From assembly GCA_012295275.1 (NCBI GenBank), contig CM022665.1, positions 11,346,001 to 11,410,000 of the forward strand: a stretch of 64,000 nucleotides of DNA, given 5' to 3'. This DNA comes from Chrysomallon squamiferum (Eukaryota; Animalia; Mollusca). Both the position numbers and the translations under genes were made by a program. Below the pieces are notes generated by a model. It made no database searches. It worked only from the letters and a program-made list of their open reading frames with translations, and had not been told where the DNA came from. Within the stretch, counting starts at the first letter, position 1; each line of letters starts with the position of its first letter. Positions 1-64,000 of the stretch are shown piece after piece.

Positions 1-964
1 TGTTCTGTATAGAAAGAAGAAAGAAGAAAAAGCTTGGTACATTCTGCTGACTGTAGTAATGATCAATTTAATATATTTTTTTTATATCCCCAAATCGTGA
101 AAACCTATAATGAACCAGCAGCTAAATATCCCAGTGCCTACAATCGTATACACGTCATTGTTTTTTGTTTTTTTTCTCAGCTGTAGCAGTTTTAAGTTAT
201 AAAATATAACAACAATAATAAATATAAATAATACCAAATTTATAAATAACAGAAAATATTAATATTAATAATATCCCTAATACCTGATATAGAAATGATT
301 TTCGAAACCTAACAATTTTTCCCTTCTTTCTTTATTTCTTTCTTTATTTATTTTACCTTTCTCTCCATTGAGAATTTTTTCCACAGTTTTAGATGCTGAC
401 AGTTTGGGAACAATTCTCTGTGACGTTCCCAGGGATCATCTTCCTTGGTCCAGTTGCCGACACAGTTATTACATGAGTAACACCGCAGCAGATGAGAGCT
501 TCCTGCAAAACATTAAATTTCTTGTTTAACTCGATATGCAGTACGAATGTTTGGAATTGTCTCTCACACACACACGCACACACGCACAAACACACACACA
601 CACATAATACAAAAACATTTGTATCTTGTAATTAATAAACGTTCATAGAAAAACATCTTAAATGAGTGTTCATTCATTTGTAATTTTATTTTGCTTACCT
701 ATGTAAAAGAAGCCGGCTTCCGCACAATTTGCAGGAAAGGTGGTAGTTTTCAAGTCAAGAAAAGAATCCCTTCGTTTCTGTAGATAATTCATTCTTTCAC
801 CTTGCCACTGATTACTCTCAGAATTGCAGCAAAGCTGAAGTTTCTCCTGCATTGTAATACGAAAGTGGTCCTTTGCAATAACAGCCGATATGTCTTGAAT
901 TATTAAAGCTCGGGGTATTGTAGGAATGTCCTCCTCTGTCAGAGATGGTAAGTAGTTCATGTTT
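1..964 (-). CDS. Inhibitor-of-apoptosis (BIRC/IAP-like) gene, 5' part; continues beyond the window's left edge
   Basis: Exon 964-699 (possible ATG at 960) ends ...RMNYLQKRRDSFLDLKTTTFPANCAEAGFFYI-G|gtaag. Exon 502-357 reads GSSHLLRCYSCNNCVGNWTKEDDPWERHRELFPNCQHLKLWKKFSMERK|gtaaaa. Joined, they give a BIR domain with CX2CX16HX6C. A further polypyrimidine tract plus cag acceptor opens an exon at position 4. Confidence 0.88.
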
Positions 965-1042
965 CTGAAAACAGACAATGCCATTTTGTTTTGTTTTCCC
1001 ATAAATTAAAAATATTTTGGATCGTTTTGCATGATATAAACA

Positions 1043-1044
<2 letters not shown>

Positions 1045-1081
<37 letters not shown>

Positions 1082-1098
1082 GTATATATATATATATA
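1045..1098. repeat. (AG)n/(TA)n microsatellite
   Basis: Visible dinucleotide runs. Confidence 0.9.
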
Positions 1099-1516
1099 CA
1101 TTGTAGATCAAATTAATGTAAGGTAGAAAGACGATCTATTCCAATAAGTATGCACAACGATTACGAATGGATAAATGGATTACTAATAGTTAAATAGTCT
1201 CATTCAGTGTCTTCAAAGTGTCAATGCGAAAAAAAAAGAAAAAAAAAAGAAAAGAAACAAGGACAGTCTGAGAGATAATGCTTGATGAAATAATCTCCAT
1301 GTTGAATACACAACTCAAAATAATTTGTCATCAGTTGATTATATATATTTTGCGTTTACTAAAGATTATCAATATGTTTTTTATAAATCGATAAAAAATT
1401 CCATTTTTTATTTTGTACTTTTTTTTATATATACTTAAATTTTTCGTAGTGTTAATAAATCCCTAATAAATATAAAAAGAAAAAAATAATGTAATTTATA
1501 TTAATCCAAAGAAACA

Positions 1517-2132
1517 GGGATTCTTTCCCGATAATAATTCCCGATTTTTAGAATATAGCTCCAGGGGTTTTCCGAAGCGTTACTAAAAACAAATTATAAC
1601 TGGGATTTCCAAAACTTATATATATATGTAATACTTCCTCTCTGTGAATAATAAACGAGGTCATCAACGAAAACATTGTTTCAGTAAATAAATAAAAAAT
1701 ATGCTGTATTGAAATAGGCATAATTAATCTAGTAGATAATTTCATTTTTTCTATTTGTTTTCATTTCTTTCATTTTTTTAAATCTCAGATTATCTTTTCA
1801 CATTTGTTGGTTAAGACACAGGTAGCTTTATGCACATAACAGAGTTAGGAAGCAGTATTTGGAAATAAAATAAAATGATACAGAGACTGGTGACAAAAAC
1901 AAACAGAAAAAAATATGCAACACGTTTCAAATATACATCTACTGACCAAATTAATATAATTAAAATGAAATGAAAACATACATACATGCGTGTACAACCC
2001 ATTCTGTCTGCTCTGTTAAGATTTTAAAATACACAGATGGGGAAAACCCTCGAAACTGATATGGTAATTTCTAACAGTTCATATGACCTGAGATAATATA
2101 TTTATTTTATTTTAGTTGTGTATCTGACGTCA
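1517..2132. promoter_or_regulatory. Cluster of NF-kB/Rel-like sites plus a CRE between two divergent IAP-like genes
   Basis: GGGATTCTTTCCC 1517-1529, GGGGTTTTCC 1564-1573, GGGATTTCC 1602-1610, GGGGAAAACCC 2039-2049 and TGACGTCA 2125-2132, in otherwise very AT-rich DNA. IAP genes are established NF-kB targets. Confidence 0.55.
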
Positions 2133-2284
2133 GGCTAATTATTGCCTGGATATTGTATCCTTCTGCGAAACAGAAAATGAAGAAGGTATTTCAACACTGA
2201 CAAGGACTGTACAGAATTAAAGGACTGGGAAATATATTTTCTTCTATAATACAGGTAAGCTTTTAATTGCTTCTTACTGACTTT

Positions 2285-2398
2285 ATATATATGTGTGTGT
2301 ATATGTATGTGTATATAAGTACAAAAATTACAATAAAAATGTTGAATATAATAACATCTATCTACACACATACATTCATACTGAAATGTTAGATTTAC

Positions 2399-2482
<84 letters not shown>

Positions 2483-2750
2483 GTATAAATATATGTGTCT
2501 GTGTGTATATACACAAAAATACAAAAATAATAATATAAATATACACGTATATATACATGTATATGTATGTATATATATATGTATATGTGTGTGAGTGTTT
2601 GTGTATATATATATTTATATATACACACACACACACACATACATACATATACATATACATATACATATATATATATACGTGTATATTTATATTATTGTTA
2701 TTTTTGTGTTTTTATCATAATTATTATTATTACTATTATTATTACATTAA
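2285..2750. repeat. Compound (TA)/(CA)/(TG)/(ATT) microsatellite block
   Basis: Long dinucleotide runs; source of the spurious YIYIYI ORFs. Confidence 0.9.
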
Positions 2751-4524
2751 ATATGACTGTTATTAACGAACATATAGAGTACATATATATCTCTACAAAA
2801 GCATTTCTTACTACCTTAGAATATCAACATAAATTAATTTGAATCTGAGGAAGAAAATATAATACTGAAAAAAAAAGAAAAAAAGAATAGTTTAATAACA
2901 ACTTATTTTCATTCTGTTAATGCAATAAAGATATATATCTGTCGGTCTGTCTGTCCATCTATGTATATCTGTGTCTATAATTCTCTATCTCCGTGTCTAT
3001 CTATATCTATCTATACGTATTTCATAATGATACATATTTCCTGTAACATGTACACAATTAAGGCGGAATCACACAGAAACACACAGACAAAAGAAAGTTT
3101 TAAAAGTTTTTACTATAGCCTTTACATGATGAAAAATTCAGCATTTTACAGTTCATCTGCCATCGTTATAGGGAACAATGCGTATCGAAGAGTGGAGGCA
3201 CGAACCGAAAGACCTGGCTGGATCAGTACACTTAGACCGTTCTTTAGGCTGTCACCTCTTTCCAAACAGCGCCCCAATATTTGTTTAACAAAGGATATGG
3301 TGCTTTCCTATCTGTCAGAAGTTCATTACTTGCTCTCCTGCCAGTCGAAAATAACGACCTTGATATCTTCAAACCGGTGACATAGCTAAGATATTGCAAA
3401 TATGGCAATTGCTCCGGGCACCACTTGAAGACGGCACCATTGAGCATGTTCTATTAAACTTTGCAGTTATTTTGTTGTTTTATTTAATGGTAAAGTTATG
3501 TGAAAGGTGGATACCACGGGGGCTATTTTCCGCAGACACACCTCTGCTTTAAACACCCATTTATTTATTTATGTTTTCTTTGTTTTCTTTTCTTTACAGC
3601 TGACGATCAGGAGTTTATCGAGAAGTCAGTTTACAAAGTGATAAATCGGGCAGATAGATAATTTAAGCAGCAAATTTAAACCCGGAGCTGAAATAAGGTC
3701 GGATTCAATAACCAAGATGTTTTTGAAAACAGAGGAAAGACAGAATGATGGTATACAATTTTCAAATAAATTTGTGTGTGTCAATTAAAGATGTATGTTT
3801 TAAGTATGCCAAGACAAAAGGAACGTTAAGTTAAAAATATAAATTATATTATAATGTTTACAAATTTTAATATTACGTGCTAGAAGCAAAAATAATAATT
3901 TAACGATTCTGTTTTTCGTAACGGATGAAACAAAGATTTAATGGTACCGAATTCACGAAGGGTTTTTTGTATCTTTATGAAAGAAAACATAATGCAACAC
4001 AGTTTTTACTAAATACACAAAAGGAAGCAAAAATAATGGTAAATAATAAACATATTTGAAGAAGCAAATAAATGAGAGGTCGATGAAGAGCGGTTTATGA
4101 ATTTTGAGTACCAGACAAAAGTAAAAATCAGTGTATAAAAGTTACGAGTTTTAGTTTTCAGCCAAAACAAAACTGACCATGTACAGTTTTCCGGATTTCG
4201 GGAAATCTGCACCAAATCTGGAAAAACCACAAAATGTTGAACTTACAACCATTTCCCACATTACCTTAAGGTACAATTAAGTTATACAATCATGTCAACT
4301 CTCACTCAGCCCACTTTCCATTAGCTGTTATTATGTCTACTGAAGTTTGCTGTTTCGATCAATTTCAGGGTTAATGTTTACATTCACTATTTCCCAGACT
4401 TTTCCATTTTCCGATTGGTCCGTGAAATCGAGGGGTCAACAGTGCATTATGTGTTAAATTGCTGGGAGTATGAAATATTAATTTATTAGACGTAGCAATA
4501 CATCATGTATAATTTATTTTTCAG

Positions 4525-4724
4525 CATTCACTTCGAAAAAAAATCGGAATCATGGTAAAAAGCCAACGTCATGTTTGTCTTGTACGAAGAATGATTCATG
4601 TATCGTTTTTTTGCCATGCGGCCATCACCCTTTCTGCACTGAATGTGCAAATGTACAGTCAGAATGCCCGATCTGTCAGTCTGTTATCCTTGGATCCATT
4701 CAGATGTCAAATTCTTCAAGGTAG
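4525..4724 (+). CDS. IAP-type C3HC4 RING-finger terminal exon
   Basis: After a ttttttcag acceptor: FTSKKNRNHGKKPTSCLSCTKNDSCIVFLPCGHHPFCTECANVQSECPICQSVILGSIQMSNSSR*. IVFLPCGH...CPIC is the IAP/MDM2-type RING signature. This frame is not the one shown in the ORF track. Confidence 0.8.
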
Positions 4725-6598
4725 ATTTCCAATACAGAATTTAAAAAAAAAAAAAAAATATTGATGTTATTGTTGTATTTGTTCATCTTCCATTTATTTT
4801 ATTGTTGTCATTGTTGTTGTTATAATTCTTCTTCTTCTTCTTCTTCTTCTTATTATTATTATTATTATCATCATCATCATCGTCATAATTATCATAACTC
4901 TTTTTACATAGTTTAGAACGAAACAAAAGACTCATTTGGTACTTTTTCTTATTTCAGGAAATGGTGAATGAAATACATCATGAACATGAGACACGATATG
5001 GACATTACTAAGATAAAAATGTAAAACAGAACAGTTCCTTCTCTGATTGAAAGGACAGGAAACAAAATATATTCTGTATTTTTTTATTTTTTATTTTTTT
5101 ATTTTTTATTATTTGTTGTTTTTGTATGTGTGCGTGCGTATGTGTGTGTGTGTGTGTGTGTGTTTTTTTTTTTTGGGGGGTTTCTATTATATTAAAAATA
5201 ATTGTTTCTCTACTGCGAAATGTTACGGCCAGCAATCATTTCAAAAGTGATGAGCAGTAATTAAAGATGATGACCCTTCCAACCAGTACCACGATATATG
5301 GTTTATGTCTGGATTTTGCATATAAAATACTTCAAATTGAATATTCGTTCATTCACAGTGCATTTTATTTAATTATAATACTTTCTATTATCCAATAGGA
5401 TCTAAATTATAAAATTAAATAGTTAAAATAACTTACAAAATAATTGTTAGAGCATATCTGTGTTTATATTATTACGTGTGTGTGTGTACGCATGTGCGTG
5501 TTAGAAATGTTAGAAACACCATCTGAAAAAAATATTTTGAACCAACACTATTGCGAAGCTTAACCTTTGAACTCTCCTCCCCACAAACAATATATGAAGG
5601 TATATAATAATGTTCTTTGTAATTATCTAAGCATTAGCCATGGCAAATTATAAAAAATAAAAATAATAAAAACATTAATATGTCGTTCAGTCTCGAAATT
5701 ACATAATTTGTACTTGAGAAAGAAAACAACGTTGGTCACAGGAATAACTGGGTGCAGAAACATCCATCATATTCCTATAAGACAAGAAAAATGTTTACTA
5801 GTCTTTGTCATTCAACATCTTTAGCACAAAAGGTGGTTTTACTGATTACCATTAGACGACAGATACACAATCATGATATTTTACCCATATTTCTTCAGTA
5901 CTTACTCTTTGTTCCTGAGCTATTTTCAAGAAAAATGTATTCCAGTTCATGAGGCAATGTCCTCAGAAATAAAGATGTGCATTCAGTTTATCCTGCTGTT
6001 CTGAAACAATATTATCTGCATGTCGTAGAAAAAAGAAAAAGCTAATTTATAACTTCTCAAGCCATTTAACCTTCACTCCAGAGGCAAATATTTAATTGTA
6101 CAATTTAAAGATTTCAGACAATTTTGAAATGTAATATGTCCTTTTGATGTAACGTCAGTTACGCACTTATTTGTGATTACCTATTAAGTCATACACATAA
6201 CCCTGAGCTCTTTTTTATGTGACGCCAAATATTAATAGATTTGGACATAGGCAAGTTTCTTACTCATGGCCAAGTTCCTGGGTGTAGAGCAGCTGGAATA
6301 AGTTCTAATCCATTTGAATATAACGTCAGCATCTATTTTTAAAGTACTTTTAGTAATACTAAGTAAGAAACGTCGTCTGCATGCTTTGAAGTTATTTTTA
6401 TATTTGTGCTTTTTACTGATGTCGTTGTAGTTAATAACGAAGTATAACAACAAAAGAGAATTAATAGCTAAAACGTTTGGTTGCAAATCAAGATAAAATG
6501 GCGACATTAAAAGTATTACTTTATTGTCATACTTCATACTGAACGATGATAGGTCACACAAAACAATAAAACTAATAATGTAGTTAACACTTCTTTAG

Positions 6599-6808
6599 CA
6601 CCGGTGTGAAAGGATATTTGTTTCCCCGAATATTTATACCCGCGGGGGAACGAATATTTGTTTCCCCCACCCTCAATGTTTGGAGGAATGAATATTTGGC
6701 AAAAATTAGTTCCCCATGCTTTAAGTTACAGAATTAGGGTGAAACTTTCAGACTTGAATAACAATACATTTTAAAAAAATCATTTTCCTCAATATTTTCA
6801 CACCAGTG
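6599..6808. mobile_element. MITE-like element (~210 bp)
   Basis: Imperfect terminal inverted repeats CACCGGTGTGAAAggATATT (6599-) and AATATTTTCACACCAGTG (6791-6808); internal repeated ATATTTGTTTCCCC units. Confidence 0.6.
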
Positions 6809-7154
6809 TACTAGTCCTCAGTATTTTGATAAATGGAAATAAGAATTAGAAAAATCAAGTCATAAGCAGCAGAAAGAGGTGCAGATTATCAAGGCCCGTG
6901 TAACTTCACCCCCTCTAAACTACGGATTTTGCTAATGTTAGAGGATAAATAAACGACAATGCATATATATGATAATTATGAAACAAACTTTTATCCAGTG
7001 ATTGCTGGTTGTGCTGGTTGCACAAGGAAATTTAGTATTTCTATTTACTGCTAAACTGTTATGATTGTGAATAGGGCGATAAACTTAATTCTTTGATAAA
7101 CCCAACCATTAAAATCTGCTCAGGCATATTAAATACTTTCAAATTTATATTTTT

Positions 7155-7300
7155 GACTCCAAAATGCACCATAATACACAATATTTTTCATAATTTTCTT
7201 GGGGTGCATACCCCTTAGTCTCCTAGCAGGTCTTTGTGTCTTTGGCGCTCATCCTCTCAAAATTCGCCACTAGTTGCTGACCTGCTATGCAGGCTACTTA
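7155..7300 (+). mobile_element. Degraded interspersed repeat fragment
   Basis: CCAAAATGCACC...AATTTTCTTGGGGTGCATACCCC resembles common invertebrate non-autonomous DNA elements (recalled pattern, not searched). Confidence 0.35.
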
Positions 7301-7579
7301 TATATTTTCTGAATCCACACCTGAGTTTAGGAGACTGACATCTATCATAATGAATATCTCTTGAGGTATTAAATTATTAATGTTATTAACATTTTCCTTC
7401 CCATCATAATTACAGCGTTTAACTATCACACAAAAAGAAAATGCAAAAGTAGCAGTAATTATCATCAAAATATATTTATTAAAAAGAAACGAAAGGCTGA
7501 CGTTATAATAATCATTTATTTTTGTAAACTAAACCAATAATTACAACAGTCATCAACATCAATCCTATTTCGACTTTTT

Positions 7580-7800
7580 AAAATGGCGTTTTGTTTTCCT
7601 AAAGGAGAAATTCGCGTAATGTTTGCTAGTTGGGTTTAGTATAAAAGTATATATATATATATACACACACTTTGTAATTTAAAAAACATTTATATCCGCC
7701 TCTACCTCCAGCTGATAAAAGTTTCAGTGGGTTTCAGAATTTGGATTAATTAATGTCCCACCACTTCCGGTATTATGGCTGCCACATGTTGGATTTCGTA
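7580..7800 (+). promoter_or_regulatory. LTN1 promoter region (YY1-like and ETS/GABPA-like motifs)
   Basis: AAAATGGCG 7580-7588; CACTTCCGGT 7762-7771, ~115 bp upstream of the ATG. The ttgtttcag just before the ATG suggests a short 5'UTR intron. Confidence 0.55.
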
Positions 7801-7885
7801 AACAGCAGGCAATAACAATAGCATTTTTCTGTAACATGAATTAAATTATTAAATTATTTTCAAATTGTAAAACATTGTTTCAGAA

Positions 7886-10800
7886 ATGCCAGGAAATAAA
7901 AAGCGAACACAAAGAACAAAAGGCAATGTCAAGGTAAGAAGTTAACCATATGTGGATTATGTCTTTTATGAATGAGAATGTGAGAAATAATTAGTAAATT
8001 ACTAAATTAGTAAATAATTAAATATTAAAATAATATAAATTAATTAGTTGTTGGCATATTATCTGATTAAGACGTAAGTAAAGACTATAGATTGCATACA
8101 AACACACACGTTACAAACAGACCGTTGTAAATTACTTCCTCATAATTTTTGGTATTTTTTAAAAATTTTGAATTTTAAAAAAGAGAAAATGAAAGAAAAA
8201 GACAACATGGTTTACAATAAAAACAAGGCCGTTGATTAATAAAATGACAACAACAACATAATGATAATAATAATAAATAAAAAAGTATTTGGTTATTACT
8301 AACAAGTTTTATTCTTTGCAGTTAAATTTAAAAATGTGGTTTTTTTTGGTGGGGGGTTTGGGTTTTTTAATAAGATGAATAGCTTCTTTAAGCTGTGTGA
8401 CATGAACTTGTATACATTTAAAAAGTAATATTAAGCTCCATCCAAATGCTGTATCCTGAATAATTAGGATACAGTTTAAATTACATTTTGTGATTTTGTT
8501 TTTCTTGATTTGTTTAAATTTGTTTTAGCCTTTTTAATATAAATAATAACTGAAATGAGTAGAATACACATATTAATATCAAACAAAACCCAGGAATTCA
8601 AGGATCATCATTTCAAAATATTTGTTGATTATAAAAAATGTTTGGTTACTATGGCATGTGATCCACAGCAAAACAAATATCTAGGAAATTTCTATAAGAT
8701 AAGTTCTTAAAATCCTTTAAGATGCATGATACATATATAAGAACATCACATCCAGGCAAACTTCATTTCAGAATAGCTATACGATTTGATAGTTCATTTG
8801 TATTCCACTCAGTGATTCAAAGAGAAGTTGCAGAATAGTCAGTTATTCATTCCAAGTAGCCAGCATACTCCAATTTAAATAGTTTAAATTTTCAAAGTAG
8901 CACCAATTTTGCTTTGTGGAAAATGGAATCCTGATCCCTGCTTTTCTGAATGAATTAACTTCTTGTTAGTGTATTCATTTTTTAATTTTTAATTTTTAAA
9001 ATTATTTTTATTTTTACAGCCTTCAAGTAGCAGTCAAGCTGCAGAATTGTTATCTGCTGCAGGAATCAATCCATCCGGTTTTCTTGGATTTGGCAGTTTG
9101 GCCTTTGTCCCTGCTAGTCAGATATTTGATGATACTGACAATTCTTTAGATTCAGACTTCAGAATGGTTCTGAGAAAGTTATCAAAACGAGATAGCACTA
9201 CTAAAATAAAGGTTTAAATGTCTATAGATATTAATATTTTAATTAATTCTTGTGGCATTTGGTTCAAGTGATATATTAGTTTGTGGTAATGATGAAGTAA
9301 TGTTTTTCTATGTTATTTGATATTCAGGATAAAAAGCAGTTAATTACATTGAATTAAAATATACATTATATCAAAATTCACACAGTTTAATTTATTTTTA
9401 CATTAAAGATTAATTTACTTAAAATTAACAAGAAAATTGTGATGTATCTATTAGGATCAACAGTTGTTAATAAAAATTATTATACACAATATTAAAAAAA
9501 AAAAAAATGTTTTCTCTTCTGATTTGTCATGCAGGCTTTACAAGAGTTTATTGGCTTGTGTCAGGAAAAAGATGAAGATTGCTTGAAAGCTGTTTTGCCT
9601 TACTGGCCACGAATATACAACAAAATGTCTATTGTAAGTGTGAACCTCATGGTATAAGCCAGAAACAAATAATGTTTTTCCAATCAGCTGGTTTTCATTT
9701 TTATTGTTGAATAACTGATTAATTTGTTTACTGATATCACAATATATTATGATATTAATGCTTAAAGCATGTAAAAAGAAAAAACACCCCAAAAACAAGA
9801 AGAAAAAAAGTATTATTTATGAATATGAACTTAGAACAGTTTTCCAAATAAGTTGAAATTAATCAGTATGATGATCTGGTCAATACCAATATATTAAATG
9901 TTCCATACATTAATTAAATGACATATTATATGCATACATATATTCTCAGAAATATAACACTGATGGAGTGCTTTCTCAGAAAAGATGGTTCATGTGTGGT
10001 TTAATGTGCGTTTTCAAACTTACAGTCTACATACACTGAACAAATAAAATACTTAACATCACTGACATGTTTGGTCTAATTTTCTTGTAATATAAATCAT
10101 CCTCAAAAGAAATGGTTTCAACATGGTGAACTTGTGATATGAATATTGTCCCTACATATGAGATGTTGTGACATTCGTGAAAAGTTCTTTATTAAAATGA
10201 AAGCCAGTTTACTCACTTTACATTATGTATTTTAACATATCTATCATAGCAGGAATGGAAAATAACAAATTTATTTCACACTAGGAACAGCTAAAAAAAA
10301 AAGTAAGGGAAAAAAAAAAAAACATTCTTTAGAGATACTTTGTTTCCACAATAAACTCAATTTCCAACTTTCAGATCTGTAGGAACTACTTTACTGCATG
10401 TGATAAATCATGCATTTATTATTTGTTTATAAAGTTGCTGTTTACTGTTCCATCTACTTTACATACAATTTGTGTGTTGTGAATCAAGTTGCCAACTGTA
10501 GTTTTAATTTTTAGATGTGCCAACTGTATAGAAAAAACCAAAAAAAAAAAACATAACCAATTTCCAATGAAACAGATTGTAGAGCTATTTTTTGCTGTAT
10601 TCAACCTCATTTGCCAGCAGAGAGTTAATCTGCAATTACTGCAGGGTTTACTTACATGGTGAGCCATGAAATCTGGATTCAGTATTTGTCATCCATTTGC
10701 ATTTTGTCACGTGACAGTTTGTGCTTTATTGGATTTTACAGATTCAATCTACTTAAAGGTAAGAAACTATGCTTCAACATACATTTAGTCTTGTAATGTT

Positions 10801-13800
10801 GTTGTAATGTTCTTGTAATTTGTTTGGAACCTAGAATGAGATTTCATTCTTTCTTTTATTATTCTCAAAGTTCTGTCATTATCAGAAACAAAGTGTTCCT
10901 CATCTAATCACTGTAGTTCTCTGAGTTCTTTGTCTCATCTGAACAACTTTGCATTAACTATATGCTCTGCTAGGTGAATATTAACATCTCAGAGTTGTTT
11001 TACATGCTATCAAAGGTATCCATGTCCAGTTGCAAAAACTTTTTGAAAATTTATTTCTTCCAAAACAATTAAATTGTTTTATAGCAGTTGTAACATTAAA
11101 TAATGTCATAATTCAAATTTGAGAACTGGTATTGATAGTGTTTTGTATACTGCTTGGTTTCCATATCACAAATGTACAACCATCCTGGTTGCATATCTTA
11201 ACTGATCCTTTCAGGAAAACAGTTTAGTCAACTATCTTCTTGTGAGTGATGGTATAACATGGTCTTGGCTCATAATGTAGCCAATTTCAGTTTCTTTGGA
11301 GAACCTCAGTATGAGAGCTCTGCATCACAAATCAGTCATATTTCTGAGAATGACCCATACGTATGTACATATATTTAATTTTATATATACATTATATTAA
11401 TGTTTCTACACAGCCATCATCACTAAACAAAAGAAATATGTTTTATTTTTCTTTGCTTTCATTTAAGGATAACGATTACCGGGTAAGGGAAATAACTCAA
11501 CAAGCTATGAATGTTCTTGTGGCCAAAGTGAGGAGGAATCTTGCACCGTACATCAAAAGCATCATGGGAAGTTGGTTACTGAGCCAGAGCGATACTTACC
11601 CAACAGTTGCCTCAGCAGCTAAGCTGGCTTTTCAGACAGCTTTTCCACCAGCCAAACAAACAAGTGCTATTATTTTCTGCAAACAGGAGATAGCAGAGGT
11701 AAGAGTTGAATGCCCATTGTCAGTGTGTGTTGGATTATGTTTATTAATGGGTAATAAAGAAACATATCAACTATATAGTGAAATTTCTTTAGAAATCATT
11801 GTCTGTCTTCATAAACTTTATTTGTTTGTTTTCATGACATTGGTAGTGTGTGATTAATAACTTACATTATTATGTTTATTACAGCTGAACTACAGAAATT
11901 TTTATTTTATTACTATTATTATTATTATTTTTAACATATGTAATGGTATTGGTCTGATAACAATTTATTGTTGTATTTATATTTATTTTTAATTATTATT
12001 TTGTTTAACTAACAAAAGAAAATGTGTCTTCTAAACATTATAATTCTGATAGCATGAATGTTATTTGTATGAGCTTTATAGGCATGTAATTAAATATTAT
12101 ATCTTAAATACAGTATTTTATTTCTTTATTATGTTATTTAATTTTAAAATTTTTGGTTTTGTTTTGTTTCAGTATCTGACTGATAATCTTATAAATCAGG
12201 CACCAGGTACTCTCAGTGATCCTAAGTGAGTGTATTTTAATTTTTAGTATGTAATTTATCATCAACAGAGGAGGGCAAATCCAGAATATTGTCTTTGATA
12301 CAGATTTAGACCAAAAAGATATATGATGATTGTTAATCCCATTTAAACTAAAAATATATGCTAAATTTTTAAAGTAGTAATATGAAGACATTTCTAGATA
12401 GTCTGATTTTGAAGTTTATACTAAAACTTCTAGATTGCTTAAACTTTAAATAGGTACTGAAGTTTCAAGACTGTTTAATTTTGAAATTTGTTCTGAAATA
12501 AGAAAAAGGTTTAATTTTCAAATACATAGTGAAATTTCAAGACTGTCTGATTTAAAAATATGTTTTCCATTCAGAAACAATTCCACAGATGACATGGAAC
12601 AGAAGTACAACAGAGTTATGGCTTCCTCTTTGTTGGCACTCAGTCATCTTTTGCAGTCTCTCCCTACAGATGAGCGAGAATCAATAAAAGGTCATCTTAG
12701 AGGTCTAATGAATGAAGGGAAATTCTGGAAATTTTCTAAGTCCGCTGTTAGCAGTGTATGTGTGATACGTAAATGTTATTTTTTGTTAGTAAATTCAAAT
12801 CAGCATACTTCATATGTCACAATAATAGTTTGAAAGATTGTCAGGTTGTGTGCATTTTGGCTTGTAGTTATTAATTTTTTTTTATTTTTTTATTGAATTT
12901 CAATTTATTGCAATAGTTAAAATTTAAAAGCAGATATTTTCATTAATTTTATGTTAAGTAGTGCACCCAGGATTTCAGGAACAATGGTTCTAACATTTTG
13001 ATGGTATAAATTTCAAAAAGGAATTAGTCTAATTATAAAGGAACAAACACTGATCTGAAACAATTAAAAACACTTGGATTTGTATGTAATAATAAACAGA
13101 AGAAGCAAAATAAAATAAATAAGCAACAATAATATAAATAAATATCTTAAATCGAGGTGGATCAAAAAGATGTTAAAATAGTTATGATGGATGTAACTTT
13201 CAAGAAACAACGTGTTAGAAAAAATAAATAGTGAAAGTGATAAAATTAATCATAATAAATGTGTGTGTCTGTGAAGGAATGAGAAAGAGAGAAAGAGATG
13301 GAGGGATAAAGAGGAACGAACAGAGAATCAAAAATTTTATGTATATTTTTAGTATTGAAAATATTTTTGTTTTAAACACATCCAGATTAAGAGTGCCATG
13401 TTTTCATTCTGTGCCAGTGTGTGTCAGTTCTGTTCTGATGTCGCTGAAGAGTATGTGACCAAGATATCTCCCTTTGTTCTGAACAGCTTAGACATTGCAG
13501 ACCCTGCAATTATCTTTTCCCTGTGGGAAGCTGTTCTTTCTCTTGTAAACTACATTGAGGTATGATAAAAATTACACTGATAATTATTACGTCAAATAGT
13601 AAGCTGAATTTGAACAATGAAAGTTATTTAGTCTAAGCTTTTGTAGGCTAATTCAAAAATTAATATATGCCTATATATATTAATGAGGAAAGTTTCTTCA
13701 TTAGGATTTATTATAGTGTCTGTTACTATATACTTTTTTCTGAAAACCTGTATTTTTGAAAAACTATCTGTAAAATGATAAATAATTAAGTAATTTTTAA

Positions 13801-16800
13801 AACATCAGGAATAGTTAGGGGGGATTTTATTTATTTATTTATTTTTTAATAATAATAAATAAATTATAAATGTCTTATGTATTGTTTATATTTGTACGTG
13901 GTAATATTTCACTAATTTAAAAAAAAAAAAGTAATATCCTATCAGAAATAGACTGTAATATTATTATTATTATTATTATTTTAATTTTTTTTTTTTTCCT
14001 TTTTTTAAATTTTTTTTTTTTTTTTTTTTTTTTCTAATATTTTTTAAAAATATTATTCCAGGATTGTTGGAAACATGTCAGTTGGCAAAAATCATTTTGG
14101 CCCAAACTCCGCTGTGTTCTTGAAACTGGTTGCCATGGAAATGCTTCACTAATAGGACCCAGTCTTCTCCCTTTGTTGAGTAAAATCCCGTCCTCATGTT
14201 ATGGTGAAGCTGCCGAATTTTATCCTGAGTTTTTTGTTTTGTTTAGAAGTGGGTATGTATTGGCAGATCTTTCTTCTCCTTTTTTTAGTATATTGTTTAT
14301 TTTGTATGTAAGTTAATTTGTTTATTATTATTTTTATGTATTTCCAAATTGGATCTTTTTCATTTTAAATATTAATAAAATAAAAAAGATTCTTAATTGG
14401 TTTTCTTTTTCTTTCTTTTTCTTTTTTTTATTTGTTTTCTGAAATAGCAATGCCAATATTATCTTTGTTTTATTAAACTAATTTCTACTATTTTTTAAAT
14501 TCTTGTTATTATTAATATTATTATTATTACTGATATTATTTTTTTTATTTAATTTTTTTTTTATTTCATTTATTTTTTTATTTTTATTATTATTATTTTT
14601 TTATTTTTTATTATTATTATTTTTTTAGATTGAGCAAAGAAAATATTCTGCAAAGTCCTAGTGAATGTTCCGCTATGGTAAAAGCTTTTGTTGAATGCTG
14701 TCAGTTTGTATGCAAGCAAGTGATGACATCTGGCCAGGAGGTGTTACTTAGAGTTATTGTTCTTGACCATGTAAGTATTACTTTGTTTCTATATAATTTA
14801 AAAAAAAAATCAATCTTTCTTTTTTTTCAGACAAACTATTTTATAATGTAAAGTATATACCAGTTTCTTTGTGAATTGTTATTAGTTGTTTAACAGTAAA
14901 CTTACAATTCTGTATAATCTGACAGACTGAATGTCCATGTAAAACTTAACATTGTTCTATAATCTAACAGACTGTATCTTATACATTTAAAACTTAAATT
15001 TTCTGTTTACTCTGAGAGACTTCTTAAATTTATATTTTTAATTTAAAATTTTTATTTAGTTTTTGCCAGTAATTGAATCATCTCTGATTGAGCCCAAGTC
15101 TGCACTGTCAAAATCTGCTCTTTACTGTTGTACTGGAGCATTTCTGCAGAATCTGGAGAAGTCTGAAACAAGTGTGCATGTTGTGCATTTGTTTTGGAAG
15201 GACTTGTTTCAGACTGTTGAAGAAACATTTTCCAGTCAGTCTACATCAAGTCCACTTTTGGAAAGGTTACCTCAGCTGGTTCTGGGACTCGCAAACCCAC
15301 AGATGACAAAGGTTGTTAAAACCGAAAAGGTCAAGTTTGCTGTCGTTGAGAAACCATCTGCAGAGGATGTCAGTTCTGGAGTGACAGATAGCAGTGAACT
15401 TTCGAAGCTTTCTAGAGAATTCCTGCAAGATGTAACCAAAAAAACGTTCCAGAAAGCATACCGAGAGAAGCATATGTCTTTCATAAAACTGTTTTCTGAG
15501 TTGGTCAGTGTGTTGCTGGACGAAAACACTGTGAAGGATTTACTCAGGGAATGTGATACTTCAGCAGGCAGTGATGTGTTTTTAACATTTGTCAAATCTG
15601 TGATAATGCCATGGCTTCAGGAGATTCAACCGACATCTTCATCTTGTTGTATCAATCATCTTCTCTGTGTAACATTTATCTGTATTACACATGTAGAAGA
15701 GTGTGAAAGTACATCGGTGCTAGCAGATCTTTGTCATGTGAGTGTTCATAATGTAGATATTGTGTTTTAAATTCAGGATTTAAAATCACATTTCAGTTTT
15801 AAATACAAACTAAGTTAATGTTTTATTTTTAAAGTTTGGTATTTAATGCAAAAAGTAGACATTTGACATAAAAGTTCACTGTTTACATGTGAATATTTTA
15901 CACCAAATCTCAATATTTATCACAACAATTAGTCTACATTTTATACAACAGCTCTGTATAAAAGTACAAAAAATAGTAAACACCTAATTATTATGAAAAT
16001 GGCAACATTTTCACTCTAAAAAAATTAAATTTTTTACAGGTTTTAACAAGTCCTCTTCATCTATGTTACCTGATTGAGAAGGCTTTGGTTAAACGACAAT
16101 GCTTGACTTGTGTACAAATTTGGCTGAAGAGTTCCAGCCTCACAAACAGAGTCGTCTCCCTTACTCAGAAAATCTGTCAGCTGAGTATTGAAGATGATTG
16201 CTCAGAAAACAAAGAGATGGTTGATCATGGCTGGCAAGTTGTCTCTCTTGTACTGTCTACAAATGATAAAGAAGGTATACAGATCTGTATTTATATTTCA
16301 GCAGCAAAATATGTATATTACATTAATATCTATTTTAAGTTATTATTTTTTTTTTTTTCTGGTCTAATGAAGTTTGGTTATTTTAATTTTAAAGAAAGTA
16401 TTGTTGTGATACCAGTTTAGTTATTATAACATTAAAGAATATTAGTCTCCTAGAATGAAAATACTGGCTTAAATAACAGCATGGTTGTTGTTATTTTGGG
16501 GTTTTGGGGGGTTTAAAATATGTATCTAAAAAAAACTAAAATTAATTCTTTTTTTGTGTCATGAATATTTCAAGTATTAAAAAACCAATTGTAATGGATA
16601 TCATGACATACATAATTCATTAAATGTTTATACAGTTCATGATTTTATTTTTATGTTGTACACAGAGCCAGTATTTGCTACACAATGTATCCAGGGGATC
16701 ATTGATACAATTTATCTAACTCTGATTCAGCTGAAAAGAGGTCAGAAAGAGAATCAAGTTAACCAAGCCATCTTGTTTGTCACAAAGGCAGCTTTTATTT

Positions 16801-19800
16801 TCTTTACTAATCTGAAGGTAATTTTAATGTTGGTACATTTTTATTCATTCATTCTTTTTTATTGTCACAAATAATTGAACTTTTTTTTTTCAGGATTGTC
16901 CAGTTAATTAATAATGATGGGTTTTTTTCGTTTTAAGAAGTAGTAACACATATGGGCATAATCCCAAGTAATTTTCTGACAGTTCAGTTACCATAGTTTA
17001 GACTCGTGGTGATTATAAATTAAAAATATTTTATGTTTCTTTACAGATGTGTCTGTCGGTCTCTTCAGCTGAAGACCTATTGCTTGCATTGTTTTCTGTA
17101 TGCATTGACATGAAGGATTTCATTTCAGGTATTTCATCTGTTTTATATGCAGGTTTTTTTTATTCTCATATTGTTACAGTACTGATTTTGTTAACTTTAT
17201 CTTAAGATAATTTTATATTTTGTGTGTGTGTGTGTGTAGGCCTTTTTTTAGGATTGTCCAATTAATTAATAATGATAGCTTTTTGCTTAGATGTTTGTAT
17301 GTATGTGCATTGTGTAATTGTTTGGTTTTTGGGGTTTTTTTTAAATCTGATTTTGTTGTGACCTATAAAATGGATAGTCACAGCAGTTTTCCGTTGAATG
17401 TACAGTTAATAATAAATTTGTAGTTTGTTTAATTTATTACTTCAAAACAAAACCTTTAAATAGTTTTATTATGTTTTTCTAAAGTCTGTTTAATTAACAT
17501 CCTTTAACTCCATCTGGTATACTTAAAGATCTTTTCACTCTCTTTTTAAAAAAAATTGAAGTCATTATACATTAATGAATATTCTAGAAGTAATTTTTGC
17601 TATACACTTACTTAATGTTTTTGCATTGATACATAAAGTAATATATTAGCATTCTTGTACATTATTATTTAATGCTTAGTATTAACATTGTTACATACTA
17701 GATAATATTCTGTAGGATAATAAATTGTAATTTTAATGTCACACACATTTATTAATGTTTTAATATTAACATTGTTTCAGGTTAAGTAATATTTTAGTAT
17801 TAATATTGTTACCATATAATTAATATTTTTTAACATGCATTACTTAATGTTTTAATCTTAATATTTATTATACATTAATCTTAATAAAAGCCAATACTTT
17901 GCTTATAGATGAGACCCTGCATGAAGCTAAACATGGCTGGGTAATAGGTCTGCAGGTTGTGGTAGAACAGACTGGAGCTTTGCTTAGAGACAATGGCTTT
18001 ATACTGCAGGCCTGTGCTCTTTCAAAACATCTTATAACTTCAGCCGCCAAAACTATCAAAAGGTGAGATTTGCTTCTACCAGAATATGACTAATAATAAC
18101 AATATGAAGAAGAAAGACAGTGATGATCGTGATGATGATAAGAATAGGAATAATGATAACCATAATAATGTCAGTAGTAAAAATAGTAATAGTTATAATA
18201 ATAATTAAAATAAAAAATAAAAAAATAAAAATAATATTCAATTCTTAACAGTAATAGCAATGGCAATAGTTACAGAGGGAACGCCAATAACAGTACTAAT
18301 GATAACAAATTTTGTTCTTAATATTTTTATAAATGAAACAAAGAAAGAAAAAAAAAAGAACAGTATTATGAAAAGACTAATTATATGAAGACATTGAATT
18401 AAAAAGAGATAAAAAAAAAACAATATTTTTATGATATTTTTTTTGTAGTTAAAGATGTGTTTTAAAAATGCAGTTTTGTTTTGAAGGTAATGTGATAAAC
18501 ATAATTGAAATAAAGAATAATGATGAAGTTATAACTACTGGTTTTAGAAATCATTTCAGTGAGAATACACAGCTGACTTTAGATAAAATTTAAATAATTA
18601 CCGCTTTGCACCTCTTACACTGAAGAAGCCTCTTAACATTTCACACATATTACACAGCTGTCTTCTCTGTTAACATTAGCCAAACAAATATTTTATTGTA
18701 ATTTAGGGTATTGTTGTCCAGGTTTCATATTTTAATTTATGAAGATTCTCTTTAAACAATTTTTGTTTATTCCAGCTACAGACACATTTTGTCTAATGTC
18801 GAGACCCTGGTTATGACTCTACAGAACACTTTACCTGATGCATCATGGACTGACCCTACTGTACAAGCAGTACTGAGAAGTCTCATTATTACACCAGATA
18901 AATCTTCTTACACAAATGTAAATATTTCAGCAAGAAAAGTTGCCTACAATCTTGTAACTTAATATTATATAGCAATTGTTACATCACTGTATTATCATGG
19001 ATGGGGCTTATAGCATAATGGTTTAATCCCAAATAGTGTTCATTTAAATTGTGTGAATGTTTCAGGTAATTCATGTAGCAGTTATAAACTTTTTGATATA
19101 AATGTAGTTTTGTTTTTGTTTTTCTATGAGAGACCACATTGTATTTTTCACTAATAGAAAAAATACAAAAATAAAAATAATTCAGTATTGTGTCTGGATA
19201 ACTAGAAATTTTTCTATGGTTACTAAGAACTGCTTCTGTATATCTAAACAAATTCTTTTTATACTTAACATTACTTAACACCCTGACAGCCCATATATTT
19301 TTCTTCCTTTTTCTAAATTGTTATTAAATATTTGTTCATTTTAAATCAAATTATTTCAGATTCTGGACTACATTTACGTAACTGGAAAACTTGTATTAAC
19401 AGATGAAACTGAACAAGAGACAGCAAGACATCCAAATCATGTTCAAACTCTTTTTTCATCACTTTTCAACTCCTCTATATTGAAATATGCTAAGACTGGA
19501 CAAATTAACTTGCTAATGAAAGAAGAAGAAAACACATCAGAAATGGGTAATGACTCCAAAGAAGATAAAGAGGGAAACTTGAAAAGTAACTGCTGTTCTT
19601 GGTCAGATGAGGACTGTCAAGTATTTCTTGACTCATTATCTGGATTAGTAATATCACAGTTATGGAGAGACATGGATGTAAGTAGAAAGTTTTACTTAAA
19701 TCTAATATTTGATTAAGAATTTATCTTTTGGTTACTTGTACCCTTGCAGTCAAAGATATTGGACCACATTTTAGCATAGTTTTTATTGTTTGATATGTTC

Positions 19801-20919
19801 GAGTAATTCACAAACATTCTTTAGCAATTTTAGAGTTGTTTAATAATTGTGCTTATTTGAGAAGTACTATTTTTATGAATGAAAATGTATTGGTTTAAAT
19901 ATATAAAATATTCAATAAAAAATATAAAGTTTAAATATATAACATTTGTCAATTCCAGGTTTTGAGTTGTATAATACCAAAATTATTGTATTTTAATTTT
20001 TTTCAATATTTGTTACACTCACGATAATTTTTTTTTAAATTAATCATTTATTTTTGTAATAAATTTTAAAATTTTAATTTAATAGACTTGCACAGACCCA
20101 GACATCAAAAATGGGATACTGCTACTGGAAGATAGTATTACTTTTCTTATTGATAAAACGGACAACAAAGATAGAATCAATATTCTGAAGAATGCAATAA
20201 ACAGGTCAGTTGACTTTTTATTTTTAAAAAACAGAAAATGACAAATGATGGTTTCCCATTGCCAAATAAACAAAAATGCTGTGCAATTGTTGTTTATGAT
20301 TTCAACATAGCTCAGGCTTTAATCTTGGGGTTAAAATTAATTTCAGGCAGTTTTATGAAATGACACACTCATCTGTAAACATTATAAGTAGCATTGGTAC
20401 TTTTGTTATTTCTGTTGCAAAGTTTTTGACTAATAACATAATTTTTAAAAAGTTCTGACTTTTAAAGAAATGACGTTATTAATGGTAAGAAAACTAGAGC
20501 ATTTCCTATTGTTTATTTAGTTATTTATTGAGCTGCGATTGCTGTATGTTGTATTTGGTTTTTTGGGTTTTTTTTTAAATTTATTATTGTGGTTTTGGGG
20601 TTTTTTGGGGGGGGTTGGGTTTGTTTGTTTGTTTGTTTTTCTTGTTTTTTGCTTTTGCTTTTTCAATATAACCTTGTTATGTTTGTAAAAGGAATATTGC
20701 TACCATCATCATAGCATTTTTAAAGTGAAATTCAGAGACAGCATTTAGATATTTATTCATAGATCTATCCGGCCACATATATTTTAGAATATTTATATAC
20801 ATGTCACATATTTCTGTGAAATGAAATCATGTATATAAACACCACCTACTGAAAATCACTATGAAAAACCTATTATTATTATTATTATTAAATATTATCA
20901 TTATCATTATTATTATTAA

Positions 20920-20963
<44 letters not shown>

Positions 20964-20968
20964 CGTTA

Positions 20969-21000
<32 letters not shown>

Positions 21001-24000
21001 TCAATTATTATTTTATAATTGATATTTCCCAGGTCTGAGCAATGTGGAAGACTAGATGCAATAACTCTGCAGGTTTTACTTGATAAACTGAATCAGAGTA
21101 ACACTGAACTAGAGCTGGCTGAGAGTGCATTGATTGACAGGTATTTTATAAATCTTTTATTCTTCTCATCCTTAGTTAACATTCTGGCTTAAAATTCAAA
21201 TATTTTAGAAAAGTCGCATAATTAAAATCAAAGAGAGCAACCAGTGAACATCACAAAAGGTGTTTTCAATGATTATAACATTTTGTTTTCTTGTGGCTTA
21301 TTATTATATTTATTTATTTATTTATTTATTTATTAAAGTATGTTTTTATAAAATAAAATAATGCTCTTACTGAAATATTATCTGTATTTAAAATCCTACT
21401 AATAATTAACTATTTGAGATTATCTTTTTATTCTCTGAATAAAAAAATTGGAAACTGTATTGTTTCTTCTGGTTATATTTAAAATTGTAAAACCATATTA
21501 TTATTTTATTTTATTTAATTACTACAATTACTATAAAATACTTCAAACCATTTATTTATGTAATACTGTCCACACTGGAGGATCAAGAGCTGAAAATATT
21601 AAAGTAAAATATTAACAGATGAGCTTTTTCCATATGCATTATAATATTTATTAGCATCAGTCTGTTACATTAGTAATTTGTTTTTAAAAATGTTGCACTA
21701 ACAGGTGCAGCACGTTGACAATGTCAACCACTCACACGCTGCAGTCAGCTGTAAAACACTTCACAGAGCAAGGTAGACAGGACATGGCGCAAATCATGGT
21801 GGCTAGGATTATTTCCACAGCAGAGGATTCTGCCTGTAATCTTGATGGTAAATTACTATTTTAATTTAAAATATTTGCAGACTGGGGTCATTTTAATTCT
21901 TATCCAATACATTTTTATTAGTGGCTTATATGAAGACAGTGTAAATATGTTTTTTCATATTCCTGTGTGATTGTTTCATGTAGAGTTCCAACCTTTGCTA
22001 ATAAGAAAGTATGGTAGTTAACAAGCAGTGTGCAACATGCATGGTGGCTGTTACTATGAGTAGTATTTATCAATCTGCTGTTTAAAAATCATTTTCTTCC
22101 TTCAAGAATCTATTGCCAAGGCATTTATGTCTATAATTACACATTTATATATATTGTTTAATTATTATTTAATTATTATTATTTCTTGTTGCTGTGGAGC
22201 ATTCTTTCACGTGATGACTCTCCTTCCTTTCTTTCTTTCTTTTTTTTTTTGCTTTATTAAAGATATCATAATCACTATTAATATAAAATAATATTACAGG
22301 TGGTCTTGGTCCACTTTCCATTCTTGTGACAATCACATCACTGACCTGCGATGTTGAAGAATCAGAGGTGAAGGACATGATGATGGCTGTGTTGAATCAG
22401 TTGATGACATGGAGAAAGGAATGTGATGATCTCATGCTCTTTGCAAGGTTAGGCCATTTCTCATACCAGCCAGTGCTTCTAAGAAGTGTTTGATATGTGA
22501 CTTCCTGATTGTAAGAAGATGATAGATTTTTTTCTACCAGTGAATTAAATTATGTATAAAGACATACACAAATACACACAAAGATCCGTGAGGCATCCAA
22601 TTTCATTTCAGTTTTGATTACTGCAGTAATGTGGTAAACATGTTCTGAAATTAATGAATAACCATTAACAATAATCTATGGGATGACCATTTATTTCGGG
22701 GTGCCCCACATTTTTAGCATCAAAATGTTTTGTTTGGTTTTATTATTATCATTATTTTATTATTATTATTAATTAATTAGTTTATTTATTTACTTGTTTT
22801 TTTTTTGTTTTTTTTTGTGGGTTTGTATTTTTATTTTATTTTTAATCTTATTATGAATTCCATTTCTCTAGTTATTTTCCTTAATACTTTATAAAAACAT
22901 ACTTTAAAATATGTCACTTATTTTCCTTTGCATGTTTTAAGATATAATTACATTATATTATTTGTACAAACTTTAATTTACAAATTTGTTTTCAGTGATC
23001 TCTCCAAAGCATCAGTCTCAAAGTTGTCACTCAATACTGAAGTTATGAGATTTGTGAAACTGATTTTATCACAAGTAGCTAAAAACCTCTCATCAAATGA
23101 ATGGGACTTTATCATGTGCAGCACTGTGGCTTGGATGCAGGTAAGTGAAACAATTATATTTACTTTGATATCAAACCTTCTGGACAGTGATAAATTCTTC
23201 ACCATCAGTATTGTATCGATTACTTCTTAACTCTGGAACCTTAATACATGCCAATTCAGTTTACTTTCAGTATCCTAGAGAATATTTCTGAGATAATTTT
23301 TTTTTTTTAAACCAATTAAATGAGAGTAAAAGATAAATTCATATTTTTTTTGTTTTTTAATACATAATAACAAAATTATTAATTTATTGTTTAAAGAATG
23401 CATAATATAGCACAGATATTAGATATGCATTATTCAGACATTTACTAATTCTAGTACCCTGTAGATGATAATATTTTTTTTTACATATGCTACATTCCTG
23501 CAGTTATTTCTGACTAAAAAAACACAGGCTGCATAGTTACTGCTTAAATTTTCAACATAGCTCATGCTGTGATCTCAGGATCAGAATTATTTTCTAGCAG
23601 TCATATGATATGACACTGTTATCTCTGATAACTGAAGGTTCTCCATTAGACTTGTGTGTATGTTGCTTGTGCTGTAATAAATTAAACATCGTTGTATTGA
23701 AGATTACAAATTATACTTTTCACAGAGTGTTAATGAAACTGAATCTCACCTTTTGTCATCTGTACCTATAATGTCATTTGCCGTGAGTGCTTGTGACCTT
23801 TTGGCCACAGTGGTCAATTGTCTTCATGGTCAGGTTCAGAAAAATCCTTCAGCCTTTCCTGAGAATCTTCTCACAGAGTGGCAGGAGTTTTTCAGTGGAG
23901 GAGCCTACAGTGCACTCCTACCCCTGTACATCAAACTGGCAGGTTAGTATTCTCCTTTGTCTCCTTGTTTTTCATAAAATCATTTTTCTGCAGATATAAC

Positions 24001-27000
24001 AAGAATATATGAATGTTTTAGAAGCTTAAAACATAACCAGTTTCAGTAGGATTTTACTTAAAATGTACAAAATGTGCCAGATGCAGAAAAATGGATACTG
24101 ATAATTATCACAATAATTTCATGATCTTAAAATCAGATGTAGTTTTCATAAGGTATATGAATAGTGTGTCACAGAGAGGAATAAGATGTTTACTTTATTA
24201 GTGTCAATTTTTAACTGACATGTCAACTGACAGAAAAATTACTTTTAAAAATTATCTTTTTGCTTCAAATCCATTTCAACAAAAATTAAATGATTGTTCA
24301 AAATCTTGATGAGAATTATATTTAATACATGAAAGTCTGATCAGAGTTATAACAGCATTTAATATCCAAAAACATTTGAAAAACTTCAGTCATTTATATT
24401 ATTAGAAATCGGACCAAATGGAACTCATTTAAATAACAAAATAACATTGTTTGTTTGGAATAAATAGTTTTCATTAAGAATATTTACAAAAGAAAGTTCA
24501 TTATCCAAACTTTGCAAACCAACATAATTGTTTTTGTTATATTGTGTGCACGCATGAGAAAGAGAGAGTGAGTAGAGATAGGGGTTAGAAAGAAAGTGAG
24601 TGAGAGACTATGTGAGAGTGAAAGGGAATGAGTGTGAATGAGAGATGCCCATTTTGTATAATAATAGGTTTAGTTGCTTTAATTTCTACATACTGCAGCT
24701 TCTATTAAATATGTTCCTTTTTATTTTAAATAAGGTAAATTTTAAATTAATGGAAATTTTTAATTATTTTTCTTTCTTTCCTAATGCAGGATCATACAAA
24801 CAAACAGCAGCTAGTGGTCTGGAATCTGTGTGGTTGTGTTTTGTTGGACTGGCAATATCTCACTGTCCTAAGGAGCAGATTCTGGTTCACCAGCTCCCAG
24901 CCTATTTCATTGCTGGAGAATCATCTCCTTTGCCTGACACTCTTCAGACACTGATTAATCATTTTGGACCAATGTTGTTGTTTGCTGATAAATCTGTTCA
25001 AGTGACTTCTTTCTGGATACTTAATAGGTATTGTTATATTTTTATAATTTTGTATTTATTTTTATATTTTTGTCCATTTCCTTTCTTTCTTAAGTAATGA
25101 AATAAAACAGTCATAATGCTATCTAACCAAAACACAAGTGGTATATCAAATGAGATGTTTTTACAAGCATATGAAAACTTGAAACAAGAATCATTCATTG
25201 TTGTTGTTGTTGTTGTTCTTTTCTTCAACATCATCATTATCTTCTTACTCCTCTTATGTTCAGCTGAAAGTATATGATTCTGTTTTTATTGTTTTTATTA
25301 CATTTCTGATTATTTCTTTGTATTATTTGATTATTCACAGAATAATGTCTGAGCTTCCTCAGTATGAACAGGAATACAAAGATGAATTTGAACCAGAAAC
25401 AAAAGAGGAAGTATCCAGGTAATAAGTGGTTATTAATTTTAATAATTTTAATATTAGCATTACCCCACATTGGTTTGGTTTATGTATGTCACATTTGTCT
25501 TTATTAGTGTGCATGTGTATCTACATCAGTGTCTGTGTTTGCATGCATCTGAACATCAGTGCATTATGGGTGTGTGTGCAGATTTGAATGTTTTTGTGTA
25601 TGTATGTCTGTCTCAGTGAAAATCAGAGCATCATGCCTTTGTGTGGGTGTTTGAGAGACAGCGTGAGTGTGTATATGTGCATGTGTGCATGAAAAAAACA
25701 ACTGAAATATGAACTACTAATAACTGTTTGTCTAATTAACTTATTTTTAACTCTGGTTTCAGGTGTCCGCCTGCATGTATTATGAAAGTTATTGAAGATG
25801 GGGACACAGCACTTGACATTATTTTGGCTGATGCGGCTGTACACGACTGTGTTCTGTTGGAACCTAAGACAGATGAGTTCAGATACACACTGGGGTACTT
25901 GCTAGCATGGAGACTGTTACTGACATTTTTCAAGAGCTCAACACCAGAGGTACAGCATACCAATTGTTTCTAACTGCTGAAATGCTGTTTTTCAGAAGGA
26001 TATTTTAACATTGTTACAAGGATAGATGCATGTTCATAATTTGTCCAAATTTAGCTAGATATATAGATATATAGACAGATAGACAGAGAGGACAGACATT
26101 CCATTACATACTAAAAAGCTCTCGGATATTAATTAATGTTACCCGACCTATATATTTTTAAAGAATAATATTCAGTCATTTTAATATGAAACTAACTATG
26201 TACAAATTATGTATATATACATGTTTATATTTTATTTGTTAACACTAAACAGAAATTATTATTATTATTTTTATTTTTTTAACAGTTAAGAGCTCAGTAT
26301 GCAATATACTTCAAGAAAACACAACTGGTTAATCATCTTCTTAAACACCTGTTCAGATTAATACCTGACAAGCCACCAAGTGTGTACTTCGAATCAACTA
26401 AAGTTTTAGTGTCATCAGGTGAAATTTGAGTTTTATGGAATCTTTGAGTTGATTATTTTATATTATATAAACACTCATTTGATTACATTAACATAGTGAT
26501 GCATAAATGTATTATTTATTTTAGCAAAACTATTTCAGGTTCATGTTCATTTTCATAAGCCTTAATGTATATAAATAAAAATGAGATTGATAAATAAAAA
26601 TAATAATAAAAGGGGGAAGCATTAATAAAAATGTATCGTTATTAACAGTTTCATCAGCAGTTGTTAAAAATATCCAACACTGAATAGAAAAAAAAAGATT
26701 AAATTATTGAAATATTTTAAAAAGAATTAAAAACAACCTCTGTAACAAACAGTGATTGCCCCAGCCAATGGCAGTTATTTGTTCATTGTTTTTTGTTGTT
26801 TTTTTTGTTGGGTTTATGAGTTAAATATTAAAGCATATCCACGACATTATTTGTAATGTATTATAAAAATTACAAAAAAAACCACCGTAAATTACTACTG
26901 TGTCAGTTCAACTTGTTATCTTGGATACTAATATTTGACATCATTAAAATCTATTAAAATTTTATTTTCAGCATCATTAAAATTTATAAAAAATAAATTA

Positions 27001-27171
27001 TTTGCCTTTCAGATCCACCTTCAAAGAACGACATTCAGAGATTAGTGTGTTTAGTTTACCGACAGAGTCTAGAAACAATACCAGCTCTCGTTCGACAGTG
27101 GTGGAAAGACCAAGATAGAAAAACATCTTTGTATATTGACAAGTAAGCACTGCCTTTTCTAAACGAATAAA

Positions 27172-27216
<45 letters not shown>

Positions 27217-28087
27217 GACAGAGAGATAGATAGATGCAGATTATATATATAATAGCATTATTATAATTACATAATTTATGGTTTTTTAGTGCTATTAACG
27301 ATAGTAATTAATCTTTAGTAGTGATATTTACTAATTTCATATGATTGTTAAAGTTCACATTGGGGTTAGCATGGTTTTGTGTTATTTTATGTAGAATTAC
27401 ATAACTATTTTCAAATAGATGCTACCTATTACTAACAAGGAAACTTATTAACGTTTTAATCCCCATTACATCATTCATCAGTAATACTGTTTTCCCTTTA
27501 TTATGACAACAAGAAATGTATGCATTCTGTATTAAATGCAATTTCTTTTGATAATTTATGCTTCATATTTGACCAAATGTTGCCATTTACTAAATGATTT
27601 AGGTTTTAATTATGTTTTTAGATTCACAAAGAATCACGTAAGCCCATTGCTGAGTTTTTCTGAAATTTCTTCTGTACAAGCATCAGACAACAATTTGGAT
27701 GGAATTACTGTGAGTTTTATTTTACTAAAAAAAAATTTTTAAATTGTCGTACTTGTATTTCTTTTCAACCAAAACTGTATAATGTTTACTGGCTTATAAT
27801 TTTATAGGAAAATGTAAAAACAAAATGTTTGGCAAGTTTAATTACACATTGTCCAGTTGTAAACAGCATGGTTTCTTCAGTGTTTTGCCTTTTTTGTTTT
27901 GTTGTTAATAACTTTAAACTTATGCTCAATATATATTTTAAATAAAATTTTTAATATTTATTAGTAATCTAAAAAAAAAAAAAATGTTGCCGTTTCAATT
28001 TTAACAGAAGCTTATTATAACTTCAAAATGATCAACAGAGGTTTATGGCATATCATTTGTAATATGTACCATTTTGGAGTAAAATAA

Positions 28088-28131
<44 letters not shown>

Positions 28132-30044
28132 TAAACATTTACTGAAATAATAAAACTATGGATAATGAAAAAAATTCTTTTAACCCAAATTTGGAAAATA
28201 CATGGTGACACTGAAAATTATATTCATTATTCATGTCTAATCTGCTAATTGTTGGTTTATATATATATTCAAAATAATATGTATTTGCTCTTAACAAGTA
28301 TAGTACTTCAGTTTAAATTTAAGACATATTATAAGAAAGTTTTGATTTTTTCATCAGTCAGTATAAAGCCCTTTTTTTTTATATGCATAAATTGCATTTT
28401 CTACTGATATTCAAAGTTGCATGTATTTGCTTTCGAAAAGCACCATAATTTACTTTAGTTAATATTATAAAAAAATATTGGTTTTATTTTTTTCATCCTA
28501 TCTTCAGTCAGTTTATAGCTGTCTGTGTGCACACATATATATCTGTGTATGTATGTATACACACATCACATGTAATTTATATTAGTTTTCAGAATGACAA
28601 GTATTTGCTCTCAGTGTCATATACACATATTCTTTTGTAGATCAAAGGTAGACCTTCGACACGTGAGGTTGTTGCTAAGTATGTTATGTCTGAAGTCACT
28701 ATTGAAGTGGTGATCTCTCTACCAGAAAACTACCCACTGGGAACTATATCTGTTGTCAGTAACAAGAGGGTTGGGGTGTCACAAGCTCAGTGGGACAAAT
28801 GGCTTCTACATCTCAACATATTCCTGCAACATCAGGTATGTTCAAGTGAAAGTTAAAATTTTTATTTTTGTTCAATTTAGTGAAAATTAAAAACTGCTGT
28901 GTGAAATAATAATTATCATCAGATGAAATTATTTTTTATGCAAAAATTACATTCTATCTGCGGTTTAAATCCTGAACAAAGACATTTAGGGATTGTTTGA
29001 AGTCATTAACACATACAATATACAAGTATCTATAATATTCAGTTTGCAAAAAATATGTTGCTTTTTACCCTGATTCTTATACATTATTCCTCTTTATTAT
29101 TATTATTATTTAATATTTCTTAATGTTTTTTTCTTTTTCTTTTGTTGATTTTTTTGAGGGGGGTGGAGGGGTGTGTTAAGGTTTGTTTTTTAGCTGTGTT
29201 TTTGGGGGGGAGGTTTTGTATCCACAATATTACGTATAAAATAAATAATTCCTCAACCAAAATGAATGGCAGCTGATATTAATTTATTACAGAATGGGAC
29301 AATTTTAGAAGGTGTAAAGCTCTGGAAGAGAAACATTGACAAGAGATTTGAGGGAGTCGATGACTGCATGATCTGTTATTCAGTTCTCCATGGCACCAAC
29401 TTTCAGCTGCCAAAACTCATGTGCAAAACTTGCAAGAAAAAGTTTCATTCCACTTGTCTGGTAAGTTGGACAAATGTTCTGATTTATCTTATTATTTCTT
29501 TTTAAATTTCAAAAGCAGGAGATAATAAAAAAAAGATATAGATAATTGAAAGTATTTTTCCAGTAACTTTTGTCACATGAAAGAAATTATTTATTTACTT
29601 TTCATATTTTTAAAAAGTGTTTTCTTCTAAAAGAGTTAAAAAAATTCATATTCAAACTATGTGCTTTAAGATGTGTAACTAGTAATCATTTAAAACATGT
29701 TTAACTTTTTCATTAATGAAAATATCTGGCAACATCATGAAAGTGCTAACTCATACTCAGTAAGCTAGCAGAAAAATTCCAAAAGCAGAAAATTAAAAAA
29801 AACTTTAGAAATTCTGAAAAAGTAATTCACAGCTTCTAAAGCATAAAGCAGAGATCACTTTTGGATTTAATTTTGTGGGAATTTGTCACATTCCTTTCAC
29901 AGAGGTAATAACTAGATTGAAATCTTAAGCAAGATGGTTGTTAATTAATGAAATTATATTTGTGATCTTTTGTTTTGTTTCCAGTACAAATGGTTCAGCA
30001 CCAGTCACAATTCAACATGTCCATTGTGTCGAAATTTGTTTTAA
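7886..30044 (+). CDS. LTN1: E3 ubiquitin-protein ligase listerin (ribosome quality control), ~1742 aa, 31 coding exons
   Basis: N-terminus [27 protein letters not shown]...[19 protein letters not shown]; C-terminal [59 protein letters not shown]. Phase-consistent GT-AG exons: 7886-7933, 9020-9211, 9535-9633, 11468-11698, 12173-12225, 12575-12755, 13386-13559, 14062-14252, 14629-14770, 15060-15737, 16040-16274, 16666-16817, 17047-17128, 17909-18062, 18776-18917, 19360-19677, 20086-20204, 21033-21140, 21705-21847, 22300-22447, 22996-23140, 23726-23942, 24790-25027, 25341-25418, 25763-25949, 26286-26418, 27013-27142, 27622-27709, 28641-28835, 29293-29460, 29985-30044. Confidence 0.96.
14897..15022 (+). 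repeat. Degenerate ~45-bp tandem repeat (3 copies) in an LTN1 intron
   Basis: AAACTTA...TATAATCT(G/A)ACAGACTG unit repeated three times. Confidence 0.6.
20300..20375 (+). repeat. Dispersed repeat, copy 1 of 3
   Basis: TTCAACATAGCTCA...AATTA.TTTC.GCAG...ATGA.ATGACAC shared with ~23550-23620 and ~38132-38195. Confidence 0.6.
23550..23625 (+). repeat. Dispersed repeat, copy 2 of 3
   Basis: TTCAACATAGCTCATGCTGTGATCTCAGGATCAGAATTATTTTCTAGCAG...TGACAC. Confidence 0.6.
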
Positions 30045-30559
30045 AACAGGAGTGGAACTCCCAGGAATAGAAAGACACAAAAACAGAACTGTTTTAAACT
30101 AGTCTATCATTTTACACAGAGACCACTTCTGTGAATCTGCTGTAAGCAGTCTATAAAAACCAATAACATAGCTAAAAGGATGCTGCATATACAGATCTTC
30201 TTTAACATTAGAAAGATTTTTTTTATTTTTTATCATGAACTGATAGTGTGTGCATGTGTGTGTGTATATCTATATATGTATGCAGGTATATATATATACT
30301 AATGACATTTATCAGATTTCTTGTCTATCCTGTATTTCATATTGAAATGTGGGTAATAGTTCTTGCTGGGATATGGCTCATAAAATATGGAAATTCCTTC
30401 AAATATGTTGTTTGTTGCATTTTGTATGTAGAACATCTGTTTATTTCTATGGACAGAACTTTCACTATATATACTAAACATACTAATGCCAGAATTAATG
30501 GTTATCCGAGACCCAAGAGAGTTCATGTGCGTATGTGCGTATGTGCGTGCGTGCATGTT

Positions 30560-30655
30560 CATCCTGAGAGTGGCAGGAAGTCACCCAATGGATGCACTGA
30601 AGAGGATTGATCCAGGATGCCATCATACCTCAGAAGGAAATGTTCTAACATTGAA
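30560..30655 (-). mobile_element. Degraded tRNA-derived SINE head, likely in the LTN1 3'UTR region
   Basis: Minus strand reads TGTTAGAACA...GAGGT...GGATCAATCC...CCATTGGG, with A-box-like and B-box-like motifs at tRNA-like spacing. A possibly related fragment GGCCATTTCTCATACCAGCCAGTGC lies at ~22452-22476. Confidence 0.4.
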
Positions 30656-31425
30656 AATCAGACCTTGATTAAACCCGAATTCCATCTTTTTTTTTAATAC
30701 TAAAAACAGAATAAACTGCATGCCCCCATTTCCAGTATTAAAAAAAAATAATTTAAGATGAACAAACCAGATACGTACCCAAGTCATTTTTCTTTTCCTA
30801 AATCAAATTACTTTCACTGAATATACTGAATTTAAATACGTATTCACTGATAAATTCATGAACATAGTAAAATACTAGATAAACACCAATTCTGTTTGTA
30901 ATTTATTAAAAAATCCAGTCAAAGTAACAATCAGACAAATACAATCTATAAATTTTTATTATGACAATATGTCAACCACTGTTATAAAATGATTTAGTAT
31001 TAATACATAAATCACTCCTACTGGTACATGTTATAAAACAAACATGTATTTCTACAACAATTCCATGTTAATTTTCTGTACATAATGTAATAAATGCTTT
31101 TGAACACATCTGCTTATGGAAAGCATTGATAAATTGTTTTTAAAAAAAAGAAAAAAAGTGATATGAAAAATTAATTCAGTACTTTTTGCAGTATCTTCAT
31201 ACAAACACCTTAGGGCAAATGCATTAATATTTGGGGAGGAACTTATGTGTGTCATGAGAAACAAACCAAGTTCCTATTACCAGCCCATTAACTGTGACGT
31301 TTATATACTGGCACATATTTTGAAATGAAAACATTTACTACTGTCAAGGATAGTTTACCTGACAGTGTTGACACTTTTATGAGTAGTAACTACAATAAAA
31401 ACTGATGTACATATTTAGCATGGAA

Positions 31426-34179
31426 TCAAACACGATTTCTCTCCTTCTGAAGTCTACTGCTGTAAGTCCGTGATACTAAATTCCATGAATCCATGTATCT
31501 ATCCATGCACATAGCTATGCATTTCTGTAAAGATAAAATGAATTACATGGCCATTAATTTTACAACACTGGAAAAAGTATCAACTAACAAACATTTAATA
31601 TAATTTATTTAAAGCATCTGATACATGTATACATTACAAACTAATAAAAGTCATTAACTTGTCAGGTTTTTGTGGAACTAAGATGATGATTATTCTATAG
31701 ATATATAAATTGTTTTGTTTTTTTAAATTAGGAATATTCAAATGTGCTTTCTCACATACAGAAATATGCTTATTTTTAATCTAGTTACCTGTTCAGAATT
31801 GTCTAAAGATGTTCCTGGTTTATGGATGCATTTCTTGAAACATTTTTCTGACATTTTCTGCAATGACAAGTGACATTATTAACTTTTATTTATTTCTCTT
31901 TTTTTTAAATTTGTTATCTGAAATGTTTGGCAGTGAAGTATTTCAAACTCAAAGTATGCAATTTTTCAGGTTTTGATGTATATGTTTATATATAACACAA
32001 GAAACGGATCCATGAAATTCATTTATATTTCATATACAGCTAATACAGTTCGCTGCCAGGGCTTATTTACGTATATTCTTTTTCTTCTCATAACTTTGTT
32101 CATAAAACAGCGTTTTTACTGATTTTGAATGACCAGTCAGGCCATTCACAGCAACATTTTGCCTTGCCTGTACAACATTTGTATGGCCTCTCCTGAATTT
32201 TGCTATTATTTTTTTTTTTAACTTAGAGTGCACTTTAAAAACATGTTATTATTATATCATAAAAACTATAATAACACAAAAGAAGGAAACAGAACTTATT
32301 TTAGTTTTATTAAAAGCTCTAATCATTAAATTATTATTATGTCAAGGGACCCACCCAATCAAACATCTGGAATGTTTTACCAAGCCTCAAGTCTTGGAAT
32401 GAATAAAGAGTTTTTTATAACCAAAATGATGTTTGCAACCATTTACAATGTCTACCATTACTGGCATGCAACATGTTTGTTGGATGTAGGCTAATGTTAA
32501 AAGACAATACAACTCTTTTCAGTTAATTTGAACTGTCCACAATACTCACACGAGCATAAGCAATGATACCTTTTGTTGACATTGTTTGCACACTGATGAT
32601 TTGGTGTTTGGTATGCCAGACTCCATAAGAAATTAAAATGTTTTAACACAAAGTAATTTTGGAAAATCTCAGGGGCCTATGACAGACACAAATATCGCAA
32701 ATATCTTTAGATTGTCCTATAGTTGTGCAGATATAAACAGAAAAAAGTGGAAAACAATGAATAAAAAAAATCTTGGTCTTTTACAAACCATAGTTTACTT
32801 GCATTTTACTTGTATAACACAATACATGGAAATTCTCAGTTGCCAGGCAGGCTACATGGTAAAGTTTTGACTCACCATAACATGCATAACCTGTATTTTA
32901 AACTATCCGAAACTTTTAACATCACTGTCTCTGCAGCTCAAAAAAAGATTTGGACTTAAAAACCTTTCAGATGAGGGACCTGTAACCTGTGTTTGTAAAG
33001 CATATTTCACACGTCACTGGATTAGTCTTTTAGTGTAACAATTAAGCCATTTTACACAATTCAGGCTCTTTCCAACATTGCATGTGAAAAGCTTGTGTAT
33101 GCATTTCTCTGTATATGGAAAAGTTCATAAATAAATTATTACCTGCTCTTTTTAACATGGAGTGGTCATAATCATAGCTTCTTTCCTCTTTATAAATTAT
33201 ACAAGAAAATTCATAATGGTAAGTATTAGATTTAACATTATCATGTGTTCAGATTATCATTATGATTATGTATGATGCACATTCACTGTTTAGGAATAAT
33301 ACTGCTTTAACACAATATAACATCACTGGGCGTTCACTAAAAATGTGTGTCCATGCAGCATGTGAGAAGCAATTAAATGGTGTTTATTACTTTATATAAT
33401 TTATACTTTCTTGAACAAGATCTTGGTATTCCTGAAAGAAAACCAATTAATTTATCATAAATCATGATAGTTTTGCCAATGCAAGTCTGATCATTTAAAA
33501 AATATTAGTATCTGACCAAAGGACACTTTTTGTGTAAACATTATAGATACTAGTAAACATTATTCCAGCTCACTGCCTTTTAAACTTATTTTAATCATGT
33601 GTAAAAGTATTTTTCCAAGGCATTAATGATTAATGATTAGATTTAGAATAGAACATAACTGTTTGCTGCTGTTTTCGTCTTTTTGTTAAAAATAAATTAT
33701 TTGAAACATCTTTTTGTTAAAAATAAATGATTTGAAACATATTTGTGTTAATTCTACTGGTCAGTATCAACAGAGATGATAAGTGGAAATGATCAAACTC
33801 CAAGTATATCATTTCTTTATCAGTCACTGAGTCAGTCGTTTTATTAATATTATTCTTAATGTTCCATCATCATTGTGCAATCGTGATGCATAAAGCTTAA
33901 GATAATCATGACAGTGACACTACTGCCACGGCAGCGATATCATTTCCCATAGCGTAATGCAAAGCCCAAATAATAAATATATTCAGATCACGTATACTGA
34001 ACCAACTAAGCTGTCACGCATCTGAGTTTCAAGAACTAGCGGCAGTGTGATGCAACATCATATACCTGTAACAATTCCTGTGCGTTGGCTAGGGCAATTT
34101 GTTGCTTAACTTGTTCCATCAGCTGCTCTCTGTTAGCGGCATCAAGTTTACCACCGGGTGGTGGCGCAGAGAAATCCAT
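31426..34179 (-). CDS. TIMM13: Mitochondrial import inner membrane translocase subunit Tim13, 93 aa, 3 exons
   Basis: Exons 34179-34066 ([38 protein letters not shown]), 31857-31789 ([23 protein letters not shown]) and 31524-31426 ([32 protein letters not shown]). Twin CX3C motif; phase-0 GT-AG introns. Confidence 0.96.
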
Positions 34180-34234
34180 TTTGATAGTCAGTAGTGGCCA
34201 AATTTAACCTTCAGACAGGCTACTATTTCATTGA

Positions 34235-34282
34235 CACTTCCACGTGCGGAGGGGGCGCTAAAATATGAACTTCCGGAATTCT
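34235..34282 (-). promoter_or_regulatory. TIMM13 promoter motifs
   Basis: CACGTG E-box, a G-rich box and ACTTCCGG (ETS) at 34269-34276, within ~100 bp of the ATG. Confidence 0.55.
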
Positions 34283-37200
34283 GAAAACGAATGAAAAATA
34301 AAACTGTGTAATAAAACGAATTGGAAATCGATTTACTGACGCTTCATATTATTTCTTAGGTGATAAATGGTCTGTCCCTCGACTGTAATAACAACATAAA
34401 ATAACTTCCAGTGTTTGAATTAAAAAGGGATTATTTACAGATCGCAAAAAGCAACTATTGTTAAGATTTGTATCATATTTCGGTATCTAGTAGGAGTAAT
34501 TGACATACAAGAAAATAATTTCAATAAATATACATGAACTTCGATGAAGTTTGAAATCCCTCAACAGGTACGATTGATACGTTCCGGCAGTACATGTGGA
34601 TTTAATAAATATTTATATTATTATTAAATAAAGATTTATTTATTTTTATTATTGTTGTTGTTGCAAATTTATTTCTTAAACTATACATATACATATCTTC
34701 AACACTAAAAGATACAATCTTTGAAATAAAAATGTTTTTAAACTGATTACTAATAAATTAATGTATTTTTATAAATTACTTTAATGAATGGACATATGGA
34801 AAGGTAGAGATAGAAAGACAGACAAACAGGATAAATGTAATGATTGAAAGACAAGTATTTGAATGAGAAATGTAATAAAATAGTAAAATGGTTATTATAA
34901 GTGACAATCAGTCTCAGTATTTTGAATGTATTGATTTTATTACTGACCAACTTGCTGACTGACAGGCGAATGAACAAGAAACTCAAAAATAATCAACATT
35001 TGTTTATTGAACTTTTGTGTTGCAGTTACACTGTTGAACATATGTTTAAAAGTAACAGTCTTGTTGGTGTACGAAAAACATGTCACGACCAGTACATTTA
35101 TAAATGTACTCAACATCACAATAACTATCACAAAACACAATATCTGAATCAGTAGACAGAATTGCATTAGTTTTTACTTCATTTGTGCTAAGACATCACT
35201 GGATTTAACAGGGAAATAATAATAAATAAAACAGCAGAAAACATAAATTTGTAGCCAAAGTTATCCATTTATAAAATGGTCACAATGACAAAAAACAAAA
35301 TTACCCCCCCCAAAAAACCCCAATGCTATTCATTATAAAGCATCATATAATGTTAATATTGACAATGAACATTCAACCATTAATTATTATTTTTACATCT
35401 ATTTATATTTTAATAATGAAATAACTTGTAGTTGTTTTAGTTAAATGACAAGTGGTGAAACTTGTATTGGTTATTTTAGAATAAATAATATTAAATATCC
35501 TTTCAGCTAACCAGCTTCTCATTGTTCTGTCCCACTGTAATGTGAAAATGTATTTTAAAGCTATTTTATCCAGTGTCTTGTATGTATATATATTATTTAT
35601 TATTACTTTTTGTTTTTTCTATTTGCATTATCACAAAGCATTCTCATTATATGAGAAATTGTAACTAAGCCTATATTAAAATAATGAAAATTAATTGAAT
35701 TATTGTTAGATATTAAAATTAGTCTCAGCTTCTTTTTTAATTTAAAAAAAACAAACAGTTCTAACCACTACAGTGTATTTGTAAAAAAAAAAAAAAAAAA
35801 ATTCTCTATCACCTTTCAAGCTATTGCATTTATTATAGAAATCAGCCTAACTTGCCAGTGGAGCTATGTATATTAAAGCTAAACTGAAATAAAATTAATA
35901 AAACAAACAAAGCAGAATTACATTTAAACAGATTAAAAAACATTTCTTTGTGGAATGTAAACATTTCCACAACATTTGAAATTTCTACACATTATATTTT
36001 ATTAATTTTTCTGCATTTCACTTTAATGGATTTTAAAAAAATGTAATGTACTACATGTGTTTAAATATATTTTTAACAATTCTATTCTGGAAAAAACATT
36101 ATTAACTGACATAAAAAAAAGAAAAGAAACACTATGTACTTCCATACTTCCATACAATCTTGCCATAATGTGTTCTCTTATTTAGATCGGAAACTGTAAT
36201 TGAAATTAGAGCACTAGTTTAAACCAAGTATTGTTACAAAGGTTAAAGGTAGTCCTATTTAAGTTTTAATTATTGCTCCTGTTATTGTCTAATAAACAGT
36301 AATTAGGCCTGTTATACAAATGATGGAAGAGATTTCAGCAAAAAAAACCTAAACAACAGCTTTATCTGTCTTTAATTTGGTTTAAATAACTAAAACTTTC
36401 AATAAACTTAGAAACTGTATTATCTCTCAGAAAATGGCATTAGAAATACCAGTTAAACTTACAAAACATTTTTTAATGTCAATAAAATTACATTATCCAG
36501 GCTTTTCATACATTTATTGTGAGTATTATTTGTTTTATACAGTTTATGTGAACTAGTCACAGGCAATGGGAAATCACTGCAATCCCCCAAAATTCCATTC
36601 AAAACAGAATCACAAGAAGTGGAAACATTTTTTCAATATAAACAGTAACTATTATAATTCATTTTTCAACAAACAAAAAAAAAGAAGACATTTTTAAAAA
36701 GGTGATGTTAACATTTTTGAAACTAATTTATAATTAATAATAATAAATTCAGAATAAGCCCAGATGTGACTAGTGCAGAATTTAAAATGTATTATTTCTA
36801 TGAGAGAATCGTAAGATTAATTATTACAGCAGTTTTTAAATCATGATTTCTTAATGACAAAATTACATTTTGGGTACAGCAAAATATGTGTTTGCTAATG
36901 TTAGTATTATAAATAATAAGCAAAGTAAATACAGCATAATATGAATAGTTTATATTTTGTTATCATTATCTTTTTATATTTGATAACCTTTGTACAGAAT
37001 TTATCATGCGGATAAAGGTTTTTTTTTTACATGAATTTTTAACACTCCATACCAATACTATTTAAACCTTGTCTTTGAAACTTAACATAGTGATAAACTT
37101 TATTTAAAAAAAGAACTGAGACATCATTTTATTATTATCTGTGCTAAATTCACAGAGATGTGAATTATTACATACAGCATTGATTGACATTGTTCTTGGA

Positions 37201-37618
37201 TAATATGAATAAAAACCTAAATATATTTTCTATTATCTGAAGAACTCTGGGCACTCAAATTAAAACAGGTGTTTAAAATATCACAGGTTGTTTCCCAAAG
37301 CCCTACTTACATATTATCAAGGTAATTTGTCCTAATTGGAAACAACAATTCTAACAAAAAAATAAACAATAATAAAATAAATAAATAAATAATAAAATAA
37401 ATTTAAAAAATTTAAAAATAATAAAAGGAGGAGGAGGAAAAAAACTGAAAAAGATAACAACCTTTATCAGCATGTGCTCAGCAATATTTTACAACTGGCT
37501 AAAACAGTCGCTGAAAGTGTTTTCTGTACATCATCACTTTAACAGTTGTTTTAACACAGCTATATGAAATAATGTATTCTTGAAGACTGTTGTACTACAC
37601 AAAAAAAAGACAACATCA

Positions 37619-40600
37619 TTACGTCTGGCGACAATTTACTGGGTTTTCAGACCTCTCCCCATCATCCTCATCTACATCCAGAAAACCTGTGATTCGATAT
37701 CCCATATTCATCAACATGACCTCCAGAGGGTCAGCATTCATTCTCTTCTGATTGGCTGAGGCTGCATCATCTGAGTTGTCAATCTCACGCTCATTTTTGC
37801 TGCCATCCTATAATATTTTTATTACTGATTTCATACACATGTATAATATAAGATTCACACACACACACACACACACAGAGATATGTGTGTGTGTGTGTGT
37901 GAAATAAAGTCTTTAATATATTAGTTTATTTTTAATTCATGGTTTTATTACCAAATATGTTTTTACACACACACTCATCCGTGTGTATTTTAAATAAAAA
38001 TATATTTGGTGATAAAACCATGAATTAAAATAAATGAATAGATTATAAACATTATTAGTTCAAGAAGATAAAAAAAATATACACAGTTTTGATAATGTAA
38101 TTTACACATGTACATCTAACAACATATAAAGTTTCAACATAGTTCATCCTTTGATGTTGGGCTCAAAATTATTTTCTATCATTTTGTGAAAATAGACTAT
38201 AACAATGGTAAACAATAAGTAACATTTGATACAATATTTTGTAAATTTAAAACAAAATGAAACCAGCATATGCTCCTGAAAAATAATAATGAACTATTAA
38301 TGAATCAGTATTAAAAAAAAAAAAAATTTCTTCTTTGACTTATCAAACTAAATGGATTTATATCTGTTCTAAACTCACCTCTGCTTTTGGACTCCACAAT
38401 CGCACAACAGGATCTATACCACTAGTAGCTAAAAGGCAATAGCTAGGATGTGGCTGCAAACAGTTGACAATAGAGTCATCTCCCCTGAGAACACGAACTA
38501 TGTTTGTTGTTTCTTTCTCCCATATGAAGAACGAACCATCATCAGATCCAGCAACAATGTACTGGCCATTGCTGAGTAAAATATCAGAGTAATAAATTTT
38601 AAACTTTGTGGACAAAATTTGTAAAGAAATGATTTTAAAGATTTTTCAAACATTTTGTGATGTCCATAATTTTTTTTTATCTATGATTACCTTCCAAAAA
38701 AGTTGGCTTCTTTGATATCGGTTGTTGTGTTGCAGTGACCACAGAAGCGGAATTCATAATCGTAAGCATCATTTCGCCAAATTTTCTCTTGTTCTGACAG
38801 AGCTGGTGCTCTTCGTTTGTTTGAAGTGTCATCACTTTTGGAAGCTCCACTTTTTTCTTCTATCATAATAAACATTTAAAATTGTAATATACAAACAAAA
38901 TCATTTCCTGCTTATGCTACCTCTGGAAATATAGGAAGAAAAAAATACAGACTTCAGCACATAAATATCATTTTTGTAAATATATTTTTTAAGTGTAAGC
39001 ATTCATTAGCTGTAAATATATAAAACAGTTTTTAAAACATGTTTTAATATAAAGTTCTCGTCTTCCTCTCAGTTTACTGAATGAAAATGTATTAAAAAGA
39101 TGATGTAATATGTAAATATGAAGATATTTTCTCATTTCAAAAACAATCAACAGCAGTTGGGTTTTTTTTTTTAACAAAAATACAAACCAAATTCGTAGAT
39201 TACAAACCCAAATCTGTCCATGAGAAAATAGCAGCTTTGATATCTCTATCTAATGCTTCACAAGCTGCACTTTTGGCATAATCAGGAAACTTTGTCTTGA
39301 AATGCTGTAAGCAGTTGTGTGCTTCTTGTGGCCAGGCCAGCTCATAAAGGCATCTGGCTAAACGAAAATGGGCTTTCAGATGATTTCCATCAAGACGTAA
39401 GGCACTGTGGCAGTCTCTCAATGCAGCATACAAGTCACCATCCCTAGAACAAAATACATATCTTTTTATAAAATTTTGTCACGTGTGTTGTATTATTTTA
39501 TTTCTTCGATCATCTTTTAACAAGCACAGAATGATATTTAATGAAACCCGATCCTCCAAACAAACAAACAAACAAGCAAAAAAAACAAAAAGAAAAATAA
39601 TTTAGATTCATAAAAAGAATAAAAAGTTGACAAAAATTATTTCTTCTATTTCTTAAAAATGTTATTTTCATCTTCTCTTTGTTATTATTATTATTATTAT
39701 ACTTTGTAATTCAACATCAGTAGATAATTGTACAGAATGGAAAACCAAAGGAAAAAAAAAAAAGAAAATAGTTCTTCATGTAGTTATATAGCATTATCCT
39801 TCCTTACAGATTTAAACAGAACTTTGAACATACTTATATCAATAATTACTGACAGGAATAATTTAAAAAAAAAAAAAAAAAACAACCTTGGCATGTGTCA
39901 AAATACTGAATTTTATTATTTTAAAAAATAACAAAAACAGCACGCATTTGAAAATAAAAATATGATCGAGTTAAAAATATTTACCATTTTCTCTTCATGT
40001 AGGCTGCTGCTCGGTTGCCATATAATACAGCTGCATGTGTTGCCATTGCCAACGCTTTGTTGTACAACATTATAGCTTTGGTGTATTGTTCCTTTTCAAA
40101 GCACATATTTGCCCTCTTTTTCAATGATTCCACAAAATAACCAAGATGACGAGAATCTGGCTTGTAACTAGTAAAAGACATCAAACACAATAAGTAGGTT
40201 GGTAGGTAGATAGGTAGGTAGGTAGGAAGAGAGGAAGAAAAGTGAAAGTAAAGCAAAAGCAAAAGCAAAAGCAAAAGCAAAAGCAAAAGCAAAAGCAAAA
40301 GCAAAAGCAAAAGCAAAAGCAAAAGCAAAGCAAAGCAAATAAATGTAATGTACATCATAGTTACAAACGACACAAATTCTAACTGGTAATACTCCATATG
40401 GACTCTAAAATTTTTATTTCACAACAGCTTAACAGAAACTGTATAATAATACGTAGGGAAAAGCACAGGCTGTCTGGCAGTACAAGTTCCTGCATATTTC
40501 CAAACACAAATTGAAATGAATTTTTAATTATTTTTTTTTCTTCTTCTCTGGAGTTTACAGGCTATTTGAAGATTCTTTTCGTTACTGTCATTAACATCTA

Positions 40601-43600
40601 AAACATCCATTAGATTTAACATCCACTAAACAAATACCGTTTTCCTGTCTTCTGTTTCTCATCCTCAACATCGCAGACTAGTACTGATGGAGTACTTGTT
40701 GAGGTGCTGGGAAGAACGGAGTGTTTGCTGACACCATTCGTTGTGCCATTTCGATGAATATTGAAACCATTTGTTGGTGGACACGTTGTTTCTGAAATAA
40801 AAGATATATAATTAATTTCAAAATCTTCAAAATATAATTATTAGTAGAATTGTAAATAGTTTGTTCCCTGTCAATGTTCAGTTTTAAAACCCTACTGCTA
40901 TATTTATAATGGCTTAATGCACAAAGATGTATTATGTTCACCAGTTTCTAATGTTTTTAATTTTAATAACTGTAAAACTATCTTTGCTCTCATTATCAGA
41001 TTCAAAATATAATTGCTCTAATCAGTTATACTGGCTAATATTTTCTTCAGTTCAATTGAGAATATCATAACTCCACACATCTCAGATTACATCATGTTTA
41101 ATAATTATGTTTTTAATTATATTCCTTTCTGCCATGATTGATATTACTAATCCACTAAATTAATTTAACAGAATGTCATCACATGATTATACTATATATA
41201 TCTACAGTGTCACTCAAAATTACATGCTTTCTCACAATCACTTTCTGAAGCTGCTTTTACATTTAACCAGTAGTAGAATATATATTAAGAAATTTGTTAT
41301 GACAATATATAATTTTTCTTTAATTTTGTTATCCAGTCAGATTAATAAAATAAAGGTACATCTAATTATATTCATACAACCATGACCAAAAACATACACG
41401 CACAACAAAATATACTTCAACATAACAGCAATTTATAGTACTTCATTTATACATAACTTTTATCATTCAGTCTGATACTATATCAGTGCATAGAGAATTC
41501 AGAGATTTCACCTTTTACTGGGACACTGGACTTGGCAAACTGAGTGGTGTCAAACTTGAGTGGACGTCTCTTCTTGTTAATGTCAAACAAATAGATCTGC
41601 TCACCACCAAGATTAACAAGTAACTCGTTACCATCGGGACTAAATGTCAGATATGTTGCTGCAAGAGTCCGGTATTTTTTCTTGTAGTCTGACTGCTTCT
41701 GAGGCAGATGACCTGACAGAAAAAAAAACAAGAATGATTAACATAACGGGAGATTTTAAAGTATTTATTTATTTATTTATTTACGGTATTCCTTTCCAAC
41801 ATGTACTGGAACTTACTAGTAAATATTATATATTTAGAAAACAAATCATAAAGTAAAGATCCCACAATTTCAGTTCAGTATTTTATATTTATAATTAAAT
41901 AATAATCTTAATTCAGCAGTAAATATAACAACAACAACATATGTTTCAAAATTAAATAAATTAAAACAAATGAACTCTTTCATATACCATAATTTTTATT
42001 ATTTTATATTCCAATGATAAAAAATATAAAATATAATAATAATAATAATGATACTTAATTCTCAACACATTAATCCATACTTATGTGATCAAGAATACAT
42101 GTCAATCATATATCAAAAAGATCTTCTAAAAGCAAAGCTTTTTTTCCCCTTCAGTATCCATATTTTTCAAAAGCATAAAGCAAATATAAGAATGTTGTAT
42201 ATGACTACAACTATCACAAATAATGCCAAAATGAATTTAAAAAAAAAAGACCAATGGGTAAGGTTGTTCAATGTTTTAGCTACCGTACCTGCCACAAAAA
42301 ATTCTGCACAGTCAGATGGTAAATCAAATTCATCAGGCGAGAATAATGTATTCATCAAATTGAGGTTTTCCCATGCAGTCCTGGCAAAGCAAAGTGGAAA
42401 ACTAAGCAAGTAACATATGAAAAACAGCAGACTGATACACAGAAACAGTTTTCTGTTGTCATAATTCAAGCCCTTAAACTAGCAGCATTACGAAGCTCTG
42501 AACATTTGATTTAAAGATTTATTGAAATCTGCTGTCCTGATAGCAGTTGAACTCCTTATTAATTTGATTTCTGATGACAAAAACATTATGGTTACTGAAG
42601 TGAAGCCAAAGATGTATAATAAAGAATTACTGAGCACTGATAAAACCAATCTAACATTTCTTATTTTCTTTTTTATCCAAGTTATGACATTCATCAAAAT
42701 AGAATTGCTAATTGAATATGAAATGTCTTGTTGATGTGATAAATACATACATATTTTTAAAATCAGGTAATGAAACTTCATTTTAAAAATATTTATAATG
42801 CATTTTTGAAATATTATTTTACTGCATTCTGTTCAGTTAAGGCTTGAATTACTTCAACAATAAACTTGAACTGTTGCTTCAGTCAACTGGTAACAAAAAC
42901 TCTGGCACCAATACCTGCCACAAAATAGCTAAGACATCCCTGCGGCAGACTGTAATCCTCGCCATCCACTGTCTCCAGGTGGGGATGTTCCCATGGAAAT
43001 CTGAATCAGCAAAAAGTCTCAGTTGGCAATTACAGAGCCACGAGAAAATATTTTATTTAAAATTTTGAAAATTCTCCATCTAAAATGAAATTCCAAAATG
43101 ATTTAGTGTGTATTTTATTGTTATAAAATCGGGCTGTCTGTATTAAAAGTGTAACGTTATTTGATTACTCACATATTTTTTTTTATTTGTTACGAAGTCA
43201 AGCTGTTTGTGTTAAAATTGTAGTATTATTTAATTACTGGTGGTATTTCTCATTATAAAAATTCTTTATTTTTTTAACTCCTTGTGAATATTTCTTTACA
43301 CTGAATTTTAAATGATTTAATTAGATTATTTTGTCTCAAGCATTCAAATAAAGAACACTAAAAAGAACATTTAACAGATTCAGAATAGAAATTTGTAATA
43401 ATAAAATGTGTCATTTTAAGATTAGAAATGTTATTCTTTATAAACAGAAACCAATCAATTAACAGAATTTACATCCACAATTATAGACTTCAGATTAAAC
43501 GTGCTATTTCACATGGAGTGGTTGGCTTGGATTACAACTGACAGGTCTTATCTAACTTTTAAAACTGTTTGGCAGGAATTCCTAATAAATTTTTGTTTCT

Positions 43601-46600
43601 TTTTTTAAATTCATAAATAGAAAGAAAATAAAACATATATTAAAACATAAGAAAATTATCTTTTAAATATATAATACAGAACTCTATAAAATATTTATAA
43701 CAAACATTTTAATATAAAAAAAAAAATAAAAAATAAAAATTTGCTATTATTACTTTTTTCTTTTCTTTTTAGGTTGTGCATATTTTGGGGGGTTTTAAAA
43801 TTTATTTATTATTATTATTATTTAAAGAAAAATGGATTCTGTATTCAAATCAAGTGATTTATGAAATATTTTTATACCTGCCACTAGCATCACCAGGAAA
43901 CTTCATACTTCTTGGTGTCAACATTCTACGATCGTACATCCTGACATATGGATCATTAGCACCAACGGCAAACAGTTCGGGTCGCAGTTGATTGATAGCA
44001 AGACACTTGGCTTCAGCATATTCTCCCATGTGTGCATTTAAATTCACCAGAACATTTCTGGGATTGCTCTGGCAACACTCTGGACTTCGCAAATCATACT
44101 GCCTGTAATAATGTAATTATTATGACACAAACACATAAACATTATCTGCTATAGTTATTAAGAATATATATAATGTAAACTAGTGAGATTATGGTACTTA
44201 TTTACAACAAAATAATAATAATAATATCTTATAATTCATTTTTTTTTTTTTGTTAAATATATTCTAACTTAGCATATCACACTTGACTGTATAATTTTAT
44301 TAACACAAATATATGTGCATTATTTCTTGTATTTCTAAACAAATCATATAATGTAAAGAGTCTTTTTTTTAAATAATAAATTATATCACACACAAACATT
44401 ACATATATTTGCATTATTTGTTTTATTTATCAACAATCTATAAAATGTAAACAAGCCAGATTATAACAGTAGTTGTTAAGTGTTTTTGTTTTTTGTTTGT
44501 CTAAATAATTATCATAAACAAATAAAAAATATTTAAAACTCTGAACTTTCCAAATCACACTGGCTGTAATAATATAATTATTTTATCAGAAATATGACTG
44601 CATTATCAGTAATACATATAATGTCCATAATGATGTACATGGCCAATTTTTCAATTTTGTTTTTATTTATTTATTTTTTTGACATAAATTATAATATAAA
44701 AGTAGCATACATGATAGTTCCATCTTCTGCAGCACTCCAAAACATGAAGGGAATGTCAGGTGCTGTAGCAACCCTCTTTACCCTCCCTGCATGGCAGCTG
44801 AACACATGTGTAGTCTCTTGCATGGCAATGTCATGTACACGAATCTTGCAGTCAGCAGCACCAGTAACAAGGACTCCATCATTGGAGCTAGGCAAGAACT
44901 GGAGAAAAAATACTTGATAGTGAAAATGCTCATTATAAATCTTATAAACTAAGTGTTGTGATTACATAGAAGAAATTCTTGATAAATCAAAATCTGATAT
45001 TTTCAAAAATATCTAAATGTTTTTATTTATTTTTTTGCTTAAATTTATTTTATTTATTTATTTTAATGAAATTAGTATAAAATTTAGATCAGAGAAAGTC
45101 AAAGAAACAATATTTTTAATTTCAAGTATATTTATTTAAAACTTTAAATTAATAGCTACTCTGACATTAATGTATAAAATTTTAATTGTTATTAAAGCAT
45201 AATAAAATGAAATAAATATTATATTTATTTACTTTAACTGTGAATATATTTCCCTGGTGACCTGTCCGAACAATGCCATGGGTTTTGTATAAAAATGGAT
45301 CCCATATGTACACTTGAACATCATCTGATCCACTTGCAAGTAGCCTAAAACAGAGAGCAGAAATAATTTAATTCTGAACCATATAGACTTTACAACAAAC
45401 CAAATAAAATAATGTTTGCTATTTTATTATACACATAACAGTTTGAGAGAATATGTTTTTTTATTTATTTATTTCTTTATAACAAATGTAATTTATTATT
45501 ATTTTTAGGTTACAAATAAGACCAAAATTCTTATTGTAAGCAACAGATAGCAGTTAATTTTACTGTTCCATTGAAATATCAATAATTTTAAAATTTACAT
45601 ACGTGCCATTTGTATTCCACTCCAAACAATTTACACATCCCTGATGGCCCTTCAAAACAAAAGAAATGTGACTATTTAACTGTCATAATTTTATATTCAT
45701 CTGCTAATCAATAACAATAAATTAACTTCTAATTCTGTGTTAAACTGCATCTATGACAGTATGAATTAATAATCTAAATAAAAAAATATGTATTATTCTA
45801 ATTCTTTTTTTTTTTTTTTTTTTTTTTCTTTTTTACTGTTTTGGGCAATTTGTCATTTACTTACAGTAATAAATGTATGACAGTATAAAAATACTGTTAC
45901 AAAACTTTGTCCAGATATTTTCAAACAGTTATACTTCATTATTAATTAAAACTGGACAGTAAAAACAAATAAAACAAAACTTGGAAGTATACTTTGAATA
46001 GTATTACATATTCTTACCTCTAGCTCCTTTTCAAGACCAAGACGATTTATTAAATCAGGTGTCACATGTAAAACTCTTTGAAAACTTGTGTGTACTCTTT
46101 CCTGAAAAAAAAAAACACACACCATAAAACAAACAAAGAAAAAGAGATGAAATTATATATAATTCACACATATTAATTATAAAAAGATTCCTTGGTAAAA
46201 AACAAAAAAACAACCTTAAAAATATTTGACAAATGCACTTTCAACATATTAATGGCACCTGTATTGTTGATGCAACAGAAACTGTATCATGGTTTTATGA
46301 CATTTTTCTGTCACAAGAGAAAAATGAATTGTCATTACATAATACATTGGTTTCCAATAAGACATAGATAGATGTTTAACAGTTAAATATGCAAAATACA
46401 CTAATATTATATAAAATATAAATCTTTTAATAAATAAATAAAAACATTTTTCCAGAATAAATGTTATTTGGTATTTTATTCTCTATTTGAAGATGCCTTG
46501 GATACATTACACACTTAATAAATCAGTCAGATGAAAAAGAGACTTAAATTACCAGGAGACCATTCTCCAACTTTCAGATTTTTAACTGAAAAAAAATAAA

Positions 46601-46753
46601 AAAAAATAAAATAAAATAAAAAGGTCAGTTTACAAACTTTGTGAGAAATCAAAAATAAAAGTGTCATTTGTGTCCTTTGGTGGTAAATAAGTCAGTCCTA
46701 CTTACATCCAGTTCTCTCTGCAATTTTCGTTTCAATGTCCATGAAGTATTCAT
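37619..46753 (-). CDS. WDTC1: WD and tetratricopeptide repeats protein 1 (DCAF9/adipose; CRL4 substrate receptor), ~704/706 aa, 14 coding exons with alternative exon 7
   Basis: Motifs RLGLEKELEGHQGCVNCLEWN, YFVAGHLP, ATYLTFSPDGNELLVNLGGEQIYLFD, TPR region LYGNRAAAYMKRKW, FCGHCNTTTDIKEANFFG, IVNCLQPHP and ANQKRMNADPLEVMLMNMGY. Exons: 46753-46706, 46101-46018, 45649-45603, 45344-45233, 44898-44711, 44102-43878, [43000-42915 OR 42380-42289], 41712-41512, 40791-40638, 40167-39985, 39443-39208, 38859-38691, 38571-38379, 37807-37619. Confidence 0.96.
37925..38034. repeat. Near-perfect inverted repeat (~38-bp arms) in the last WDTC1 intron
   Basis: TTTTAATTCATGGTTTTATTACCAAATATGTTTTT ... AAAAATATATTTGGTGATAAAACCATGAATTAAAA. 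Confidence 0.8.
38132..38195 (+). repeat. Dispersed repeat, copy 3 of 3
   Basis: TTTCAACATAGTTCA...AAAATTATTTTCTA; antisense to the host gene. Confidence 0.5.
40251..40338. repeat. (AAAAGC)n hexanucleotide microsatellite
   Basis: About 14 tandem units; produces the poly-Leu artefact in ORF 39981..40397. Confidence 0.9.
42289..42380 (-). CDS. WDTC1: WDTC1 alternative exon 7b (92 nt)
   Basis: ctttgctttgccag|...(R)TAWENLNLMNTLFSPDEFDLPSDCAEFFVA-G|gtacgg; phase 2 in, phase 1 out. Confidence 0.85.
42915..43000 (-). CDS. WDTC1: WDTC1 alternative exon 7a (86 nt)
   Basis: tttttgctgattcag|...(R)FPWEHPHLETVDGEDYSLPQGCLSYFVA-G|gtattg; phase 2 in, phase 1 out. Confidence 0.85.
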
Positions 46754-47354
46754 AATGAACTCAGAACTGTCAAGTTTTATCAAGACCAAAAGGCAGACTT
46801 TTTGTTCCAAAATATACGTCACACTTTTTAACCAGCAGGAACTGTCATCATTCTCCTAATACATTTTCAAATACGGCAAGTGTCAGATCTAGTCTGATTA
46901 TATAACTGTAGTTACTGAGCAAACGTTTTCAACTGCAGACCACCTCAAACTCTTCAAATTGTCTTCTCTTATTCAGTTATTGACTGATGATGATGATCCA
47001 GTGGGAATAAACAAACCCTACTGGCTTATTTAACTGGTTATATTTTATTATAAATGAGTATTACGTCCTATTTCTTTAGTATTTAATTCTGTATAAGAAT
47101 AACTACTATAACAGCAGGTGCTATGAAAAACCTTAAAATAACTACAACGAAATACGTTCTTTTATCTGTGTCGAAACCGGAAGTGTGAGCAATGAAGTAA
47201 TGTAAAACAGTCGGAAAAATACAAAAGGAATATTACTAATGAACGAAGAAGTTATTGAGGTCTGGTCGACAATATACCAACAGAAGCAATAGTCTTAATA
47301 TCAATGAATAATTAAAATTATTATTGTCGTAAATACATGTTAACTTTTGGCAAG
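46754..47354. promoter_or_regulatory. Bidirectional promoter region of WDTC1 and PAAF1
   Basis: Divergent ATGs 600 bp apart; ACCGGAAGTG (ETS) 47176-47185; YY1-like CAAGATGGC overlapping the PAAF1 start codon. Confidence 0.7.
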
Positions 47355-47879
47355 ATGGCAGCCGTCATGCACAGACTAATTTTACAAAGTGACTGGGATT
47401 ATGTTTTATGGTTTGTTATACATTCTTTGTATTTATTTATTTGAAATACAGCTTAATTATTTTAAAATAATTTAATAAACTGTGTTATTTCATCTGGTGT
47501 TTTTTTATTTATTTATTTTTTTTTTTTAAGGGAAAACAGGGGTGAAGCATGGGTGACTTACAAAAGTTCAAGTAGGTATTTTTTCGAATTTTTATGTCTG
47601 AATGCTATTAGTATTAATTAATTTAATTATAATTTTAATTTATATATATATACATATTCATCAAAGTTCAAGTATGATATTTTAAATTATGCTATTTCCT
47701 TTGTTACGTTTGTATTTCAAAAAAAAAAATGGTTGACAAACTCACAAACGACAAAGGCAAAGCTTTGATCAAAAACGAAAGTTGATACTTAATAATGATA
47801 TTCGTACTGCAGTTTATTGTGTAAAAAAAAAATCCTAGTTAGAATTTTAAGGTATACGATGGAATGATGGGTGTGGTGT

Positions 47880-47977
<98 letters not shown>

Positions 47978-50900
47978 CAATTAGTTTTACTTTTAATTTA
48001 AATTATTGTGTTAGTTATCTACATTTTTGTTTTTATGTCAAGATTCACCAAGTGTCCATGGATATATAAAGACTGAAGCACTTTCAGTTGATGGGATCCC
48101 TTACCTACTTGGATCTACTGGGTTTTCAGTAACCAGTGTTAAAAAGGTCAGTGTAATGATGAAAGTTTTGCTGATGATAAATACAGGTATTACTCAAATG
48201 AACAAATGAAACTGTTATTACTGTTTCTAATAATTTTGTACAAGAAAAAATGTTTTTAGTCATTAAATAAATCATTTATATAATACATAAAATAGTAAGT
48301 AAAAGAAGTGTTAAAGAAGATTATTTTTATTCTACATTAAAAAAAAGTACATAGTAAATTAATATGTTGTCACATATTATGAGTTTTTATAACTAATAAG
48401 TTTTCTGTGATTATAAAGTATAAATTATAATTTGTTCTAAGACTGAATGGAAAGCTTGAATATGTATCTGTTTTATACACAATAAATTCTGTTGATTATT
48501 AAAATATTTGTTTTGCAGAAATCAGTCACAGTGAGTTATAACAATGGAGAAAGAACACTGTCAAGAAAATTTGTTGCTGCACAGAACAAATTTTCCAGAA
48601 TTCACCAGAAATCAGTAAGTAAATAGTAGGTACCATCAGCCTAGCCAATATAATTGGTCAAAGCTGTTAAAAATTCAGATTTTGTCCATTTTCCTCCACT
48701 CCCAAATCCCTTCTGTAAATCCTAACATAAAAAACAAATACATGTAACTAAAGATCATTATGTGCTCTTTTAAATGGTGTTGTTGTTCCTGTTGTATGTT
48801 AAATCGGTTCTTTGTACGAGAGTGTTAAATGTGGTGGGGGTAAATGCACTTTGGTGCCTGTGGTCAGCAATTAACAGTGTGGAGTAAAAAGTCCTAAAAT
48901 AGGGTCGCTCTACAAATGCCTGGCTTGTTTTTGTCAAAATGGCTTCAATGTTATTTTTAGCACAGCTAGGAGAGTCAAAGTTCAGTTTTTCTAACTGTGT
49001 GCATGTCATCGCTGGCAATGGCTTATATCAAAAGTTGTGTCCAAAAAGGTACCTTTTCAAGCCTTCAAACCAATTTTGAAAAAAACTGGCTGAAAATAAA
49101 ACCTTTATTCATGGGATCAAATGAAAGATCATTCAGTTACCTTTCAAACAATGTGTGACACTGTGGTGTGCCTTCTTAGTGAAATTGCCATTATGTCATG
49201 TTTTCTATAGAACGAAATCACGTTAGATTTTATGTACAGCTAGAAAGGTCTGGCACTGTTTAAAATTATTATATTTATATGTTGTTTATATTTTTAATAA
49301 CTTGTTGGCTGTATGTTTTTCTTCAGTGTTCCTACTTTTAGTGTGTACATTATAGCATGTGCATAGTGGAACCACATTCTGAAATAAACGAATTAAAATT
49401 GTTTTGCCGATTACTATCTTCAGTTTAAAACCATCGATTATTTTGCTTTCAAAATTCTTGCGATAAACAGCAAATTAAGAATCATAAACCTAACAAACTA
49501 TACTACATAACAGAACAATGTATTCAGAGGTATTGATGGAATGCTGAATAAAAATCTAATTACTTTTTTAAAATATAAAATCATATATCAATCAGTTTTA
49601 AGACATTATTTTTGCTTGTTGATAAGCTCTATCAGAGAAAATTTCAACAATAGTCAGATGATAGGTAACTTTTGTTTGCTGTCAAAACACAGCAAATACA
49701 AAGCTAAGAAAATTATTTTAAGTTTGCTTCAAATGACAGACTTATAACACCTGTGTCTTTAATTGCGTCTTGTCTCATGATTATGTACATTTTATTGTCC
49801 CTAATTAATATCTGCAACACCTTTCTGGAGTTGACTCCAAGGATTAGCTGAGTTTATGTATTGCAAAGGATTATGGTTAAACATCAAATGCTTGTAGACC
49901 TTCTAAGTAACATTTATATATATATGATATAAACTCATCACAGTATCTTAACTTATTGCTACTAATTATTTAATAGAGTGAAAATTCAAGTTGCTTATGT
50001 AAATAAAGTTGTGCTGTTCTATATAAATTGAAAAGGTAATATTTTTTTATGGGCTTGGCAGAAAAACAAAAATTAAATTTTTTTTAATTAAAAATGTTAG
50101 ATTCAAGTATGTCTTTTGAAAGATCTTGATACAGCTCAGTTAGCGAGTTGGTCCCATCACTCTTGTTGATTTTCAGCCTTTTGTGTCAATTAATTTTCAA
50201 ACTACAGTTGGCCAAAGTAGTCCTTGCTGCTAATTGGCCAAAATAGGGCTGAAAACCAACCAAATTCTGGTAGTAACAATTTGCATATATCTTCTGGACT
50301 GCTGGAGATAGTCATAATTTTTAGTGTGTTTTCGTTTGTTTTGCTACAGCATATTATATGAAATTAAAGTCAGAAAAAATTTGCCTGCCGGTACCTATAA
50401 ATAGCTGTATTCAAGATTTATTCTGAATGCAGGCCACTAAAATTCAATATTTTGTACAGTATCAGATAAAATAGTCTCACTAAATGTATTAATAATTTAA
50501 TGTTAATGTCACTAAAATTTAATATTTTTTTGTCTGACAAAAATATCATGAAACCTAATATTTTTATTTTTATTTTTGTTTAATGTTATATAATATATAT
50601 TGATATTTAGGGAATGTATATTCAGAATATAAAAAAATTGCCAGGTGACATGGTGTTACCTTTGAACAATTTCAAGAAGGCTAAATGATAAATTCACAAT
50701 GGCTGCTACAGAATCAGAAAACATCTCTTTCCATCATATATTTATGACTAGATCAGAGAGAAACATGAATGAAATGTATTTTATATCTTTTTAACAATAA
50801 CTTGGCTATAGTTTTCAAAAAAAAAAAAATGCACAAAGATGGCAACCATAAAAGGATGAAGATATAAATGTTTTTAAATCAAATAAATATCCTATAGGTC

Positions 50901-53900
50901 TTTTTACACACTATATTTGTTAGAATGTAAGGAATAGGCTCATAAGTAAGACGCATGGTGAATGAAAAATAATTAATATAACTTAAGTGCATTTATTAGA
51001 AAGTTCTACATATGAGACCATGAGTCTGATTCTGGTCATATCAAATGAAAAACAACCTACTGATTCAATTCAGTCTTGTACTATATCCGGGATTGTACTA
51101 TGCATATCTTTCCATCATCCATCAACCTCCATTCATGGTGAATCAGAATCCCTCACAGCACCCTGTTTGGATGTTTGATGATGTGCAAGCTTCATGTTTT
51201 CCTGGAATTATCTGGCTGCCTCCTGGGGTAATTCAGAATTTTTTTATTCATTGAATCTTTCAGTTTGCAAGTTAAACTTTACTGACTTGAACATCTCAGA
51301 ATTCTTGATGCACATAATGGTCAGGAGACGTATCATCTTGCTCTTTTTGTGAAAGAGTACTGCCAGGAAATGAGTGAATACTTTGCCATTTTGAGATGAT
51401 TTGCCTGCCTGACAAATCAATTTCTACTGCATCTGTCTTTTTATAATGCAATACTTCATCATAAGAACATCTAAAGAGATGCATGAGATTTATGAATTAC
51501 TATTCCAAGATCAGTCTGAAGATGGATTGAGTGATTGTGCAATACAGTTGTGATGATCAAGCCAATGAAAATGGCAAAGAGCATTTTGTCTATTTTAGGA
51601 GACAACTTAGATAATAGATAAAGCAAGGTTTTGCTTACAGATTCTGCAGTTATATCATGGTTCAGTTTGGTTTTGTAGCGACATTTATCTGTTAGAATAT
51701 TCTTAATTTCCTTCTTGACCTTCTTGGTGACTTTTGTCAGTGTAACATCTAGATCATCATCTTCTTGAACAGCCAGTTTCAGTACTTTATTGCAGAAGAT
51801 TATGATACTTACCATGCCTGGAGAACTTAGCACAAGAAGATTATCACCACAATACATGGAAACGTACATTATGAGCCTCATGCATGAAAGCTTGCTGTCA
51901 CCATATCCAATGTATACACTGAAAATTCTACTGAGTTACAAATGCACTTACGGTCTTCCTTGAATGATTGAATCAGACAGATCAGAGCGTCTTTAGTTTC
52001 TTCAGTGTTTTGCATACAAAAGTCATATTTCCTTGGCAAATAAGAAGGTCCTGTGTTTTGTTTGGTTCTTTTAAGATGTCTCTGTGTCGGAGTGGTGGAT
52101 GTATTTATAGATATCCAGCTTTTATTACATTCAGAAGCTAGAGATCACTAAATGCATAGAATAAATTATGGTGGCTATTTTGATTTTTAGCAGTATTGGA
52201 AAAATCATAGTATTCAATTCCTTACACCTCAAAATATATGAAATGCCTTTTATGTTTCTGTCTTATCTAGTTATGAAGATATGAGAAAAACATATTTTGT
52301 CCAGTATGATGCAGCCCATCTTGGATTTAGCTCTCTAGTACAAAATGCACATGGGTGAATGTATATGCCATAAACTTCAATTATTCACATAAGGAAAACT
52401 TTAGACTCTAAAATAAGGTCAAGCACAGATATGGCATTTGGTTGCCAGATTGTTTGACAAAAGAACAAAACCCCAAATAATAGGTTATACTGATGGGCTA
52501 ATGTTTTAATCATTTTTATTTGTTTGTCGTTTTTTTTTTAATTTTATTATTATTTATTTTTTTATTTTTTTTTTTTTTGTTGTTGAAAGGTATCTTGCCT
52601 TGATGTTACATCTGGTGGGCTGGGTGTGTCTTGTGACACTGATGGAAAATTAAGAGTATGGCAGACAAGTAATGGTGAAGTCAGAGTAAGTAAATATACA
52701 TTTAATTTTAAAAATTATTACTCTATTTTTTATTACGAGTGAGTAAAAACATATTTAATGAAAATCTTCATTTAATTTTAAATTGTATCATTATAAAACT
52801 TTTAATTTGGGAATAGAATTACAATGTTTAAAACTTAACTATTTTTTATTATTTCTAACACTAATACTGTTAGTATATTAGTAATAATTATGAATATGTT
52901 TCTTTCTCTTATTTTTTCCTTTTTTTTTTTTTTTTTTTGTTTTACATATTATAATAAAATATATGATTTAACCTACTGATCAGTTACGGTTTTAATGCCT
53001 TTTTCTATATTTTATTCTGCAGCACAGCTTTTTAAAGTTTAATATTTTGAGCCACTTTGTGCTGTTAATTTTATTATCATTTTATTTTATTTATTTTATT
53101 TTATTTTATATTATTTTATTTATGAAAGATCAGTGAGACTGTATTTTTGTTGATTTTTTTTTTTTTTAACAGCGAGAACTCATAGGCCATGTTGCAGATG
53201 TGTACACATGCAAGTTCTTTCCTTCAGGCATTGTTGTTCTTAGTGGTGGAGCTGACATGTTACTTAAGATTTGGTCTGCAGAAACAGGCAAATGTGCTGT
53301 AACACTGACTGGACACACTTCAGGTACTCACTGTAATTAAACATACAATCATCAGTTTAGTGTCTAATTTGTGTTTTTTTTTTTTTTTTTTTGTCCCCTG
53401 TCCCAAAAGTAATGAATATGTGTTTAACAAGACCCCTATACATGATATCAAGAGTTATTTGATATTAAAATTAAATTTTTTTATTTATTTTTATTTTTTT
53501 ATTTTTTTATCTACATTGATGAGATGTGAAGTAGATAATCCGTTGTTGACATTACATGCTTTTAGATCTTGTTAACTGAAAGGAGTGGTCCTTTATTGAC
53601 ATTTTCCGTTTAAGTAAGCACATAATGACATATTAAGCCTTTTGGTATACCATACATCAGGTCTTGATTGAACCTTGAGTTTTATGTTGATAAATAACAG
53701 TACACCCTTTTTATTAGTGTGATCATAATTCTAAGAAACATACATTCTAAAATATTTATTTTCCATAGAACAAAGCAGCAACAACCTACATTAATGACTG
53801 CTTTAAACACATAATCATTCGTTGGTTTGACTAAAAGGAAAAAATATGAAAATTTCAACAACAAAATAACAAAATCATAATTCACAAATAGATAAGTGAG

Positions 53901-56615
53901 TAAATATTTTTACTCAGAACTCATCCTGGATGAGAAATTAAATAGTGTTGGAAATCACTAAAATTATTAAAAAAAAGTTAATCTGTAACATGAATTTGTA
54001 TTTCAGGAATTTTGGACACTGTTATTGTTGATAAAGGTAGAAATATTATTTCATGTGGCATGGATGGAACAGCAAAACTGTGGGATGTGGGGCATCAGTC
54101 ATGTCTGACAACTTTTAATGAGTGCAATGGCATTGTGAACGCTTGTTCTTTGCATACTACTGACAACTCAATAGATCTTGGTACTTCAAATAGACCACCA
54201 AGTAAATATTGTAATCATAGTAAATTATTATTTAAGTTTTCATTTATTATTATTAATATTATTTTAATTAGTAATACTGAAGGAGCATTTTAATTAATGA
54301 TTTTAAAGTGTCTAATTATTTTGGAAACAAATTTAATTGAATGAAATATTATTTCTTTTTAAATACTATTTTATCATTATGTGTTTTTAACTTTTTTTTA
54401 AATTTAATTTTTTTCTTTTTTTTTTTTCTTCTTGGTAAATTATTTTTTTAAAAACACATAATCACCAAAAGAAAATTTCTAAAATTTGTGTTGTAACTAG
54501 TTCTTAAGTTTCATAATAAACCAACCATAATTTATATCCATTTCAATTGCAGTCATTATTTTATTGACTTCAAGGATAACCTGTAACTTATATTTGATTT
54601 AATTAAAGTCTCCAAAATTAAAAAAAAACAGTATGGTTTATGATTGTTCTGTCAAATGTTGTTTGTAGATGAAAGGGAAGTGGCAACAGAAGGTAAAATG
54701 TTATTGCTAGCTTGTGAAAATTCAACATTACAAGGATATGGTCTTTACTCTAGATCCAAGGTATAAAACAGAAACATACAGCTTTATTTTTTATTTTCAC
54801 TAATATTGCCTTTTCACTGTAATAAATTTTATTGATTTTTTTTTAATTGGTAATGCTAATTTCTTATAAATATGTAAATTGTTTTTTAATCTGAAAACAA
54901 ATATTTATATAAAACAAACAACTGTTACAGCATCAAAGATTTGATAAATGTTAATCAGAAGAATATATAATTTAAAATGTTTTCTGTCAAAAATCTTCAG
55001 TGAAAAACATTCATATAACAATATAGTGATGAACATGATGAGTTTAACATTATTCTTTATGTTGATATCTGTTTTTATTTTTATTTTTATGACAGATTTT
55101 TGAACTGGAGTGTCACAGTCCAGTAAACGCATGTGCTTTCATGTCAGACATGACTGCAGTTTGTGGCACACAGGATGGGCACATAACTCTTGTAGATTTG
55201 AGGAATGTTAGGTATGGCCTATAATCTGTATTTGGTATTGTTTTAAATAATTTGTAAATGTTTTTCTTATAACATAATTAAATGTACATTTAAAACATGT
55301 AATTAATATGGATACCTACTTAGATAATATATAACTGGCATTTTTGTTGTGTATGGTTTCACAGTTACAAAAAGAGACAGATATAAAATACAGAAATTAA
55401 ATATATGATATTATTTCATTAATTTTGTAACATTTCTTGTTTGTTTTTCATTTTAAAATAAATTATAGTTTTAACCATTTCCTTGCAATAAGCAGATATA
55501 TCTCCATTCAAACTTTTAGTACCTTTAAAGTTTTACCCAAGGACTTGAAAAAAAAAGAAAAAAAATGTTTTGTTACAAGTAGTGGACAACCCCAGCCCCA
55601 CCCCAAGATTCAGTTCACAGAATACTGTATCAGCTCAGTATGTGTTGGCCATCTATGGGGCAGCAGTACAACTATTAGAATTGATGGTTTTGTCGGAAAT
55701 TTAAATATGCAGTGACAGGGTTAAAGTAAATAAAAGTATTTAATTCTGCCCATTGTTCATTACAGATTCGCACATCATGTAAAATAATAAATTTACTTAT
55801 TATTGCAGTGTTCCTATAAAAGAGTGGAAGGAATCAAGATCAGCAATCTTATCTCTTTTACCATACAAACAAGGTTTCTTTGTTTCTACAGGTAAAACTT
55901 CCATTACTTTTCTATATATATATATATTTTTTTTTTTCTTATTATTATTATGTCAGTATCTTGTTAACTTAAAAGAGTAGTTTTAGTGGTATAAAGAATG
56001 CACTTAAATACAGCTTTCATGGTACCAAATTTTCAGATGATATTTTTATTTATTCTGGCAATGAGTCGTATCTTCTTCTTACATAAAAATGTGAAATCAA
56101 GACATTGAAGAACAAACCAAATTATGAATTTGTATGTTTTATTTTTCTGTACTAAATAACATCAAATATTTGCAACATGTAGCATATAAGAGATAACACA
56201 AATTAAACTGATAACCGAGTATTTAAAAAATAAATAACAATAACAACAACAACAACAACATAAAAACACAAGTTTTAATTAAATCATAACATCATAGGCA
56301 GAGAAAACAAACCTTTTTCTTATTATTGTTTTAAAATCTTGCTCAGAATCTTTTAAAAAAAAAATTTGGTTGTTTTTTTCTTTAGCTCTATTCTTCACCT
56401 TTTAAAGTTTTCTACTTTATTTGGATATTATTTTTAAAACTTCTGTTTTCAAAGGTGATGGTTCTGCTTTCTACGTGGATGAAAGACAAGAATGTATGAC
56501 AGAACTATCTGGCTCAGACTGTGATCCACTGTATCGAATAGTGTGTGATGGAACACATGTGTATACTGGGTGCAGAGACAGTGCTATAAGAAAATATAAT
56601 TTGGTAAATTTGTGA
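47355..56615 (+). CDS. PAAF1: Proteasomal ATPase-associated factor 1 (WDR71/Rpn14-like), ~396 aa, 11 exons
   Basis: N-terminus MAAVMHRLILQSDWDYVLWENRGEAWV matches the PAAF1 QSDW..GEAW pattern; WD40 repeats GHVADVYTCKFFPSGIVVLSGGADMLLKIWSAE and GRNIISCGMDGTAKLWD; C-terminus ELSGSDCDPLY...YTGCRDSAIRKY. Exons: 47355-47410, 47531-47571, 48043-48146, 48519-48614, 52590-52685, 53173-53323, 54007-54201, 54669-54760, 55096-55211, 55809-55891, 56455-56615; phases are consistent. Confidence 0.93.
47880..47976. repeat. (TTTA)n/(ATT)n microsatellite
   Basis: Visible tandem repeat. Confidence 0.9.
50640..52450 (-). mobile_element. Fossil DNA transposon (possibly Academ-like) in PAAF1 intron 4
   Basis: Frameshifted ORF remnants 51881-51471 (GDNLLVLSSPG...VSKTLLYLLSKLS...IGLIIT...LQTDLG) and 51484-51296 (FRCSYDEVLHYK). 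Oppositely oriented (C)AAGATGGC/GCCATCTTG-type motifs lie near both ends (~50696, ~50835, ~52170, ~52313). Family assignment is from recall only. Confidence 0.6.
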
Positions 56616-56737
56616 CCAAACAAATAATACAAGTTTGACGGAAGTATTTGTGCTATATGATATGGATGTGACCATGAGAATTGTTGAAGATAAATTATAT
56701 TCTTTTTAAAAGTTAATTTTTTTTTTTATTATTATTT

Positions 56738-56769
<32 letters not shown>

Positions 56770-59692
56770 TTTTTCTTCTATTGTTGCCATTGCTGCATCA
56801 GCACAGCTTTAAGCATTTTAAAAATGTTGGTTGTATTTTTGGTTTTGGTTTGTACTTGTGACAACAGATATTCAAAATCATCAATCTAATACCATTTGAC
56901 AGTGAAATGTGAAATTCAGTGCATCGTCTTCTTACAATGGATACTCGGTAGAATTTCAGATGAAGATAAATTTTCCACAATGAACATTATTAGTAATGAT
57001 CACTATAATGTTGTTATTTAAATGATTACTATTGATAACATCATTCAGTTTGTGAAATTGTTTAGTGTTTAGAACAACAGATCTGATTAAATGAACAAAA
57101 GAATAATTATTGTTTTAATAAAAATATTATTTATTTATTTGTTTATTTTGTACAGACAAATTGAATAATTCTCTTGCTTTTATTTTTTGTTCTTTTGGTT
57201 TTACCAATTGGTCTCATAAGTAATGAAATAAAATTAAAATTTTGCTTATTTAATATAAAACAGTTTTTTAAATATTATTGTTTTTTCTGTATACATTTAG
57301 ATAATACATTTTAAAATAATTTTTTCAACATGACATTTCTTCAAGTTTAAATATTAAACTGTAAATACTGACTTTCTGAATTTTCAATTTTAAAATAAAC
57401 ACACTCACACACAGAAAAAAGATATATTTTTCCAGAATGTATCTGGATTATGTTTATATTAGTTAACATGTTAACCTTTGATGCAGAGGTATTGATAAAA
57501 ACCAAATATTTTGGCATATGTTATTTAGTATTTTAATAAAATAAAAAATGTGATTATGATATTGATTGAAACATAAAAATAAATTGTTATCATCATATCT
57601 ACAAGTTCTGAATAAATTGTTTTTAAATTGTATTTACAGGTTTTGTTTTTGGTGGGTTTTCTTTTTTTGTTAGTTTGGTGGGGGGTCTTGCACATTTCCT
57701 ATTATTATTCTTTTATTAGTTAATTAAATAAAACATTGAAGTGTCACCTAAAGCAAATAAAATTGTGTCATAATTCGAGAAAAATGTAACAAAACATTAA
57801 CCTACTTGACATAAAATAACTATTAATATTAAAATGTGTTGCCATGTAATAAACTTACAGTATTTTTCATATGTGACTGTAAATAAATGTGACAGTGCTT
57901 TTAAATTTTTATTCATTAAACTAGGTTTAATACATATATTTTTTGGTACAAATTTATATTATTTTGTTGTATTTTGGTCTTAGATTTTAAATGTTTTACC
58001 AAATTATTTGAAATTAGGGAATACTATACAAACTATGCCAGGTTTTAAATCACTAATCTAGACTTCACGCAATATTTTGTTCTAGCAAAGCCTATAGAGC
58101 CACTGGAAAATTGCACGTAAGTGAGGTAAGATTAAGACAAAAAGTGTAAATGTTATAAACCTATAGTATTTAAAATTTAGCTTTCTTTAGAAAAAAAAAG
58201 TTTATATTACTTATATTTTGAAATCGCCAAAGACTGGCAGAATCTAAAACATTACCAATGGATAAACAATATCTTTAGAGCCAAGAAATCTGAATTCTCA
58301 TTCAAGATTTTTTTGTTAATTTATTTTTTTATTTTTTTTAAATAATAATAATAATAAATATTTAAATATATTTATTTTATAAAATTGCCATAAATTTAAT
58401 TATTTATATAGCTATATGCAGTCCTGAAAACAAATACGGACAAATGTGAAAAAGTAGCTATGAAAAAAAAAAAAGTTCAATAAAAAATGTTTTCACTGCG
58501 TTATTGCCAAGGTTTTCTGCTTTATCACAATGGATCTGGGTACACGGACATCGTCCAAAAAGTTATCATTACTCCAGTAATGTTATCGTTCCCGAGGATT
58601 AGCAAACATTCACAGTGAAAAGAAGTTTTTCAAGAGATTTACATGTTACAAAGACCAAGCTGTCAAAATGTAACACCATGAAATTTATTTCCCTTTTGAG
58701 ATAACATATCTAAAACATTTTATAATTTTATACCAGTATACAGTGTCTTTTTCTCTGCTACTTTAAACTCCTGATACAAATCCCACTGACATGTACACTG
58801 ACTGATAACTTATGCAATGTCTTATATGTCAGTAATATGATATTAACTAATTGTTGGCTATTTTTTTTTTTTTTTTTTAGAAATGTTTAAATTTTTAATG
58901 ATAAAGAGTATCTGCCTTTAATATTGTTACATAAATATTTTTCAGAAAAATTCTCTGATCATTTTACGTAAAACAGATTAAAAAAATAACAAAAATGTAT
59001 TCTTTAATCAAATTTAAATCATGCTCAAAATCTTCCTTATAAAGTGGAAATTTAATCTTTGTAGCCACCACTGTTATTTATTATTATTAATTAACTTCGT
59101 AAATAATTAATTGCTTTTTGTTGGTTTATATTTTGTACACATACACACACATAACAAAATATAATTAATTCTATATGTTTATTTTACCCTGAATATACAA
59201 CAACTAAACAAAAATTTTGACTCGTCCTATGACTCCTTACTTCATTACGGAATTCCTATTACATTGGTCACATCATTATAAAGATCATTCGTTTTGGAAT
59301 GCCTTGATGAATACGTACAAAGGAAAGCTACTGCTGACCAGTGTATAGTGTACTTACTGCCCATCTGCCCTGTTGATACGACAGGGCTGTGTTTTGTTTG
59401 TGAAACGTGACTGAAATGTTCTCGCCTGCAAAGCAATAATTATACGTGTTAGGTGTTTTATAAATATTCATCTTACGGAGCAGCTGTATTATTTGGTAAA
59501 GGCAGAGAAGCTGCAAGGCGTATGATAAATGATCATTTACATGATAATTATTTCAAATTATATTCAGCTAGAGTTGAAGATGAACGAATTATGCTGATAT
59601 AATATTGTCAGCTTCTTTTGTTACTATTAGAGCTGCTATATTATTTCTGAAACTTAAGCGAAGTCCATTTTTAGATATAATAATAGTCATAG

Positions 59693-59693
<1 letters not shown>

Positions 59694-59748
<55 letters not shown>
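59694..59748. repeat. (TAA)n microsatellite
   Basis: Visible trinucleotide run. Confidence 0.9.
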
Positions 59749-59751
<3 letters not shown>

Positions 59752-61829
59752 CACTGGTCACTGTACGACATCGACTGACCCCCACCAACAATGTAATATT
59801 GTATTTGTATTATATGATTGGCATCAGTGCATATACCTCACAATATCAGTAAAAACATATTAAAAACAAACACTCATGTATCCTACAGCTAGGTGAACTT
59901 TGGCTGAAACAAGAATGAAAGATTCTTTGATGATAATTTGGTCAGAGTTCTTGCAGTATCTGCAGGCGCATCGATAATCAGAGTTTTTTCACCTTTTATT
60001 TTTCTTTCTTCTTTTATTTATTTATTTATAGTCTAATTATATACACAGACATTATTATTGTTATTATTATTATTATTATTACTACTACTACTGCAATAAC
60101 AGCAGCAGTGAAACCGATTTATAATCATTATTGTTATTATCACGATCATCATTAATTTTAATAATAACAACAACAGAAACTACTTCTACTGCTGCTGTTA
60201 CTGTTACAACTACTAAGATTACCATTACTACAGCTACTACTAATACAACTAATTCTAGTACAGTAGCACAAATAACAACAACAGCAAAACCGGTAATAAT
60301 TATCATCTTCATTATCACCATCAACATTAGTTTTAATAACAAAACATATTCACACATGCGCGCAAACACAAAGAAATAGAAAGAAGAAGAAATCCACCAA
60401 TGATCTGAACTCTTTAAGCAGCTGTTGAGATAAACTGAAAACATTTGGGTTTATTATACCTCGATGATGAAATACCAGTGACCCCATTTCATTTCATTAA
60501 TTTTTTTTTTTTTTTTTTTATATTATTTACGTAGATCGGTCATAACGCCGTGGTTCGCTATCCGCAACAACGTCGTTGTTAGGGTATAAAATTCAAGGCA
60601 TCCTGTTTTTGTGTCTTTGAACTTGCCTGGTGTTCATAATCCAGTTTCAGTACAGACCGAGATATTTGTATAGAGAACGTACATAGCAATTTAAAATTTA
60701 AATTTGCATCCCTTTTAGCAGACTTTCACCAATTATGGCTTTGTGCTTTGTAGGGTGTCGTTGAACAATTTTTATAAACATGTTTCGCTCGAGTGGGTCG
60801 AGGATAATTTTTTTGTAAAGGGATTGTGCTGATATTTTCCATTGCATTCTCTGATATCACGGGTTTATCAAACTGCAGATACTGCTGTGGACTTTTTATT
60901 TTTATTATTATTATTTTTTTAACATGAAAGCATGCTCTGGACCATTTGGCCGCACCACCTAATGATCCGTAACAAAGCTGAACTCATTCATTTATAAAAC
61001 ATCATTACCCAGAACATACTTAATTTAGCTAATAACTGATTATATACTCTTTTTTCGTTTTGTTTTGTTTTATTTTGTTTTGTTTTGTTATTATTCTGCT
61101 TAAATTGTTCAAACAATATATCAACAAGACACGCGACTTTTTCAAAACGTTTTGTTTAACATAGGTCGCGTGTACGCTCATCGAAAGAAAACAAAAAACA
61201 ACTTTGTCAAGGTGATCTAAGGTCATAGTGATCTGGCTTTTGGGACGTACAATAATAATAATGCCAACGAAGCATAATTCTGAATAGATGTTCTCGAGTT
61301 ACACACACTCCATTCACAATTGCAAACATATCAAGAGGACACCGTCAATGGAACCGGCAGCACGTCACTAAACCCACAATAGTACATAATAATTCCGTGT
61401 CACTGGAAACGCACACTGACATTTTGGTACTTGCCACCATCATCTCGTATAACAGATTTCAGTTTCCAAAAATTAGATCACCCACATACAGCACAGAAAA
61501 ACAAATTATCATAATAAAAAAAAAATTAAAAAAAAAAGGTTTCCGCTTCGTTTTGGAACATCAAAAAGTGACACTTCAAAAGAAACAACATCATGATAGT
61601 GTTATTGCGGTTATCATTCAGGTGGATTTTAACATTTTGAGAACTTGACTTTCCATATAATAAAACTTGTATGAATGACAAAGAGACAGACTGAGAGGCA
61701 GAGGAAGAGGGAGAGGGAAAGAGACGGAGAGACAGAGAGAATCATGCGCTTTTATGAAATGTGTTCATAAGGATGCATACAATATTTTTCATTCGGGTAA
61801 CACGAAGGTGTAGTCATTTACTATTTCAC

Positions 61830-62032
61830 ACCATACAGCATAACATACCACACTCACATACACCAAACTTCACATCTTACATACGACACATAAACTACAC
61901 TGTAAACCAATCACACCGCATACGTACGACGCATACCTACACCACACACCACACTTCAAACACACACTCCATACAACACAGTTATACACTGTATATAAAC
62001 ACCATGTCATATACAGATTATACCACACTACT

Positions 62033-62073
<41 letters not shown>
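61830..62073. repeat. CA-rich low-complexity region ending in (CA)n
   Basis: Visible low-complexity tract. Confidence 0.8.
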
Positions 62074-62075
<2 letters not shown>

Positions 62076-64000
62076 AATTTAAAAATGTACAGTTATTTGT
62101 TCTTTACTTTTTTATCACCAGCTTTGTTTGTTTTTGTTTTAAAAAGAAAACCCCAAAACGAAACTGCTTCTAGTACATAGAACAGCTGACCCCTTAGGCT
62201 GTGTTGTAACATCAAGTTCATGGGAATGTAAATAAAATATTCAACCGCCTACGACGGCTAACTATCGGCACTTATTCTGGTTATGACAGTCTTTGCACTT
62301 CACACGCTTAGTATTAAGTTTTAAACGACCGATAATTTATTTTCTTTTTCTTTTATGTATACTTTTTTTCTTTAGTTTTGTTGTCGCTTGTTTGTTTGTT
62401 GCTGGGTTTTTTAAATTCTTTTTATAGTTTTTATTATTATTATTGTTTTTTTTATGTGAATGTATTTGTTATTTATTTACTTATTTTTTATTTTAAAATA
62501 ATTTATTTTGCTTTGTTTTATTTTATTTTATTTTTTTTTTTTTTTTTTTTTTATTATTATTTATTTTTTTATTTTCCTTTTTATGATGATATCAATTTAG
62601 AAAATTCTGTTTTTGCAAGTCTTGCTCTCTCTACATATTTTTTCTATCATTATATTTTTTTCTTTCTTTCAAAACATTTTCAAACTCTTTGAAAATTAAC
62701 CAAGATACAGTTTGCATATAAGTATCGAATGAAAAATAACAGAACAAATTTGCCATTGTAAATATACTTGCATATTTATGAACAGGCTAAATGACACCTT
62801 TCCAATATGAAAAGGTTATTTTAGTGTCAAAACATGGAAACATGTATTTACATAATTACATGTTATAAAAGAAGGTGTCATACGTGAATATTTGTTTATT
62901 TCTTTTCTATTTTTTCTTCCTTTCTTTCTTTATTTATCATCATCATCATCATCATCATTATTTATTTATTTAATTTTATTATTATATTATTTTATCATAA
63001 TTTTTTTTTAAAGTAATATTCTAATACTGCCAAACGCATACTTAAATAAAGTTGTGGTGAAACAATGTTTAAAGGGGACTGCTCTATCAGATAGTGCACC
63101 CCATTTTAACCTTTATTTTAATTTTTAATTTTTTTTTTTTTTTTTCCATTCTCATAAAGTAAAAATATCGTATTTTCCCTTTTGTTTTCATTTAAAACAT
63201 TTCTGTAAACATTTTCTTTTCTTTAATTTTATTTTCATTTTTATTTAGTTATTTTATTATATTATATATTTTAGTATTTTCTTTACTTTATTTTCTTTTA
63301 TTTATTTTGTATTGCCATCTGAAAAATAATTGTTTTATTATTTCATTCTTTTGTTTTCATTAACACAGTAAAATAAAGTATTTAAAACTATTCACAGTCC
63401 TGGGGGTTTTTTTTGTTGTTTTTTTATATTATTTATTTATTTATTTATTTATTTATTAATATTATTCATGTATTTGCTGTTGCTGCTGCTTCTGTTGTTG
63501 TTGCTGCTGTTGTTATTATTATTATTATAATTTTACTTTGTTGAAAAAACAGCTCAAATGCATAAATTTAGCCAGCTGACACTGAATCCACCCACACCTA
63601 CGCACACTAGCATAAGCAAACGTGCACTGATCGTGTGAATTATGTACTGTCACTTGATAAATATGCAGTTTTTACTAAATAACCACAATGATGAAAAAAA
63701 AAAAAAAAAAAAAAAATGTTGTTCAGACCACTTCTTTCATAAAGAAGTTTAAAAATATATATATATATAAGGCCGTCTCAATAACAAACAAAAAAAATTA
63801 TAATAATAAAAAAAAAAATATCAGCTGACTTTTGTGTATTCACAGTGTTTTTTCTTCTTCTTTCTGTATAATGAAAAACCCTGCAGAACTGGTTTACCGC
63901 TGAACTTATTACGACTGCCGTATGACTTATCTTTCACTGTAGACTTCTATCTGCTTGGCTACCTATAATAACAACAGTACGTCCTATATATTGGATCACG

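Follow-up and report, generated by a model that had tools for sequence, protein, structure and literature searches.

WDTC1, also known as Adipose or DCAF9, is a ubiquitin-ligase adaptor that serves as a substrate receptor of CRL4 and acts as an anti-obesity factor in flies and mice. In the mollusc Chrysomallon squamiferum its gene carries two neighboring homologous exons, either of which completes the reading frame, raising the question of whether the two are strict alternatives, how such a choice could be enforced and what it would change in the protein. We addressed this in a 64,000-nucleotide stretch of the genome, hereafter the window. The reading that we consider probable is that these exons, 7a and 7b, are intact homologous copies that keep the frame only when used singly, that they are likely spliced in a mutually exclusive fashion and that they descend from a duplication probably predating the split between snails and cephalopods; coupled with it is a proposal in which an intron stem and the decay of wrong products would enforce a choice that swaps a loop of the protein.

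Two copies of exon 7 in WDTC1

A tblastn search of the window with the protein P0001 places the coding span of the gene on the minus strand at 37622..46753, with approximate ends. By sequence orthology and by its WD40 propeller with a TPR insertion, it is identified as the WDTC1/DCAF9 orthologue; its exon 6 is 97% identical to that of Gigantopelta aegis WDTC1 and 85% to that of Haliotis. DDB1 binding and a role in CRL4 have been established for the human protein (excerpts of PMC10483223). The pair lies between two constitutive coding exons on the same strand, namely exon 6 (43878..44102), which specifies strands A-C of a WD40 blade and ends in phase 2, and exon 8 (41512..41712), which starts in phase 1 and completes a GH dipeptide. 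Exon 7a (43000-42915, minus strand) is 86 nt long, and 7b (42380-42289, minus strand), an intact second copy, is 92 nt; both are 3n+2 in length, bounded by AG and GT and free of stops, and the intron between them measures 534 nt (the other intron figure being 253 nt). The pair corresponds to coding exon 7 of WDTC1, a numbering that the mapping of P0001 also supports. Coordinates, lengths, splice ends, frames and peptides all agree with the tandem homologous pair of equal phases described in the initial annotation. The two peptides are identical at 9 of 30 residues and score 43 with BLOSUM62, a value attained by none of 10,000 shuffles (-17.7+-8.5), and each is the best non-self match of the other among the 1,413 stop-free, same-phase AG..GT candidate exons of the 64-kb window. 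By these measures 7a and 7b are homologous versions of a single WDTC1 exon.

The joins 6-7a-8 and 6-7b-8 are both open, whereas 6-7a-7b-8 reaches a stop within 7b and 6-8 reaches one within exon 8, with several exon junctions remaining downstream. The early stops uphold the earlier claim that use of both copies or of neither breaks the frame; the term "obligately", which the same annotation had applied to their exclusivity, thus holds for the reading frame, whereas the splicing reaction itself is only likely to be exclusive.

Both forms are also on record in other molluscs. At least three of the 30 protein clusters examined contain both exon-7 types from one species, the three larger clusters being represented by the 15 members listed for each. 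The isoform pairs come from Gigantopelta aegis (XP_041352476.1/477.1, RefSeq X1/X2), where they differ nowhere but in exon 7, from Octopus (P0020/P0133, in vulgaris and bimaculoides records) and from Sepia pharaonis (CAE1324425.1/423.1; P0174/P0175), and every difference in the three pairs falls inside residues 236-264. These isoforms are automated gene models; their either-or form, along with the presence of both copies in a further genomic locus (see below), supports the view that 7a and 7b are an either-or pair. Against Gigantopelta, 7a matches X2 at 26 of 28 residues and 7b matches X1 at 27 of 30, values within the range of the constitutive WDTC1 exons (about 80-100% per tblastn piece). 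Hence, the earlier suggestion that both copies are under selection appears sound, as such identities point to purifying selection on each.

Several other features occur in the vicinity of WDTC1. The plus strand at 28641-29505 holds exons whose terminal part is a RING-like cysteine cluster, with weak Pfam matches to FANCL_C and zf-RING, and which resemble the end of a listerin/LTN1 gene. A short minus-strand exon at 34036-34203 has no Pfam match and resembles the first part of a small Tim chaperone (Tim13, for example). Upstream of WDTC1 and on the opposite strand, a second WD40-repeat gene (52587-54293, plus strand; Pfam WD40) resembles PAAF1. At 51471-52144 (minus strand), a pair of AT-rich open frames, 154 and 88 residues long, shows no clear family in Pfam and is possibly the remnant of a mobile element.

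The protein segment encoded by exon 7

The sole usable isoform model, obtained with AlphaFold2 for the 7b form (P0121; 88-sequence alignment, mean pLDDT 81.8, pTM 0.82), assigns residues 236-265 to exon 7. In this model the strand ending in YDRR leads into a loop (pLDDT 59-73) that contains a helix at 237-247, followed by a well-predicted strand at 260-263 and then by the GH dipeptide, in keeping with the earlier description of the exon as encoding a WD40 loop and strand. Over the 88 homologues, conservation is low at 236-255, with the exception of W238, and high at P256, C259, position 262 and A265-H267, being concentrated in the last third of the exon. The pattern suggests that the structural strand is common to the copies and that the loop is where they diverge. 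In heterodont-type bivalves (L030, L031; P0031, P0042, P0071, P0022) exon 7 is cut to 59 nt, with most of the variable loop gone and the strand kept, which implies that some lineages can do without the loop in folding. The nearest solved structures are those of DCAF8-DDB1 (9u7t) and DCAF5 (8tl6).

Exchanging one copy for the other would alter the loop of about 20 residues after YDRR and keep the LP-x-x-C-x-x-[YF]-[YF]-VAG strand, by which the blade is completed; both isoforms would fold, and they would differ in a partner-binding surface. In the standard WD40 topology, a C-D loop emerges on the opposite face from the top substrate pocket, on the side where DCAFs meet DDB1. The changed surface would more likely be the DDB1 side, the rim or a contact with TRiC/CCT than the top substrate pocket. 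According to section 17 of PMC10483223, residues 242-343 of human WDTC1 are required for full binding of TRiC/CCT; judged by position without a human alignment, this region likely overlaps the second half of exon 7. Taken together, the loop topology and the TRiC/CCT region make changed partner docking or folding at least as likely as a switch of substrates.

It had originally been proposed that the isoforms switch the substrate specificity of CRL4 by tissue or stage, a functional reading that we regard as doubtful. It would be consistent with a variable loop that is exposed and strongly different between the copies over some 20 residues, with a helix predicted in the 7b version, and with the capacity of WD40 rim loops to bind partners (excerpts of PMC13587420); moreover, the insertion, at 40 residues, may reach other faces of the propeller. 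However, it runs from the YDRR end of the C strand to the outer D strand and, by standard topology, its variable part faces away from the usual top pocket, and no mollusc WDTC1 substrate was found in the literature searched.

Origin of the pair

A scan of metagenome contigs for WDTC1 yielded 80 loci, 25 of which reach from exon 6 across to exon 8. A single copy of exon 7 is present in 24 of these spanning loci (20 closely related annelid-like, two bivalve-like and two insect-like loci), and the sole spanning locus with both copies is L004, where they occupy 5809-5900 and 6154-6245, each 92 nt long, with the order, phases and frame logic of the C. squamiferum pair. L004 is placed among annelid-like rows with a UFBoot value of 70, while its grouping with molluscs is not rejected (p 0.48); it is probably an annelid locus. 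Each of its two exons lies inside its own predicted hairpin (5740-5938 and 6078-6282), the first of which covers the 7a donor, and a 17-nt near-copy of the 7b acceptor occurs at 6270-6286.

Among the protein records examined, a single exon-7 type each was found in Haliotis, Patella, Pomacea, Biomphalaria, oyster, mussel, scallop and the arthropod clusters, that type being 7a in the first four. Single records are b-like in chiton, Lingula, unionid mussels and Tubulanus and a-like in most gastropods, Lamellibrachia and Lineus, a sorting that fits either reciprocal loss or incomplete annotation. Searches with a b profile recovered additional exons of the b type, each as an isolated unnamed ORF (P0221, P0278, P0280, P0281, P0288 and P0289), which by their nature say nothing on whether an a copy accompanies them. 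Of the 20 b-profile matches, two giant repeat proteins were dismissed as chance, and a search with residues 222-285 of P0121 returned just two matches, both to already known proteins.

In all 10 between-taxon comparisons among five pairs, the summed a-a and b-b scores exceed both the a-b plus b-a sums and the within-species sums. In an exon tree of 24 rows, which were chosen after scoring and with 17 others omitted, all 12 a-types fall on one side (SH-aLRT 99), and two chelicerate exons fall on the b side. When all 41 rows are included, the cephalopod b exons shift to the a side, and the a-types group at an SH-aLRT of 83 against the paired b rows. In a 30-row tree 21 of the 27 branches are unresolved, and all these exon trees rest on only about 30 columns. 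A single duplication predating the split of gastropods and cephalopods, which dates to the Cambrian, is the best reading of these comparisons and, we believe, quite a likely one, whereas we are less sure of an origin spanning all lophotrochozoans.

The competing view is that the either-or splicing is real and that the pairs of gastropods, cephalopods and L004 arose through separate duplications of exon 7 and became alike by convergence. Duplications confined to each of these lineages are not rejected by AU tests, with p values of 0.23, 0.26 and 0.08, respectively; the change of side by the cephalopod b exons, the prevalence of a single copy in the spanning loci and the scores of the L004 7b, for which other b exons (11-34) have no advantage over a exons (13-44), would be in keeping with it. 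Against this stand the same-type sums, which surpass the within-species sums without exception, the clustering of the a-types in both trees, the equal order of the copies in the two genomic loci, that is, the window and L004, and the single-isoform records of other lophotrochozoans, which partly sort into a-like and b-like forms. Repeated duplication thus strikes us as unlikely.

Splicing of the pair and its relation to known systems

RNA from C. squamiferum was available as assembled contigs from four runs of one study, which were placed on positions 40500-45500 of the window; such assembly drops minor variants. Exons 6, 7a and 8 are joined in every run, in contigs of depths 51.5, 8.7, 10.7 and 16.6, so that among the junctions that the initial annotation had proposed to count, 43878->43000 and 42915->41712 are seen in all four. 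None of the four runs contains a splice junction of 7b, and neither the 7a-7b joint (42915->42380) nor the 6-8 joint is seen in these non-quantitative contigs. With 7a alone joined throughout, the sampled runs do not bear out the use of 7b as a second isoform that had been suggested. As contigs lose minor variants, the data indicate dominance of 7a in these samples rather than disuse of 7b; we infer that the sampled tissue mainly makes the 7a form, with 7b being minor or tissue-limited. Exon 7b is covered by unspliced contigs alone, at 42270-42539 in run X2 (depth 3.75) and at 42149-42365 in run X3 (depth 2.5), and run X4 has a contig piece just upstream of it. In these three runs, the sole intronic contig cover within 40500-45500 is this unspliced material on or beside 7b (42149-42569; depth 2.5-3.75), which may reflect slow removal of the intron flanking 7b or an effect of assembly. 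The X3 contig has a one-base insertion in a short homopolymer of 7b, representing either an error or an allele.

These observations have to be weighed against the idea that 7b is not a productive alternative in C. squamiferum, being either a fading relic or an exon included only with 7a to trigger decay and thereby tune WDTC1. The absence of spliced 7b from all four runs, the unspliced contigs on or beside it in three of them and the insertion in one low-depth contig could all be accommodated in this manner. Yet 7b retains its 27 of 30 residues in the WDTC1 frame when compared with Gigantopelta, a constitutive-like level that would be needless in a decay-only exon, a full-length model with 7b exists in that species, and the Logan contigs used here omit minor variants; hence, we see a small chance at most for 7b being nonproductive. 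Chance similarity, or an assembly artefact in the form of a second haplotype or a stray copy, might be suspected from a peptide identity of just 30% over 30 residues, but it is effectively refuted by the shuffles, by the record of both forms in other species and by RNA contigs that are continuous across 7b and its flanks.

Returning to 7a and 7b as likely mutually exclusive exons, we find a candidate basis for exclusivity in the intron between them. Its predicted 5' stem arm (42839..42884, minus strand) starts 30 nt past the 7a donor, and the predicted 3' arm (42430..42474, minus strand) ends 49 nt before the 7b acceptor; positions 42884-42839 pair with 42474-42430 at a predicted probability of 0.95-0.98. 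The head-tail duplex has an energy of -61.9 kcal/mol, as opposed to -35.5+-4.8 in shuffles, none of 300 of which is as low, and among 14 WDTC1 introns (six with approximate ends) this is the only one with a significant duplex. The fold of the whole intron has a z of -2.85, and a single stem dominates (-52.3, with the next best at -27.2). Its core is a perfect helix of 14 bp located at -94 to -81 from the 7b acceptor (0 of 200 shuffles); the perfect-helix test, which was devised after the helix had been seen, is not significant for four flanking introns (81-194 of 200 shuffles). L004 also has a perfect helix, of 13 bp and unrelated sequence, with its 3' arm at -90 to -78 (0 of 200 shuffles). 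In that locus neither the head-tail test (125 of 300 shuffles, with one control intron reaching 5 of 300) nor the whole-intron fold (z -1.22) is significant. Complementary intronic elements beyond chance are accordingly found in the window and, for L004, in one of three tests.

A scan for T-N-A-Y motifs suggests candidate branch-point adenosines for 7b at -31 and -38 (42411..42418, minus strand). With the stem folded, the unpaired distance in the window adds up to about 42-49 bases, 30 of them following the 7a donor and 12-19 preceding the candidate branch points; excerpts of PMC7969005 give about 50 nt as the steric limit for the distance from a 5' splice site to a branch point. In L004 the unpaired distance is about 66-92 nt, which is over this limit. 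The long-range stem would thus fold the 534-nt intron, bringing the 7a donor within about 42-49 unpaired bases of the likely 7b branch point, and a distance this short, near the steric limit, would hinder the joining of 7a to 7b. Nonsense-mediated decay would clear the wrong products that remain: double use or skipping loses the frame and would mark them as decay targets, and excerpts of PMC6071210 list the decay of wrong-frame products as a route to exclusivity. On these models we give the stem an even chance of having a role in exclusivity.

Two other mechanisms were considered and rejected. A U12 hybrid mechanism is at odds with the donors GTATTG and GTACGG, which are unlike the U12 donor consensus. 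A mechanism based on a short intron or a distant branch point does not fit introns of 534 and 253 nt or the AG about 21 nt before the 7b acceptor, the branch points being candidates; a long AG-free zone is absent before 7b.

A more far-reaching scenario, which we offer tentatively as possible rather than probable, is that the pair arose once in an early lophotrochozoan and that an RNA-stem-enforced switch was kept in some snails, cephalopods and annelids, with reciprocal loss elsewhere leaving the a-type in most gastropod records and the b-type in those of chiton, brachiopod, a unionid mussel and one nemertean. The switch would swap a propeller insertion that sets the chaperonin or DDB1 docking of this CRL4 receptor, and the stem would have stayed in place through a complete turnover of its sequence.

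No description of the WDTC1 exon pair was found in the literature searched, whose coverage leaves out most subscription papers, in agreement with the earlier statement that no mutually exclusive exons are known to have been described in this gene. WDTC1, DCAF and WDR genes are absent from the human tandem-exon table in the supplement of PMC8373072, where the control genes ATE1 and FYN are present, and WDTC1 is likewise absent from the main text of PMC9741552. The claim that human WDTC1 has one copy of the segment is thereby supported indirectly, through absence from that table. The pair is conserved and apparently undescribed; as it belongs to a familiar class, and as automated gene models of both isoforms are already available, the surprise is moderate. 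It gives a conserved metabolic ubiquitin-ligase receptor an either-or exon that is likely very old, with no such event on record in humans, and it supplies two naturally occurring versions of a little-understood part of WDTC1, inside the region linked to chaperonin binding by work on the human protein. With the predicted stem one may further ask whether folding can make an intron of about 500 nt sterically blocked.

Among known systems, exons 7a and 7b of human ATE1 are likewise an old internal tandem-duplicated pair in a gene of a protein-degradation pathway (excerpts of PMC7797038), listed as an internal tandem-exon event of bilaterian age in the human table (PMC8373072). In ATE1, intronic pairings that compete with one another mask either of two 3' splice sites, as proven by compensatory mutation (excerpts of PMC7797038); the WDTC1 pairings are predicted. 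The window, moreover, has one dominant stem rather than clear competition. For one intronic element of L004, the predicted pairings with partners at the acceptor of 7a and close to that of 7b are almost equally strong (-44.1, -46.9 and -37.6 kcal/mol, in a scan run without a shuffle control), which recalls the competing pairings of ATE1 as set out in those excerpts. WDTC1 shares with OGDH exons 4a/4b the proposed basis of exclusivity, a distance of under about 50 nt from the 5' splice site to the branch point; in OGDH this comes from distant branch points and a short intron (excerpts of PMC7969005), whereas in the 534-nt WDTC1 intron the shortness would come from folding. Like the human substitutions derived from tandem exon duplication (PMC8373072; excerpts of PMC9741552), 7a and 7b are homologous either-or exons of a kind that is often ancient and that swaps a segment of an otherwise identical protein; unlike that set, the WDTC1 pair lies outside the vertebrates.
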